The notes under the pieces were generated by a model that made no database searches, was not told where the DNA came from, and saw nothing but the letters and a program-made list of their open reading frames with translations. This document shows positions 1 through 62,685 of a stretch of DNA of 62,685 nt, piece by piece (position 1 is the stretch's first letter; every line of letters begins with the position of its first letter). The position numbers and the translations under genes are program-made. This DNA is from Chloroflexota bacterium (GTDB lineage Bacteria > Chloroflexota > Anaerolineae > Anaerolineales > UBA4823): positions 1 through 62,685 of the forward strand of contig JAQBDA010000049.1 in the NCBI GenBank assembly GCA_032124675.1. Direction: 5' to 3'.

Positions 1-652
1 CCGAACAAACCAGGAAATCGCAGCCCAGGCGCTGCACGTCTACCGGCCCGTGGGGGGCATACTGCACCGCATCGATGAAAGTCAGCGCACCGGTCTGCTT
101 TGCCATCTCGACGATCTTCGCCACCGGGTTGATCGTCCCCAGGGCATTGGAAGCATAGCCCACCGCCACCAGGCGCGGCCTGCCCTCCATAGCGCGCTGC
201 ATATCTTCCATATCCAGAGTGCCATCCTCCATGTGGAAGTCGACCCAGCGCACTCGCAGGCCGCGCTCCTCCGCCAGCATGACCCAGGGGGTGATGTTGG
301 CGTCGTGATCGAGGCGCGTGACCACAATCTCGTCGCCCGCCTTCAACCAGCGCCCAAGCGCGCGGCTGATATTGAAGGTCAGCGAGGTCATGTTGGGACC
401 GAAGACGATCTCATCCGGCCGGGAGGCGTTCAGAAAATCAGCGGCTGTGGAGCGCGCCTCATCCACCACTGCATCCGAAGCACGGCTGGTGGCAAAGGCA
501 CCGTCGTGGTTGGCATTGTGCTCTACCAGATAGGCACTCATCCGCTGCAGGCAGGTTTTGGCAACCTGCGTGCCAGCCGGGTTGTCTAGATAGATTGCCG
601 GTCGTTCCAGGGCGGGGAACTGTCCGCGGATGGTCGGTATGTCAAGGGTCAT
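1..652 (-). CDS. Cysteine desulfurase-like PLP aminotransferase class V protein (3' end runs off the window)
   Basis: Manual translation from ATG at 652: MTLDIPTIRGQFPALERPAIYLDNPAGTQ...IVFGPNMTSL...RLDHDANITPW...ASNALGTINP...FIDAVQYAPH. AGGAG RBS at 659-663 (minus strand). Absent from the ORF track because it has no stop inside the window. Confidence 0.88.
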   Translation of the reverse strand, partial: MTLDIPTIRGQFPALERPAIYLDNPAGTQVAKTCLQRMSAYLVEHNANHDGAFATSRASDAVVDEARSTAADFLNASRPDEIVFGPNMTSLTFNISRALGRWLKAGDEIVVTRLDHDANITPWVMLAEERGLRVRWVDFHMEDGTLDMEDMQRAMEGRPRLVAVGYASNALGTINPVAKIVEMAKQTGALTFIDAVQYAPHGPVDVQRLGCDFLVCS

Positions 653-693
653 AGCAGGCTCCTATGAATTTTGCTATGTGCATTGCTGCACGG

Positions 694-1677
694 CTAAGCG
701 TACGCCTCAGGGTTGATGCAGTGCGGAAGCTTTTCGCCGCTCAGTCCTGCCAGCAGGTTGTCGATGCCAATCTGCACCATTTTATTACGCGTCTTGACCG
801 TCGCGCTGGCGATGTGCGGCGTGACGATCAGATTGTCCAGGCTGAGCAGCGGGTGGTCCGGCGGGAGCGGCTCCGGCTCGGTGACGTCCATCGCCGCGGC
901 CCGGATAACTCTGTTTTTCAGGGCATGGTACAGTGCCTCCTGATCGACCACAGCCCCGCGGGCGGTGTTCACCAGGATGGCATCCGGTTTCATCTGAGAC
1001 AGCGTGTCGGCGTTGATCATGTGATACGTCTCGTCGTTCAGCGCCATATGCAGCGAGATGAAATCCGACTCGCGCAACAAGGTCTCGTAATCGACGCATT
1101 CAGCACCGATCTGCATTGCGTATGGATCGTCCTGGCAGAGCGGGTCGTAATACAGCACACGCATGTCGAATCCCCTACCGCGTTTCGCCACCCGCCTGCC
1201 GATGCGCCCGAAACCGATGATGCCCAGCGTGGCGCCGCTGATATCTTCACCCAGCAGCGTGGTCAGACCCCAGGTCTTCCAGCCCCCCGCCCGCACGAAT
1301 TGGTCCCCTTCTGCGATGCGGCGACCGGCTGCCATCAGCAGCCCAAAGGCGAAATCCGCGGTGCTGTCGGTCAGCACTCCCGGTGTATTGCCCACCGGGA
1401 TGCGGCGCGCAGTGGCTTCTTCCACATCAATATTGTCATAACCTACCGCGCAGTTGCTGATCACCATCAGCCCGCTTCCGGCAGCGTCCATCACCTCTGC
1501 GTCGATCGTGTCGGTGAGCAGCGACAGGATACCGTCTTTCCCGGACGAGCGTGCCAGGAGCACATCCCGGGGCGGCGGCAGCTCCTCATCCCACAAGTCG
1601 ACATCACAACTCTCCTGCAGCAGGGCAAGCTTAGCCGGGGGGATATGGCGTGCCACAAATACCGTCGGTTTTCGCAT
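694..1677 (-). CDS. D-glycerate dehydrogenase / glyoxylate reductase (D-isomer 2-hydroxyacid dehydrogenase)
   Basis: AVGYDNID, NTPGVLT, GIIGFGRIG, LVNTARG, DVTEPEP and TPHIASAT motifs. Start placed at 1677 (GGAG upstream); 1692 is the alternative. Confidence 0.9.
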   Translation of the reverse strand: MRKPTVFVARHIPPAKLALLQESCDVDLWDEELPPPRDVLLARSSGKDGILSLLTDTIDAEVMDAAGSGLMVISNCAVGYDNIDVEEATARRIPVGNTPGVLTDSTADFAFGLLMAAGRRIAEGDQFVRAGGWKTWGLTTLLGEDISGATLGIIGFGRIGRRVAKRGRGFDMRVLYYDPLCQDDPYAMQIGAECVDYETLLRESDFISLHMALNDETYHMINADTLSQMKPDAILVNTARGAVVDQEALYHALKNRVIRAAAMDVTEPEPLPPDHPLLSLDNLIVTPHIASATVKTRNKMVQIGIDNLLAGLSGEKLPHCINPEAYA

Positions 1678-1764
1678 ACTATCGTTCTCCATTAATTAGC
1701 TGTTTTTTTTACCATCCAATAAGGGTTTCAGTATATACGCTCTGGAAGACTATTAAGCCAGCGA

Positions 1765-2427
1765 TCATTGCTGCCATCTGAAGCTGGCAAGGATGCTGCC
1801 AAAGACATCGCTTTCGCGGTGTCGATCAAATTCCGGTAAAGGAGTCTCGAAATTATAGGCATCCATTGAATGCAGCACGAAAGTCAGGCTGATACAAACA
1901 TTAGGGTTGGCTGTCGAATATCCGCTCCAGTCGTAGAAATTTCCGGCAGCACCTTCGGACCCGGAGAGCAGGGTGAATGTCTGCTCGCCAATTTCCACTT
2001 GAGACACCTGCAGTGCCTCCGGGCTGTAGCCGACCGCCAGCGAGCTCTGGCAGCGGGCGTCACCCGGCTGGACATCGATTAGCAGATACTTCTCCTGCAG
2101 GTTGGTCCCCGGTCTGATTGGCAGGTCAATGCGGGATTGATCCGGAGCAGCCGCCACCACAACTCCGTCCGGCGGAACCAGCAGCTCGAAGCCATGGCGT
2201 TCATCCCGGTATAGCTGCCAATCCAGCAGGTTTTGCGTTCCAGGAAGTGTGCTTGCCGGGGCAGATGCTGTTGGACGGGCTGCCGTGGGGATATCCGTTT
2301 CGAGGGCAAGCGGGGCAGCACTGCGCTGGAGCGTGAGGGTACACCCGGCAGCGAGGGCAGCCAAAGCCAGGACCACCAGGACGAGGACCAACTTTACCGC
2401 CAGCGATGCGTGATAAGAGGGAGTCAT
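1765..2427 (-). CDS. Hypothetical lipoprotein
   Basis: Hydrophobic signal ending LAAGC, Pro/Thr linker, then a soluble domain. Overlaps the upstream gene by 4 nt. Confidence 0.65.
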   Translation of the reverse strand: MTPSYHASLAVKLVLVLVVLALAALAAGCTLTLQRSAAPLALETDIPTAARPTASAPASTLPGTQNLLDWQLYRDERHGFELLVPPDGVVVAAAPDQSRIDLPIRPGTNLQEKYLLIDVQPGDARCQSSLAVGYSPEALQVSQVEIGEQTFTLLSGSEGAAGNFYDWSGYSTANPNVCISLTFVLHSMDAYNFETPLPEFDRHRESDVFGSILASFRWQQ

Positions 2428-3401
2428 TCCTCGTCTGGGTTTGTCTCAGTCGCCTCGCCAGATTCCAGGGCAGAGTCTTCTATCTGTTCAAATTGGACAA
2501 TCACATCGCTCGCTTCTACGATCTCCGGCTGGTCTGCTGTAGTTGGGGTATCAGCCGGTACAGTCTCCTCTGCCAGCGTGACCTCCGCTTGAGCATCCGG
2601 CTGCGGGTAGCTCCAGGGCAGGTAGCCGGTCCTCAGATAGCCGCGGGCGACTGCCAGCATGGTAAGCTGGGCTATTATTAACCAAAGCAGCACCAGGCTC
2701 ACGATCACTGTAAGGATGTCTATCCAGACCGGCACCTGGCTTTGCAGCGTGGCGATGGCTGCCTGGACGGTATCGACCTGACCCATAAAGCCCTGAAGAA
2801 CGGATTGGACTGCCGCCAGCTCATCTTCGATCCTGGTAGCCATCTGGGTTATCGGCGTAACCAGCGTGTCCACCACCCCCGATTTAACCTGGGCAACCAG
2901 GCTGCGCAGATCCTGAACGACCAGCGCCAGGTCTGCCAGCCGGTCCGAAACCGTCTGAAGCTCATCCGTGAGGGTGGGTACTTCAATGCCCGGGATTGCG
3001 TTGACAGCCACCAGGGTAGCATTGAAGGTTGCGACAGCATCACGCAGGGCAATCGCCGTCTCCCTGACGGAGTTGATCTTACTGACCAGGTCTTCGTTCA
3101 CAGATTTGGACAGCAGGTCGAGCAGCGGGCTTCCGGCCTCGAAATTCTCGCCTAGCTGTCCAGCGGCAGAGATAATGGTCTGCACCAGCTCTCGCGAGCT
3201 GCTAACAGCAGTATCCAGGCGCAGCAGTGAATTTTCCAGCACGCTTAGACCGGTCTGGATCCCATCCAGGATGGACAGGATCTCCCCGGTGACCCGCTCG
3301 TTGACAGCCCAGCTGCCAGCAATCGCCACCACCCCCACCAAGATGCCCACCACTACCGCAACAATAATGACCCAGGCGAAAAATCGATTGATCGTTCTCA
3401 T
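2424..3401 (-). CDS. Hypothetical membrane protein (two TM helices flanking a long helical region, acidic tail)
   Basis: 325-aa ORF with N- and C-terminal hydrophobic segments and a GGAGG RBS upstream. Confidence 0.7.
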   Translation of the reverse strand: MRTINRFFAWVIIVAVVVGILVGVVAIAGSWAVNERVTGEILSILDGIQTGLSVLENSLLRLDTAVSSSRELVQTIISAAGQLGENFEAGSPLLDLLSKSVNEDLVSKINSVRETAIALRDAVATFNATLVAVNAIPGIEVPTLTDELQTVSDRLADLALVVQDLRSLVAQVKSGVVDTLVTPITQMATRIEDELAAVQSVLQGFMGQVDTVQAAIATLQSQVPVWIDILTVIVSLVLLWLIIAQLTMLAVARGYLRTGYLPWSYPQPDAQAEVTLAEETVPADTPTTADQPEIVEASDVIVQFEQIEDSALESGEATETNPDEE

Positions 3402-3735
3402 AGTGCTGCCTCCACTGTCGTACCCTGGATTTGTCGTACTGTATCAGCACCCGGAAAAACAGACTTGGGCCTGCGCTATACTCCGGTTGTCCCTCCCCAC
3501 AGGTGTCCAACCTGTGCCGGGGCTGCACTCAATTTTAACACGTCATCTGCGCAGCAGGAGAAATCCAGCTCGCTATCCGTGCGAGCGGCGGGCTAGTATA
3601 TGCGCAGGTCGATCAGCGGCAGCAGTTTGGGCGATTTCACCTTGAACTGCGTCACACCTTCAAAAAATACGGTTACAATTCATATAACAGCGGCGCCCTA
3701 GATTCTGTCTATGAGGCGGCGCAGTTGGGTGCAGG

Positions 3736-4272
3736 ATGAGCAACAGCAATATAATGATTAAAATATTCACCGCAGGCGGCTCGATCGATAAAACCTATTC
3801 GACCCGGGTGAGTGATTTCATTGTTGGCGAGCCTCAGATAGAGCAGCTCTTGCGCGAGGCCAACACCACACTAGAATACGAAATCGAACCGCTGGTCATG
3901 AAAGACAGCCTGGAGCTCAGCGACGATGACCGCAGGCTGATCGCGGACAGAGTCCGCTCCGCGGCAGAAAGCCATATCTTGATCACCCACGGCACCGATA
4001 CGATGCTTGCTACTGCCCAAGAATTGCAGGACATCCCGGGTAAGGTGATCGTCCTGACCGGGGCGATGCAGCCGGCAGCATTCAAGCACTCCGACGCTGC
4101 CTTCAACATCGGCGGCGCGCTGCTCGCACTGCAAACGCTCCCTGAAGGGGTATATTTGGTGATGAACGGCAGGGTATTCGACCCACGCCGCACACACAAG
4201 AACATCCAGATGGATCGCTTCGAAGCGAGCGGCGATATACCCGATTCAATGGATACATTACCTACCCGATAA
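3736..4272 (+). CDS. Asparaginase N-terminal-domain protein (short form)
   Basis: TAGGSIDK, ITHGTDT, VLTGAMQP and SDAAFNIG motifs. Confidence 0.85.
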   Translation: MSNSNIMIKIFTAGGSIDKTYSTRVSDFIVGEPQIEQLLREANTTLEYEIEPLVMKDSLELSDDDRRLIADRVRSAAESHILITHGTDTMLATAQELQDIPGKVIVLTGAMQPAAFKHSDAAFNIGGALLALQTLPEGVYLVMNGRVFDPRRTHKNIQMDRFEASGDIPDSMDTLPTR

Positions 4273-4289
4273 ACCCACAGGAGATTGGT

Positions 4290-4976
4290 ATGACGGAGAA
4301 TGATCGCAGCAGGAACTTCATCATTGGAGCAGCCGGTGGCATGCTGGCAGCGGCATCGTATCTGCTCCTCGTCCGTCCCTGGATGCTCACCTGGGGCGCA
4401 ACCCAAGGTGAGGTCGACCGTCTTCTGCCAGGGGACGAGCTGATACCTGCGCCGAATATATACGCCACCCACGCAGTGACCATACAGGCACCGCCGTCTG
4501 CCGTGTGGCCCTGGCTGGCACAGCTGGGTCAGGGACGCGGCGGCTTCTACAGCTATGACTGGATCGAAAATATGATGGGGCTGGATATTCATACCGCAGA
4601 TAGAATCCTCCCCGAGCACCAGGATATCAAGGCTGGTGATACAATCGCGCTGGCGCCAGAAGGGTTCAGCATACCGGCAGCGATAGTCGACCCCTGGCAC
4701 ACCCTCGTGCTGCATGGCGATACGCGCAACGCAGGGGCTGGCGAAGCGCCGCCGATGAGACCCGGCGACTTCCTGGCCATGACCTGGGGCTTCTACCTGC
4801 TCGAGCGTGGAGATGGAACGACCCGCTTGATCGAGCGCTCGAAAATGGTTTGGAACCCCAGCCTGGCAAACTCGTTCTTCTATCGGCTGTTCCTCGAACC
4901 TGGTGCGTTCTTGATGGAGCGCAAGATGATACTGGGTATCAAACAGAGAGCCGAAGCGCTGTATAACAGGAGTTGA
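4290..4976 (+). CDS. Hypothetical SRPBCC-like protein
   Basis: WGAT...LPGD...THAVTI.APPSAVWPWLAQLGQGRGGFYSYDWIEN...FLMERKM, a pattern I recognise from a widespread uncharacterised family. Confidence 0.7.
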   Translation: MTENDRSRNFIIGAAGGMLAAASYLLLVRPWMLTWGATQGEVDRLLPGDELIPAPNIYATHAVTIQAPPSAVWPWLAQLGQGRGGFYSYDWIENMMGLDIHTADRILPEHQDIKAGDTIALAPEGFSIPAAIVDPWHTLVLHGDTRNAGAGEAPPMRPGDFLAMTWGFYLLERGDGTTRLIERSKMVWNPSLANSFFYRLFLEPGAFLMERKMILGIKQRAEALYNRS

Positions 4977-5044
4977 GAACATACAAGCTGCGCTGCCAGT
5001 GATAATTGGAAGGAACAGGTATTTAATCAAGTGGAGGTTTCTCA

Positions 5045-5731
5045 ATGAGTGTGCGATATATCTGGTATGGCCATGCAACTCACGGATTGGAAGTAGATGG
5101 TACGAAGATACTCGTCGATCCTTTTTTTAACGACAACCCGGCCGCCGCGATCTCTGCCGACCAGGTACAGGCGGACTACATCTTGATCAGCCATGGTCAT
5201 TTCGATCATGTGAACGACCTGGTGGATATCGCCCGGCGCACCGCGGCTCCGGTCATAACAAACTTCGAGATCGCCAACTGGCTGGGTGAGAAGGGCATAA
5301 ATGCACACGCCCAGCACATCGGCGGCGGCTTCCACCACCCTTTTGGCTACCTTAAGCTGACCCAGGCGCTTCACGGCTCCGGCCTGCCGGATTTCGCCTA
5401 CGGCGGCAACCCGTGCGGCTTCCTGCTCACCACCGGTTCTGGGGTGAAGGTCTACCTGGCATGCGATACCGGCCTCTTCGGGGATATGCGCTTGATCGGT
5501 GAAGAGGGCATCGATCTGGCGGTGCTGCCTATCGGAGATAACTTCACCATGGGTCCGGATGATGCCGTGCGCGCCGTCAAGCTGATCCAGCCGAAGCACG
5601 TTATCCCTGTACATTACAACACCTGGGAACTGATCGCACAGGATCCCGAAGCATGGGCCAGGCGGGTAGATCTGGAGACAGATGCCCAGCCGCACGTTCT
5701 CAAACCCGGCGAGACTTTCACGCTCGATTGA
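5045..5731 (+). CDS. Metal-dependent hydrolase, metallo-beta-lactamase fold (UPF0173-like)
   Basis: WYGHA, VDPF, SHGHFDH, DTGLF, LPIGDNFTMGP and IPVHYNT motifs. Confidence 0.88.
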   Translation: MSVRYIWYGHATHGLEVDGTKILVDPFFNDNPAAAISADQVQADYILISHGHFDHVNDLVDIARRTAAPVITNFEIANWLGEKGINAHAQHIGGGFHHPFGYLKLTQALHGSGLPDFAYGGNPCGFLLTTGSGVKVYLACDTGLFGDMRLIGEEGIDLAVLPIGDNFTMGPDDAVRAVKLIQPKHVIPVHYNTWELIAQDPEAWARRVDLETDAQPHVLKPGETFTLD

Positions 5732-5744
5732 GCAGGAGGCAGCG

Positions 5745-6383
5745 ATGTTTGACAGTATTTTCCGCCGCAAAGAGGACGAAGACCGGGTGCGCAGCGAGGG
5801 ACGACTGCCCCCCGGGCAATCGCTGACCCAGAAATTCCCGGTGCTGCACTACGGACCGACCCCGGGTTTCAACCCGGCGACCTGGGATTTCCGCGTGTGG
5901 GGTGAGGTGGAGCAGGAATCACGCTGGACCTGGGACGAATTTCAAAGTCTGCCGCGTACCAGACTGATGATGGATATCCACTGCGTAACCCGCTGGAGCA
6001 AGTTCGACACCGAATGGGAAGGGGTATCGCTGCGCACCCTGGTCGACCAGGGCAGTATTAAACCGAAATCCACCGCCCAATTTGTGATGCAGCACGCTGA
6101 GTATGGCTTTACTACCAACCTGCCGCTGGATATCATGCTCTCGGAAAACTTCCTGCTGGCGACCCATTTCAACGGTGAGCCGCTGACGCCCGACCACGGC
6201 TACCCCCTGCGCGGCGTCGTTGGAAATATCCCGAATCGCGATGAGCTAGTGGTGCCATATTTCTGGAAAGGGGCAAAGTGGCTGCGCGGCCTGGAATTTA
6301 TGCGCCAGGACAAACGCGGCTTCTGGGAGCAAGCCGGCTATCACAACCGGGCTGACGTGTGGAATGAAGAACGCTTTGGATAG
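5745..6383 (+). CDS. Sulfite oxidase-like molybdopterin oxidoreductase
   Basis: RLPPGQ..T.KFPVL, DIHCVTRWSK, HGYPLR, YFWKGAKW, GFWE..GYH. AGGAGG RBS before ATG 5745. Confidence 0.88.
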   Translation: MFDSIFRRKEDEDRVRSEGRLPPGQSLTQKFPVLHYGPTPGFNPATWDFRVWGEVEQESRWTWDEFQSLPRTRLMMDIHCVTRWSKFDTEWEGVSLRTLVDQGSIKPKSTAQFVMQHAEYGFTTNLPLDIMLSENFLLATHFNGEPLTPDHGYPLRGVVGNIPNRDELVVPYFWKGAKWLRGLEFMRQDKRGFWEQAGYHNRADVWNEERFG

Positions 6384-6386
6384 CCT

Positions 6387-6689
6387 GTGATCGACTGGTT
6401 CAACCTTGCTGCTAATGCACTCTGGGTCCTGGGCTGTGCGGTCGTGCTGGCAGCCCTGAGCTATGCCAGCTGGGAGGCTTCCAGAAACCAGGAGCGGATG
6501 AGCGCCCGCCTCAAACGCCCCCCCCTACAGGCTGCACTCGCCCTTGGGGGGACGCTGTTCTTTCTGGGACTGGCTGCGGTAGAGAACGATCTACTGCCCA
6601 GGGTCTTCTATATCGTTCTGGCAGCGCTGTCCTTTATCCTGTTGCTAGCGGCGTTCTGGATGATGAGAAAGTCCGCGCCCCCCACTTGA
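6387..6689 (+). CDS. Small hypothetical membrane protein (3 TM)
   Basis: 100-aa hydrophobic ORF directly after the previous stop. Confidence 0.6.
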   Translation: MIDWFNLAANALWVLGCAVVLAALSYASWEASRNQERMSARLKRPPLQAALALGGTLFFLGLAAVENDLLPRVFYIVLAALSFILLLAAFWMMRKSAPPT

Positions 6690-6727
6690 GTTGGAAAATT
6701 GTAGTTGGTTTTTTGAGAACGGCTGGT

Positions 6728-7675
6728 TTACCGCCTGCCGTTCTCTATTTTTTCACACTCACCGCGCCTGATCCGGAAGTGGTCGAAGTCTCTGGCAATC
6801 CGCGTGGCGGGGAAAACCGCCTGCGCTTCTGCCAGTACGTCCCGCTCCCGGTAGCGCCGGGAGATATGGGTCAGGATAAGCTGTGCCACATCAGCCTCCT
6901 GGGCTAATTCTGCCGCCTGGCGGGCGGTCAGGTGGGCAAAGTCGCGCGCCATATCCGCCTCCGACTCAAGATAAGTAGCCTCGATCACCAGCAGGTCGGC
7001 ACCGCGGCAGACATCCACCAGACCCTCTACCCGGCCGACATCGCCAACGTGTACCAATCGGGTACCCGGGCGCTCCTCCCCCAGCACCTGTTCCGGTTGG
7101 ACCTGGCGTCCATCCGGCAGCCGGACAGACTGCCCGCTGACCAGGTCGCGCCGCCACGGCCCGGGAGGGACGCCGAGTGCCTCGGCCTGCTCGACCAGGA
7201 ACGGTCGCCGAGGTTTTTCCTCGAAGAGATAGCCGAAACAATCCGGCCCGCGGTGCTGCACGGGAAATGCCGTGACCTGGAGGTCTCCCTCCAAGAAAAT
7301 TACACCAGGCTGGATCTCGCGCAGATGGATGGCGATCGGCGGGCGCGCCCCACGCAGCACAACGCCGAACAGCAGGTCGTGGATGCGCTCGAGCGCCCAA
7401 CGCCCGCCGAGGATCTCCAGCTCTTCGATTGCCTCCCACCTTGAAAATGTGGACATCAGCCCCGCCAGCCCCAGGATATGGTCCAGGTGCCCGTGGGTGA
7501 TCAGGATGCGGTTGAGGCGTTTGAACCCGATCCCGGCTTGCAGGATCTGGCGCTGGGTGCCTTCTCCGCAGTCAATCAAAAAACGGTACTCGTCGTGCAG
7601 GACGATCTGGGCGGATAAGCCGCGGTGCACGGACGGCGCTGATGCGGATGTGCCTAGGAAGAGGATTTCGTACAA
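6728..7675 (-). CDS. rnz: Ribonuclease Z
   Basis: FLGTSA, IDCGEGTQRQ, THGHLDH, exosite LGVPPGP, LVIEATY, HLTA, LTHISRRY. TTG start. Confidence 0.92.
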   Translation of the reverse strand: MYEILFLGTSASAPSVHRGLSAQIVLHDEYRFLIDCGEGTQRQILQAGIGFKRLNRILITHGHLDHILGLAGLMSTFSRWEAIEELEILGGRWALERIHDLLFGVVLRGARPPIAIHLREIQPGVIFLEGDLQVTAFPVQHRGPDCFGYLFEEKPRRPFLVEQAEALGVPPGPWRRDLVSGQSVRLPDGRQVQPEQVLGEERPGTRLVHVGDVGRVEGLVDVCRGADLLVIEATYLESEADMARDFAHLTARQAAELAQEADVAQLILTHISRRYRERDVLAEAQAVFPATRIARDFDHFRIRRGECEKIENGRR

Positions 7676-7746
7676 TCGACTCGCCTTTCTGCCGGGCTGG
7701 GAATAGATCAGACGCTTGGAAATACAATGCCGGTGCGTTCCTTGGT

Positions 7747-7870
7747 AAACCGCCGGAAATATCTTAACAAAATGTATCAGCTCGAACGGCGGTTTTCTTG
7801 CAAATGCCCTACATTTGCCTGCAATTCGCTGATACCAAAAGAGTTGGTTAAATTTCTATCAGCGAATTGC
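7747..7870. repeat. Three consecutive inverted repeats in the rnz/ftsK divergent intergenic region
   Basis: AAACCGCCG(7747-7755)/CGGCGGTTT(7787-7795); GCAAATG(7800-7806)/CATTTGC(7812-7818); GCAATTCGCTGATA(7821-7834)/TATCAGCGAATTGC(7857-7870). Confidence 0.6.
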
Positions 7871-8012
7871 CTGGGTCTGACGGATAAATTGTACCTCATC
7901 TCGCCCCATCTCTCACCGCCAGCACCGCCTGGCTCCCAGGACAGGAATGCCTAATGAGTGAAACCGTGCCGGTTGGTCACCTGCACCGGGGCACCCATTA
8001 TCAGACCATACG

Positions 8013-8021
8013 TGCTATAAT
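8013..8021 (+). promoter_or_regulatory. Extended -10 promoter (TGcTATAAT) for ftsK
   Basis: Exact TGnTATAAT 75 nt upstream of the ftsK ATG. Confidence 0.55.
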
Positions 8022-8095
8022 GAATCAGTCACCCGCAGCCTGAACTGTCTCAAAAGAGGTGCGCACTACCCGATAGGAACCAACCTCTCACACCA

Positions 8096-10459
8096 ATGGC
8101 GACAAAGAAAACCAAGTCTTCCTCTTCAAAAAGCTCCACCACTGCGAAAAGCAAGCCGCGCAGGTCGCCGGCTCGCAAGCCGGCTTCCACGAAGACGAAG
8201 AAAACGACCCGCACATCGAGCCGCAAGTCATCTGTCTCATCCCAATCCAAAACTACGGCACAAACGAACTCGGCCACGATCTCGACCGGCATCTCCCTGG
8301 ACCGCAAGCTGGATATCGCCGGCGTAATCCTGGGACTTGTCGGGCTGCTCACCCTGCTCAGCCTGGCATCCTCCACCCGCAGCCCGCTGACCGGCGGCTG
8401 GGTATCCCTGGTCGCCAAAGGCTCCGGCTGGGGAATGTATATCCTGCCGCTGGCTCTGATCGCCGTCGGCGCGTGGCTGGTGCTACGCCATTTCGAACGC
8501 ATCCCCTCCGTATCTGTAGAGCGGCTGATCGGTATCATCCTGCTGTTCACCAACATTCTCGCCTGGCTGCATTTCCTGACCTTCCCCGTCTCCAGCCAGG
8601 CGGCGCTGGACACGGCAGCTGCTGGAGAGGGCGGCGGCTATATCGGCGGTGCCTTCGTGATCGCGCTGCAGTCCACCCTGGGCACCGGCGGGGCTGCCAT
8701 CGCCCTGCTGGCGTGGACGCTGATCGCCCTGGCGATGACGCTGGATGTCTCCATCCTGGATATGTTCCGCTGGGTGCCGGCGCTGGTCACCCGCCTGGGT
8801 GATCAATGGGATGAGTTCCGCGCCCAGCGCGGCGGGAAACCCGCCAGCTACACTGGTATGGTACCCCAGCCCGGGGTGCCCATGCCAGAAGGTGACCTGC
8901 TCTCCCCGGCGTATGCCCCCAGCGCCCCGCAGCCTGCCGCGCTGCCATTCGCGGTCTCCGGAGCTCAAGCCCGGGAATGGGCGATCCCGCCGGTAGCGGA
9001 GATCCTGGATGAAGGTGGTCAGGTGGATTACGATGCTGAGCTGGACCTGCAGCGCGGACGGGTGATCGAAGAAACGCTGGCCTCATTCGGCGCACCGGGC
9101 AACGTGATCGAGATCAGCCGCGGCCCAACGATCACCATGTTCGGTGTGGAGCCGGATTTCAACGAGAGCCGCAGCGGGAAGACGCGCGTGCGGGTTGGAA
9201 AGATCGCCGCCCTGGCGGACGACCTGGCGCTGGCACTCTCGGCGCGCACCATCCGCATCCAGGCCCCGGTGCCGGGGAAAGGGTATATCGGCATCGAAGT
9301 GCCCAACGAGGAGATTTCGCTGGTTGCCGTGCGGGATGTGATCGAGAGCGAGGCCTTTACCCGTTTGAAATCCACGCTGCGTTTTGCCCTTGGGCAGGAT
9401 GTTGCCGGCAACGCGGTCGCCGCCGACCTATCTGCTATGCCACACCTGCTGGTCGCCGGAGCGACAGGCTCGGGCAAGTCGGTGTGCGTGAATTCGCTGA
9501 TCTCGTGCCTGCTGATGTTCAACACCCCCGATGAACTGCGCCTGATCATGGTCGACCCGAAGCGGGTCGAGCTGACCGGTTATAACGGCATCCCACACCT
9601 GCTGGCACCGGTGGTAGTGGATATTGAGCGCGTGGTGGGCGTCTTGCAGTGGGTGCTGCGCGAGATGGACCAGCGCTACCACAAGCTGGCGCAGGCCGGC
9701 TGCCGCAATATCAAGGAATATAATTCTCAGCTTGAAGCCAGCGGCGAGAAGAAGCTGCCCTACCTGGTGGTGATCGTCGACGAATTGGCCGACCTGATGA
9801 TGCTGGCGCCCGACGAGACCGAGCGCACGCTGACCCGCCTGGCGCAGCTCGCCCGCGCTACCGGCATACACCTGGTGATCGCCACTCAGCGCCCATCGGT
9901 GGACGTGGTCACCGGGCTGATCAAGGCCAACTTCCCCGCCAGGGTGGCCTTCGCGGTGGCCTCCGGCGTGGACAGCCGCGTCATCCTGGACCAGCCCGGC
10001 GCCGAGCGCCTGCTGGGGCGCGGCGATATGCTCTTCCAGGCTCCCGATGCCCCCGCGCCGGTGCGCCTGCAGGGCACCTTCGTCTCCGACGCCGAGATAC
10101 AGCGCCTGGTTGCCTACTGGCAGAGCTTCGCCGGTGCGGTAACCAGCGCGCCTACCGCGGCCGGCGGTACACCCGGTGCCGTCCCGGCTGGCATCCCGCT
10201 CAAGCAGATCCCGCTGTGGGAGGAGATGCAGGCCGAGGAGAGAAAAGACCCGCTGCTGGAGGAGGCAGTCGACCTGGTCCGCCGCCAGGGGCGCGCATCG
10301 ATCTCCATGCTGCAGCGCCGCCTGCGCATCGGCTACACGCGTTCAGCCCGCCTGGTCGAGACCATGGAAGCCAAAGGCATCGTCGGCCCGCCCGACCCAG
10401 GCACCGGCACGCGCGAGGTGCTGGATTACGGCCCGGCCGCTCCGCCGGTGGATGAGTAG
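8096..10459 (+). CDS. ftsK: DNA translocase FtsK/SpoIIIE
   Basis: N-terminal TM region, PHLLVAGATGSGKS Walker A, VDPKRVEL, IVDELADLMM, ATQRPSVDV, GAERLLGRGDML, gamma domain ASISMLQRRLRIGYTRSARL. Confidence 0.95.
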   Translation: MATKKTKSSSSKSSTTAKSKPRRSPARKPASTKTKKTTRTSSRKSSVSSQSKTTAQTNSATISTGISLDRKLDIAGVILGLVGLLTLLSLASSTRSPLTGGWVSLVAKGSGWGMYILPLALIAVGAWLVLRHFERIPSVSVERLIGIILLFTNILAWLHFLTFPVSSQAALDTAAAGEGGGYIGGAFVIALQSTLGTGGAAIALLAWTLIALAMTLDVSILDMFRWVPALVTRLGDQWDEFRAQRGGKPASYTGMVPQPGVPMPEGDLLSPAYAPSAPQPAALPFAVSGAQAREWAIPPVAEILDEGGQVDYDAELDLQRGRVIEETLASFGAPGNVIEISRGPTITMFGVEPDFNESRSGKTRVRVGKIAALADDLALALSARTIRIQAPVPGKGYIGIEVPNEEISLVAVRDVIESEAFTRLKSTLRFALGQDVAGNAVAADLSAMPHLLVAGATGSGKSVCVNSLISCLLMFNTPDELRLIMVDPKRVELTGYNGIPHLLAPVVVDIERVVGVLQWVLREMDQRYHKLAQAGCRNIKEYNSQLEASGEKKLPYLVVIVDELADLMMLAPDETERTLTRLAQLARATGIHLVIATQRPSVDVVTGLIKANFPARVAFAVASGVDSRVILDQPGAERLLGRGDMLFQAPDAPAPVRLQGTFVSDAEIQRLVAYWQSFAGAVTSAPTAAGGTPGAVPAGIPLKQIPLWEEMQAEERKDPLLEEAVDLVRRQGRASISMLQRRLRIGYTRSARLVETMEAKGIVGPPDPGTGTREVLDYGPAAPPVDE

Positions 10460-10485
10460 TTACCACGGAGAGACACATCCCGTAA

Positions 10486-10514
10486 TTGACGGGGGGTTGA
10501 AAAACTGATATACT
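10486..10514 (+). promoter_or_regulatory. Sigma70-type promoter of the toxin-antitoxin pair
   Basis: TTGACG(10486-10491), 17 nt spacer, TATACT(10509-10514), with a TG extension. Confidence 0.7.
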
Positions 10515-10553
10515 GATCGTCAGACAATCATTCGTTCAGGAGATGGCCTATCC

Positions 10554-10808
10554 ATGGATACACTCAACCTGCAGCTAACCCAGCGCGGGGTGATCGTGCT
10601 GCCCAAATCTTTGCGTGAAACCTATAACTTGCGCTCTGGTGACCAGTTTACACTGGTAGACCTTGGCGGCGTTTTCGTCCTCAGCCCTCGCCGCTCGGAA
10701 ATCGACGCTCTCGCAGACCGGATCTCTCAGGAGCTTACCGGAAAAGGCGAAACCCTGGAAAGCATGCTGCACGCATTGCGTGAACAGCGCGAGCGCTATG
10801 CCAGCTAA
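10554..10808 (+). CDS. AbrB/MazE/SpoVT-family antitoxin
   Basis: LTQRGVIVLPKSLRETYNLRSGD swapped-hairpin signature, 84 aa, overlaps the PIN gene. Confidence 0.85.
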   Translation: MDTLNLQLTQRGVIVLPKSLRETYNLRSGDQFTLVDLGGVFVLSPRRSEIDALADRISQELTGKGETLESMLHALREQRERYAS

Positions 10809-11256
10809 ACTCCGGGCTTTCTCGGATACCAGCGCGCTGTTTGCCGGTATCTGGTCCGCGAGCGGCGGCTCGAGGATGATTTTGAAATTAGGAGAAGCCG
10901 ATGCCATCCAGCCAGTCATCAGCCGGCATGTGCTGGAAGAGATCGATAACGTTGTACGCAGCAAAGCCCCTGATATCTTGGGGGCTTTGGCTCTTGTTTT
11001 GGATCGCAGTCATTTCGAAGTCTCAAGCGTACAAGGCACCTTAGAACGGGTCCAGGCCCAGCTCCAGTATCCTGGTGACGCCCGTATTTTGGCTGCTGCG
11101 CTGGAGACCAACGTGGATTACTTCGTGACCCTGGACCGCAAGCACTTCTTGAACGATGATGCGTTGAGAGAGGCTATCCCCTTCCCGATGGGCACCCCCG
11201 GCGATTTCCTGGACTGGTACCGTTCAACCTTACAGAATATCTCCAGCAACGGCTAA
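10798..11256 (+). CDS. PIN-domain toxin (VapC-like)
   Basis: AFSDTSALFAG, VLEEI, GDARILAAA and YFVTLDRKHF acidic PIN residues. ATG at 10798 overlaps the antitoxin 3' end. Confidence 0.85.
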   Translation: MPAKLRAFSDTSALFAGIWSASGGSRMILKLGEADAIQPVISRHVLEEIDNVVRSKAPDILGALALVLDRSHFEVSSVQGTLERVQAQLQYPGDARILAAALETNVDYFVTLDRKHFLNDDALREAIPFPMGTPGDFLDWYRSTLQNISSNG

Positions 11257-11267
11257 TCACACAGCCG

Positions 11268-11300
11268 ATCCATGGCTTCCGCGTCCATCCGTGTCCCATT
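11268..11300. repeat. Degenerate 9-10 bp periodic repeat
   Basis: ATCCATGGCT-TCCGCGTCCA-TCCGTGTCCC immediately after the PIN toxin stop. Confidence 0.45.
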
Positions 11301-11356
11301 ATTAACGTCTTTTCATCCAACTTATCAGTCAATATCCCCGGTGATATAATGCCGCC

Positions 11357-12703
11357 ATGCGCCCGCGCTTGCTGGTATTTTCGCTCGTCGCCTTGGCTGC
11401 CGTGTGCCTTGGGGCAGCCCTGGTCTACAACCTGCCGCCCGTCCACGAGCGGCTGGCCTGGCGTGTGGCGAGATTGCGCTCGCAGGTCTTCTACGCCCTC
11501 AACCCGCCGCAGGAAGTAGTCTTTCTCCCAGAAGAACAAAACCCGCTCGACGAGCAGGCATTAATCGAAACCATCGTCCAGGCCACCCTGGACGCCCTGC
11601 CAACGCCACAGGCGGCGGCACCCAGCCCCCTGCCCAGCACCAGCACCCCCCTGCCCCCCCAACCCGGTCCTACAGCAACCCACACCCCAACCCCACTACC
11701 CAGCGCCACACCCACAACCCTGCCCGGCCAGGTGCTGCTGAACGGATTGGTGCATGACTACCAGCGCATGAACAACTGCGGTCCGGCTACCCTGGCGACC
11801 CTGCTCACTTACTGGGGCTGGGGCGGCGACCAGTACGTGACCCGCGAGTACCTGCGCCCCAACCACGCCCGGGTGGACGACAAGAACGTGATGCCTGGCG
11901 AGATGGTGGACTTCATCGAGAGCCAGACCGGGCTGAAAGCCCTGGTGCGGGTGGGCGGCGACCTGGACACGCTCAAGCGCCTGCTGGCAGCCGGCTTCCC
12001 GGTGATGATCGAGAAGGGCTTCCAACCGCCTCACGAGGATTGGATGGGGCATTACGAAGTGATCAACGGCTACGACGACGCGAACCAGCGCTTCATTACC
12101 CAGGATTCATACATCATGGCGGATTTCCCCGTGCCTTACCCCGACCTGCGCGGCCGCTGGTGGCGCGATTTCAACTACGTCTACCTGGTGGCTTACACAG
12201 CGGAGCGCGAGGCTCAGCTTATGGAGCTGCTCGGCCCACACGCCGACCCGGCTTATAATCTCCAATCTGCTGCCAGGATGGCAGAGGAGGAGACCGCCAT
12301 CCTGGGCGGGCGCGACCTGTTCTTCGCCTGGTTCAACCTGGGCTCCAGCCTGGCAGCGCTCGAAGATTACCCCGCCGCGGCCCAGGCCTACGACCAGGCC
12401 TTCGCCGTGTACGCCGACCTGCCCCAGGCTGAGCGCCCCTGGCGCGTACTGTGGTACCAGACCGGCCCGTACGCCGCCTACTATCATGCCGGGCGCTACC
12501 AGAACGTGATCAGCCTGGCAAACACCACCTTGTCCTTCCTCTCAGACCCGATCCTGGAGGAGACGCTGTTCTGGCGCGGCATGGCCAAAGAAGCCTCCGG
12601 AGACCTGGAAGGCGCGGTTGCAGACTATAATAGAGCGGTGCGGGTCAACCCCACCTCAACCGCCGCCGCCGCCCAGCTCCAGCGCCTTGGGCTCGCCCCT
12701 TAA
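11357..12703 (+). CDS. Membrane-anchored C39-like cysteine peptidase with C-terminal TPR (paralog 1)
   Basis: N-terminal TM, Pro/Thr linker, Q..NNCGPA (Cys), GHYEVINGYDD (His), QDSY (Asp), TPR-like helices. TGaTATAAT lies 6 nt before the ATG. Confidence 0.8.
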   Translation: MRPRLLVFSLVALAAVCLGAALVYNLPPVHERLAWRVARLRSQVFYALNPPQEVVFLPEEQNPLDEQALIETIVQATLDALPTPQAAAPSPLPSTSTPLPPQPGPTATHTPTPLPSATPTTLPGQVLLNGLVHDYQRMNNCGPATLATLLTYWGWGGDQYVTREYLRPNHARVDDKNVMPGEMVDFIESQTGLKALVRVGGDLDTLKRLLAAGFPVMIEKGFQPPHEDWMGHYEVINGYDDANQRFITQDSYIMADFPVPYPDLRGRWWRDFNYVYLVAYTAEREAQLMELLGPHADPAYNLQSAARMAEEETAILGGRDLFFAWFNLGSSLAALEDYPAAAQAYDQAFAVYADLPQAERPWRVLWYQTGPYAAYYHAGRYQNVISLANTTLSFLSDPILEETLFWRGMAKEASGDLEGAVADYNRAVRVNPTSTAAAAQLQRLGLAP

Positions 12704-12755
12704 ATAGATATCTCTGTGATCCCTTTTGGAATAGTTAATCCTTTTATATGAAACC

Positions 12756-12887
12756 TATTTTCACCACCAAGCCTCCAAGGCACCAAGTTTTAAATATAAA
12801 ACTCTCCGCGCACTCTGCGCCTTCTGCGGTGAATCTATGAAATTCTCTGTGTTCTCAGCGTTCTCAGAGTTCTCTGTGGTGAAAATA
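12756..12887. repeat. 132-bp intergenic element of 8- and 9-bp tandem units bounded by a perfect 12-bp terminal inverted repeat (MITE/REP-like)
   Basis: TATTTTCACCAC(12756-12767)...GTGGTGAAAATA(12876-12887). Inside: CACCAAGC-CTCCAAGG-CACCAAG; CTCTCCGCG-CACTCTGCG-CCTTCTGCG-GTGAA; TTCTCTGTG-TTCTCAGCG-TTCTCAGAG-TTCTCTGTG-GTGAA. Confidence 0.75.
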
Positions 12888-12895
12888 AAGAAAAC

Positions 12896-14242
12896 ATGCG
12901 TAATAAACTGATCCTTATAGCCATCGCCATCCCGCTGTGCCTGCTGCTGGGAGCACTGGTCTACAACCTGCCCCCGGTGCACGCCCGGCTGGCTTGGCGG
13001 GTGGACGCCCTGCGGACTGAAATCAAGTACAGGTTCAACCCGCCCGACGAAGCGGTGTTCGTACCTCAAGAAGGGTCTGCTGGCGAACTGCCCACCGTTA
13101 CCCCTACCCACACACCCGTCCCGCCCACAGCCACACCCACCAGTCCCGGTCCGACGGATACACCTGAACCCAGCCCGACCCCGACCGAGACGCCCACACC
13201 GCTGCCCGAGTCAACTATCCTGGATGGCGTAGTCTACGTCGACCAGCACGGGCGCTGGAACTACTGCGGGCCGGCCAACCTGACCATGGCGCTCAATTTC
13301 TGGGGCTGGCCCGGTTCGCGCGACGACGTGGCTGCGGTGGTCAAGCCCGGCATCGCTGACCCCAGCCTGGATTTCATCCAGCGCGGCAAGCTGGATAAGA
13401 ACGTCATGCCCTACGAAATGGCTAACTTCGTAACCGACCACACCGATTTCAACGTGGTCACCCGTTCAGGCGGCGATATCGAGCTAGTCAAGCGCCTGAT
13501 CGCCGGCGGCTTCCCGGTGCTGGTGGAGAAGGGCTACTACGAGGCCGATTACACCGGCAAGGTCGCCTGGCTGGGGCACTACCTGTTCACCACCGGCTAC
13601 GATGACGCAACAGGCGAGTTCATCGTCCAGGACGCCTACCTGAAGCCGGGGGCGGACATGCGCGTTGACTACCAGACCTACCTCGATGGCTGGCGCTCGT
13701 TCAACTACCTGTTCATGGTGATCTATCCTCCCGAGCGGGAGACCGAGCTGTTCGCCTCGCTAGGCGACTGGGCCGACCCGACCTGGGCAGACCAGAACGC
13801 GCTGCGCATCGCCGAAGAGGAGATCCAGACCCAGACCGGCATCGACCAGTTCTTCGCGTGGTTCAACAAGGGCACCAGCCACGTCAACCTGCTGCAGTAC
13901 AACGAAGCCGGGATCGCTTACGACCGCGCCTTCGAGGTCTATTCGCAGCTCGAGAGCGATGACACTCAGCGACCGTACCGCATCCTGTGGTACCAGACCG
14001 GACCGTACTGGGCGTACTTCTACACCGCGCGCTACCAGGATACGATCAACCTGGCAGACACCACCCTGTACGACACCATCTCCGAGCCGACCCTGGAGGA
14101 GAGCCTGTACTGGCGCGGCCAGGCCTACCTGGCGCTTGGGCAGACGGCGGAGGCCATCGCCGATTTCCGCGAGACGGTGCGGCTGAATCCGAATTTCGCG
14201 CCGGGATTGACTATGTTGGCGCAGTTGGGGGTAGGTCCCTAG
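12896..14242 (+). CDS. Membrane-anchored C39-like cysteine peptidase with C-terminal TPR (paralog 2)
   Basis: Same architecture as 11357..12703: LVYNLPPVH.RLAWRV, WNYCGPA, DKNVMP, GHYLFTTGYDD, QDAY, WYQTGPY. Also 448 aa. Confidence 0.8.
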   Translation: MRNKLILIAIAIPLCLLLGALVYNLPPVHARLAWRVDALRTEIKYRFNPPDEAVFVPQEGSAGELPTVTPTHTPVPPTATPTSPGPTDTPEPSPTPTETPTPLPESTILDGVVYVDQHGRWNYCGPANLTMALNFWGWPGSRDDVAAVVKPGIADPSLDFIQRGKLDKNVMPYEMANFVTDHTDFNVVTRSGGDIELVKRLIAGGFPVLVEKGYYEADYTGKVAWLGHYLFTTGYDDATGEFIVQDAYLKPGADMRVDYQTYLDGWRSFNYLFMVIYPPERETELFASLGDWADPTWADQNALRIAEEEIQTQTGIDQFFAWFNKGTSHVNLLQYNEAGIAYDRAFEVYSQLESDDTQRPYRILWYQTGPYWAYFYTARYQDTINLADTTLYDTISEPTLEESLYWRGQAYLALGQTAEAIADFRETVRLNPNFAPGLTMLAQLGVGP

Positions 14243-14409
14243 GGAAAGCTTTGGATCTCAGTAAGCTTTCGGATCGTAGGTGACGCCCTATCCACATTAA
14301 TGAGAGAAGTGTATTATTATATCGAGACCTATTTAGCAAACTGGAAGCCCCTTTAGGGCAACCGAATCACCTGCGAATCCAAGATGGACCACGCTGTCTG
14401 GTCTGATGT

Positions 14410-15246
14410 ATGAAAACTTCAACGAAACAAATTCATCCAGGGACTTTTTTTCTACTCACTTTTCTGCTCTCCTGGATTATCTGGATACCTCTGGATCTTT
14501 CGCACTTCGGGATTGGACCGCTGTCAATCCCAGAAGGAATCAGCAACATAGTCCGGCTCTTGGGAGTATTGATGCCGGCGACTGTGGCGTTAATCCTCAC
14601 TGGATGGAGCAGTGGACGGGAGGGGTTACAAAGCCTGCTCAATCGCCTGACCATCTGGCGGGTCGGTGGGAAGTGGTGGGCAGCAGCCACCTTGATACAA
14701 CCGGCCTTGCTTCTCCTTGCCGCTTTGGCATATAACCTTATAGTTAGCAAACCGCCTCTTTCTCCTGTCCCAATTGGTTCGATGGCTGCATTATTTGTAA
14801 CTTGCATCTTCCTGCTGATCGCCGCCGTGGGAGAGGAGATCGGTTGGCGCGGTGTTGCGCTGCCAACATTGCAGGGACGGTACAGCGCGCTGGCATCCAG
14901 CGTTATCCTGGGATTGCTCTGGGGAGCATGGCACATTCCCTTCTGGTTGCTGATGGACACAATCGATCAGTTTGGGAGTATGTATCTGGCACTCAATTTT
15001 CTCCTTCTGCCCCTGACATTTTTCATTACCTGGATATTCAACCATACACGCTCCAGCCTGTTGATGCCGGTCATATTACATCTCACTTTCAATATAGTTA
15101 ATACCGTCCTGCTACCGGTGACATCGTATCTCACTGCATTTGCATTCTTCATAATCTTGAATTGGCTTGCCGTTTTGCCTATCCTCCGGAGGCTTTCACC
15201 TGATGTCCTCCCCGAAGCTGATTTCATTCCTTCGAATACTACTTAA
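14410..15246 (+). CDS. CPBP (CAAX protease/Abi) intramembrane metalloprotease
   Basis: GEEIGWRG, LWGAWHIP and ILHLTFN motifs; multi-TM; visibly more AT-rich than its neighbours. Confidence 0.88.
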   Translation: MKTSTKQIHPGTFFLLTFLLSWIIWIPLDLSHFGIGPLSIPEGISNIVRLLGVLMPATVALILTGWSSGREGLQSLLNRLTIWRVGGKWWAAATLIQPALLLLAALAYNLIVSKPPLSPVPIGSMAALFVTCIFLLIAAVGEEIGWRGVALPTLQGRYSALASSVILGLLWGAWHIPFWLLMDTIDQFGSMYLALNFLLLPLTFFITWIFNHTRSSLLMPVILHLTFNIVNTVLLPVTSYLTAFAFFIILNWLAVLPILRRLSPDVLPEADFIPSNTT

Positions 15247-15254
15247 ATACCGCC

Positions 15255-16514
15255 ATGCCCACCATTCTGCACTTCGCCGACGCGCATATCGACATCGCCA
15301 ACTACGGCCGCCACGACCCGCAGTCCGGCCTGCCCATGCGGGTGATGGACTTCCTTAAATCACTGGACACCATCATCGACACCGCCATCGAGGAGAAGGT
15401 AGACCTGGTGCTGTTCGCCGGTGACGCCTACAAGGACCGCAGCCCGGCGCCTACCTTTCAAAGAGAGTGGGGACGGCGTATCATGCGCCTGTCGCGCGCC
15501 GGCATCCCCACCCTGCTGCTGGTCGGCAACCACGACCTGTCCCCCTCACTGGGGCGCGCCCACGCCATGGAAACTTTCGACACCCTGGAAGTGCCCCACG
15601 TGCAGGTGCTGGAGAAACCGGCCTTCCTGGGACCGGATGAGCTGTGGGGTCTGCCGCTGCAGGTGATCGCCCTGCCGTGGATCTCGCGCTCGGGTCTGGT
15701 AGCGCACCTGGACCTTCCCGCCAGCGACCCGGGCAAAGTCTACGAAGAGATGGAACTGCGTTTCAAAGATCTGATCGACGGCTGGCTGGCGAGCGCCGAC
15801 CCCGCCCTGCCGGTGGTGCTGACCGCCCACGCCTCCGTGCAGGGGGCAAAATACGGCGGCGAGCGCACCGTGATGCTGGGCAGCGACCTGGTGCTCTCCG
15901 GCGGGCTGGTGCGCGACCCGCGCTTGGATTACGTCGCCCTAGGGCATATCCATAAAGCGCAGGACCTGAACGAGAACGCCCACCCGCCGGTGGTCTACCC
16001 AGGCTCGATCGAGCGGGTGGATTTCGGTGAGGTGCAGGACGACAAGTTCTTCGTCATCGCCCGCGTGGGGCGCGGGAGTACAGAAGTGGATTGGCGTCAG
16101 CTGGCGGGCATCCGCCCCTTTATCGACCGCCGGGTCACATTGGATTCAGACAGCGCCGGCGCGCCGATGAACGGCTCACTGGTCAACGACCGGCTGCGCG
16201 CCGCCCTGCCGCCCCGCGAGCAACTGGGTGGCGCAGTTGTGCGCCTGGCGGTGGAGTATCCTCGGGAGATGGAAGCGTTGATCGACGAGGCCGCCCTGCG
16301 CGACCATGCCGGCGAGGCCTTCGAGTTCCTGCTGGTCAAGCGCCCGCAGATAGAGGCCCGCATCCGTCTGCCGGAAGACCAGGCGATTGGCAGCCTGACC
16401 CACCTGGAGCTTCTGGACCTGTACTGGCGCAGCGGTCACATCGAACCCGCTGAGGCAGAAGTGCTGTCGAAACTGGCACAAGAAGTCATCTCCGCCGCGC
16501 GCCAGGGGGATTAG
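15255..16514 (+). CDS. sbcD: SbcD/Mre11 nuclease subunit
   Basis: ILHFADAHID, FAGDAY, VGNHD, LTAHASV, YVALGHIHK, YPGSIERVDFGE. Confidence 0.92.
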   Translation: MPTILHFADAHIDIANYGRHDPQSGLPMRVMDFLKSLDTIIDTAIEEKVDLVLFAGDAYKDRSPAPTFQREWGRRIMRLSRAGIPTLLLVGNHDLSPSLGRAHAMETFDTLEVPHVQVLEKPAFLGPDELWGLPLQVIALPWISRSGLVAHLDLPASDPGKVYEEMELRFKDLIDGWLASADPALPVVLTAHASVQGAKYGGERTVMLGSDLVLSGGLVRDPRLDYVALGHIHKAQDLNENAHPPVVYPGSIERVDFGEVQDDKFFVIARVGRGSTEVDWRQLAGIRPFIDRRVTLDSDSAGAPMNGSLVNDRLRAALPPREQLGGAVVRLAVEYPREMEALIDEAALRDHAGEAFEFLLVKRPQIEARIRLPEDQAIGSLTHLELLDLYWRSGHIEPAEAEVLSKLAQEVISAARQGD

Positions 16515-16515
16515 C

Positions 16516-16878
16516 TCACTCCGTGATCAGTTCGTGCTTGAGAGCCAGCGCCTGGGGGACAGCCACCGTGATCACGTCCGGCAGATCATCTGCTACCATC
16601 TGCCTGCGTGTGGAGAACACCTGCTCTCCCAAGCTGTCATATACGATTACGTACAGATCCGGCATCGACTCAACCCGCCAGGCCGGCTGGTCCTCCCGGT
16701 CTGTATACAGATCAGAGTCGAACACGATGCGCGCTTCGCCGTTATCAGCGGTCACACCGCTCCCCAGGTGGTCATCCTGATCAGAGAGATCGCGGTCGAA
16801 CAAGGCAACCCTGACCCCCTTCAGTACCCGGTCGGGCATCTCATCCAGCACCAGCTTGATACGAACAACAAGGATCAT
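16516..16878 (-). CDS. Hypothetical protein (small beta-sandwich, transthyretin-like)
   Basis: 120-aa ORF: GVRVALFDRD..DD.LGSGVT...G....F...PDLYVIVYD. GGAG RBS upstream. Confidence 0.6.
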   Translation of the reverse strand: MILVVRIKLVLDEMPDRVLKGVRVALFDRDLSDQDDHLGSGVTADNGEARIVFDSDLYTDREDQPAWRVESMPDLYVIVYDSLGEQVFSTRRQMVADDLPDVITVAVPQALALKHELITE

Positions 16879-17113
16879 GAGTCAACTCCCTTGAAAAGGT
16901 AACATTTTTATTACCCACAGCGAGTATCAGCTCAACCTACGAGACCTATTTTACAACAGCCCTCCGGGTGCTGAATACCGTCAAGATGCCCCTCTGGAGT
17001 TCCGCGAATTGAACAGAAATTTATTCGTTTATAATAGGGTTCAAAGTTGCCCACTCCAGGCTGCTGGAACGCCCTACAATTCCGGGCCGGCAACCTCGAT
17101 CAAGGAGGTATAA

Positions 17114-19504
17114 ATGACCCAAATACACACGAACAAAAGATTCACACTGCTGACCCTGATCATTATCGTCAGCGTCTTGCTGAGCGCCTGTTCTCTGCGC
17201 AGGTCCGCTCCCACAGAAACCCCGGAGCCCACTACGCCACCTGAGGCCGAAGCTGCTGAAGCTCTCCAGCCTATCAGCCAGGCCGAGCTGGTCGGGGAGA
17301 CCTGGCAGTGGGTCGGCCTGCGGGAAACATCCCCGGCTGCCCAATCGTTGGTGCCGGACCCGGAAAACTACACCTTGACTTTCAATGACGATGGCATGGT
17401 GAGCATCAAGGCCGACTGCAACGTCGCCAGCGGCAGCTACGAGCTATCCGGCGACTCGCTCACCATCAGCCTCGGCCCGACCACCCTGGCAGAATGCGGC
17501 CCCGAGTCTTCCTACAACCAGTTCATGTCGCTGCTGGGGCAGGTCTCCGGTGCAGGCACCGGCTATGGCAGCCTGGTGCTCACCCTGGCCGACGACGCCG
17601 GGGAGATGTTCTTCCAGCGCGCAACCGCCGCCACTCAGAGCGCAGGTCTAGAAACAGTGACCCAGGAAGATATCGTCGATATCCTCTGGCAGTGGACCAG
17701 CCTTATCGAGACCATGCCAGCCTCCCAATCGATGGTGGCGGACTCCGAGAATTACAACCTGGTCTTCAAGGATGACGGCACCTTCAACGCCAAAGCGGAC
17801 TGCAACGTCCTCCAGGGTAGCTACGAGCTGCTGGGAGCGCAGCTGAGCCTGGTTCTTGGCCCGACCACACTGGCCGAATGCGGTCCTGACTCTTCCTACG
17901 ACCTGTACGTCAACCTGCTGGGGCGGGTCGCCGGCGTGGGCAGCCGGGAGGGCGTGCTGGTGCTGGTGCTGGATGAAGACGCCGGCATCATGAACTTCGA
18001 GAACAAAGGCGAAGCCCCCGTGGCTGCGGAAGCGCAGACCATCGAAGGCGACCCGGCCCTGGTCCTGGGTCCGCCGGATGGCACGGAAGACTTCAACAAC
18101 GAGCAGCACTGGACCACCTTCGATAATGCCTGCTTCAAGACCGAGATCACTGGCGGGCAGTTCGTGATGACCGCCAAAGGTCTGGCAGGTTCCCCCTGCT
18201 GGGAGGTCACCTGGCCGCAGCTGGACAACTTCTACCTGGAGACCACTTTCTTCATGCCCGAGACCTGCGACGTGCAGGACCGCTTCGGCTTCCTGTTCCG
18301 CGCGCCGGACAACAACAGCGGCTATCTGTACGGCTTTGACTGCGGCGGTAATTACAGCCTTTCCGTCTGGGATGGGCAGGCGACCACCGTCATCGTGCCG
18401 CCCACGCAGAGCGCGGCCATCCTGACCACGCCCGGACAGGTTAACCGCATGGGCTTGCTGGCCTTCGGCGAGAATATCTCACTGTACGCCAACGGCGTGT
18501 ACCTGGAGACCGTGGCCGACTACACCTTCCTGGAGGAGGGCAAGATCGGCTACTTCGTGCGCGTCGCCACCGATCAACCCTTCACGGTACGCTACGACCA
18601 GCTGCGTATCTGGGTGCTGGAGGATGAATTCTACCCGCCGACGGCAACGCAACCGCTGCCGCCTGTGGATATCCCCGACCCGGCTCCCGACGTCCCCACC
18701 GGCGAGGCGCGCGTCAACGTGAACGTGCGCACCGGACCGAGCATGCTCTTCCCGGTGATCGGTGTGGCACAGCAGGGCGATACCGGAGAGGTGATGGGCA
18801 CCAGCCCGGATGGATTCTGGTACGCGGTCAAGGTTCCCACGACTGTGGTTGGCACGGGCATCGCCTGGGTGGCTGCGGACTATGTGACCCTGACCAACCC
18901 GACCAACCAGCCGCTGCCGGTGATCACTCCACCGCTGCTTCCCTCCGCTGTGAACTTCCCACCACCACCGCAGTTCGCCCCGCAGGTGACCATGCGCGAG
19001 CCGGCTACGATACGCAGCGGGCCGACCGTCGAGTTCCCCGTGTATGGCGTCGCGCCCACCGGCGCGAGAGCCGAAGTGATCGGGCAGAGCCAGGACGGTG
19101 AATGGTGGGCCTTACGTATGCCAACCAGCCTGTCCAACGACGGGCTTGGCTGGGTGCCGAAGGCTTATACCTTCCCCAGCAATACCAGCAGCGTGCCCGT
19201 AGTGGCTACCCCGAAACTTCCGAGCAGCATCACCCCGGCTGCCCCAGGTTCGGGAGCGCCATCCCTGATTACCATCGAACCGCTCAACGTGCGCACCGGG
19301 CCTGGGAACGAATATCCCAGCCTGGGTCAGGTGCCCAGAGGAGCTATCCTGGGAGTGGTCGGAGTCAGCCCGGACCGCGAGCACTACGTGGTGAACATCC
19401 CCACCGAGATCGACCGCAGCGGTCGCGGTTGGGTGCCGGCGCGTTTTGTCAACGCTGTAAACGTGTCCAATGTACCGGTCATCCAACCACCACCGGCACC
19501 GTAA
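17114..19504 (+). CDS. Lipoprotein with two META domains, a beta-sandwich domain and three SH3b domains
   Basis: Lipobox LLSAC; twice W.W...Y.L.F.DDG....KADCN...G.Y...LGPTTLAECG; three (N/T)(V/I)R(T/S)GP SH3b repeats; AAGGAGG RBS. Confidence 0.85.
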   Translation: MTQIHTNKRFTLLTLIIIVSVLLSACSLRRSAPTETPEPTTPPEAEAAEALQPISQAELVGETWQWVGLRETSPAAQSLVPDPENYTLTFNDDGMVSIKADCNVASGSYELSGDSLTISLGPTTLAECGPESSYNQFMSLLGQVSGAGTGYGSLVLTLADDAGEMFFQRATAATQSAGLETVTQEDIVDILWQWTSLIETMPASQSMVADSENYNLVFKDDGTFNAKADCNVLQGSYELLGAQLSLVLGPTTLAECGPDSSYDLYVNLLGRVAGVGSREGVLVLVLDEDAGIMNFENKGEAPVAAEAQTIEGDPALVLGPPDGTEDFNNEQHWTTFDNACFKTEITGGQFVMTAKGLAGSPCWEVTWPQLDNFYLETTFFMPETCDVQDRFGFLFRAPDNNSGYLYGFDCGGNYSLSVWDGQATTVIVPPTQSAAILTTPGQVNRMGLLAFGENISLYANGVYLETVADYTFLEEGKIGYFVRVATDQPFTVRYDQLRIWVLEDEFYPPTATQPLPPVDIPDPAPDVPTGEARVNVNVRTGPSMLFPVIGVAQQGDTGEVMGTSPDGFWYAVKVPTTVVGTGIAWVAADYVTLTNPTNQPLPVITPPLLPSAVNFPPPPQFAPQVTMREPATIRSGPTVEFPVYGVAPTGARAEVIGQSQDGEWWALRMPTSLSNDGLGWVPKAYTFPSNTSSVPVVATPKLPSSITPAAPGSGAPSLITIEPLNVRTGPGNEYPSLGQVPRGAILGVVGVSPDREHYVVNIPTEIDRSGRGWVPARFVNAVNVSNVPVIQPPPAP

Positions 19505-19524
19505 AAGAATTATCAAGAAATGAT

Positions 19525-19551
19525 GGGGCTGGCCAGACTTAGGCCAGCCCC
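19525..19551 (+). terminator. Hairpin after the META/SH3 gene
   Basis: GGGGCTGGCC-AGACTTA-GGCCAGCCCC, 10-bp perfect stem; no clear U tract. Confidence 0.55.
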
Positions 19552-19630
19552 TCAAATACCGATTCCTCCGGTGGTGAGCTTCTTGTGTAGAAAACCAACA
19601 AATCCAGCCAGGAATTAAGATCACCGGATT

Positions 19631-22323
19631 ATGGAGCAGACCGACCCCATCATCCAAACCAAATTGCACCGGCCACCCCTCCCCAGGGATCTGGTAGCAA
19701 GACCACGCCTTTCGGAACTACTCGCCGCCCATACTTCACCCCCGCTGATATTGATTTCTGCCCCAGCAGGCTACGGCAAGAGCACCCTGGCTAAGTGCCT
19801 GGTGGAAGCATTCGATTGCCCGTCGACCTGGATTTCGCTGGATGAACATGATGACGATTTGGTCATATTCCTGGGTTATTTCCTGTCAGCGATCCAACTC
19901 ATCCACCCTGGTATCGGAGGAGAAACCAGCGCATTACTCAAAGTATCTCCTCTACCGCCACTCCGTACCCTTACGACCAGCCTGATCAACGAGCTCGACC
20001 AGATCGAGGGGAAATACCTGTTAGTGCTGGATGATTACCATTGCATCCATGAGGCCTCGATACACCAGTTATTGGATCAACTCCTGCTCCATCCACCGCT
20101 CAACTTTCAACTGATTTTGTCCACACGACTGGATCCACTCTTGTCACTAACCAAACTGCGCGCGCATGCCGATGTCGTTGAATTTCGAGCCGAGGATCTG
20201 CGCTTCTCTATTCAAGAAACCAGGCAGCTCTTAAAGAAAATCTCGGAGTTGAAGTTGATGAAGCGACGATAATTACCCTGGAGGAGCAAACCGAAGGCTG
20301 GGTTACTGGTCTGCGCCTGGCCACACTGGCAATGCGCCACCGGGTAGGCAGAGAGCGCATCTAGGACCTTTCCGTCAGCAATCGCTATGTGGTTGAATAT
20401 CTGATCCAAGAAATACTCTCTCAGCAGGGAGAGATTTACTCTACCTGTATGTTGAAATTGTCAGTCCTGGATAGATTTAATGCGGAATTATGTCAGGCTT
20501 TATGCTTTGAAAAAGAAAGTGAAGTGGGGATTGGGCCAGGCAGCGGCAAAGATTTCCTGGACTGGCTGGAAGCCTCGAATTTATTTGTTATCTCCCTCGA
20601 TGATCAGCGTCGCTGGTTCCGCTTCCACCATTTATTTCGCCAGTTCTTGCGAGATAAATTGATGCGCAAGGTTTCTATCGAAGCTGTTTCCGAACTACAT
20701 ACTCGCCCAAGCGTTTGGTTTGAAAAACACAACCTATTCGATGAAGCTCTGCAGTATGCCTTTGAAGCCCATGATATTGATCACGCAGTTCGCCTGGTCT
20801 CCCAGCAGCGTTATGCTTTGATGAACAATGCCCAATGGCAGCAAATCGCAAGATACTTGAAGCTATTCCCACCCGGAATTGTTGAACATTCTCCGGAACT
20901 GCTGATGTTAAAAGCCTGGCTGAGCTACCATCATGGAAATTGGGATGAGATTCCTGCTGCGATTAGCGCGATTGATAATCTTGTTGAGCAGACAGCCCTG
21001 TCCTCTGAGGATTTAGGCTACCTGCAGGGTGAGATCAGCGCCCTGCGCAGTCTGATGAGCATTCTGGCAGTTGATCCAGAAAATAACATTCTGCATGCTG
21101 AGAAGTCTATCGCAACCACAGCTCCGGAACTATGGATTGTACGGGTCCTGGCCCGGGCATGCCTCTCAGGGGCATGGCAGATGGGTGGTGATTTACGCGA
21201 GGCGTATCGGGCTGCCTATGAAAGCTTGGAAAGTGAGCCTGTGATAACAGATCATGCCAGGGCACTCCTGATCGAACCAGCCTGCAATATTCACTGGATT
21301 GCAGCGGATCTAAATGGGGTGAGCCTGGCAGCAAAACAATGTATCGAATTGAGCCAAAAGGCAAACAACCGGGAAATCCAGGGATTTGGACGGATGCACT
21401 TGGGTACGGCTTCGTATCATCTTAATGACCTTAAATCTGCGGAAGAAAATTTTTCCACGGTTGTACGGAAACCTTACCAGAACTACGGGGAAAATCTGGC
21501 TTACAGTTACTTCGGCCTGGCATTGACTCACCAAGCCCTGGGACGTCCGGATACAGCGCTGCAGGTTTCCGATCAGGCGCTGAATTTTTTCCTGGAAAGC
21601 GGCAATATCACTTTGCTGTCGCTTGCCCAGGCATTTCAGGCGGAAATTACTTTGAGGCAAGGACAAACATCTAGAGCAGCTCTCTGGGCTGACCAATTCA
21701 TTGCACCCCCACCTCTGAGACCTCTATACCGGATCTATACCCCCCATTTGACGCTGGTCAAGGTATGGCTGGCCCAAAATACACCTACCAGCCGACTGAA
21801 AGCCGCCGAACTGTTGGATAAATTATATTCATTTCTGGTATCAACACATAACTCCCAGTTCACAATCGAAGTGCTAATTTTACAGGCCCTGCTGGCAGAA
21901 GCGAATGGGAAGAGAAAATCAGCGCTCGAATTGCTGGTGCAGGCGCTCGAGCTCGCCGAGCCTACCGGGAATATTCGCGTTTTCATAGATCACGGCGACC
22001 CAATCATCACCCTGCTCCGCGAGCTCCACGAGCAGGGTGTGAACCAGGCATATATCGCCCGACTCATGGAGGCTGCCCAGCCGGCAGAGAGCACTCGACC
22101 AAGGGTCCGCCAGTCAGCTCTGGTTGAACCCCTGACCAACCGCGAGCTGGAAGTTTTAGCCCTGCTTGCTGAGCGGAAGACGGACAAAGAGATTGCCTCA
22201 TCGCTGGGGATTAGTCTGGGAACAGTGCGGCAGCACTCCCATAACCTGTACCAGAAGCTTGAAGTCAGCAACCGTCGTGAAGCTGTTGCCAGAGCTTATG
22301 AGCTGGGTTTGCTCTCTGGATGA
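19631..22323 (+). pseudogene. MalT-like LuxR-family STAND transcriptional regulator, disrupted
   Basis: IQTKLHRP, SAPAGYGKST, LVLDDYH, then a frameshift near 20233-20241. The conserved EQTEGWVTGLRLA continues in the new frame but hits TAG at 20362-20364. C-terminal EPLTNRELEVL...HNLYQKLEV LuxR HTH. Confidence 0.88.
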
Positions 22324-22439
22324 GCCGGGTAGCCATCTGCTTATCGCTTTAACCCCTGGCCAATCATCAGGCCGAAACTGCTAGCAGCCTCCTGCCCGTG
22401 GCCTCCGGCAAAGGGTCTTGTAGTGCCCTCCAGTTTTCT

Positions 22440-22456
22440 ATAACAAATCCATAACA
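22440..22456 (+). promoter_or_regulatory. ATAACA direct repeat with 11-bp period; candidate operator
   Basis: ATAACA at 22440-22445 and 22451-22456, between the LuxR gene and the downstream lipoprotein start. Confidence 0.4.
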
Positions 22457-22540
22457 TTTCGCCGGTTGCGGTTTGGCAGTTTTCCTGTATGCTGAATAGT
22501 ATGAGTATTGTTTGATCTATTGAGATATCAGGAGGAGTAT

Positions 22541-23949
22541 ATGTCAAAACAACACCGAAAACAAACCAGCCTGGTTCTGGCATTTATGCTTGCTCTCAGC
22601 ATCCTGCTCGCTGCGTGCAGCTCACCCGCGCCTGCACCAACAGCTACTCCCGCACCTACCCCGGTCCCTGAGCCGCTCCTGGAAACTATGAGCCAGGCGG
22701 AGCTGGTTGGGGAGACCTGGCAGTGGGTGGGCTTGCGGGAGACCATACCAGCATCCCAATCCTTAATCCCGGATTCGGAGAACTACACCCTGACCTTCAA
22801 TGACGACGGCACCGTAAACATCAAAGCTGACTGCAATGTCGCCATAGGCACCTACCAGCTTTCCGGTGACCAGCTGACCATCAGCATGGGTCCAACCACC
22901 CTGGCGGAGTGCGGGCCGGAGTCTTCCTATACCCAGTTCCTTACCCTGCTCGAGCAGGCTGCCGGTGTCGGGATGGGCTACGGCAACCTGGTGATCACTC
23001 TGGCAAACGACGCTGGGGAGATGTTCTTCCAGCGCGCTACGACCAGCTGCGCCTCTGGGCGCTGGAGGATGAATTCTATCCACCAACCGCGACCCAGCCG
23101 CTGCCGCCGGTGGACCTCCCAGAACCACCTTCGAATGTGCCTGTGGGAGAAGCACGGGGCAACGTGAACGTGCGCACCGGTCCGAGCATGCTCTTCCCGG
23201 TGATCGGTGTGGCAGAGCAAGGCGACACCGGTGAGGTCTTGGGAACCAGCCCGGACGGCTACTGGTATGCGGTCAAGGTGCCTACAACACTGGTCGGCAC
23301 GGGTACAGCATGGTCGGCCGCGGCTTATGTCACTCTAAGCAACCCGACCGGTCAGCCGCTATCGGTGATCACACCGCCGCTGCTGCCGCCGCTGGTCAAC
23401 TTCCCCGTCCCCCCGGCGAACGCACCGCAGGTCACCATGCTGGAAGCAGCCACCCTGCGCAGCGGCCCGACCCTGGAGTTCCCGGTGTTCGGCGTCGCGC
23501 CAACCGGTGCCAGGGCTGAAGTGCTCGGGCGGAGCGAAGATGATGAATGGTGGGCAGTGCGCATGCCGACATCGATTGCCAAGGATGGCATCGGTTGGGT
23601 GCCGAAGCTGTATACTATGGCTTCGAATGCTGGCAATGTGCCGGTGATCAAGACCCCCGATCTGCCAAGCGGCATCACGCCTGCAGCACCAGCCTCCGGG
23701 GCTCCCGCATTGATCACTATAGAGCCGCTCAATGTCCGCACCGGGCCGGGCAACGAATACACCAGCCTGGGTCAGATCCCCCGGGGAGCCATCCTGGGAG
23801 TGATCGGGGTCAGTCCGGATGGCGAGCATTACGTTGTGAACATCCCCCAATCGATCGATCAAAGCGGACAGGGATGGGTGCCGGTCCGCTATGTGAGCGC
23901 CGAGAACACTTCGAACGTACCGGTCTTCCAGCCGCCACCGCTTCCATAA
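22541..23949 (+). pseudogene. Paralog of the META/SH3 lipoprotein with an out-of-frame internal deletion
   Basis: ATG 22541 with GGAGGAG RBS and LLAAC lipobox. Matches copy 1 up to TTCCAGCGCGC, then jumps to TACGACCAGCTGCG (junction 23037/23038). The missing part corresponds to 17623-18592 (970 bp) of copy 1. Confidence 0.88.
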
Positions 23950-23950
23950 T

Positions 23951-24250
23951 CGTTACGATTTCGAGCCGAGCGGCCCGCCCGACTCCCACTACGGCGAAGG
24001 CGCACCCGAACGCGGCCAGCTATACGTAAATGGCAGCGTGGTGGGCAACAACGAGTCGCCCACCACGCTGCCGATCACATTCAGCATCGAAGGCCTGAGC
24101 TGCGGCTATGACTTTGGCGAGGCGGTGACCCACGATTATCATACTCCCTTCGCATTCACCGGGTTGATTAAACAGGTGACCGTAGATCTGTCTGGCGAGC
24201 TCATTGAGGGCGATGAATCCAGAGTACGCATGCTGATGGCTCGACAGTAG
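23951..24250 (+). pseudogene. C-terminal remnant of an arylsulfatase
   Basis: Reads RYDFEPSGPPDSHYGEGAPERGQLYVNG...FSIEGLSCGYDFGEAVTHDYHTPFAFTGLIKQVTVDLSG...LMARQ*, which I recognise as the tail of long arylsulfatases. No start codon or catalytic domain. Confidence 0.75.
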
Positions 24251-24302
24251 CAGGTAAAAGTCAAAGGCAGCCACACTTCAGGGCTTGCTGCAGCGTAAGA
24301 AG

Positions 24303-24339
24303 TGGGGTGTTTTTCGGTCGAAGCTCGAAGAACACCCCA
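24303..24339 (+). terminator. Hairpin after the arylsulfatase remnant
   Basis: TGGGGTGTTTTTCG...CGAAGAACACCCCA. Confidence 0.45.
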
Positions 24340-24407
24340 TAGACACACATGCCGGGGTCCAAGCCCCATTCGCACAAGCATCTGATTTCCACGGAGGGAC
24401 AAAGTTC

Positions 24408-25055
24408 ATGAATCTGGAAAACATCGACTTCTATCAAATCTTCGATATGTTCATGCTGCTCCTGATCGGCATGGGGCCTAAGATCGCCCTGGTGCCTTTC
24501 ATCGATCTGACCAAGGATCTGGATGGAGAGGCAAAACGCAAAGTGGCCCAGCAGATGGTGCGCACAGGTGTTGGCACCGCGCTGCTGCTTGTTTTCCTGG
24601 GATGGTTCTTAATGCGGTTGCTGCACTTCACACCAGGTGCAGCCAACATCGCTGGTGGGGTCGTGCTTTTGCTTCTAGCTTTACACATGCTGGTTAGCCC
24701 TGGCAAAGAGGACCACCACGAGAAAGCCAGCGGTCGCGACCTGATGCAGAAGGCTTTATACCCGCTGGCGGTGCCCTACCTGCTCAATCCTGCTGGGATT
24801 GCTGCGCTGGTAATCGCCTCCAGCGATATCAATTCGGTGCTGTACCTGGTCATCCTGGTGGGACTGGTCCTGCTGGTAGGAGCGCTGGACTGGCTGGTTT
24901 TTAGAAATATGGACAAACTGGCCAGGCACCTCGATCCCTCCAGGCTGGCGGTGACCGAGGCGATCTTTGGCGTGCTGCTGGCCGCGCTGGCGGTGCAGCT
25001 CATGGTGGATGGACTGGCCGAGCTGGGCATCATCGCGTCAGTCCTTGGACATTAG
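24408..25055 (+). CDS. MarC family membrane protein
   Basis: Six hydrophobic segments, IAGGVVLLLLAL, YPLAVPYLLNPAGIAA, IFGVLLAALAVQLMVDG. GGAGG RBS before ATG 24408. Confidence 0.85.
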   Translation: MNLENIDFYQIFDMFMLLLIGMGPKIALVPFIDLTKDLDGEAKRKVAQQMVRTGVGTALLLVFLGWFLMRLLHFTPGAANIAGGVVLLLLALHMLVSPGKEDHHEKASGRDLMQKALYPLAVPYLLNPAGIAALVIASSDINSVLYLVILVGLVLLVGALDWLVFRNMDKLARHLDPSRLAVTEAIFGVLLAALAVQLMVDGLAELGIIASVLGH

Positions 25056-25121
25056 AGCTGAAATGGGGATTTATGCCAGGGGCTGCCAAAATCGCCCTCG
25101 AATAGTCCAGAATCTGAACCG

Positions 25122-25158
25122 CTTGCAGCTTGCAAGATTGCAAGCTGCAAGATAAAAT
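25122..25158 (+). promoter_or_regulatory. Promoter overlapped by a 30-bp palindrome (candidate operator) upstream of the nuclease gene
   Basis: CTTGCAGCTTGCAA-GA-TTGCAAGCTGCAAG (25122-25151); TTGCAA(25130-25135), 17 nt spacer, TAAAAT(25153-25158). Confidence 0.6.
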
Positions 25159-25239
25159 AAGCTCAGGCAGGGTGGTCAGGTGGATAAACCGCAGACTTCC
25201 CTTTACTCACAACCAATTGATATGAGCAAGGAGGGATTA

Positions 25240-28200
25240 GTGAATACGAAATTTGGTACTTTAATATGGCGTAATTTGGTCAGTATAGTCTCCATCTTGG
25301 TGCTGCTTGCTAGTATATTGGGTAGTTTCCAGTCCGCCCAGGCGGTTTCACCAAACATCGTCATCAGTCAGGTTTATGGCGGCGGCGGGAACAGCGGTGC
25401 AACATACACAAACGATTTTATCGAGCTGTTCAATAGAGGCGCTACCCCTGTTTCGTTGACGGGATGGTCAGTGCAATATGCATCTTCGACTGGGTCCACA
25501 TGGCAGGTAACCACCCTCTCTGGCACAGTTCAACCAGGACAGTACTATCTGGTCCAGGAAGCCGCAGGTGGAGGTGGTACTACTCCATTACCGACACCTG
25601 ATGCATCAGGTTCCATTGCCATGAGTGGTTCAAACGGCAAAGTAGTGGTAGCAAACACAGCTTCTGCATTAAGTGGCTCTAACCCTGCTGATGCAAGTAT
25701 TGTGGATGTGGTTGGATATGGCTCTGCCAATTTCTTTGAAGGCAGTGGTGCAGCTCCTGGATTGAGCAACACCACAGCCGATTCCCGTGCGGCAAATGGC
25801 TGTACGGATACGGACGATAATTCGGCGGACTTTACGGCTGGTGCACCTGCACCACGCAATACTACATCGCCGCTTAATCCGTGTGTTGCCAGTACTCCAG
25901 AAGTTATCATCACTGAGATCATGTACGATCCCAACAGTGCTGAAGATAATTGGGAGTGGATTGAAATCTATAACGCAGGCACCGCTACTGCTGATCTCAC
26001 AGGCTATGTAGTGGACGACTTCAATTCAGTTGCGCTCAGTTCTGCAAATATCGCCGGCGGCACACTGGCAGCAGGTGAGCAGGCAGTTCTCTACAACGCA
26101 GACGATGTTACTGCAAGCGACTTCGTGGCAGCGTGGGGTAGCGTAAATTTAATTCCAGTAACTAGCTGGTCGTCTTTAGCATTGAATAATACCGGTGACC
26201 AGATCAGTTTGTGGGACAGTTTTGCCAGTTACTCCGGCGACAATGTAGCACATGCTAATGCAATTGACACCGTTAATTATGCCGGTGCTGGCTTCCCCGA
26301 CCCGGTTGGCGCATCAATTTATCTGACCGATTTGAGCGCGGATAACAATGTTGGTTCTAATTGGGCGACAAGCACGGATGGCGGGGCTACACCTCTCTTC
26401 ACAGGTTACACCAGTGCAGCGGCCGGCGGCAATGTGGGGACGGATATCGGTTCACCAGGGATGCCTATAGTAGTTATCAACGTAGTTATTAACGAGATCA
26501 TGCAGAACCCGGCTATTGTTGCTGATAGTGCCGGTGAGTGGTTCGAGTTGTATAACGCAGGCAGCGGCGCAGTTGATGTAAACGGTTGGACCATTGCCGA
26601 CGCCGGTTCTGACAGCCACGTGATCAACAATGGTGGACCTTTGCTTATTCCTGCAGGTGGTTACCTCTTATTGGGTAATAACACCGATACCGGCACCAAT
26701 GGCGGAACTAATGTTGACTACGGTTATGGAGGAAGTTGGTTCCTCGCAAACGCTGACGACGAAGTGATTCTGCTTGACGGCGGTCTGAATGAAATTGACC
26801 GGGTCGAATATGATGGTGGTCCTGTATTCCCTGACCCGACTGGTGCCTCCATGTCACTTTCTGATCCCACTCTTGATAACAATGACGGTTCGAATTGGTG
26901 CACATCTACAACACCATTTGGCGCTGGAGACTTGGGTACCCCAGGTGCTGCCAATACCTGTGTAGCTCCGGTCGTAACCGTAAAAATTCATGAGGTTCAG
27001 GGGCCTGGCTCTGCAAGCCCCCTGGTTGGACAGACGGTCGCCATTGAAGGTATCGTTGTCGGTGACTTCCAGGATGGAGCCAGCGGCACGAACGGCGATT
27101 TGAATGGCTTCTATGTCCAGGAAGAGGATGCCGATACAGACGCAGACCCACTGACCTCTGAAGGCGTCTTCGTCTTCAATGGAAGTTCACCCAGTGTCGA
27201 TGTTCAGATCGGTGACCTTGTAAAGGTTGAGGGTGTCGTTTCTGAATTCAACGGCTTGACGGAGATCACATCCTTCACTGGCGTTGCGGTGATTAGCAGT
27301 GGTAACCCGCTTCCTACCGCATCAATCCTGTCACTGCCTGCAACAACCGTTACTGATTTTGAAGCCTACGAAGGTATGCTGGTCACCTTCCCGCAGGCGC
27401 TTGTCATTTCGGAATACTTCAACTTCGACCGCTTTGGCGAGATCGTATTGACATCCGAGCGGCATCTGACCCCGACTGCTGAGTTCGAGCCCGGAGCGGA
27501 TGCCATCCAGGCAGCCCAGGATTTCCTGCTCGACAAGATCACGCTGGATGACGGGCGCACGAACCAGAATCCGGACCCGGCCATTCATCCGAATGGAATG
27601 GCTTTCGACCTGACCAACCTGTTCCGCGGCGGCAGTACGGTTGCCAACGTGACAGGCGTGATGGACTATGCCTTTGGCCTGTACCGAATTCAGCCTACAC
27701 AGGGCGCGGACTACACCAATACCAACCCGCGCACAGCTTCTCCTGATCCTGTTGGCGGCACGCTGAAAGTGGCTTCCTTCAATGTATTGAACTACTTCAC
27801 CACATTGGACTATCCCTCCGGTGATCCGTTGGATAATAAGTGTGGTCCCCTGCAAAACCAGGAGTGCCGCGGCGCGGACGCAGATCAACCTGACGAGTTC
27901 ACCCGCCAGCGCGACAAGATCATCGCCGCTCTGACAGAGATCGATGCGGACGTGGTCGGTTTGCTCGAGATCGAGAATAATATCGATGATGACGCGGTCA
28001 TCGACCTCGTCAATGGCTTGAATGCAGTCAATGGCGCTGGCATATATGATTATGTCAGCACCGGCACGATTGGATCGGATGCCATCAAGGTAGCCTTGAT
28101 CTACAAGCCTGCCTCGGTCTCGCTGGTTGGAGGTTATGCCATTCTCGACTCGTCAGTGGACTCTCGCTTCATCGATACCAAGAATCGCCCCACACTGGCA

Positions 28201-29085
28201 CAGTCCTTCCAAGACAACACCACCGGGGGTATCTTCACCGTCGCTGTCAATCACCTCAAATCTAAGGGGTCAGCCTGCGACGATGTTGGCGACCCAGATC
28301 TTGGCCTTGGTGCAGGCAACTGCAACCTGACCCGCAAAGCCGCCGCTGAAGCCCTGGTAGATTGGCTGGCAAGCGACCCGACCGGTAGCGGCGATGGGGA
28401 CTTCTTGATCATCGGCGATCTGAACTCCTACGACAAGGAAGATCCCATCGATGTGCTGCTGGCTGGTGGTTATACAGACTTGATCTACAAATTCCTGGGT
28501 GAAGACGCCTACTCGTATGTCTTCGACGGGCAGTTAGGCTACCTCGACCACGCCCTGGCTAACCAGGACCTGCTGGATGAGGTTACCGGCACCACCGTCT
28601 GGCATATCAATGCTGATGAAGCCGACCTGATCGACTACGATACCTCCTTCAAGGGGCCCAACCAGGACGCAATCTACGCCCCGGACGCTTACCGCTCCTC
28701 CGACCACGATCCGGTCTTAGTCGGTCTAAGGGTGTGTGAATACGTTCCCCCGACCCTGGAAGAAGTATCCGTATCGCCGAATATGCTGTGGCCGCCCAAC
28801 CACAAGTATGTGGATGTGACTGCCACCGTACTCGCCTCCGACAACTTCGACCTCAACCCGTTTGTAACGCTGGTTTCGGTCACATCCAATGAGCCGGATG
28901 ATGGTCTGGGCGATGGTGATACAGCCAACGATATCGTCATCCTTGACGATTACCACTTCATGCTGCGGGCGGAGCGCTCGGGCAATGGCACTGGGCGTAT
29001 CTACACCATAACCTACCAGGCTGCTGACATCTGCGGGAATGTCACCACCGCTACGGCGGAGGTCACTGTCCCCAAGAGCAAGTAG
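25240..29085 (+). CDS. ExeM/NucH-family extracellular endonuclease with three lamin-tail domains
   Basis: Signal peptide ending AQA; LTDs (VISQVYGGGG...DFIELFN; IITEIMYDP...EWIEIYN; VINEIMQNP...EWFELYN); OB fold (IHEVQG...GFYVQE); EEP nuclease (VASFNVLNYF, VNHLKSKG, IGDLNSY, YLDHAL, SSDHDPV); LWPPNHK tail. GTG start after AAGGAG. Confidence 0.92.
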   Translation: MNTKFGTLIWRNLVSIVSILVLLASILGSFQSAQAVSPNIVISQVYGGGGNSGATYTNDFIELFNRGATPVSLTGWSVQYASSTGSTWQVTTLSGTVQPGQYYLVQEAAGGGGTTPLPTPDASGSIAMSGSNGKVVVANTASALSGSNPADASIVDVVGYGSANFFEGSGAAPGLSNTTADSRAANGCTDTDDNSADFTAGAPAPRNTTSPLNPCVASTPEVIITEIMYDPNSAEDNWEWIEIYNAGTATADLTGYVVDDFNSVALSSANIAGGTLAAGEQAVLYNADDVTASDFVAAWGSVNLIPVTSWSSLALNNTGDQISLWDSFASYSGDNVAHANAIDTVNYAGAGFPDPVGASIYLTDLSADNNVGSNWATSTDGGATPLFTGYTSAAAGGNVGTDIGSPGMPIVVINVVINEIMQNPAIVADSAGEWFELYNAGSGAVDVNGWTIADAGSDSHVINNGGPLLIPAGGYLLLGNNTDTGTNGGTNVDYGYGGSWFLANADDEVILLDGGLNEIDRVEYDGGPVFPDPTGASMSLSDPTLDNNDGSNWCTSTTPFGAGDLGTPGAANTCVAPVVTVKIHEVQGPGSASPLVGQTVAIEGIVVGDFQDGASGTNGDLNGFYVQEEDADTDADPLTSEGVFVFNGSSPSVDVQIGDLVKVEGVVSEFNGLTEITSFTGVAVISSGNPLPTASILSLPATTVTDFEAYEGMLVTFPQALVISEYFNFDRFGEIVLTSERHLTPTAEFEPGADAIQAAQDFLLDKITLDDGRTNQNPDPAIHPNGMAFDLTNLFRGGSTVANVTGVMDYAFGLYRIQPTQGADYTNTNPRTASPDPVGGTLKVASFNVLNYFTTLDYPSGDPLDNKCGPLQNQECRGADADQPDEFTRQRDKIIAALTEIDADVVGLLEIENNIDDDAVIDLVNGLNAVNGAGIYDYVSTGTIGSDAIKVALIYKPASVSLVGGYAILDSSVDSRFIDTKNRPTLAQSFQDNTTGGIFTVAVNHLKSKGSACDDVGDPDLGLGAGNCNLTRKAAAEALVDWLASDPTGSGDGDFLIIGDLNSYDKEDPIDVLLAGGYTDLIYKFLGEDAYSYVFDGQLGYLDHALANQDLLDEVTGTTVWHINADEADLIDYDTSFKGPNQDAIYAPDAYRSSDHDPVLVGLRVCEYVPPTLEEVSVSPNMLWPPNHKYVDVTATVLASDNFDLNPFVTLVSVTSNEPDDGLGDGDTANDIVILDDYHFMLRAERSGNGTGRIYTITYQAADICGNVTTATAEVTVPKSK

Positions 29086-29109
29086 CAGCAACGGCTTATA
29101 GACTCACTC

Positions 29110-29160
29110 TAACGAATGACACCCCAGGCGCACAGCCTGGGGTGTCATTCGTTATCTTTT
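29110..29160 (+). terminator. Intrinsic terminator
   Basis: 20-bp perfect stem TAACGAATGACACCCCAGGC-GCACA-GCCTGGGGTGTCATTCGTTA followed by TCTTTT. Confidence 0.85.
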
Positions 29161-29307
29161 CTCAAGTGCTGAGATATGTTAAAATCTTAACCGTAGAAGT
29201 TGAATAGTATGTAGATGATTCTCAGTTCACCCGCATAAATCCTAAATTGATCAAATTCTTATCGATAGAAACTTATTGCTAGAATTGCAGGAAGCGGAGA
29301 GAAAAGC

Positions 29308-32300
29308 ATGGATGCGAGAACTGAATCTTATTGCCTGGGAATAGATGTCGGCTCAACAACGGTCAAAGTCGTCATCCTGGATGCAGAGGGGGAGGTTAAG
29401 TATTCCGCTTACCGCCGGCACAACACCGAGACGCTCCTGACGCTCCAGGATATCCTTGGAGATGCGCATACCAAGCTGGGAGAGGTCAAATTCCAGCTCC
29501 AGATGACCGGTTCCGCCGGACTGGGCATCAGCGAAAAATATAACTTCTCCTTCATCCAGGAAGTCATCGCCTCCGCTCAGGTCGTCCACAAACGCTACCC
29601 GCATGTCCGTACGCTCTTGGATATCGGGGGCGAAGATGCCAAAGTGATCTTCTTCGGCAACAACGGACGCCCGGACATCCGCATGAACGGCGCCTGCGCA
29701 GGGGGTACGGGGGCATTCATCGACCAGATGGCGACCCTGCTCAACATCTCAGTCTCCGAATTCAGCAACCTTGCCGAGCAGGCGGAAGTCATCCATCCAA
29801 TCGCTTCACGCTGCGGTGTATTCGCCAAGACCGACGTCCAGAACCTGCTCAGCCGCGATGTATCCAAACCAGAGATCACTGCTTCGGTCTTCCATGCAGT
29901 CGTGCTCCAGACTCTGGCTACCCTGGCGAGGGGTCGCAGCCTGGAACCCGTGATCCTGTTCGCTGGCGGTCCGCTGACCTTTTTTCCCGCCCTGAGGACC
30001 GCTTTTATCAACGCTCTTGACCTGACGCCGGAGAACTGTCTGGATGTCGACAACCCGGAATTGATCCCGGCCCACGGAGCAGCGCTTGCCGCCGCCGAAC
30101 TGCCAGCGCAGTATTCACTCTCCCATTTGATGGCTATCTTGGAAGCCCGGCCTCCCAGCCAGGACCTTCAGGGCAGGCTTTCACCGCTCTTCAAACACGA
30201 GCAGGGCTTCAGCAGCTGGGAGGCAGCTCGTACACAGGCAAAAGTAGAGAGCGTGGACATTCGCGAAGTGGCAGGCAGCCGGTGCTTCCTGGGTATCGAT
30301 TCTGGCTCGACGACCACCAAGGTTGTGCTGGTCGACGAACAGGGCCGGGTTTTCTTCGATTACTATGCCCCCAACAACGGCAACGCCATCCGCGCCGCGC
30401 AAGAAGGGCTGCAGCAGATGCAGGAGTCCTTTGCGGGTCTGCCAGACCCGCCGCGTATCACCCGCAGCACAGTTACCGGCTACGGCGAAGACTTGATCCG
30501 GGCAGCTTTTGGCTGCGATGAGGGCACAGTCGAGACGCTGGCACACTACCGGGCAGCACGCGCTTTCGATCCACAGGTTTCCTTCATCCTCGATATCGGC
30601 GGGCAGGATATGAAGGCCATCTTCGTCCAGGATGGCTATGTCCAGCGCATCGAGATCAACGAGGCCTGCTCCTCGGGGTGTGGGACATTCATTGAGACCT
30701 TCGCCCGCTCGCTGGGTCATACCGTATCCGATTTCGCCCACATGGCCTGTAATGCCGGCGAGCCCTGCGATCTGGGTACCCGCTGTACGGTGTTCATGAA
30801 CTCACGCGTCAAGCAGGCGCTGCGGGAGGGGGCCGAGGTTGGTGAGATATCAGCAGGGCTGGCCTATTCGGTGATCAAGAACGCGCTGCACAAGGTGCTG
30901 AACCTGACCGATACGACGGTGCTGGGCGATCACATCGTCGTACAGGGCGGTTCGTTCCGCAATCCAGCCATCCACAGGGCAATGGAGCAGGTGTTGGGAA
31001 AGCCGGTGGTCTGCCCGGATAAAGCCGAACACATGGGCGCATTCGGCGCTGCCCTCATCGCCCGCGATACCTATCTGCGGACCGCAGAGGGCGCCGGTCT
31101 GGGGGTCGCTCTGGACGACCTGGCCTCGGTCGGTGACTACCAGAAGCGCATCATCAACTGCCGGGGATGCGAGAACCAGTGCACCATCACCAAACTGACC
31201 TTCCCCAATACGAATATCTTTTACACGGGCAACCGCTGCGAACGGATCTTCAGCAACCAGGGGAAAAAGATGGAGCCGGGCGCCAATATGTTTGCCCGCG
31301 CCAACGAGCTGCTTTTCGAACGCCCCACTCAGACCGCTGCTGCCCCCCGGTTGACGATTGGCATTCCACGCGCCCTCAATTTCTTCGAGAACTACCCCTT
31401 CTGGAACACATTATTTGTCGAGAGCGGGATCAGGGTGCGCCTCTCCGACCAGTCCAGCCACGCGCAGTTCGAGAAAGGCGCCGGCACGGTCATGTCGGAG
31501 AACATCTGCTTCCCCGCCAAGCTGCTGCACGGTCACATCTTCAACCTGCTGGATGCCGGGGTAGACCGCATCTTCTACCCGATGGTGTTCTACGAGAAAA
31601 GCGAGTTCGCCGACGCCATCAATTGCTTCAACTGTCCCATCGTTTCCGGCTACCCGGATGTTGTGCGCAGTGCAATCGACCCCCAGGGCAGGTACGGTGT
31701 CCCATTTGACCAACCGGCAGTCACCTTCCAAGACACCAAACTGCTCAAAAAGACTTGCCGTGAATACCTGTCCGAGCTGGGCATTGACCGGTCGACGTTC
31801 GAGCGCGCATTCAAACTTGCGCTGGAAGCACAGGATGAGCACAAACAGCAGCTGCTCCAGCTTGGAGCAGAGATCATCGAACGGGCAGAGGCCGAGAAGC
31901 GCCTGGCGGTTGTCCTGGCCGGTCGTCCGTACCATGTCGACCCGCTGATCAACCACAAGATCCCGGAGATCCTGGCAGATATGGGGGTGGATGTGCTCAC
32001 GGTCGACTCGGTGCCCTGGAAAGAGGGCCAGACGCTCGAGAACCAGATGGTGCTGACCCAATGGGCGTATCTCAACCGCATCTTCCATGCGGCTCGCTGG
32101 GCGGGGAAGCAGAAGGGGGTGGAGCTGGCGCAGCTGAACTCATTCGGCTGCGGGCCGGATGCTTTCGCACTGGATGAGGTCAAGGGCGTCCTGTCGGAGT
32201 ACGGCAAGAACCACACCGTGCTGCGCATCGATGAGATCACCAGCACCGGCTCGGCGCGCCTGCGGCTGCGCTCGATGCTGGAAGCGTTCAATGAAAAGAG

Positions 32301-33582
32301 CGACCCGCTGCAGGATGACGAGCCGCAGCATATCGTCGCCAGAAAAACTACCCGCTTGTACCACAAGACCGACCGCGACAAGGTCATCATCGTCCCGGAG
32401 TTCTCCCGCTTCTGCACGCCCCCCATCATCCGCCCGGGCTACGATATGGGCTATCATATCGAGGTCTTACCCTCGCCGGATAACGAGTCGGTCCAGGTCG
32501 GATTGAAATACACCAACAATGAGATTTGCTATCCGGGTATTATCGTGATCGGGGATGCCATCAAGGCGCTGCAGTCCGGCATGTACGACCCGGATCAGGT
32601 GATCGTGGGCTCGTGGGAGACCGGGGGCCAGTGCCGGGCATCGAATATCTCATGCCTGATGAAGAAGGCCCTGGTGGCTGCCGGCTACGAACACATCCCT
32701 GTGGTAACACTCTCCACCCGGCTCAAATCGTTCAACCCGCAGCCGGAATTCAAATTCAACCTGGTCGAGTATCTCTATAAGGCACTGCTGGGGATGGTGT
32801 ATTCAGACGGCATCTCAGCACTCTACCACGCAACCGCGGTGCGAGAGCGCACCCGTGGAGACGCGGACTCACTGGCCGACAAATATATGATCCCATTCGA
32901 AAATGGTGCCGTGCCGCTGGTGCGCGCCCCCATCATCCAGAAATTGCGCGAGGCGGTGACAGAGTTCAACAGCCTTTCCGTTGACCGGGAGCGGCGCCCG
33001 CAGGTGGGCATTGTTGGCGAAATCTATGTCAAATACAATACCTTCGTGAACAACAACCTGGTGCAGTGGTTGATGGATCAGGATGTAGAAGTGGTCCTGC
33101 CGCCCCTGCTGTCGTTCTTCACCGGCTCCTTCATCGGCTTAAGGGCCGGTGTGCAGGCCCGCATCCGCCGACCCGACTTGCTTCACTTCCTGGCTTCCGT
33201 GGGGAAGAAGCTTGTCCGTTCGGTCATCAGCGAAGCGGATGCTGTCTTGAGGGATTTCAGCTTCTACCGCCCACACAAGGATGACGATGAAACCGCCCGC
33301 ACCGCGCAGTCGATCGTCCACCTGACCCACCAGTATGGTGAGGGCTGGCTGTTATCGGGTGAGATCGGGGAATACGTGAAAGAGGGGGTGCAGAACGTCA
33401 TCTGCCTGCAGCCTTTTGGGTGCATCGCCAACCATGTGATCGCCAAAGGTGTGGCCCAGCGGCTGCAACAACGCTATGAGGACCTCAACCTGCTGTACCT
33501 GGACTTAGATGCCGGGATCAGCGAGGTCAATTACTTCAACCGGCTGCACTTCTTCCTGGAACAGGCAAAAGCCACCGTTTAA
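29308..33582 (+). CDS. 2-hydroxyacyl-CoA dehydratase activase-related multidomain protein (two BadF/BcrAD ATPase domains plus dehydratase-like domains)
   Basis: GIDVGSTTVK/DIGGEDAK/CAGGTG; GIDSGSTTTK/DIGGQDMK/CSSGCG; CRGCENQC; CFPAKL; NSFGCGPD; CLQPFGCIANH. Confidence 0.88.
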   Translation: MDARTESYCLGIDVGSTTVKVVILDAEGEVKYSAYRRHNTETLLTLQDILGDAHTKLGEVKFQLQMTGSAGLGISEKYNFSFIQEVIASAQVVHKRYPHVRTLLDIGGEDAKVIFFGNNGRPDIRMNGACAGGTGAFIDQMATLLNISVSEFSNLAEQAEVIHPIASRCGVFAKTDVQNLLSRDVSKPEITASVFHAVVLQTLATLARGRSLEPVILFAGGPLTFFPALRTAFINALDLTPENCLDVDNPELIPAHGAALAAAELPAQYSLSHLMAILEARPPSQDLQGRLSPLFKHEQGFSSWEAARTQAKVESVDIREVAGSRCFLGIDSGSTTTKVVLVDEQGRVFFDYYAPNNGNAIRAAQEGLQQMQESFAGLPDPPRITRSTVTGYGEDLIRAAFGCDEGTVETLAHYRAARAFDPQVSFILDIGGQDMKAIFVQDGYVQRIEINEACSSGCGTFIETFARSLGHTVSDFAHMACNAGEPCDLGTRCTVFMNSRVKQALREGAEVGEISAGLAYSVIKNALHKVLNLTDTTVLGDHIVVQGGSFRNPAIHRAMEQVLGKPVVCPDKAEHMGAFGAALIARDTYLRTAEGAGLGVALDDLASVGDYQKRIINCRGCENQCTITKLTFPNTNIFYTGNRCERIFSNQGKKMEPGANMFARANELLFERPTQTAAAPRLTIGIPRALNFFENYPFWNTLFVESGIRVRLSDQSSHAQFEKGAGTVMSENICFPAKLLHGHIFNLLDAGVDRIFYPMVFYEKSEFADAINCFNCPIVSGYPDVVRSAIDPQGRYGVPFDQPAVTFQDTKLLKKTCREYLSELGIDRSTFERAFKLALEAQDEHKQQLLQLGAEIIERAEAEKRLAVVLAGRPYHVDPLINHKIPEILADMGVDVLTVDSVPWKEGQTLENQMVLTQWAYLNRIFHAARWAGKQKGVELAQLNSFGCGPDAFALDEVKGVLSEYGKNHTVLRIDEITSTGSARLRLRSMLEAFNEKSDPLQDDEPQHIVARKTTRLYHKTDRDKVIIVPEFSRFCTPPIIRPGYDMGYHIEVLPSPDNESVQVGLKYTNNEICYPGIIVIGDAIKALQSGMYDPDQVIVGSWETGGQCRASNISCLMKKALVAAGYEHIPVVTLSTRLKSFNPQPEFKFNLVEYLYKALLGMVYSDGISALYHATAVRERTRGDADSLADKYMIPFENGAVPLVRAPIIQKLREAVTEFNSLSVDRERRPQVGIVGEIYVKYNTFVNNNLVQWLMDQDVEVVLPPLLSFFTGSFIGLRAGVQARIRRPDLLHFLASVGKKLVRSVISEADAVLRDFSFYRPHKDDDETARTAQSIVHLTHQYGEGWLLSGEIGEYVKEGVQNVICLQPFGCIANHVIAKGVAQRLQQRYEDLNLLYLDLDAGISEVNYFNRLHFFLEQAKATV

Positions 33583-33625
33583 ATACCCTCCATAGGAGCG
33601 GGGATCCAGCCAACTCAGCCCTTCG

Positions 33626-36229
33626 ATGATTCCGATCAACCTTTACATATCCGGCTTCCTGTCCTACCGCGATCCTGTTGAACTGGATTTCAGCACCTTC
33701 GATCTGGCCTGTATATCCGGTGCCAACGGAGCAGGTAAATCGTCACTGCTGGATGCGATCACCTGGTCACTGTTCGGGCAGGCGCGCAAGCGCGACGACT
33801 CGCTGATCAATACCCAATCCGATGCCGCCGAGGTTGTATTCACCTTCGCATACGAAGGCAATGTGTACCGTGTCCGGCGCGCCAACCCGCGCGGCAAGAC
33901 CAGCCAGCTGTATTTCGAAATCCTGCAGCCCGATCAGGATAATGAGCAGGCTGACACGTCAGGGGCAGGTTATCTGGCGGGAAGCTGGAAATCGCTCACC
34001 GAGCGCTCGCTGCGCGAAACCCAGACGCTGATCGAGAACACCCTGAGCATGGATTACGAGACATTCGTCAACGCCTCTTTCTTCCTGCAGGGCAAAGCCG
34101 ACCAGTTCACCCAGCAAAGACCGGGGGACCGCAAGCGCCTGCTGGGCAGCATCCTCGGGCTGGAGGTTTGGGATGGCTACCGCAGGCAGGCAGCCGACAT
34201 GCGCCGTGCCATCGAAGACCAGATCGGCGCGCTGGCGGCGCGCCTGGACGAGATCAACCGAGAGCTTGCCGAAGAGAAGCAGCGCAAAGCGCACTTGAAA
34301 GAATTGGATTCCCGGCTGGACATTCTGAGCAAATCACGCCTAACTCAGGAAGCCAGCCTGGAGCAGATCACACAGATAGCTGCCACGCTGGCCGAGCAGC
34401 GCAAGCTGGTCGAGACGCTGAAACGGCAGCTGGATGCCAGTCTGCAGCGGCTCAACGAGCAGATCGACCGGCGGGATATACGGGAACAGGAACGGGAGAA
34501 TTACGCCGGCTTGATCGAGCGTGCCGAGCAGATCGAAGCAGCCTACCAGACCTGGCAGGTAAACCGCGCTGACCTGGAACGCTGGAACGAAACTGCCGCC
34601 CAATTTCAGGAAGGGCAGAAGCGCCGCCAGCCATTGCTGGATGAGATCAATACGGAGCGTGCCCGCCTCCAGCAAGAGCATAAATCCCTGCTGGCACAGC
34701 AGGAAGCCCTGGCGGCTCAAGAGGCCAGGCTGCCAGAGCTTAAAGAGCAGCTCGAGCAGACCGGGCAGGCGATCGCCGCGGTGGAGGATAATCTCGCCCG
34801 CCGGGTGGAAATGGATGCCCAGCTGCAGTCCGCCCGCCAGCGCCAGGCAGAAGCCAGAGCGGAGAATCCCCGCCTCAAGGCTGAAATGGACGAGCTGAAA
34901 GCGCGCATCGACCAGCTCCTGGTTGTCGAAGGGGCAGACTGCCCGGTATGCGGGCAGCCGCTGGATGCCGATGGTCGCCTGATCCTGATCGAGGATCTCC
35001 AAAACCAGGGCAAACAGATGGGCGACCGCTTCCGCGCCAACCAATCGCTGGTACAGGAAGTGGACGAGTCGGTTGGCAGCCTGGAAGCCCAGATCCGGCA
35101 TTTCAACCAGCTGGATAAGGAACTGCGCGAGTTAGCACAGAGCAAGGCACATCTCAATGCCAAGGCAGAACAGATCGAGCAGGCGAGATCAGCCTGGGAA
35201 AAGGACCAGCTCCCCCGCCTGGGCGAGGTGAGTTCCCTGCTGGAGACCGATGGCATGGCCCAGGGGGCACGCAAACTGCTGGCAGAGATGGATGCCGAGC
35301 TTGCAGAGATCGGCTACGATGCGGCGGCTCACGACGCCGTCCGGCAAGCAGAATTGGACGGGCGATCTGCAGAGGAAGAGCAGCGCGCACTGGATAAAGC
35401 CACCGCCTCGCTGGCGCCCATCGACCGGGAGATCGGCGAATTGAAGGAGCAGATCGAGGCACAGCAGAGCGAGGTCACCCGCCAGCAATCCGAGCACGAA
35501 CAGGCAGCCCACAGCCTGGCTGCCGCGGAAGAGCAGGCACCAGACCTGGATGCTGCCCGCCAGGTACTATTCGGCCTGCAGGAGCAGGAGCAGCAGCTAC
35601 GCATGGAAGTCGGGGCTGCCCAACAGCGGGTGCTGGTGCTGGACGAGCAAAGGAAGCGCCGCAAGACCTTCGAAGCACAGCGCGAAGATCTTGCGAGAGC
35701 GGTCGGTCATTACAAGCAGCTGGAACGCGCCTTCGGCAAGGATGGTGTGCCGGCGCTGCTGATTGAACAGGCTCTGCCCCAGATCGAAGCCAAAGCCAAC
35801 GATGTCCTGCAGCGCCTGAGCGGCGGGGGAATGTCTGTGCGCTTTGAGACGCTCTCCCCATATAAAGACAAACGCCGCGAGGACCTGAAAGAAACCCTCG
35901 ACATCCAGATCAGCGACGCGGCGGGCACACGCGATTATGAGATGTTTTCCGGTGGGGAAGCCTTCCGGGTAAACTTTGCCATCCGGCTGGCACTCTCTGA
36001 GGTGCTCGCCCAACGCGCCGGCGCCCGCCTGCAAACCCTGGTCATTGACGAAGGCTTTGGCAGCCAGGATGCTCTGGGTCGCCAGCGCCTGATCGAGGCA
36101 ATCAACCTGGTACAGCAGGATTTTGCCAAGGTGCTGGTTATCACGCACATCGATGAGCTGAAGGACGCCTTTCCGACCCGCATCGAGGTGGAGAAAACCC
36201 CGAGAGGCAGCGTGCTCAGTGTTGTGTAG
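33626..36229 (+). CDS. sbcC: SbcC/Rad50 SMC-family ATPase
   Basis: Walker A GANGAGKS, Q-loop FLQG, coiled coils, zinc hook CPVCG, signature FSGGE, Walker B LVIDEGFG, H-loop ITH. Confidence 0.92.
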   Translation: MIPINLYISGFLSYRDPVELDFSTFDLACISGANGAGKSSLLDAITWSLFGQARKRDDSLINTQSDAAEVVFTFAYEGNVYRVRRANPRGKTSQLYFEILQPDQDNEQADTSGAGYLAGSWKSLTERSLRETQTLIENTLSMDYETFVNASFFLQGKADQFTQQRPGDRKRLLGSILGLEVWDGYRRQAADMRRAIEDQIGALAARLDEINRELAEEKQRKAHLKELDSRLDILSKSRLTQEASLEQITQIAATLAEQRKLVETLKRQLDASLQRLNEQIDRRDIREQERENYAGLIERAEQIEAAYQTWQVNRADLERWNETAAQFQEGQKRRQPLLDEINTERARLQQEHKSLLAQQEALAAQEARLPELKEQLEQTGQAIAAVEDNLARRVEMDAQLQSARQRQAEARAENPRLKAEMDELKARIDQLLVVEGADCPVCGQPLDADGRLILIEDLQNQGKQMGDRFRANQSLVQEVDESVGSLEAQIRHFNQLDKELRELAQSKAHLNAKAEQIEQARSAWEKDQLPRLGEVSSLLETDGMAQGARKLLAEMDAELAEIGYDAAAHDAVRQAELDGRSAEEEQRALDKATASLAPIDREIGELKEQIEAQQSEVTRQQSEHEQAAHSLAAAEEQAPDLDAARQVLFGLQEQEQQLRMEVGAAQQRVLVLDEQRKRRKTFEAQREDLARAVGHYKQLERAFGKDGVPALLIEQALPQIEAKANDVLQRLSGGGMSVRFETLSPYKDKRREDLKETLDIQISDAAGTRDYEMFSGGEAFRVNFAIRLALSEVLAQRAGARLQTLVIDEGFGSQDALGRQRLIEAINLVQQDFAKVLVITHIDELKDAFPTRIEVEKTPRGSVLSVV

Positions 36230-36430
36230 ATATGATATCAAGGCATCGATCACACCCAGCTCTCCCAGCCAATTCATCAGCCGGCGCGCGCCTGTGAAAT
36301 AATCGCGGTATAACGCGTCGAGCACTTCCCCATAGAGACTGAACTGCCGGGCAGAAAAGTCGCCCACCTCCACATGGCTCGCTGCGCGCCATGTGCGCCT
36401 TTTCGACAAGGATTACATCACCCCAAAGTT

Positions 36431-36474
36431 TGTGATAAAAGTCACATCCACCTTGACACCGGCAGTGGTATATT
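36431..36474 (+). promoter_or_regulatory. Crp/Fnr-family (or Rex-like) box plus extended -10 upstream of nrfHA
   Basis: TGTGA-TAAAAG-TCACA (36431-36446), then TGgTATATT (36466-36474); spacing is compatible with a site centred near -42. Confidence 0.7.
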
Positions 36475-36552
36475 AGTGGCAGATTAGTGAATTATAGGAC
36501 AAAGCAGCAGCCAAGCAGCTGCTGAAACCTGATCCAGACCGAAGGTAAACCG

Positions 36553-37032
36553 ATGAAAATCGCCTTTATTATTGGAGTCATGGCCCTGTTGGTAGTGGTC
36601 GGTGTGGGGTTGTATGTCACCGATTTCACTGCTTATCTGGGCAACAACCCCTCGACATGCAACAACTGTCATGTAATGGATGCGGTATATGAAAGCTGGT
36701 ATCACGGCGGGCATAAAGCGTGGGCTAACTGCAACGACTGCCACACCCCACATGACCTGATCCCGAAATACCTGGTCAAAGCCCAATCAGGCTACCATCA
36801 CGTAACAGCCTTCATGTTCGGGGACATCCCGGATGCCATCCGCGCCAAAGACTCATCTCGGGAAGTGGTGCAGGCGAACTGCATCCGTTGCCACGCCGAT
36901 ACAGTTTCCACGATGATGGAAAACACGATGGAATTCGACCGCTACTGTTTCGAGTGCCACCGCAATGTCGCCCATGGCGAGCGCGGCATCTCGCTGCTAC
37001 CCTACCAGCACACTGAGGAGAGCCAAGAATGA
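36553..37032 (+). CDS. nrfH: Cytochrome c nitrite reductase small subunit (tetraheme)
   Basis: N-terminal TM; CNNCH, CNDCH, CIRCH, CFECH. Confidence 0.93.
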   Translation: MKIAFIIGVMALLVVVGVGLYVTDFTAYLGNNPSTCNNCHVMDAVYESWYHGGHKAWANCNDCHTPHDLIPKYLVKAQSGYHHVTAFMFGDIPDAIRAKDSSREVVQANCIRCHADTVSTMMENTMEFDRYCFECHRNVAHGERGISLLPYQHTEESQE

Positions 37033-38336
37033 AACTTACGGGTACGACCCTCATCCTGACCGGGATCATCCTGGTCCTGGCAGTTGCCCTGACGGGCGTT
37101 TTGCTCTATATAAACAACCAGCCCGAAGCGCCAAGAGGCATTGAGCCGGTTGCAGAGATCGCCCAGAGGGAGCCTGACTCATCTAAATGGGGCGTGAACT
37201 TCCCCAACCAGTACTCGACCCTGCTCAAGACCGAGACCAACAACACCCGCACAATCCACGGCGGTTCAGAAAAATATTCCAAGCTGGAGGAAGACCCTCG
37301 CCTGCTGGACTTATTCGCAGGCTATGGATTCAGCAAAGAGTATAACGAGGACCGCGGCCACATGAATAGCATCACCGACGTGCGCGAGATCAAGCGCGTG
37401 GGTGAAAAGACGGCCGGCACCTGCTACTCTTGCAAGAGCTCCGACAACCCGCGATTGTGGGACGAGATGGGCATGGCTGAGTTCGACCGTACTTTGTTCA
37501 AAGATTTGGGACAGCACATCGACCAGCCCATCGGCTGCGCCAACTGCCATGAAGCCGGAACAATGCGTCTGGTGGTGACCAATCCTGCCCTGGAGGAAGC
37601 CCTGAAAGCACAGGGTAAGGACTGGAAAACCCTCACCCGCCAGGAGATGCGCACCGTAGTGTGTGCTAACTGCCATGTCGAATATTACTTTGCCGGGGAG
37701 GGGGCATACCTGACCTTCCCCTGGAGCGACGGCACTCGCATCGAAGAGATCTCGCAGTACTACGCCGAGCTGGGATTCAAAGATTGGGAGCACCCGCAGT
37801 CCGGCGCGCCAATGATCAAGATGCAGCATCCTGAGTACGAGCTGTTTACCGCAGACAGCACGCACTATAAGGCGGGCGTTGCCTGTGCAGACTGCCACAT
37901 GCCATACACCCGAGATGGGGCCGCCAAGTTCTCAACCCACGATGTTCAGAGCCCGCTGCTCAACGCCGAGACTGCCTGCGGTGCCTGCCACACCGACGTG
38001 GGCTACGTGACCACTCGTGTGGACACCATCCAACAGCAGGTGCGCGAGACGATGGATGCCAGCGAAGATGCGATTGTGGCTGCCATCCAGGCCATCCAGG
38101 CCGCGGCGGAAGCGCCTGACGTAGACGCGGCACTGCTGTCCGAAGCGCGCGACCTGCACCGCGAAGCCCAGCTGCGCTGGGACTTCATCGCCGCAGAGAA
38201 CAGCATGGGCTTCCACAATCCGGAAGAGTCCCTGCGCATACTGGCCGCGGCGACTGACCTGGCTCGCCAGGCGCAGCTCAAAGCTGTGCTGGCTGCCGGT
38301 ACCCCGGAGGTTATCCAGGCTTCCTACAGCCAGTAA
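37029..38336 (+). CDS. nrfA: Ammonia-forming cytochrome c nitrite reductase (pentaheme)
   Basis: CYSCK active-site motif, CANCH twice, CADCH, CGACH, VEYYF, KMQHPEYE, AENSMGFH. Confidence 0.95.
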   Translation: MKLTGTTLILTGIILVLAVALTGVLLYINNQPEAPRGIEPVAEIAQREPDSSKWGVNFPNQYSTLLKTETNNTRTIHGGSEKYSKLEEDPRLLDLFAGYGFSKEYNEDRGHMNSITDVREIKRVGEKTAGTCYSCKSSDNPRLWDEMGMAEFDRTLFKDLGQHIDQPIGCANCHEAGTMRLVVTNPALEEALKAQGKDWKTLTRQEMRTVVCANCHVEYYFAGEGAYLTFPWSDGTRIEEISQYYAELGFKDWEHPQSGAPMIKMQHPEYELFTADSTHYKAGVACADCHMPYTRDGAAKFSTHDVQSPLLNAETACGACHTDVGYVTTRVDTIQQQVRETMDASEDAIVAAIQAIQAAAEAPDVDAALLSEARDLHREAQLRWDFIAAENSMGFHNPEESLRILAAATDLARQAQLKAVLAAGTPEVIQASYSQ

Positions 38337-38500
38337 TATAACGCTACCTCGTCCACAATCTTGATCTGCCCGCGGCTCACTTTGATCGCCGCGCTGGTAG
38401 CAGCCCAACGCGGCTTCCTCTGACAGCCGTTCGATCAGCTTATCGTCCAGACCGGAAAAATAGCTGGCCTGGCGAATGGCGTCAAGTTTTTAGACAAACG
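38324..38500 (-). pseudogene. Crp/Fnr-family regulator remnant (N- and C-termini joined by an internal deletion)
   Basis: Minus strand reads KLDAIRQASYFSGLDDKLIERLSEEAALGCYQRG (start of a cNMP domain), then in a shifted frame AIKVSRGQIKIVDEVALYYWL* (Crp HTH wing). Junction GGCGA at 38386-38390. Confidence 0.65.
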
Positions 38501-38786
38501 TACTGTTACCAGCGGATTAAATACTGCCTACGAACAAACCTTCGCTTTTCAGTGCTCACCAATCTCTCGGCAAGATTTATGTTAAGCCGATCCGATTTGA
38601 TAGGCAGTGATGATAGACAAGTAATCCCATTCTGATACAATACAAAATGTATTAGAAGTTACGCAGTTCCGAGAAAATTGGGGTTGTTTGGGCGGGCGAT
38701 ACCCGCCCAAACAACCCCGTCATACCACCAACTGCGTAAGTCTTATGTATATAAATATCCTGATATCTGTCACGGGGAATCCTATC

Positions 38787-41513
38787 GTGAATGAAAGCAC
38801 ACCGGCCGGTATCATTACTTTTATGTTCACAGACATCGAAGGCAGTTCCCATCTTTGGGAGCAATCTCCCGAAACGATGAAATCCGCCCTCGCCAACCAT
38901 GATGCCATCCTCCGACAGGCGGTTGCCGACAGACGTGGGTACATGGTCAAAACAACGGGCGATGGCTGCCTGGCTGCCTTTGAAACGGTCGCAGACGCTC
39001 TCGCCGCTGCCCTGACCGCCCAACAAGCTCTGCAGGCAGAAACCTGGCAATGGATCCAACCGTATGCTCTCCGAGTGCGGATCGGTATTCACACTGGTGA
39101 TGCTGAACAGCGGGCCGGTGATTATTTTGGGCCAGTACTCAATCGCACCGCCCGGTTGATGTCCGTCGGGCACGGCGGGCAGATCCTGGTCTCTGCGGCT
39201 ACCGCAGCGCTTGGGCGCGACTTTTTACCTGCGCAGACCCAGTTGGTGGATCTGGGAGAACATCGTCTGAAGGATCTGGCTCGCAAGGAGCATATCTATC
39301 AACTGGTCCACCCTGCCTTGCAGTCTGTTTTCCCGCCGTTGAAATCCCTGGATGCGTACCCCAACAACCTGCCCATCCAATTGACCAGCTTTATCGGCCG
39401 TGATCAAGAAATCGCCGAACTCCAGGGTTTGCTCGACAACGCGCGCCTGGTCACACTGACGGGACCGGGCGGTACCGGAAAGACGCGCCTATCACAAGAG
39501 GTCGGTTCAGAGGAATTGGCTTCCTTTGCCAGCGGCGTGTGGCTGATCGAGCTCGCGCCGCTCAGTGACTCAGCGCAAATTATTCCCACGATGGCGCAGG
39601 TCTTTGGATTGCAGGAACTACCATCGAAACCACTCGCCGATCTTGTGGTGGATTATTTGCGGGATAAAAAGATTTTGCTCCTGCTCGATAATTGTGAGCA
39701 TCTCATCGAAGCCTGTGCACGCCTCACCGATGATCTCTTGCACCAATGCAAGGGACTTAAGATCCTTACCAGCAGTCGCGAGGCACTAGGTATTGCCGGT
39801 GAAGTGGCATATCGCATGCCATCGCTGGCAGATTCAGAATCAATTCAACTCTTTGTGGATCGTGCCCACGCTGCGACTCCCAATTTCAAGCTGACTGAGG
39901 CTAACGCCTCAGCCATCGCTCAAATCTGCCAACGTCTAGATGGCATTCCCCTGGCAATAGAACTGGCCGCGGCACGCGTCAAGGTGCTTTCTCCTGAACA
40001 AATTGCCTCGCGGCTCGATGATCGTTTTCGCCTGCTCGTCGGGGGGAGCCGCACCGCGCTGCCGCGCCAGCAAACCCTGCGCGCCTTAATCGACTGGAGC
40101 TACGATTTGCTCTCAGATGAAGAAAAACGCCTCCTGCAATTCGCCTCCGTATTCGTCGGCGGCTGGACGCTGGACGCGCTCGAAGCTGTTGCCGAAGACC
40201 CGGACACGCTCGCCTTGCTCGAGCAGCTCGTTAACAAATCGCTCGTGGTCACCGAAGAGCAAGTAAACGAAATGCGATATTCCATGCTGGAAACCATTCG
40301 CCAGTACGCCAGAGAAAAGATTTTCGAAATGAGACAGGCTTCCGCTGTACGTGACCGACACTTTGTCTATTTCAACGAGTTATCTGAAAAGATGTGGGAC
40401 GACTTCCGTTTAGAGAATCTCTTGCCTGTAGTTAAAAGAGCGACTGATGAAGTTGAAAACTTCCGCGCCGCGCTGGAATGGGGTCTGGAATACAATATAG
40501 AAGAGAACCTACGATTGGCAGCGAACTATTGCATCGTCACAAGTTTGCTGGGTATTCCTGCGGAAGGTGTGGCAAGCGCGAATTCAGCTGTTGAACGCGC
40601 CAGCACCCTGCCGCCTTTGAGCGGGGATGCCGATGTACGCCGGCAGAAGCTAATTGCCAGAGCGCTGTTTGCCCAAGGTCTGGTGGGCATGGCCTTAGGG
40701 AACATGCCGCATGTTATCCAAGTTTTGAGGGAGGCAATCGAAATCTCACGGGCAACGGGAGACAAGCAGATGTTAGGGTACAGCCTGGGGATGTACTATA
40801 CCGCGACCAGATTCATATCTGCGCCTGATCGAGATGAGGCTGCACAAGAAGCGTTATTCATCTTCAATCACGAAGTCAATGACAGCTTCGGATTGGGCAT
40901 GGCATATATGGGGATGGCAAGGCTTGCGGCAGAAAGAGGGGATGAAAACCAAAAAGAAATGTATATTAATAAACTCAAGGGAATTATTCGCGAGTCGCCA
41001 GGCACATTTCAGGAGGGCATGTTTCATCTCAGTTTGGGCATCACCGAGAGCGCGCAAGGCAACTATGCAGCCGCTATAAAATTCCTTGAAGATGGAAGGA
41101 AGATATTCAAAGGCATAGGCAGTGTGAACTTTGAACTGATCTTGAGGAGTGAGATCGGTCACATCGAACGGCGCACAGGCAATCTGGAACAGGCGAATTT
41201 GATTTATCGGGAAACCATCAAGGACTGGCAGGTATTGGGCAACCGCTCCGCCATCGCTCACCAACTGGAATGTTTTGGATTTATCGCCATCGCCGATGAG
41301 GACCCTCAACGCGCCATCAAACTCCTCAGCGCAGCGGATTCATTGCGTGAGAACACACAATCCCAAATGACGGACCAGGAGCGGATTGAATATGGCGAGC
41401 ATTTTGGACGCTTGCGGTCCATGCTCCCTGATGCGGAGTTCAACACCATCTGGACGGAGGGACGCTCGATGACAATAGAAGAGTCAATCAAGTTTGCAAT
41501 ATCAGATGACTGA
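38787..41513 (+). CDS. Class III adenylate/guanylate cyclase + STAND (NB-ARC-like) ATPase + TPR protein
   Basis: TFMFTDIEGSS, KTTGDG, RIGIHTG, GDYFGPVLNRTARL; NNLP.QLTSFIGR, GPGGTGKT, LDNCEHL, LDGIPLAIELAAAR; helical repeats. Start uncertain (GTG 38787). Confidence 0.9.
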   Translation: MNESTPAGIITFMFTDIEGSSHLWEQSPETMKSALANHDAILRQAVADRRGYMVKTTGDGCLAAFETVADALAAALTAQQALQAETWQWIQPYALRVRIGIHTGDAEQRAGDYFGPVLNRTARLMSVGHGGQILVSAATAALGRDFLPAQTQLVDLGEHRLKDLARKEHIYQLVHPALQSVFPPLKSLDAYPNNLPIQLTSFIGRDQEIAELQGLLDNARLVTLTGPGGTGKTRLSQEVGSEELASFASGVWLIELAPLSDSAQIIPTMAQVFGLQELPSKPLADLVVDYLRDKKILLLLDNCEHLIEACARLTDDLLHQCKGLKILTSSREALGIAGEVAYRMPSLADSESIQLFVDRAHAATPNFKLTEANASAIAQICQRLDGIPLAIELAAARVKVLSPEQIASRLDDRFRLLVGGSRTALPRQQTLRALIDWSYDLLSDEEKRLLQFASVFVGGWTLDALEAVAEDPDTLALLEQLVNKSLVVTEEQVNEMRYSMLETIRQYAREKIFEMRQASAVRDRHFVYFNELSEKMWDDFRLENLLPVVKRATDEVENFRAALEWGLEYNIEENLRLAANYCIVTSLLGIPAEGVASANSAVERASTLPPLSGDADVRRQKLIARALFAQGLVGMALGNMPHVIQVLREAIEISRATGDKQMLGYSLGMYYTATRFISAPDRDEAAQEALFIFNHEVNDSFGLGMAYMGMARLAAERGDENQKEMYINKLKGIIRESPGTFQEGMFHLSLGITESAQGNYAAAIKFLEDGRKIFKGIGSVNFELILRSEIGHIERRTGNLEQANLIYRETIKDWQVLGNRSAIAHQLECFGFIAIADEDPQRAIKLLSAADSLRENTQSQMTDQERIEYGEHFGRLRSMLPDAEFNTIWTEGRSMTIEESIKFAISDD

Positions 41514-41804
41514 TAATCAATAGGCGGGAAAATCCACAAGGTGGGTTTCCCAGGCTCAGTAAGAATCTCCTTAGCTGATGATGCTGCCAGCAGAGCTATA
41601 GCGCACTCGAGCATACTGACCTGGTACCACCCCACTATACGCTGGTAATCTTAACAAAATAAGGTTACAATACTGTAGCAATTCACAGAAAGATTGTTAA
41701 CAAGTGCTGACTCTGTCGCCGGTGAATTGCTACAGATTCACCCGCGCCCCGAAAGCGGCTGGCATTCTGTGATAGCCCGAGCCCCTGGAAAGTGGATTTA
41801 AACA

Positions 41805-43943
41805 ATGGTCGAAAAGACTGGTACCGCCGAGCAACAAGACACCCAATTGGATCTCTCCGATCCAAAGCTGTTCGTTAACCGGGAGATCAGCCTGCTGGAG
41901 TTCCAGCGGCGGGTATTAGAGGAAGCCAAAGACGAGAACAACCCGCTGCTAGAGAGGGCCAAGTTTTTGTCGATTGTCGGCTCAAACCTGGACGAGTTCT
42001 TCATGGTGCGCGTCGCAGGACTGAAGAAGCAGGTCGATGCGCGGGTCATCGATGTGCCCCCGGATGGACTCACGCCTGCCGAGCAGCTGGCTGCAATCCG
42101 CAAAATGGCCCTCCAGATCATGAGCCAGGCGCGGGTCTGCCTGCAGGAAGCGCTGCTCCCGGCACTGCACAAAGCTGGCATACATATCTTGAAATACGCC
42201 GAGCTTGACGAACGGCAGAAGACCACCGTGGACAGCTATTTTGAGGAAGTGGTCTTCCCGGTGTTGACACCGCTGGCATTCGACCCCGGGCATCCATTTC
42301 CCCATATCTCCAATTTGAGCCTGAACTTGGCAGTGCTGATCCGCGACGAATATGGGAACGAGCGCTTCGCCCGCATCAAGGTCCCCGGCACTCTGCCGCG
42401 CTTTGTCCCCATCAAGCGCTCATCTGGCAGCGTTCGCCGGGATGGGACTGTGCCATACCACCACTATTTCGTCTGGCTGGAAGAGCTGATCTCTGCCAAC
42501 CTGCCGAAACTCTTCCCGGGCATGGAGGTGCTGGAAGACCACCCCTTCCGGGTAACACGCGATGCTGACACAGAAATTCAAGAGTTGGAAGCTTCCGACC
42601 TGCTGGAGACCATGGAAGAGAGCGTCCGGCAGCGGCGCTTCGGCTCCGTTGTACGTGTGACCACCAACAGCGACATGCCCGAGCACATCCGCAAGATCCT
42701 GGTCGATAACCTGGAGATGGATCCCAACGATATGTACACCCTGGATGGATATCTGGGGCTGAGCAATTTGATGAGCCTGCACAGCATCGACCGCTACGAG
42801 CTGAAAGATCCGCTGGTGGTCCCACCCACCCCGCAGGTCTTGAGGATCGAATCCACCGATGGCAATATCTTCAACGCCCTCCGGCGGGAAGATATCCTGC
42901 TCCATCACCCCTACGAATCCTTCACCCCGGTGGTCGATTTCCTGAGGAATGCCGCCCGTGACCCGGACGTCCTGGCGATCAAACAGACCCTCTACCGGGT
43001 GGGTCGCAATCCACCGGTCGTGCACGCCTTGCTGGAGGCAGTCGAGAACCGCAAGCAGGTCGCCGTGCTGATGGAGCTGAAAGCGCGCTTCGATGAGGAG
43101 AGCAATATCGGCTGGGCCAAAGAAATGGAAAAAGCCGGCGTGCACGTCATCTACGGTCTGCTGGGGCTGAAGACGCACTCTAAGGTCGCCCTGGTGATCC
43201 GCAAAGAAGGCGACGGCATCCGCCGGTACATCCATCTGGGCACGGGGAACTACAACGCGGTGACCGCCCAGCTGTATGAAGACCTGGGTATGTTCACCTG
43301 CGACCCCGATATCGGCGCAGACGCAACCGACTTGTTCAACTACCTGACAGGCTATTCCAGCAAAAAAGACTACCGCAAGCTGCTGGTCGCACCGATCAAC
43401 CTGCGCCAGCGTATGGTGGCGCTGATCCGCCGCGAAGTAGAGCACCAGAATGCCGGGCGAGACGGGCATTTGATCTTCAAGATGAACTCGCTGGTAGACT
43501 CGCCGATCATCAGAGAGCTGTACAAAGCCTCCCAGGCGGGAGTCCGGGTGGAATTGCTCGTGCGCGGCATCTGCTGCCTGCGACCCGGCATCAAGGGCAT
43601 CAGCGACAACATCCAGATCACCAGCATCGTCGGTCGCTACCTGGAACACAGCCGCATTTATTATTTCCGCAATGCCGGAAAAGAAGAGGTGTATCTCGGC
43701 AGCGCGGACCTGATGCCGCGCAATATCAACCGGCGGGTGGAGGTCTTGTTCCCGGTCGAGAACAAAGCGATGATCGATTACCTGCACAATGAAGTGCTCA
43801 AGATCGGTCTGGCGGATAACGTCAAGGGACGTCGCATGCAGCCGGATGGCAGCTACGAGCGCCTCAAACCCGGCTCGAAAGATACCCCCCTGAACAGCCA
43901 GGAGTGGCTGCTGAACTGGCACCAACAGGCCCACAAGGAATGA
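41805..43943 (+). CDS. ppk1: Polyphosphate kinase 1
   Basis: NREISLLEF, SNLDEFFMVRVAGL, HPFPHISN, LLHHPYESF, IKQTLYR, ELKARFDEESNI, KTHSK, GTGNYN, GRYLEHSR, SADLMPRN. Confidence 0.97.
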   Translation: MVEKTGTAEQQDTQLDLSDPKLFVNREISLLEFQRRVLEEAKDENNPLLERAKFLSIVGSNLDEFFMVRVAGLKKQVDARVIDVPPDGLTPAEQLAAIRKMALQIMSQARVCLQEALLPALHKAGIHILKYAELDERQKTTVDSYFEEVVFPVLTPLAFDPGHPFPHISNLSLNLAVLIRDEYGNERFARIKVPGTLPRFVPIKRSSGSVRRDGTVPYHHYFVWLEELISANLPKLFPGMEVLEDHPFRVTRDADTEIQELEASDLLETMEESVRQRRFGSVVRVTTNSDMPEHIRKILVDNLEMDPNDMYTLDGYLGLSNLMSLHSIDRYELKDPLVVPPTPQVLRIESTDGNIFNALRREDILLHHPYESFTPVVDFLRNAARDPDVLAIKQTLYRVGRNPPVVHALLEAVENRKQVAVLMELKARFDEESNIGWAKEMEKAGVHVIYGLLGLKTHSKVALVIRKEGDGIRRYIHLGTGNYNAVTAQLYEDLGMFTCDPDIGADATDLFNYLTGYSSKKDYRKLLVAPINLRQRMVALIRREVEHQNAGRDGHLIFKMNSLVDSPIIRELYKASQAGVRVELLVRGICCLRPGIKGISDNIQITSIVGRYLEHSRIYYFRNAGKEEVYLGSADLMPRNINRRVEVLFPVENKAMIDYLHNEVLKIGLADNVKGRRMQPDGSYERLKPGSKDTPLNSQEWLLNWHQQAHKE

Positions 43944-43947
43944 TCCT

Positions 43948-45276
43948 ATGACCGACCAGCTTCTCAGCCAGGAACAACGCCGCCAGCTCGAGCTGCTCGC
44001 CGCCAGCGACCTGCCCGAATCGCAGGTCCGCCGCGCCCAACTGCTGCTGCTGCTGGAGGATGGGGTAGCGACCAAAGATGCCGCCCTCACGGTGGGCATC
44101 TCACCCGGCCGCGCCCGCCATTGGCGCGGGTCGTTCCGCTCCATGGGGATGGCGATCTTCCCTGAGGAAAGCATACAACGCGCCCTCCTATCGTCTGATG
44201 GTGCCATCCCGCTCGACCAGACATCTCTGGAAGCTGATCTCAGCGCAGCCAAAAAGCCCCCCCGGCCAGCGCGGATACCCAAAGCGGCACGGCTGGAAGC
44301 TTTCCTGGCAATGGCTCCCGAGCTGAAAAACCCGGGCGTCGAGCCGGATGACCCGCTGGCAGAAGCGGGACGCAAGGTGATGTACTACCACTTTGCCCAG
44401 ATGCTGCTGCACGAGGACGGCACCCGCCTGGGCGAGGATATCGAAGAGCTGCACGATATGCGGGTTGCCACGCGCCGGATGCGGGCTGCCTTCGAGGTAT
44501 TCGGGGATGCTTTCACCCCCAAGGCGATCAAGACCCATCTGAAAGGTCTCAAGGCGACCGGGCGCGGCCTGGGCCGCGTGCGCGACCTGGATGTGTTCAT
44601 GGAGAAAGCCGGGCACTACCTCGATACCCTGCCGCCGGAGCAGCAGCCTGGTCTGGAGCCGCTGTTGGATTCCTGGATGCAGGAGCGCGAGACCGCCCGC
44701 ACCCGCATGGTGGCGTATCTGGACGGCGAAGATTACGCCGCGTTCAAGGATTCATTTCTTAAATTCGTGACGACAGCCGGCGAGGGGGTGCAGGAGAGTC
44801 CCGCTGGCGGGTTCACCCCGCAGCGGGCCGGCGATATTGCCCCGATCTTGATCTATGGGCGTCTGGCGGCTGTGCGTGCCTTCAATACCATCCTCGAAAC
44901 TGCCGCATTGGAGCAGTTCCACGCCCTGCGCATCGAGTTCAAGAAGCTGCGCTATACGGTTGAATATTTCCGGGAAGTGCTGGGCGCCGAATCCAAAGCG
45001 GTGATCAACGACCTGAAAGTCATCCAGGACCACCTCGGCGACCTGAACGATGCCGATGTCGCCACCCAGATCCTGCGCGATTTCCTGGCCGAGTGGGACG
45101 GCCTGCAGGACCGCCTGCCGGTCGCCGGGCGGCAGAGCCCCGAGCCTGTCCTGGCGTACCTGACCTACCGCTACAACGAGCGCCTGCGGCTGATGCAGAC
45201 CTTCCACATTGCCTGGGCGCACTTCAACCGCCAGGAGTTCCTGCAGAACCTGGCTCTGGCAGTCTCGGCGTTGTAG
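43948..45276 (+). CDS. CHAD-domain (polyphosphate-binding) protein with an N-terminal helix-turn-helix
   Basis: EELHDMRVATRRMR, LGRVRDLDV, FHALRIEFKKLRYTVE, QDHLGDLND. N-terminus RRAQLLLLLEDGVATKDAALTVGISPGRARHWRGSF. Confidence 0.88.
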   Translation: MTDQLLSQEQRRQLELLAASDLPESQVRRAQLLLLLEDGVATKDAALTVGISPGRARHWRGSFRSMGMAIFPEESIQRALLSSDGAIPLDQTSLEADLSAAKKPPRPARIPKAARLEAFLAMAPELKNPGVEPDDPLAEAGRKVMYYHFAQMLLHEDGTRLGEDIEELHDMRVATRRMRAAFEVFGDAFTPKAIKTHLKGLKATGRGLGRVRDLDVFMEKAGHYLDTLPPEQQPGLEPLLDSWMQERETARTRMVAYLDGEDYAAFKDSFLKFVTTAGEGVQESPAGGFTPQRAGDIAPILIYGRLAAVRAFNTILETAALEQFHALRIEFKKLRYTVEYFREVLGAESKAVINDLKVIQDHLGDLNDADVATQILRDFLAEWDGLQDRLPVAGRQSPEPVLAYLTYRYNERLRLMQTFHIAWAHFNRQEFLQNLALAVSAL

Positions 45277-45313
45277 TCCACCCGGCGCTCTCCGAGCGAC
45301 GCTCAACCCCCAC

Positions 45314-45355
45314 GAGCTGACTGCTGACCGCTGTCTGCCGACCGTGGACGGCTGT
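45314..45355. repeat. Degenerate heptamer tandem repeat (6 units)
   Basis: GAGCTGA-CTGCTGA-CCGCTGT-CTGCCGA-CCGTGGA-CGGCTGT between convergent genes. Confidence 0.6.
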
Positions 45356-45383
45356 CGGACAACCAAGCCCTGGTCGTCAGCCT

Positions 45384-46133
45384 CTATTCTGGAGCGTCCA
45401 GGTCTTCCAACACCGACTCCAGGTCCCAGCCCTGCAGGACCATCTGGGCGAACACCTCGGGCAAGCCTTGCTTGCGGATTTCCTCCGCCGCCCGGGCGAT
45501 GTCGTATTCGATCCGGTAGTGGCGCACAGCCAACTCGCCGGGTGCGAGCTCCAACAGCGCGTAGCAGGCGCGCGGGTCCCCGTCGCCGGGGCGGCCTACG
45601 CTGCCGGTGTTGATGAACCATGCATCACCGACTTGCCGGGCGAAGGGCTGGTGCGAATGCCCGCAGATGATGATCTCCGCCTGGGCGATGCGCGCCAGCT
45701 CTTCGAGCCGCTCGGGCGGGGTGTCCGGCGTGAGCGGCTCTTCATTGGAGAACGGGCTGGCGTGGGTCAGCAGGATTCGCCATCCGGCGACCTGCATGCG
45801 CAGCTCTCCGGGCAGCTCAGACAGGTAGCGCCGGTTGGTCTTGTTCAGCTTCTTATGCGCCCATTTGAAAGCAGTGTACTTCTCGGCTTGCTTACTCTTG
45901 CGCCATTTGGTCTTTTTATTCTGGAAATTGAGCACCTTGAGATCGTAATTGCCGATGATGCTCTTTGCCCCCGTGTTGCGCAGCAGCTTGACCACCTGGT
46001 TCGGGAACGCGCCATAGCCGACGAAATCGCCCACGTTCCAAACCTCGTCCACATCTTGCTGCCCGGCATGCGACAGGACCGCCTCCAGGGCGGGCAGGTT
46101 GGCATGCACGTCCCCCAGCAGTGCAGCTTTCAT
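45384..46133 (-). CDS. Metallophosphoesterase (YfcE/calcineurin-like)
   Basis: GDVHANL, GDFVGYG, GNYD, THASP, GHSHQP, NTGSVGRP.DGDPRA. Confidence 0.88.
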   Translation of the reverse strand: MKAALLGDVHANLPALEAVLSHAGQQDVDEVWNVGDFVGYGAFPNQVVKLLRNTGAKSIIGNYDLKVLNFQNKKTKWRKSKQAEKYTAFKWAHKKLNKTNRRYLSELPGELRMQVAGWRILLTHASPFSNEEPLTPDTPPERLEELARIAQAEIIICGHSHQPFARQVGDAWFINTGSVGRPGDGDPRACYALLELAPGELAVRHYRIEYDIARAAEEIRKQGLPEVFAQMVLQGWDLESVLEDLDAPE

Positions 46134-46154
46134 AGCGGATGACCACCTGCCAAC

Positions 46155-46676
46155 TCAGGAAGTCCCCTGCGGTGTGCGGTCGTAGAGCGCCCGGTCAGCT
46201 CCCCTGTCGATCTCCCACGGGTAGACGATATGAGCATCCGTGATGGCGGCGTAGTAGTCGGGGCGGACGTTGCCGAACAGGTTGCGGTTGGGGTTGAAAT
46301 GGAAGACGCAGGTCGAAGGGAAACCACCCGCAGTGGAGACGCGGTTCCTGACCGAGGTGATCGTCCTGCCCGAGCCCCATACATCGTCAACAACCAGAGA
46401 CCGGCGTCCGGTGAGCAGGCTGTCGTCAGGGAATTGGATATATTTCGGCCAGGCCATCAGGCGGTTACGCTCCATCTCGAACTGGGCTGGGAAATCCACC
46501 GCCGCGGTCAGGATATGAGTGATCCCCATCGCTTCTGCCAGCAGACCGCCCGGGATGATGCCGCCCCGGGTGATGATCACCATGGCCTCATACTCGATAT
46601 CAAATTGGGGCAAGAGATAGTCGATCAAGCGATCCACATCCGCCCAGGTAAGCATCTCATGCCGCTTGGGTTGCAT
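46155..46676 (-). CDS. Type I phosphoribosyltransferase
   Basis: ITRGGIIPG, PRPP loop LVVDDVWGSGRT, IVYPWE. Confidence 0.85.
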   Translation of the reverse strand: MQPKRHEMLTWADVDRLIDYLLPQFDIEYEAMVIITRGGIIPGGLLAEAMGITHILTAAVDFPAQFEMERNRLMAWPKYIQFPDDSLLTGRRSLVVDDVWGSGRTITSVRNRVSTAGGFPSTCVFHFNPNRNLFGNVRPDYYAAITDAHIVYPWEIDRGADRALYDRTPQGTS

Positions 46677-46803
46677 ACGGGTCTCCTCTGCTGACCGGGG
46701 CTTACCGGTCGTTACGTGTTCTTCGATACACCGGCAGCCTCAGCGCTTTGTGCCCGCCGCATGGATGCCGGGTATACGAACATAATTGGCACAATAACGT
46801 CTA

Positions 46804-49326
46804 TTATAGCAAAGACGGTGGGTATACTTCAATACGCCAGCCACCCAGATTGCGCCCGCGCAGCAGGGAGACCGGATCGGGGCCGCGCACCACAACCTGC
46901 CAGCGGTACACCCCTCCCACCCGGGCGAAGAAGCTAGGCGCCGGACCGATGATCTCTGTCGATCTGCGCCCCTCTTCAGATATCCATTCCTTGATTTGGG
47001 CAGCCAGCTCCTGTGCCTGGCTCTCTGCCTGGGTAGATTTCATATGCCGCGTTTCAAGCCGCACCAGCTGCATAAAAGGCGGGTAGCCAAGCTGTTTGCG
47101 GTAAGCCAGCTCTTGCTGGTAAAAGCTGCGGTAGCTGTGCCCGCCGGCCGCCTGGATGACGTAATGCTCAGGCTGGAAGGTCTGTAAGATCACCCGCCCG
47201 CCCAACGGGCTGCGCCCTGCCCTGCCGGCAACCTGCGCCAGCACCTGGAAAGTGCGCTCGGCAGCCGTATAATCCGGCAGGTTCAGCCCAACGTCTGCCA
47301 GCACCACACCGACCAGCGTCACCAGGGGCAGGTCCAGTCCCTTTGCCAGCATCTGCGTCCCGACCAACACGTCGGCACGCTGGGCGCTGAAGTGGCTCAG
47401 AATCGCATCGTGAGCGCCCTTCTTGCGCGTCACATCGTAATCCCAGCGTAAGGTGCGTGCCTGCGGGAATAAGGCCTGCACCTCGGCCTCCACCCGCTCG
47501 GTGCCAGTACCGAACTGGCGTATTCGTTCGCCCCCGCACTGCGGGCACTTGCCGGGCATCTTGCGCCGGTAAGCGCAGTGATGGCAGGTCAGGGCTGCCT
47601 GCGGAGAATGGAAGGTTAGCGGCATATCGCAGCGCGGGCATTTCAGGGCGTAGCCGCAGTCACGGCAGAACACGTAGGTGGATGTCCCGCGCCGGTTCAG
47701 GAAAAGGATCGCTTGAAGCTGCTGCTCCAGCACCTGTGACAGGGCATCGTGGAGCTCCCGGCTGAAGATCGAGCGGTTGCCGGCTTTCAATTCCTGGCGC
47801 ATATCCACGATCTGCACGGGCGGCAGGTCGATCACATCTGCCTCTTCCTCGAACGGTTGGTAGCGGGAGAATCTGTTAAGCCTTTCCACCTGCGCCTGGA
47901 CGGCCTGACGGTGAGCCAGGATGCGCGCCGGCAGGCGCAGATAATGCCAGCTCCCCTGCGAGGCCTGGTAGGTGGTGGTGATATCCGGCGTCGCCGAGCC
48001 GAGGATGCACACTGCACCAGCCAGCCTGGCATAGGCTGTGGCGGCCTGCACCGCGTGGTAGAATGGCGGCTCGCTTTGATAGTAGGACTGGTCGTGGCAC
48101 TCGTCCAACACGATCAGCCCAACTTGCCTCAGAGGCGCGAACAGCGCGCTGCGCGGCCCAACGATCACCTGCAGCTCACCGGCGCGAGCACGCCGCCAGG
48201 TATCGTAGCGCTCCCCCTCTGAAAGGCGCGAGTGCACCAGACCCACCAAATCCGGAAAGCGTGCCATAAACCTGCGCACCGTCTGCGGCGTGAGCGAAAT
48301 CTCAGGCACCAGGATGATCGCCTGCTTGCCTTGCTGCAGCACCTCTTGCACCGCGTGCAGATAGATCTCCGTCTTACCCGAGCCGGTAACGCCATGCAGC
48401 AGATAAGGAGCCACTTCCTGGCCCGCCTCCGCCTGGCGGATGCCTTCCCGTATCGCGGCCATGCAATTCCGCTGGTCACCGGTCAGCCGCGGTGGGTGGG
48501 AGGGCTGGAAATCGATCCCTTCCAGCGGGTCGCGCAGCGCTTCTTGCTGCCCCAATTCAACCAGCCCCATCTCAGCCAGCCTGCGCAGGTCGGCAAGGCT
48601 GCCCCCGCTGGCGGCATATATCCAGGTAGCTTCGACCGGACCGGGGTCAGCAAGCAAGTACTTAAGGATGGCCTGGCGTCGTTCCAGCGCCGCTGTGCCC
48701 GCCCTCCCCAGCTCCGGCATCTGCTCCCGGGCGGATTCTGGGTCGGCCAGCAGCCGCACGGTACGCACGGTTTTTGGGCGCACGCTGGGTGCGGTCAGGA
48801 CTGGCTGGACAGACAGCAGCCCGCGCCCGACCAGGCTGCGCGCAGAAGCCCGCCAGTTGACGCGCGGCATGGCGCGGTCGATCTGCTTGCCGCGCAGCGG
48901 ACCGCGCTCTTCCAGCAGCTTCAGCAGCCTGACCTGTAAGGTCGTCAAGGGTTTCAGGGTCGAGGCAGATTTTTCGCGCCGGACCTCGTACAGGCTGTCG
49001 GCCTGCTGTCCGAGACCGGGTGGCAGCATCATATTGATCGTGGCTGCCAGGGATGAGATTGTGCTCTCTGCGATGGAATGTGCCAGCTCGATCTGCAGCG
49101 GGGTGAGGACAGGCAGCGGGTCCAACAAGGCGGACACTGCTTTGGTGTTCTGAACGCCGGGCTCTTCTACCCGGCGCAGCACGATACCCTGCACCTGCTG
49201 GCGTCCGAAGGGGACCTCGACCAGGTGACCGGTCGAAATCATGCCTGCAAATTCTTCGGGCAGATGGTAATGGAATACGCCCTCGACCTGCGGGACATTA
49301 ACGGCGATCTCTACATAATCAACCAT
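46804..49326 (-). CDS. priA: Primosomal protein N'
   Basis: VEVPFG, LHGVTGSGKTEIY, LVPEISLTPQ, DECH, Cys-rich CRDC/CPRC/CHHC/CPQC, GTQMLAKGLD, QVAGRAGR. Confidence 0.96.
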   Translation of the reverse strand: MVDYVEIAVNVPQVEGVFHYHLPEEFAGMISTGHLVEVPFGRQQVQGIVLRRVEEPGVQNTKAVSALLDPLPVLTPLQIELAHSIAESTISSLAATINMMLPPGLGQQADSLYEVRREKSASTLKPLTTLQVRLLKLLEERGPLRGKQIDRAMPRVNWRASARSLVGRGLLSVQPVLTAPSVRPKTVRTVRLLADPESAREQMPELGRAGTAALERRQAILKYLLADPGPVEATWIYAASGGSLADLRRLAEMGLVELGQQEALRDPLEGIDFQPSHPPRLTGDQRNCMAAIREGIRQAEAGQEVAPYLLHGVTGSGKTEIYLHAVQEVLQQGKQAIILVPEISLTPQTVRRFMARFPDLVGLVHSRLSEGERYDTWRRARAGELQVIVGPRSALFAPLRQVGLIVLDECHDQSYYQSEPPFYHAVQAATAYARLAGAVCILGSATPDITTTYQASQGSWHYLRLPARILAHRQAVQAQVERLNRFSRYQPFEEEADVIDLPPVQIVDMRQELKAGNRSIFSRELHDALSQVLEQQLQAILFLNRRGTSTYVFCRDCGYALKCPRCDMPLTFHSPQAALTCHHCAYRRKMPGKCPQCGGERIRQFGTGTERVEAEVQALFPQARTLRWDYDVTRKKGAHDAILSHFSAQRADVLVGTQMLAKGLDLPLVTLVGVVLADVGLNLPDYTAAERTFQVLAQVAGRAGRSPLGGRVILQTFQPEHYVIQAAGGHSYRSFYQQELAYRKQLGYPPFMQLVRLETRHMKSTQAESQAQELAAQIKEWISEEGRRSTEIIGPAPSFFARVGGVYRWQVVVRGPDPVSLLRGRNLGGWRIEVYPPSLL

Positions 49327-50674
49327 CTGGAGTTTCTAAAGCCCGGGACTCCCCATCTTTGTCCAGGCGGGTGAGCAGTACCCTCACGATGCGCATGCCA
49401 TCCATCTCTATGACCTGCACGCGCACGCCATCCGCTTCGACAATATCATCCTGGCGTGGGATGCGACCCAGCTTACCCAGCACATACCCGGCGATCGTAT
49501 CGTAATCCGGCTCCACCAGATTGAGATTGAGCTGCTGGTTGACGTCTTCGATCAACGCCATACCGTCAATGATTCCCGAGCCATCCGCCAGTTTCTCAAT
49601 CTCCGGTGTGAGGGTGTCGAAGGGATCGCTGACCTCACCAACGATCTCCTCCAGCAGGTCCTCGAGAGTCACCAACCCGGCTGTGCCGCCATATTCGTCC
49701 AGCACGATTGCGATATGCTGGCGGTATTCGCGGAACTGCTTCAGCAAGACCTTAACTGAAGTCGTCTCCGGGACGTAAATCGCCTCGGCTGCCAGGCTGC
49801 GAGCGGTGCACTCTTCACAGTCGGGGGACTGCATGGCGCGCAGCAAATTCTTGACGTGCACGATGCCCAAGATCTGGTCCAGATTGTCCTCGTAGACAGG
49901 GAACTTGGTAAACGTGGACTGGGTCGCCAGATCGATGATCTCATCCAGCGGTGTGTCGGCCTCCACCCCGGTCATGCTGGTGCGAGGGATCATCACCTGG
50001 CGCACGACCAGCTCGCCCAGATCGAAGATGGCATGCAGCATCTCACCATCGAAGTCCTCAACAACACCGACCTCCGTACTGGCGGTGACCAGCATCTTGA
50101 GCTCTGCCACAGAGTGAACCAGCTCATGACCTGAAGCTGGCCGGATGCCAAGCAGCCGCAGGAAGCCATTCCCGGCGCCGTTCAGCAGCCAGATGGCGGG
50201 CTTGAAGATCCATTCAGTCCATATCGTTGGACGGGCTACGAGCAGGGAAGTTTTCTCTGGATTCTGCAGGGCGATCGATTTGGGTGCCAGCTCGCCAACC
50301 ACGACATGTAAGAAGGTGATGATTGCAAATGCGATCGCAGCGGAAAGGCTGTGTGAGATCCCGGAACGGGTGGTAACGGGGAAGAGCTCGATAAGCGGCT
50401 CCAACAGGTGTGACAGAGCCGGTTCACCGATCCAGCCCAACCCCAGGCTGGCCAGGGTGATGCCCAGTTGGGTGGCGGCAATCACTGCATCCGGATTATC
50501 GATGGCTTTCTTTACCCAGACTGCTGAAATATCCCCTTTGTCCAACAGCTCCTGGATGCGAGTCCGCCTTACACTGACCAGCGAAAACTCTGCCGCGACG
50601 AAGAATCCGTTCGCCAGAACCAATACGAGTACCGCTAGTATTTTCAATCCATCTATGATAAAGGGATTTTCCAT
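49319..50674 (-). CDS. Hemolysin-family CNNM/CBS/CorC-HlyC protein
   Basis: [69 protein letters not shown]. Confidence 0.92.
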
Positions 50675-50690
50675 ATATATTTGATTTCAT

Positions 50691-50735
50691 CCGGTCAGCT
50701 CCTCCCGGGAAGACTCGCTGCCCGGGGGAACCGGT
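50691..50735 (-). terminator. GC-rich hairpin between the MEMO1 and CNNM genes
   Basis: CCTCCCGGG...CCCGGGGG flanked by CCGGT/ACCGG; imperfect. Confidence 0.35.
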
Positions 50736-51610
50736 CAATTTATTTGGGCACTCCTGAAGATGGCAGCCGCTGCGTATCCGACCACCTGGCTGTAGTCTCC
50801 GGTAATATCCCCTGATGTTGCGTAATTCAATACCCGGACGATGTCAGCGCCCATTGCTTGAGCAGCCCACATGACCGCCGCCAAAGCACCCCGCCCGCAG
50901 GCAAAGCCCTTCCCCTCTTCTTCAGCCTGCAGCACGCCTGCCGGATCGAACGCCTCGACCCGGCGCAAAATCTCTCCGTCCAGCACGCGGGCTGTCTCCC
51001 GAGGATAGAAATGGGATAAATCTGTGCTGGCGACCATCAGGGCGTTGTAACCACCCAGCACCTTCGACAGCGCCCTGCCCAGTCCGCGAGCGACGCGTGG
51101 GCTGGGATCACGCACCATAACAGGCATCAGGGAAAAATCATGCGGCAAAGAACGCTGCAGGAAGGGCAGCTCGATCTCCAAAGAATGCTCCGGATCACGC
51201 CTGACCGTCGTCAGACCTACCCCCAGCTCGATCTGCAGGTAGGCATCCAGAGCTTGCAGGGCGTCCTGATCAATCAGCACCCCGCCCAGCGGGGTGCTGT
51301 AGCCCTGGTGTGCGCTGGTCAGCACGTGCCCATGGGCAGGGTAGTGCATGGGCGAGATGACCACCACCAGATCGGGTTCATACCCCGCTTGGGCTGCCTG
51401 GCGCACAGCCGAAAAGGCGTGACCTGCGACCGGACCGGAGTAGCGGTGCCCGGCGTGGGGTGTCATCACTGCCAGCAGATCCCCCGGGAGCTCGGGCGCA
51501 GCCGCGGCATCGATATAGGCATCAACCGATTGTGCCAGCTGTTCGGGGTCATCAGGGTACCATTGCCCGGCAATGGCAGAAGGTCTCAGATCGATTGTCT
51601 GGGCCATCAT
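50735..51610 (-). CDS. amrB: AmmeMemoRadiSam system protein B (MEMO1 family)
   Basis: RPSAIAGQWYP, PHAGHRYSG, TPLG, EHSLEIELPFLQ, ASTDLSHF, ACG, YATSGD, VVGYAA. Confidence 0.9.
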   Translation of the reverse strand: MMAQTIDLRPSAIAGQWYPDDPEQLAQSVDAYIDAAAAPELPGDLLAVMTPHAGHRYSGPVAGHAFSAVRQAAQAGYEPDLVVVISPMHYPAHGHVLTSAHQGYSTPLGGVLIDQDALQALDAYLQIELGVGLTTVRRDPEHSLEIELPFLQRSLPHDFSLMPVMVRDPSPRVARGLGRALSKVLGGYNALMVASTDLSHFYPRETARVLDGEILRRVEAFDPAGVLQAEEEGKGFACGRGALAAVMWAAQAMGADIVRVLNYATSGDITGDYSQVVGYAAAAIFRSAQIN

Positions 51611-51670
51611 TCACCTCAAGCTGTGTAAACCTAAGCCTGTTCAAATTTTAGCATACTCTTGATCCGGCTG

Positions 51671-51679
51671 TGATATAAT
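51671..51679 (+). promoter_or_regulatory. Extended -10 promoter for the T-box/Rdx/trpS transcript
   Basis: TGaTATAAT about 15 nt upstream of T-box stem I. Confidence 0.65.
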
Positions 51680-51693
51680 CCCTTCACGAAAAA

Positions 51694-51856
51694 AGCTACG
51701 ATGAGGACGAGTACACGCCGGTCCGGCGGTACAGAGAGCGGTAGAGGCTGAGAACTCCGCACGCACGCCGGCGCAGAATGGACCTCGGAGCTGCAGGGTG
51801 AAAAGCGCACACCGCGCCGAATAGCCCGTGCCGGAGCCGCCACCGTTATCCAGGCG
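51694..51856 (+). ncRNA. T-box riboswitch 5' half (stem I, II, IIA/B) with a Trp (UGG) specifier
   Basis: GCT..CGATGAGG / CCTCGGAGC base with kink-turn, AGTA 51710-51713, AGAGA 51733-51737, GCTGAGA 51747-51753, GAA-TGG-A specifier loop (TGG 51779-51781), stem II GGGTGAA...AATAGCCC, F-box CCGTTA 51843-51848. The downstream synthetase is trpS. Confidence 0.85.
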
Positions 51857-51922
51857 AAGGGTGTGCACTGGCTGCTGTAATTTCCGCCTGCTGCGCTCGA
51901 CCCGAGTGAGACTGGCTCATTC

Positions 51923-51956
51923 AACCCCGTCGTATCACCGGCGGGGTTATCATTTT
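51923..51956 (+). terminator. Terminator-like hairpin in the trpS leader
   Basis: AACCCCGTCG-TATCAC-CGGCGGGGTT followed by ATCATTTT. Confidence 0.55.
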
Positions 51957-52034
51957 AAAGGACTCGCGCTGTTGGTGGGAGGACGACACTCCCCCTGAAC
52001 TGCATAATATCACTAAAATAAACTGGAGCTGAAT

Positions 52035-52274
52035 ATGTTGATGAACATCGAGCTAGTTTACTGTGCCGTTTGACACTATACCGACAGGGCCATTGGTCAA
52101 ATGGCTGAACTGATTAAAGAATTCGAAACCGAGATCGAAACGTTTACCCTGGTGCCATCAGACGCCGGGAGCTTCGAGCTGACCGTCAACGGCAAGCTAT
52201 TGTATTCCAAGCTGCATTCCGGGCGGCACGCCGAACCCGGCGAGATCGCCGGGCTGATTCGAAAGATGGAGTAA
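52035..52274 (+). CDS. Rdx (SelW/SelT/SelH) family selenoprotein, CxxU motif, 79 aa
   Basis: MLMNIELVYCAV-U(TGA 52071-52073)-HYTDRAIGQMAELIKEFETEIETFTLVPSDAGSFELTVNGKLLYSKLHSGRHAEPGEIAGLIRKME*. GGAG RBS upstream, SECIS-like hairpin downstream, selD in the same window. Confidence 0.88.
52088..52106 (+). promoter_or_regulatory. Candidate bacterial SECIS of the Rdx gene
   Basis: GCCATT-GGTCA-AATGGC stem-loop with a G-starting loop 22 nt after the UGA. Confidence 0.6.
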
Positions 52275-52283
52275 GGAGGGCAT

Positions 52284-53276
52284 ATGTCAAGCGCCAAAAG
52301 AGGGCGGGTGTTTTCGGGCGCAAGGCCCACCGGGCGTCAGCACCTCGGCAATTACCTGGGGGCAATCCAGAATTATGTTGCGCTGCAGGACGAGTACGAT
52401 TGCATTTACTGCATCGTCGACCTGCACGCCCTGACCACAGTCGAGACTACGGAAAACCTGCGCCAGAACACTCACGAGATGGCACTGGATTGGCTGGCGG
52501 CTGGCATCCGGCCTGCTGAGTCGATCATGTTCATTCAATCTCACGTCCCACAGGTTGCCGAGCTGCACCTGATCCTCTCCATGGTCACGCCGCTCGGAAA
52601 GCTGACCGACCTGCCTACATTCAAAGAGAAAGTCCGCTACCAACCGCATAATATCAATTACGGGCTGGTCGGATATCCGGTGCTCATGGCGGCTGACATC
52701 GTCCTGTATAAGGCGAGCGCTGTACCGGTAGGAGTCGACCAGGAACCGCACATCGAGTTCACCCGCGAGGTGGTGCGCTCGTTCAACTACCGCTACAACA
52801 CAGATGTGCTGGTCGAACCGCAGATGAAGGCCACCGAGTTCCCCAAGGTGCTGGGCATAGACGGCCAGCAGAAGATGAGCAAAAGCCTGAACAATCACAT
52901 CGAGCTGGCAGCCACGCCCCAGGAAACCCAGCAGCGGGTGATGCAGATGGTCACCGACCCGCAGCGCATCCGCCGCAGCGACCCGGGGAACCCGGATGTG
53001 TGCAATGTGTTTACTATGCACAATATCTTCTCTTCTCAGGAAGAGATCGATATGATCAATGTCGAGTGCCGCCGGGCGGGTATCGGCTGCGTGGACTGCA
53101 AAAAGATCCTGGCGCGCAACCTGAATAACCATCTGGAACCCTTCCGGGCCCGCCGGGCGGAGATCGCTCAGGACCCCGGTCACGTAGAGGAAGTGCTCGA
53201 GGACGGCAAGAAGCGCGCTCAAACCATCGCCAGTCAGACCATCGCCGAAGTGAAAGAAGCTATCGGGCTGCCGTGA
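52284..53276 (+). CDS. trpS: Tryptophan--tRNA ligase
   Basis: FSGARPTGRQHLGNYLG (HIGH), VDLHALT, YPVLMAADI, VPVGVDQEPH, KMSKS. Confidence 0.96.
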   Translation: MSSAKRGRVFSGARPTGRQHLGNYLGAIQNYVALQDEYDCIYCIVDLHALTTVETTENLRQNTHEMALDWLAAGIRPAESIMFIQSHVPQVAELHLILSMVTPLGKLTDLPTFKEKVRYQPHNINYGLVGYPVLMAADIVLYKASAVPVGVDQEPHIEFTREVVRSFNYRYNTDVLVEPQMKATEFPKVLGIDGQQKMSKSLNNHIELAATPQETQQRVMQMVTDPQRIRRSDPGNPDVCNVFTMHNIFSSQEEIDMINVECRRAGIGCVDCKKILARNLNNHLEPFRARRAEIAQDPGHVEEVLEDGKKRAQTIASQTIAEVKEAIGLP

Positions 53277-53343
53277 CGAGGGGAGATGGGGACGATCACA
53301 GAGGGCGCCAGACGATCTTAAGAAAATCCCCTCTAACAAGCGT

Positions 53344-53787
53344 ATGAGAGTCATCGTTCAAAGGGTCCGGCGTGGACGCGTCACTATCGAGGGACAGGGG
53401 ACCGCGCAAATAGGAGTGGGGGTTGTCATCCTCTTGGGGATCGGCATGGATGATGGCGAAGAGCAGGCGCGCTACCTGGCGGAAAAGATCGCCAATCTGC
53501 GCATTTTCGAGGATGAGGCTGGCAAGATGAACCGCTCACTGCTCGAGATCGCTGGGCAGGCGATCGTTGTCTCGCAGTTTACCCTGTATGCCGATACGCG
53601 CAAAGGGCGCCGCCCATCCTTCACCGATGCCGCCCCAGCGGAGATCGCCAGCCCGCTGGTGGAGCGCTTTGCCGACCTGCTGCGCGAGCAAGGCGTGCCC
53701 ACCCAGACCGGAGTGTTCGGCGCGCATATGCTGGTGGATATCGCCAACGACGGGCCGGTTACGATCTGGATGGAACGGCAGGAGTGA
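53344..53787 (+). CDS. dtd: D-aminoacyl-tRNA deacylase
   Basis: MRVIVQRV, LRIFEDEAGKMN, VSQFTL, KGRRPSF, GVFGAHM, NDGPVT. Confidence 0.95.
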   Translation: MRVIVQRVRRGRVTIEGQGTAQIGVGVVILLGIGMDDGEEQARYLAEKIANLRIFEDEAGKMNRSLLEIAGQAIVVSQFTLYADTRKGRRPSFTDAAPAEIASPLVERFADLLREQGVPTQTGVFGAHMLVDIANDGPVTIWMERQE

Positions 53788-53799
53788 CCGCACTCACAG

Positions 53800-54543
53800 T
53801 TATGGCTGCCAACCCCGCCACAAGACTGAATCTAACTGCACCGCGAGCGCTCCTGCCACCAACATCGCCTCAGCATCTCGAGAACTGTAAACTCCCCCGG
53901 CAGCGATGACAGGCAGACCCGCCTCGGCTAATCTGCTTACCGCCTGAAGAGCCAGCGGAAAGATCGCCGGGCCGTATAAGCGTCCCGAGACGCTCTCACC
54001 GCCCGCATCCAACAGCGCTCCGCGCGGCGGTCCCAGGCTGACCGCAGCTGCGCCTGACTCCAAAACCGCAATGGCAAGCTCAACCGACCGTTCCAGCGGC
54101 AGGCGCACGATGACCGGCAGCTCACCGCTGGCGGCCTGGGTGAAAGCCTGAGCAGCAGCCGGATCCGTGTCCGCCGCCAGCCCAACCTCCAGACCGGCTA
54201 CCCCTTCCCTTCCTTCCAGCAGGCGTACCATCTGGGACAGCTCTGCCACATGGTTCGCCAGCACATGAACCCAGACCGGGAGCATCTGCCGCGCCCAGCG
54301 CTCCGCATGGCGTTTCAGAACTGCGTTCAAGCCAGGGTTGGGTGAGCCGGTGTGCAGCAGGAAACCACCCGCGAAGGCGATACAGCGGCTGCCGCCAGCC
54401 GGGGTGCGTCTCTTCAGACTTACCGGGTTGGTCACAAAAGCGCCGAGCTGCTCCAGATCGACACCACTGCTGCGAGGCGGGGCGAATCCCAGGCTGCCGG
54501 CAGAGTTCATCAGCGGTCTGTCAAAGGTGAGAGCGTATTTCAT
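53800..54543 (-). CDS. Dihydroorotate dehydrogenase-like FMN TIM-barrel protein lacking the catalytic motifs
   Basis: PLMNSAGSLGF, LGAFVT, NPG, GRLYGP, VIAAGGV and GALAVQL align with PyrD family 1, but there is no NxSCPN. Confidence 0.75.
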   Translation of the reverse strand: MKYALTFDRPLMNSAGSLGFAPPRSSGVDLEQLGAFVTNPVSLKRRTPAGGSRCIAFAGGFLLHTGSPNPGLNAVLKRHAERWARQMLPVWVHVLANHVAELSQMVRLLEGREGVAGLEVGLAADTDPAAAQAFTQAASGELPVIVRLPLERSVELAIAVLESGAAAVSLGPPRGALLDAGGESVSGRLYGPAIFPLALQAVSRLAEAGLPVIAAGGVYSSRDAEAMLVAGALAVQLDSVLWRGWQP

Positions 54544-55226
54544 GGGTTATCCAGCAAATCTTGAAGGGGGAACACCGGACCATCTTCACAGGCCAGCTTC
54601 CATCCCCGCCGGGTGCGCAGAGCACACACTCCACAGCCAGCCAACCCTGCACAGGGCATGGAAGCCAGCACCAGCGCCTGTCCAGGGCAGGGCAGCACGG
54701 CATCTCCGGTAATCTCCAGCCTGTCCCCCAACCGGGACACTTGCTCCAGCGGCAGGTCCAGCACCAGGAAATCCGCCCACGACAGCGCATCTGGCAGGGC
54801 GGTCATTGGGCTGGCTTCCATTGCGGATGGCAGGCTGGGCAGCATTGCGTCGCTGAAGAGAACAACCGCCATCTCCTGGCGCAGGGCGGCATCTGCCACA
54901 GGCAGCAGGCGAGAGACCGTGTCTCCCAAGGCAGCCAAAACCAACCGTCGGGTATCAGCAGGCAGGGAAAAGCCATTCCCGCGCGGGCCGCGTAGTTCAA
55001 GGCGGGTCCCGGGGTCCCAACCAACTGGCGCCGGAGGGGCTGCCAGGAATCCATCCTCGAAGCTGGCCTCAAGAAAGAGAGGCGTTGCCAGGATCGCCTC
55101 TCCCCAACTTGCGAGTAAATATCTGCCGGGCTGCGGGACAGCTCGTGGCGGGCAGGCTATCCTGGCAGATACCATCCCAGAAGGTTCGATTTGCAGCTCT
55201 TTGACCCAGCCCTTGTGCCGGCGCAT
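54540..55226 (-). CDS. PyrK-like electron-transfer subunit ([2Fe-2S]), divergent
   Basis: PGRY, LRGPRGNGF, C-terminal MPCAGLAGCGVC...ACEDGPVF; the GGGxG NAD loop is absent. Confidence 0.75.
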   Translation of the reverse strand: MRRHKGWVKELQIEPSGMVSARIACPPRAVPQPGRYLLASWGEAILATPLFLEASFEDGFLAAPPAPVGWDPGTRLELRGPRGNGFSLPADTRRLVLAALGDTVSRLLPVADAALRQEMAVVLFSDAMLPSLPSAMEASPMTALPDALSWADFLVLDLPLEQVSRLGDRLEITGDAVLPCPGQALVLASMPCAGLAGCGVCALRTRRGWKLACEDGPVFPLQDLLDNP

Positions 55227-55333
55227 TGCGGCATCGTATCACAATTTCGTATGCACGACAACTCTCAGCATACCCACTTTCACTTTCAGTACGGTATAAT
55301 CACTGCGTTGTCGATATCTATCAGGAGGAAACC

Positions 55334-56413
55334 ATGAATTTCGCCACTGTACTTCAGGGATCTGTCGCCCTGTTATGGGTTATCGTTGTTGGTTTGATCG
55401 TGTTAGCCGTGGTGCGCGCCTCGCGCAGGCAGAAAGTCGGTGTGATCTCTACAGCCATTATCGTAACCTCCATCCTGGCTCTAGTATTAACCACCATCAG
55501 CGCAGGGTTGGTATTCATCCAGCCGGAAGAGCGCGGGGTGGTGATATCCGCCCTGGATCCAAATGGGTACCGGGAGCAGGCACTCCAGCCCGGTCTGCGC
55601 TGGATCATACCGTATTTCGAGAATGTGGTCATCTACCCGATTTCACGGCAATCCTACACGATGTCAATCGCTCCCTTAGAGGGGCAGCTGCAGGGCGATG
55701 ACTCGGTGGCCGCGCGCACATTAGACGGGCAGGAAATCTTCCTGGATGCTTCGATCATCTATTCGATCGACCCGGCTGAGGTGGTCGACGTCCACATTGT
55801 CTGGCAGAATCGCTACACAAACGAGTTGGTACGCCCGCTCACCCGGGGTGTCATCCGTGACGCCGTCTCACAATATGGAGTGCAGCAAGTTTACAGCACC
55901 CAACGAATCGCCATGACCCAGGAGATCACAGAGAACCTGCGCCGTAAGCTGGAAGAGAACGGTTTGCTGCTCTCAGAGTTCCTACTGCGCAATATCACCT
56001 TCTCACCGGAATACGCTGCATCGGTAGAGCAGAAACAGATCGCCGAACAGCTGGCGCAGCAAGCCAAATTCGTAGTCGAGCAGCGCCGGCAGGAAGCCGA
56101 ACAGGCTCGCCAGCTTGCCCAGGGTCAGGCGGATGCGGTTGTGATCCGTGCGGAAGGCGATGGCGAGGCGCGCATTATTGCTGCCAACGCTGAATCGCAG
56201 GCCCTAAACAAGATTGCCGAAGCACTTGCGGATAAACCCGAGCTGCTCACCTACCAGTACATCACCAAGCTGGCTCCCGGCGTCCAGGTTATGCTGGTAC
56301 CCAACAACACACCTTACCTGCTTCCGCTGCCCACCCTGGAGCAGGTCGGACCGGTGGTTCCGTCGACATTCCCGACTCCACTGCCATCGCCCGAGCCAAC
56401 TGCCACACCATAG
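55334..56413 (+). CDS. SPFH/prohibitin-family membrane protein
   Basis: Two TMs, ERGVV, PGLRWIIPY, LLRNITFSPEYAASVEQKQIAEQ, AQGQADA..IRAEG. AGGAGG RBS before ATG 55334. Confidence 0.88.
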   Translation: MNFATVLQGSVALLWVIVVGLIVLAVVRASRRQKVGVISTAIIVTSILALVLTTISAGLVFIQPEERGVVISALDPNGYREQALQPGLRWIIPYFENVVIYPISRQSYTMSIAPLEGQLQGDDSVAARTLDGQEIFLDASIIYSIDPAEVVDVHIVWQNRYTNELVRPLTRGVIRDAVSQYGVQQVYSTQRIAMTQEITENLRRKLEENGLLLSEFLLRNITFSPEYAASVEQKQIAEQLAQQAKFVVEQRRQEAEQARQLAQGQADAVVIRAEGDGEARIIAANAESQALNKIAEALADKPELLTYQYITKLAPGVQVMLVPNNTPYLLPLPTLEQVGPVVPSTFPTPLPSPEPTATP

Positions 56414-56422
56414 GATTCTTGA

Positions 56423-57481
56423 ATGGTTCCATCTTCCGGCCGGCAAATCCGCCTGACCAGCCTGTCCAACTGTGCGGGTTGAGCGTCTAAACTAAGCGCG
56501 GAAGCGCTGGCGCAGGTGCTGCGCCCGATCCAGGGCATCTTCGATTCCCGAGACTACCCCGACCTGCTGGTAGGTCTGGGGGAGCCCGATGATGCGGCAG
56601 TATGGCGCCTGCCAGACGGGCGTGCCCTGGTGGTCACGACTGATTTCTTCACCCCGGTGGTCGATGACCCGTACGATTATGGGGCGATTGCTGCTGCGAA
56701 CGCGCTTTCCGATGTATATGCCATGGGCGGCAGCCCCTTCCTGGCACTGAATATAGCCGCCTTGCCGCCCGAGCTGCCGGCAGAACTCCTGGGGGAGATC
56801 ATGCGGGGTGGGGCAGAAAAAGCCAGGGAAGCCGGCGTGGTTGTAGCTGGCGGGCACACCATTCAGGATAAAGAACCCAAATACGGATTGGTCGTGCTGG
56901 GTTTTGCCGACCCGGCTGTGATGCTGACCAAGAGTGGTGCCCGCGCAGGAGATATCCTGGTGCTCACCAAGCCGCTTGGTTTCGGCACAACCACGACCGC
57001 TCTCAAACGCGGCCTGGCAGATGCAGAGCATGTCGCTGAGGCGGTGGCATGGATGAAGCGTCTGAACAGGACGGCTGCCGAACTGGCGGTGGAATTCGGC
57101 CTGCGCGGCGGCACGGACATCACCGGCTTTGGTCTGCTCGGACATGCCTGGGAGATGGCAGAGGCATCTGGAGTTAGGCTGCGCTTCTCCGTCGAAAAAA
57201 TACCTCTCATCAGCGGGGCACAGCGCTACGCCAGAGAATGGATCTTCCCGGGTGGTTCAGTGGATAACCGGCTGTTCTACGGTGGACATGTGCATTTTGA
57301 CCCTCAGATTCCAGAGGCTTCTCAGATGCTGTTGTTCGACGCCCAGACCAGCGGCGGGCTGCTGCTGGCAGTATCCAAGGAGAAATTAAAATCCTTGCAG
57401 GAGCGGGCAGCCAGCGTCGATCAGCCGTTGTGGGTTGTCGGTGAAGTAACCCAAGGCAAATCAATCGAAATCGCCCTTTAG
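56423..57481 (+). CDS. selD: Selenide, water dikinase (selenophosphate synthetase), selenocysteine-containing
   Basis: MVPSSGRQIRLTSLSNCAG-U(TGA 56480-56482)-ASKLSAEALAQVL, in frame with DDAAV, TTDFFTPVVDDP, NALSDVYAMGG, GGHTI, TDITGFGLLGH, DAQTSGGLL. Confidence 0.93.
56495..56508 (+). promoter_or_regulatory. Candidate SECIS of selD
   Basis: AGCGC-GGAA-GCGCT hairpin with its loop starting 18 nt after the UGA. Confidence 0.6.
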
Positions 57482-57637
57482 GCCGCGCTGGCACTGGTAT
57501 TTACCGGGATATACATGACCAACCCGCTGCTGCTGGCATCGCCATTCGTTGTCTCCGGGGTATTGAAGATCATCTATGACCTCGTGCTGTATCGAAACTT
57601 CCGTTCACATAAACCTCCAGAGGAGCTAACCACCTGA
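57482..57637 (+). pseudogene. C-terminal remnant of an MFS transporter
   Basis: AALALVFTGIYMTNPLLLASPFVVSGVLKIIYDLVLYRNFRSHKPPEELTT*, which resembles the LKI.YDL.LY..F....PPEE tail of an MFS family. No start of its own. Confidence 0.6.
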
Positions 57638-57638
57638 T

Positions 57639-59273
57639 ATGAATCCTTACCCAGACGAATTGGACTTCATTTCCAGGCGTTCGCCGGTTGTCGGACGGCG
57701 CGGCATGGTTGCCACCTCGCAGCCGCTGGCAGTAGCCGCCGGGCTGGAAATCCTGGCGCAAGGCGGGACTGCAGCAGATGCCGCGGTGGCCGCTGCGGCT
57801 GCCTTGAACGTGACCGAGCCAACCTCCACCGGAATCGGAGGCGATTGCTTTGCGCTCTATTATCAAGCCAGCACGCGCCAGATCAGCGCGCTCAATGGGT
57901 CTGGTCGTGCTCCGGCTGAATTGAGCCTGGAGCGCCTGAAGCGCGAGGGCTTCGAGCATGAGCTGCCTCCCTACCATCCATATACGGTCACCGTCCCAGG
58001 CGCTTGTGCGGGTTGGTGCGACCTGGCAGAACGCTTCGGTCATCTGTCATTGGAGGCTGTCCTGGCTCCTGCCATTCGCCTGGCTGAAGAAGGCTTCCCG
58101 GTAGCACCTATCACGGCGTATTTCTGGCAGCGCGGCGTCCAGCGTCAGCTCCGCTCGGCTCCGGGGGGGCAAGAGCTGACCATCGACGGTCGTGGGCCGC
58201 GACCCGGCGAGATCTTTCGCAATCCCGGCCTGGCACGCACACTGATTACAGTTGCCGGCGGTGGCAAGACTGCTTTTTACCAGGGACCTATTGCTGAAGA
58301 AATTGTAAATACCCTCCAATCTGCCGGCGGCTGTCTGAGCCAGGAAGACCTGGCAGCACACCACAGCACCTGGGACCAGCCGATTACCGCCTTATACAGG
58401 GGCATCAACGTCTGGGAATGCCCACCCAACGGACAGGGTCTGACTGCCCTGCTCGGTCTGAATATCCTGGAAGGGTATGACCTGGCGTCTCTCCCACCAA
58501 TGTCTGCGGCACGCCTGCACCTGGTGATCGAAGCCCTGCGATTGGCATTTGCCGACAGCCGCTGGTATGTGACGGATCCTGCCTTCAATCCTGCCCCGCT
58601 CGAATGGCTGCTTTCAAAAGAATATGCGGATGAACGGCGCAAGCTGATCGATCCTCAACGAGCAAGCCTTGATCAGAGACACGGGGTTCCAGTTACATCC
58701 TCGGATACCGTCTATCTCACGGTGGTTGACCAGGCAGGCAATGCCTGCTCTTTCATCAACAGCAACTACATGGGTTTCGGCACCGGGATTGTACCCAGCG
58801 GCTGGGGGTTCAGCCTGCAGAACCGGGGGCACAACTTCAGCCTTGACACCCTCCACCCCAACGCGCTGGCACCGGGTAAACGTCCCTACCATACGATCAT
58901 ACCGGCGATGGCGACCCTTCCGGATGGAACCCTGTTCGCCAGTTTTGGCGTGATGGGCGGCTTTATGCAGCCCCAGGGGCATCTTCAGGTGCTGACTGCA
59001 ATGCTCGACGACGGGCAGGACCCGCAGTCGGCATTGGACCGTGCCCGCTTCTGTATCGATGATGGCAGCGCCGGGGGAGAAGTTGCCCTGGAGCAAGGCA
59101 TTCCACAGGATACAGCCATACAGCTAGACGGAATGGGGCACCACGTTTACCCTGTATCCGGATATGGGCGCGCCCTCTTCGGCCGCGGCCAGATTATCCT
59201 GCGCGACCGGCAATCAAGTGTACTCTGGGGCGGGAGCGACCCGCGCGCGGATGGCTGCGCGATGGGGATTTAA
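57639..59273 (+). CDS. ggt: Gamma-glutamyltransferase
   Basis: MVATSQPLA, GGTAADAAVA, EPTSTGIGGDCF, VTVPG, autoprocessing Thr in SDTVYL, PGKRPYHTIIP, GVMGGFMQPQGH, GSDPRADG. Confidence 0.94.
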   Translation: MNPYPDELDFISRRSPVVGRRGMVATSQPLAVAAGLEILAQGGTAADAAVAAAAALNVTEPTSTGIGGDCFALYYQASTRQISALNGSGRAPAELSLERLKREGFEHELPPYHPYTVTVPGACAGWCDLAERFGHLSLEAVLAPAIRLAEEGFPVAPITAYFWQRGVQRQLRSAPGGQELTIDGRGPRPGEIFRNPGLARTLITVAGGGKTAFYQGPIAEEIVNTLQSAGGCLSQEDLAAHHSTWDQPITALYRGINVWECPPNGQGLTALLGLNILEGYDLASLPPMSAARLHLVIEALRLAFADSRWYVTDPAFNPAPLEWLLSKEYADERRKLIDPQRASLDQRHGVPVTSSDTVYLTVVDQAGNACSFINSNYMGFGTGIVPSGWGFSLQNRGHNFSLDTLHPNALAPGKRPYHTIIPAMATLPDGTLFASFGVMGGFMQPQGHLQVLTAMLDDGQDPQSALDRARFCIDDGSAGGEVALEQGIPQDTAIQLDGMGHHVYPVSGYGRALFGRGQIILRDRQSSVLWGGSDPRADGCAMGI

Positions 59274-59292
59274 TAGAAATAGTCGTGGGGGA

Positions 59293-59331
59293 TAAAAAGG
59301 CAGGGCGTTTCATTCGGCTTATGAAACGCCC
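59293..59331 (-). terminator. Terminator between convergent ggt and the NifU-like gene
   Basis: GGGCGTTTCAT-TCGGCTT-ATGAAACGCCC, 11-bp stem, with an A-run on the left (U tract on the minus strand). Confidence 0.7.
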
Positions 59332-59371
59332 CGCAGATGCAGAGTGCTGGTTTATTCGGTACGACCGGGGA

Positions 59372-59629
59372 TTATTCGATATCGACCACGTGTTTGATCT
59401 CAGGGAAAAACTGGCGTACCGTCCCCTCAACCCATCCGTGGAGGGTGTTCGGCGATAGAGGGCAGCCCATGCAAGCCCCGCCCAGACGCACTTTCAGCTC
59501 ATCACCTTTCAAAGAGACCATTTCGACAGAGCCCCCGTGAAAGTGTTCGATATATGCGCTGATATTCTCAAGCAGCGCTTTCACTCTTTCTTCGTATTCG
59601 ATCTGCGAACTCTGGTCGGCGACAACCAT
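59372..59629 (-). CDS. NifU/NfuA C-terminal-domain protein
   Basis: HGGSVEMV...VRLGGACMGCPLS..TL..WVE. Confidence 0.88.
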   Translation of the reverse strand: MVVADQSSQIEYEERVKALLENISAYIEHFHGGSVEMVSLKGDELKVRLGGACMGCPLSPNTLHGWVEGTVRQFFPEIKHVVDIE

Positions 59630-59631
59630 CG

Positions 59632-60117
59632 TCAAGCCTCCTTTATGCTCGGTATCCCACTGCCAATTCCCTGTTTCAACAATTCTACCACCTGTTCGTG
59701 GGTATGGCGGAGGCGATCGGCGATCACCCAGGCAAGTCGCTCCAGAATGAGGATACCCGTATCCGGGTAGTCTTCACACAGACATTTAAGGTCTCTGCCG
59801 CGCACGCGCAGCATTTGGGAATAAGCGTTACAGATGGCAGCAGAAGTATATTGGCGGTTTCCAAGCGCGGCGGACCATCCGACGATGCCGCCTGGACGAA
59901 CGCGCGTGATCGTGATCGGTGGCCCATCCTCTGGCTTGTAGCGGATCGTCACCTCTCCACTAACAACCAGATAGAGGAACTCCGCAGAGTCACCTTGCTC
60001 GAACAGCATGCTGCCCGTGTAGCAATCACACGGCACGAAGATCGGTTGCAAAAGCTGTAATTGAGCAGGGCTGAGGTCTTGAAATATCGGCAGCTGCTGA
60101 TAGATATCACCCGGCAT
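59632..60117 (-). CDS. Stand-alone cyclic-nucleotide-binding-domain protein
   Basis: LPIFQDLS, LFEQGDSAEFLYLVVSGEV, PGGIVGWSA, YTSAA; no HTH. Start at ATG 60117. Confidence 0.82.
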   Translation of the reverse strand: MPGDIYQQLPIFQDLSPAQLQLLQPIFVPCDCYTGSMLFEQGDSAEFLYLVVSGEVTIRYKPEDGPPITITRVRPGGIVGWSAALGNRQYTSAAICNAYSQMLRVRGRDLKCLCEDYPDTGILILERLAWVIADRLRHTHEQVVELLKQGIGSGIPSIKEA

Positions 60118-60229
60118 ATTGTCTTGCTCGCTCTCTGGTACTATACAATGTAACCAGAGAGACCCTAAATATAAAGTGGCAAATATCCTCAAACGGCTGA
60201 TAAAGGTCACCAGATGGTGTGACAGAGCG

Positions 60230-60263
60230 AAAAAAAGTGCCAGACGACCGCTCGTCTGGCACT
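60230..60263 (-). terminator. Intrinsic terminator of clpC
   Basis: AGTGCCAGACGA-CCGC-TCGTCTGGCACT, 12-bp stem, adjacent to an A7 run (U7 on the minus strand). Confidence 0.85.
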
Positions 60264-60285
60264 CTAGTCAACTTTTGTCCAACCC

Positions 60286-62685
60286 TCAGGCGCTGACTTC
60301 GCTGACCTGCTCGGCAGGTACCTGCTGATCGATGCGCTCAAAGACCAGTGAGTTGCTTTCTTCAGCTACATCAACCTGGATCGCATCCCCGCTCTTGAAC
60401 TCGCCGCTGAGCAGGCTCACAGAGAGCGGGCTCTCGACATGTTTCTGCAAGGCACGGCGCAAGGGCCGCGCACCAAAGTCAGGATCAAAGCCTACATCAG
60501 CCAGCCAGTTACGGGCAGCCGGTGTCAGTTCAACTGTCAGACCATGCTCGCTCAAGCGCTCCCGCACTTCATTCATCTGGAGATCGACGATCTCCCGCAT
60601 TTGATCGAGTGATAGAGCGGAGAAAGTAATGATCTCATCAATCCGGTTGAGGAATTCCGGACGGAAAGTGCTTTTCAACGCCTTCTCGATCTTCTCCTGC
60701 TCGGCCCGTTCCTCGGAATCTCCGGTGCGCTGCAGGAAACCCAGGCTGCCAGAGTGGCGGACGAATTCCGTCCCCAGGTTGCTCGTCATGACCAGAACCG
60801 AATTACGGAAGTCAACCATCCTGCCCTGACCATCTGTCAAGCGACCGTCATCAAGGATCTGAAGCAGGGCATTCCACACTTCGGGATGAGCTTTTTCAAT
60901 TTCATCGAACAGGATCACACGGTAAGGTCGCCGGCGCACAGCTTCGGTGAGCTGACCGCCTTCCTCGTAACCGACGTATCCTGGTGGTGCACCGAACAGC
61001 CGGGAGACCGAATGCTGCTCCCGGTACTCACTCATATCGATCCGTATCAGTGCATCCTCGTCATCGAACATGAACTCTGCTAGCGCTTTTGCCAGCTCAG
61101 TCTTTCCTACACCTGAAGGGCCGATGAAGATAAACGAACCGATTGGGCGGCGGGGATCTTTCAACCCGGAACGAGCCCGGCGGATCGCATCCGAGATGGC
61201 ATGGATCGCCTCATCCTGCCCCCGGATGCGTTCATGCAGACGATCTTCCATCTGGAGCAGTTTTACGGCCTCTGTTTCCATCATCTGTGTCACCGGGATA
61301 CCCGTCCATTGAGCGACGACCTCGGCGATGTCGTTGACATCGACAACTTCATCCAGTTCGTGCTCCGATTCCCACTGGTCTCGCCGCGTGTTGAACTCAT
61401 CCTCCAGGCGCAGACGTTCAGCCTTCTTCTGTGCCGCCCGCTCATAATCGCGCTCCAGGCCGGCTTGTTCTTCCTCTGCCGACAGGCGCTCGATATCGCT
61501 CTTCATCTCTTTGAGGTCAGCAGGCAGCGAATACAATGCCACACGCAGTTTGGCCGCAGCTTCGTCCATCAGGTCGATAGCTTTATCCGGTAGGTGGCGG
61601 TCGGTGACATAGCGTGTGGAAAGCTTGGCTGCTGCAACCAGCGATTCATCGGAGAAATGCACTTTGTGATGCGCCTCATAGCGATCGCGCAGCCCGCGCA
61701 GCATTTCGATGGTGTCATCCACACTCGGTTCTTCAACATATACAGGCGCAAAGCGGCGTTCCAGGGCAGCATCCTTTTCGATGTGTTTGTGATATTCGTC
61801 TAAGGTGGTTGCCCCGACACACTGCAGCTCGCCGCGTGCCAATGCCGGCTTGAGCATATTCGATGCATCCATCGCCCCCTGGGCTGCGCCCGCGCCGACA
61901 ACAGTATGCAGTTCATCGATGAACAGGATTACCTCACCCGATGAGCGCTGGATCTCCTCAATCGCGGCTTTCAAGCGTTCTTCGAACTCACCGCGGAAAC
62001 GGGAGCCAGCAATCATGGCACTCAGGTCCAGCGAGACCACACGCTTGCCCATTAATATCTCCGGGACATCATTGGTAGCGATCTTCTGCGCCAGCCCCTC
62101 CACAATGGCGGTCTTACCAACGCCCGCCTCGCCGATAAGTACCGGGTTGTTCTTTGTGCGCCGGGAGAGGATCTGGATAACACGCAGGATTTCGGTATCG
62201 CGCCCGATCACGGGGTCCAGCTTGCCTTCGCGCGCCGATTGTGTCAGGTCACGCGAGTATTTTTCCAGCGTGCGGTAGCGCGATTCTGCCTGAGGGTCTG
62301 TCACCCGCTGCCCGCCGCGGATCTGATGAATTGCATCATAAACACGCTCACGCGTGATGCCAGCGCCTTCCATCAGGCGAGCCGCCGGCGTGCTGCGCTC
62401 ACTCAAGATCGCCAGGAAGATATGCTCTGTGGATATGTACTCATCCTTCAGGCGATTGGCCTCTTCATTGGCGAGGTCGATGATCCTCTTGACCCGGGGA
62501 GTGATGAATATTTGCCCGGCACCACCCCCGAAAATGTTCGCCTTTGGGCTGGTGCGCAGGATATAGTCCAATCGTTCCGTCAGGGCGGCAGCATCAACCT
62601 TGAGCAGATCGAGTATTTGCGTTACGACGCCCTGAGGCTGTTCAATTAAAGCCAGCAGAATATGCTCCGTGTCGATCTGGTTGTG
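60286..62685 (-). CDS. clpC: ATP-dependent Clp protease ATP-binding subunit, ClpC-like (5' end outside the window)
   Basis: Clp-N repeats ([16 protein letters not shown]), [31 protein letters not shown], short middle domain, LGF ClpP-docking loop, FGARPLRR. The frame stays open to the window end. Confidence 0.92.

Follow-up and report, generated by a model that had tools for sequence, protein, structure and literature searches.

T-box leaders are the textbook example of RNAs that recognize which tRNA they have bound and whether it is charged. Bacillus subtilis tyrS and glyQS offer familiar examples of the canonical transcriptional form, and current structural models hold that a discriminator composed of stem III, A1, the bulge and A2 is necessary for aminoacylation sensing. 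Gutierrez-Preciado et al. reportedly described tandem T-boxes in Firmicutes trp operons, where two successive terminators are said to precede Trp genes and to give a multi-step response. Departures from the terminator/antiterminator scheme are also seen in the translational ileS T-boxes of Actinobacteria; in the accessible portions of PMC11297988 and PMC12647780, these retain both T-box bulge and discriminator, and they sequester the Shine-Dalgarno sequence, whereas the trpS leader considered here is without the 3′ half of the discriminator. The accessible text of PMC7583486 assigns an RRRxG-stem III-AA motif to the aminoacylation-sensing discriminator, and that of TBDB (PMC7778990) mentions, in no further detail, specifier-bearing leaders without the canonical UGGN. 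Our literature search found no description of a T-box leader of trpS that is without the T-box sequence, a point on which the TBDB supplements and Vitreschak et al. 2008 may bear. It also found no described terminator inside stem III and no paper treating both a T-box riboswitch and Anaerolineae.

The locus lies in a Chloroflexota bacterium (Anaerolineae; Anaerolineales; UBA4823; assembly GCA_032124675.1), on contig JAQBDA010000049.1, of which positions 1 to 62,685 of the + strand, the whole stretch analysed, are called the window. The gene order on the + strand is a partial Trp T-box leader, a terminator-like hairpin termed T1, a CxxU Rdx gene and trpS. All features listed in the original prediction (an extended -10, the 5′ part of a T-box, a UGG specifier, the hairpin, the CxxU Rdx gene and a TAA adjoining the trpS Shine-Dalgarno sequence) are present in the sequence. 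The promoter-like extended -10, TGATATAAT at 51671..51679, was read directly from the sequence; a two-hexamer promoter scan of the region reported no + strand sites, this one included, and sequence comparison places a TGATATAAT/TGATATACT motif at equal distance upstream of relatives' leaders. At the far end, trpS (52284..53276, ATG at 52284; TIGR00233, 310.7 bits) encodes a tryptophan--tRNA ligase with a four-Cys [4Fe-4S] motif and is single copy by tblastn in an assembly that is 92% complete. The closest solved relative of this TrpRS is the Thermotoga maritima enzyme (PDB 2g36; 283 bits), a [4Fe-4S] TrpRS whose motif, C-x22-C-x6-C-x2-C, lies in the anticodon-binding domain (PMC2954223). All four cluster cysteines align, the spacing here being C-x21-C-x6-C-x2-C, with a first gap one residue shorter, and cluster binding is predicted.

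When the whole 62,685-nt window was scanned with Rfam at gathering cut-offs, 0 families matched. With an E-value threshold, the T-box model RF00230 aligned to 51689-51883 at 47.9 bits (E 2.3e-9), below its gathering score of 93 bits. All seven T-box matches of this genome fall under that score (28.6-82.9 bits), and the cut-off is therefore strict for this lineage. The alignment takes in stem I, the specifier, stem II and stem IIA/F-box and skips the stem III, T-box and antiterminator positions, so that the 7-nt UGGNACC bulge between A1 and A2 is absent. The expectation that only the 5′ half would align to the T-box model thus held, both for this leader and for four relatives tested in the same way, and no full antiterminator emerged from the covariance model. 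The other six T-boxes of the genome all carry the canonical GGUGGNACCRCG, as found by regular expression and with four of the alignments viewed.

What remains is a recognizable decoding domain (51689..51856), delimited by the RF00230 alignment and by covariation. It shares with canonical transcriptional T-boxes the stem I K-turn/AGAGA, the specifier loop GAA-UGG-A (51776-51782), the stem II S-turn region and the IIA/B pseudoknot with its F-box CCGUUA (51843..51848). Like them, the trpS leader also has the RRRxG string, precedes an aminoacyl-tRNA synthetase gene and includes a hairpin followed by a U-tail. Unlike canonical T-boxes, the trpS leader is without the UGGNACC bulge, the A1/A2 helices and the 3′ strand of stem III. 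The specifier codon UGG (Trp; 51779..51781) is followed by a purine, the arrangement demanded of a T-box, and UGG occupies the specifier window in 76/76 leaders examined. A variable hairpin (51859..51903; RNAalifold columns 200-205 : 252-257) lies between the F-box and the remnant of stem III.

The nature of that remnant is revealed by full-length Trp leaders of the same order, which precede TrpB-like, trpE and second-TrpRS genes (loci L018-L024 and L036-L091). These sister leaders share with the trpS leader the decoding domain, GAGUGAGGCUGGC and the T1 hairpin with a U-rich tail. Their sequence past T1 goes on to the stem III 3′ strand (e.g. GCCAGCCU-AA), GGGUGGCACCRCGG and a second terminator, whereas the trpS leader ends after T1. 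Because the sisters bear the same T1 nested inside stem III, the trpS leader is a T-box cut off within stem III, and its sole terminator-like hairpin is the counterpart of the sisters' stem III insertion rather than of the T-box terminator. The Firmicutes tandem arrangement is said to consist of two complete T-boxes, each with its own stem I, whereas the sisters have one decoding domain and two terminator-like hairpins and the trpS leader has the first of these hairpins only. The trpS leader has the purine string GAGUG together with a stem III 5′ strand that ends in CUGGC (51904..51916), as identified by leader comparison and by the RRRxG motif in the accessible text of PMC7583486; the 3′ strand and the flanking AA are absent.

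T1 (51923..51956) was located by a terminator scan and reads AACCCCGUCG-UAUCAC-CGGCGGGGUU followed by the tail AUCAUUUU, with a folding energy of -17.7 kcal/mol. The hairpin proper (51923-51948) is a predicted terminator with 10 pairs (7 G-C), a 6-nt loop and the tail ATCATTTT; a terminator consensus scan of the region yielded 2 sites versus 0.8 +/- 0.9 in shuffles. Its stem covaries, with both sides of pair 286:309 changed in 9/30 sequences. A U-rich tail, with 5 or more U in 8, is present in 42/43 full-length leaders versus 21/31 truncated ones; in the remaining 10/31 the tail is poorer (<5 U in 8). Downstream, a spacer (51957..52034, from sequence comparison) leads to the Rdx gene and contains its ribosome-binding site GGAG at 52025-52028, along with 63 nt that the nearest relative does not have (the match to genome G002 skips query positions 317-379). 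The T1-to-Rdx distance is 86 nt here, with a median of 29 nt and a range of 9-86 in 29 leaders. Since a second promoter would not fit into so short a spacer in most loci, transcription has to pass through T1. In four metatranscriptome runs, available as contigs with patchy coverage, one contig (51758-52015) bridges T1; this is weak evidence, as DNA carry-over is possible and contigs alone give neither RNA ends nor expression levels.

Folding and covariation in the truncated leaders produced no convincing alternative structure able to block T1 folding, and no Shine-Dalgarno sequestration was found in the trpS leader. The T-box scheme of a mutually exclusive antiterminator and terminator is represented here by the terminator-like hairpin, with no supported competing helix. 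One candidate antiterminator, in which GUGAGAC (51906-51912) would pair with the T1 loop GUAUCAC (51932-51938), was considered and not adopted as a mechanism. The two segments are complementary in 84.3% of cells, and still in 75.7% after a slide by -3 columns; covariation is confined to 1/7 pairs (271:295; GC 21, AU 6, GU 1, other 2). The pairing is worth -2.2 kcal/mol versus -25.8 kcal/mol for T1 combined with the local hairpin H1 described below, and the T1 loop of full-length leaders varies without compensation.

The retained strand of stem III holds the sequence UGGC at 51913-51916. CUGGC is kept in 30/31 truncated leaders, and GUGA..CUGGC varies as little as the core T-box motifs do, in an alignment whose mean column identity is just 64%. 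In the full-length leaders, the 5′ strand of stem III, GUGAGGCUGGC, is identical in 45/47, whereas its 3′ pairing partner occurs in 38 forms; at the level of sequence comparison, this one-sided invariance suggests that the 5′ strand has a function specific to its sequence, over and above pairing. The tRNA-Trp of this genome, on contig C136, has G as its discriminator base and hence the 3′ end GCCA, the complement of UGGC. Folding predicts UGG to be unpaired in 26/31 truncated leaders. In the window it lies in the loop of H1 (51904..51922; GAGUGAG / ACUGG / CUCAUUC), a hairpin predicted by folding at -8.1 kcal/mol, which we considered as a conserved element and set aside. H1 is strong in the window's genus only (-8.3 kcal/mol, z -3.4); over 31 leaders its median is -3.3 kcal/mol (z about -0.2), with shuffles equally good, so a conserved helix is unsupported. 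A long-range helix proposed by RNAalifold, pairing GCCGG of the stem IIA 5′ strand with CUGGC, was likewise set aside. It clashes with the canonical IIA helix and is invariant on both sides, which places it beyond the reach of covariation.

Truncation of this kind recurs across the order. Among leaders hand-picked from the match list, with no random draw, GGUGGNACC is missing within 260 nt of the F-box in 26/76, the window's leader included, and 31 distinct truncated leaders were parsed in Anaerolineales. They occur in at least 10 genera of one family (f1) and in two further families (f5 and f18), and all those with readable downstream DNA stand upstream of an Fe-S-type trpS. Rdx lies between leader and trpS in 29/31; the two others (L042 and L078) precede trpS without it. 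Sequence 3′ of T1 has diverged freely, and sequence up to T1 has not. In four truncated leaders (L010, L012, L035 and L037), the Rfam model found no T-box remnants 3′ of T1. By eye, UAAUCGGGGUG right before the Rdx start of L010 and AAGGGUGUG...GUCCC in L035 resemble T-box sequence. A tree places 23/27 truncated leaders in one group with weak support, and on this sequence evidence the class may have a single origin, in which case the counts overstate the number of independent lineages behind its conservation.

Within this class, the decoding domain is, as judged from sequence covariation, under structural selection. Across 30 truncated leaders, 24/53 predicted pairs show compensatory changes on both sides. 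Pair 32:84 is changed in this way in 16/30 leaders, stem II pairs 119-121:155-157 in 8-14 of 30 and, in the RNAalifold alignment, pair 200:257 of the variable hairpin in 11/30. Covariation of stem I, proposed beforehand as a check, is found among these 30 sequences, as is the conserved order of half T-box, Rdx and trpS in relatives (29/31). Intact T-boxes immediately upstream of this trpS, which would have made the leader of the window a one-off, were seen in 0/19 leader-bearing Rdx loci and in 0/25 complete leaders lacking the motif. The conserved order, the covariation and the lack of an intact T-box in relatives together argue for a conserved non-canonical leader and not for one-off decay.

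We tentatively read the trpS leader as an Anaerolineales-specific derivative of the Trp T-box that exerts tRNA-Trp-responsive attenuation at T1 via the retained UGGC, a reading that falls a little short of probable. The leader keeps the decoding domain (stem I with UGG, stem II and IIA/B), RRRxG, the 5′ strand of stem III with CUGGC, and T1. Missing are the stem III 3′ strand, the T-box bulge, the A1/A2 helices and the usual terminator. It drives an operon in which the Rdx gene, with its Sec codon, is followed by the sole trpS of the cell, of the Fe-S type. T1 would act as a transcription attenuator that needs read-through, and uncharged tRNA-Trp docked on the decoding domain would promote that read-through. 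UGGC, the complement of the tRNA-Trp GCCA, would form with the neighbouring purine string a minimal acceptor-end sensor, and full-length sisters would contain two checkpoints in succession, T1 followed by the canonical T-box terminator. A more specific version, a T-box that functions with no T-box sequence, is rather doubtful: the invariant UGGC in the stem III 5′ strand, aided by RRRxG, would capture the 3′ end of uncharged tRNA-Trp the moment UGGC has been transcribed and so control T1 within stem III. Full-length leaders would then use this capture as the first of two acceptor-end checkpoints on one decoding domain, and the trpS leader would have that one alone.

The strongest competitor is a leader that binds tRNA-Trp and does not read its charge. 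T1 would then be a leaky terminator or a pause site, and the total level of tRNA-Trp, or simply the folded 5′ domain, would tune read-through or mRNA stability. The missing T-box bulge and A1/A2 helices, the absence of a supported antiterminator and the covarying decoding domain are all in keeping with this scheme, and a T1 U-tail weakened in 10/31 truncated leaders would be expected if a sole trpS needs high basal read-through. It leaves unexplained, however, the persistent invariance of CUGGC (30/31) and the purine string once their partner had gone, and also why the 5′ strand of stem III is invariant in full-length leaders while its partner is not. We regard such charge-independent regulation as unlikely.

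Simple decay is less credible still. An ancestral full T-box before rdx-trpS could have lost its 3′ half, leaving a 5′ UTR that is constitutive, regulates nothing and carries a leftover hairpin. In favour of this are the possible single origin of the truncated class, the possible by-eye remnants past T1 in L010 and L035, and the many genomes in which Rdx-trpS does without a leader. A relic of this sort would nevertheless have to persist in at least 10 genera of f1 and in f5 and f18. It would also have to keep its core motifs and UGG specifier intact at 64% mean identity, with compensatory changes in 24/53 pairs, and to diverge freely past T1 but not up to it. These observations make decay improbable.

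The Rdx gene (52035..52274, 79 codons) encodes a member of the Rdx/SelW-T-H selenoprotein family (Pfam Rdx 59.5 bits, cut-off 22.6; TIGR02174 CXXU_selWTH 51 bits, cut-off 34.2). With the prokaryotic SelW-like selenoproteins of TIGR02174, as described in the accessible portions of PMC1794560 and PMC1088965, it shares the CxxU motif, a small size, a thioredoxin-like character and a UGA followed by a SECIS-like hairpin. What distinguishes it is a conserved operon partnership with a [4Fe-4S]-type TrpRS in Anaerolineales, the two genes being linked in 66/80 Rdx loci; our literature search found no report of this linkage. The in-frame UGA (Sec; 52071-52073) is codon 13, at the CxxU redox position of the motif C-A-V-U, and TGA is present at this codon in 80/80 homologous Rdx loci, with or without a leader. 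A SECIS-like hairpin found by RNAalifold (GCCAUU-GGUCA-AAUGGC, 52089..52105) begins 15 nt 3′ of the UGA and shows compensatory changes in 4/5 pairs (19 sequences); its GGU-containing loop fits what we take to be the bacterial SECIS consensus. The genome also encodes selB (292.7 bits), selA (547.5 bits), selD (365.7 bits) and a tRNA-Sec (contig C196), and with this machinery and the hairpin in place, ordinary Sec insertion looks likely.

These findings weigh on the circuit put forward in the original prediction, in which tRNA-Trp binding and Sec-versus-Trp decoding of the Rdx UGA would set trpS by translational coupling at TAAGGAGG. tRNA-Trp is the near-cognate reader of UGA, and in the window the Rdx stop TAA (52272-52274) abuts the trpS Shine-Dalgarno sequence GGAGG (52275..52279); 37 of the 66 linked loci likewise have a short intergenic gap (4-68 nt in 19, with the genes touching or overlapping in 18). 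Across linked loci, however, the gap runs from -13 to +304 nt and amounts to 100-304 nt in 29 of them. The UGA is kept whether a leader is present or not, and it is served by the conserved SECIS-like hairpin and the full Sec machinery. Leader and Rdx are each found alone: a leader is present in only 19/80 Rdx loci and missing by blastn in 61/80, eight leaderless Rdx-trpS loci that were inspected have a plain promoter, and two truncated leaders have no Rdx. The leaderless pairs and the Rdx-less leaders argue against both the read-through coupling, which we consider very improbable, and the companion idea that Rdx inserted into and crippled the riboswitch. For the latter, an intact trpS T-box losing its antiterminator to the insertion, the position of the Rdx start at the expected T-box sequence in short-spacer relatives weighs so little against a pairing far wider than the leader, leaderless operons with plain promoters, two truncated leaders without Rdx and a break inside stem III of a lineage-specific architecture that hardly any credence is left to it. 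Within the best explanation, tRNA-Trp-responsive attenuation at T1, Rdx is an ordinary co-transcribed selenoprotein that stands outside the switch. Its conserved pairing with TrpRS suggests that it is possibly a redox partner of the Fe-S enzyme.

In the trpS leader, nature has provided, in many genera, a leader whose decoding half is under selection, most of whose discriminator is lost and which lies upstream of the only TrpRS. Either UGGC and a purine string suffice for acceptor-end sensing, or tRNA-binding leaders can regulate without reading charge. With their terminator-like hairpin in stem III, the sister leaders would be the first known to place two terminators under one stem I. The trpS leader itself may sense tRNA by a mode that is new to description.

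The leader upstream of trpS lies on the forward strand and begins near 51689, behind an extended −10 (TGATATAAT, 51671–51679). It carries the specifier GAA-UGG-A (UGG at 51779–51781), the F-box CCGUUA (51843–51848) and T1, a hairpin called terminator-like by a consensus scan (AACCCCGUCG-UAUCAC-CGGCGGGGUU, 51923–51948) with the tail AUCAUUUU running to 51956. The Rdx open reading frame follows (52035–52274, forward), with an in-frame UGA at 52071–52073 in C-A-V-U. Its TAA stop (52272–52274) directly adjoins GGAGG, ahead of the ATG of trpS (52284–53276, forward). All elements listed in the original prediction, namely the −10, the T-box 5′ half, T1, the CxxU Rdx gene and the TAA/trpS junction, are present in the sequence. 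No Rfam family reached its gathering score in the whole window. A search by E-value threshold matched the T-box model RF00230 to 51689–51883 (47.9 bits, gathering score 93, E 2.3e-9). As anticipated, only the 5′ half aligns: the match takes in stem I, the specifier, stem II and stem IIA/F-box and skips the stem III, T-box and antiterminator positions. The six other T-box matches in this genome all carry the canonical GGUGGNACCRCG (alignments inspected for four), so the trpS leader is an exception within its own genome. Divergent from the leader promoter is a gene for a Memo-like protein (50735–51610, reverse), and dtd, for D-aminoacyl-tRNA deacylase, directly follows trpS (53344–53787, forward).

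Within the order, 209 of 401 sampled genomes, from 93 of 123 genera, carry the 5′ part of this leader. Another 59 regions, hand-picked for spread over families and not random, brought the total with earlier loci to 76 leaders, every one with UGG in the specifier window. In fifty, GGUGGNACC lies no more than 260 nt from the F-box; it is absent from 26, one of which runs off its contig. Downstream of the full-length leaders lie genes of three kinds: trpE, those for TrpB-like PLP enzymes and those for a second TrpRS paralogue (seven leaders checked against NCBIfam, the rest by N-terminal similarity). Beyond the F-box these leaders have a variable hairpin, followed by GA-GUGAGGCUGGC and a short linker rich in pyrimidines. 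Next come a hairpin, in its typical form CCCGUCG-CAUCAC-CGGCGGG, and AUUUUUGUUUAA, then a strand that folds back to pair with GUGAGGCUGGC (for example GCCAGCCU-AA-C), and last the canonical GGGUGGCACCRCGG and a terminator of their own. Under the RRRxG-stem III-AA discriminator scheme (PMC7583486), GAGUG is the predicted purine string and AGGCUGGC/GCCAGCCU the predicted stem III; T1, hairpin and U-run together, is then predicted to be inserted at the stem III tip. In full-length leaders across L018–L091, a GC-rich hairpin with a U-run is nested at that tip ahead of the canonical T-box, giving two terminator-like hairpins per leader and a single stem I. Two of the 50 (L045 and L051) lack the T1/stem III module; they were left out of the counts, as were the unparsed L047, L068, L088 and L026 and the mis-parsed L050, L090 and L096. 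In a phylum-wide sample of 401 genomes, the module pattern was present in 14 (reversed-pattern control, four hits): the window's own, 12 others of the order and one belonging to a different order of the class, with none outside the class.

The trpS leaders are the same RNA, ending after the T1 tail: the 3′ strand of stem III, the AA, the T-box and the second terminator are missing. After leader-bearing named loci were added and duplicates removed, 31 distinct truncated leaders were parsed. Rdx is present in 29 of them, so the predicted order of truncated leader, Rdx and trpS is conserved. Conservation of stem I covariation was likewise borne out, with pair 32:84 changed on both sides in 16 of 30 sequences and pairs 30:86 and 41:76 in six each. 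Such changes also affect stem II pairs (8–14 sequences), the variable hairpin (11) and the T1 base (nine). Across the 30 aligned leaders, mean column identity is 64%, and 24 of 53 predicted pairs were changed on both sides, with pairing kept, in at least one sequence. Core motifs, GUGA..CUGGC among them, vary little or not at all, and the DNA after T1 is not conserved; together these features argue that the truncated leader is under selection and not in recent decay. In a decoding-domain tree, a single group (support 90/70) takes in 23 of the 27 truncated leaders, and the class may have one origin. Conservation therefore reflects long maintenance in one main lineage, with at least 10 genera of one family and a few elsewhere, rather than many independent events.

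The spacer between T1 and Rdx has a median of 29 nt (range 9–86, 29 leaders) and is 86 nt in the window. There, a 63-nt stretch (51956–52018) containing the small hairpin GGGAG-GACGACA-CUCCC and CTGCATAATAT is missing from the closest relative, in which the flanks are 88% identical. By eye, possible remnants of the lost 5′ part of the T-box were seen in this spacer in L010 (~1795–1830, UAAUCGGGGUG, just before the Rdx start) and L035 (AAGGGUGUG...GUCCC); neither matched the Rfam model. The Rdx-less locus L042 has a second extended −10-like motif, TGATATACT, between T1 and trpS; there, trpS may be transcribed from a promoter of its own, with the leader ending as a separate short RNA.

Explanation is needed above all for CUGGC, which has lost its pairing partner yet persists in 30 of 31 truncated leaders. 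Of 47 full-length leaders, 45 share one and the same stem III 5′ strand, GUGAGGCUGGC, while its 3′ partner takes 38 different forms with wobble pairs and mismatches; this one-sided invariance indicates a role specific to its sequence. UGGC exactly complements GCCA, the 3′ end of tRNA-Trp (discriminator G), and lies directly 3′ of the purine string, the element by which canonical T-boxes dock on the tRNA-end duplex. Local folding predictions leave the UGG unpaired in 26 of 31 truncated leaders. RNAalifold pairs GCCGG of the stem IIA 5′ strand (51830–51834) with CUGGC (51912–51916), a predicted pairing between two invariant strands that would compete with the IIA/B pseudoknot. Because the space after T1 is too short for a promoter in most loci and trpS is the sole copy (no other was found in the window's assembly, 92% complete), T1 must be read through. 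Given the retained UGGC, the purine string and the unpaired UGG, the best reading, tentative and with a little less than an even chance, is attenuation at T1 in response to tRNA-Trp. Uncharged tRNA-Trp would sit on the decoding domain, its 3′ end would pair with UGGC, and this pairing would lower termination at T1; full-length leaders would have two checkpoints.

The sole alternative helix found, between GUGAGAC and the T1 loop, was rejected as an antiterminator: it has one covarying pair, is ~12 kcal/mol worse than T1 plus H1 (a local hairpin at 51904–51922 with UGG in its loop) even in its best context, and is not maintained in full-length leaders. At least five U in eight follow T1 in 21 of 31 truncated leaders versus 42 of 43 full-length ones, a poorer tail that would be consistent with leaky attenuation ahead of an essential gene. 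Contigs from RNA libraries contribute little; a single one spans T1.

The Rdx gene is, by homology, a real and ordinary selenoprotein gene. Read with UGA as Sec, it belongs to the SelT/SelW/SelH-Rdx family (Pfam 59.5 bits, TIGR02174 51 bits, both above cut-offs), and TGA occupies the Sec codon in 80/80 homologous loci from named genome records, all Anaerolineae/Chloroflexota by record title except one contig labelled Bacteroidota. A SECIS-like hairpin with GGU in its loop (52089–52105) begins 15 nt after the UGA and shows compensatory changes in four of five pairs (19 sequences). The genome encodes selB, selA, selD and tRNA-Sec. The selD gene (56450–57385, forward; selenophosphate synthetase, 365.7 bits), 3 kb downstream of the operon, has one in-frame TGA and probably encodes a selenoprotein itself. 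Rdx is followed by trpS in 66 of 80 loci (gap −13 to +304 nt), and blastn found a Trp leader upstream in 19 of 80, none of the 19 with a T-box motif. Eight leaderless loci inspected had no T-box features and a TATAAT-like motif within ~50 nt of the Rdx start. By this distribution, the gene pair appears older and wider than the leader, and truncated leaders L042 and L078 precede trpS without Rdx. The observation behind the original prediction stands, and its interpretation is supported in part. The variable gap and the occurrence of leader and Rdx each without the other speak against both its explanations, that Rdx was inserted into the riboswitch and that UGA decoding and translational coupling form an obligatory circuit.

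Trp T-boxes before trpE and trpB-like genes are known in Chloroflexi (Dehalococcoides; PMC2494555), as are SelW-like/Rdx selenoproteins in bacteria and Fe-S TrpRS (PMC2954223). The literature searched yielded no description of a conserved T-box without the T-box sequence before trpS, of a terminator-like hairpin nested in stem III or of an Rdx-trpS operon; TBDB (PMC7778990) mentions leaders lacking UGGN without detail. The trpS leader is best classed as a T-box variant that shares the decoding domain of canonical T-boxes but lacks most of their discriminator.

The enzyme it precedes is a [4Fe-4S]-type TrpRS by sequence, with a four-cysteine motif as described in PMC2954223, here spaced C-x21-C-x6-C-x2-C, the first gap being one residue shorter. 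Among solved structures T. maritima 2g36 is the best relative, and the four cluster cysteines of the two enzymes all line up. A second, divergent TrpRS occurs in some genomes of the order (L019, L027, L045, L046, L049, L057, L069, L075, L088–L090); in L019 and L027, the two loci compared, it shares 35–42% identity with the window's enzyme. This paralogue sits behind a full-length Trp T-box, whereas the Fe-S TrpRS has a truncated leader or none. The conserved pairing of a Sec-containing Rdx, a thiol/selenol oxidoreductase, with TrpRS suggests a putative redox partner for the cluster domain.
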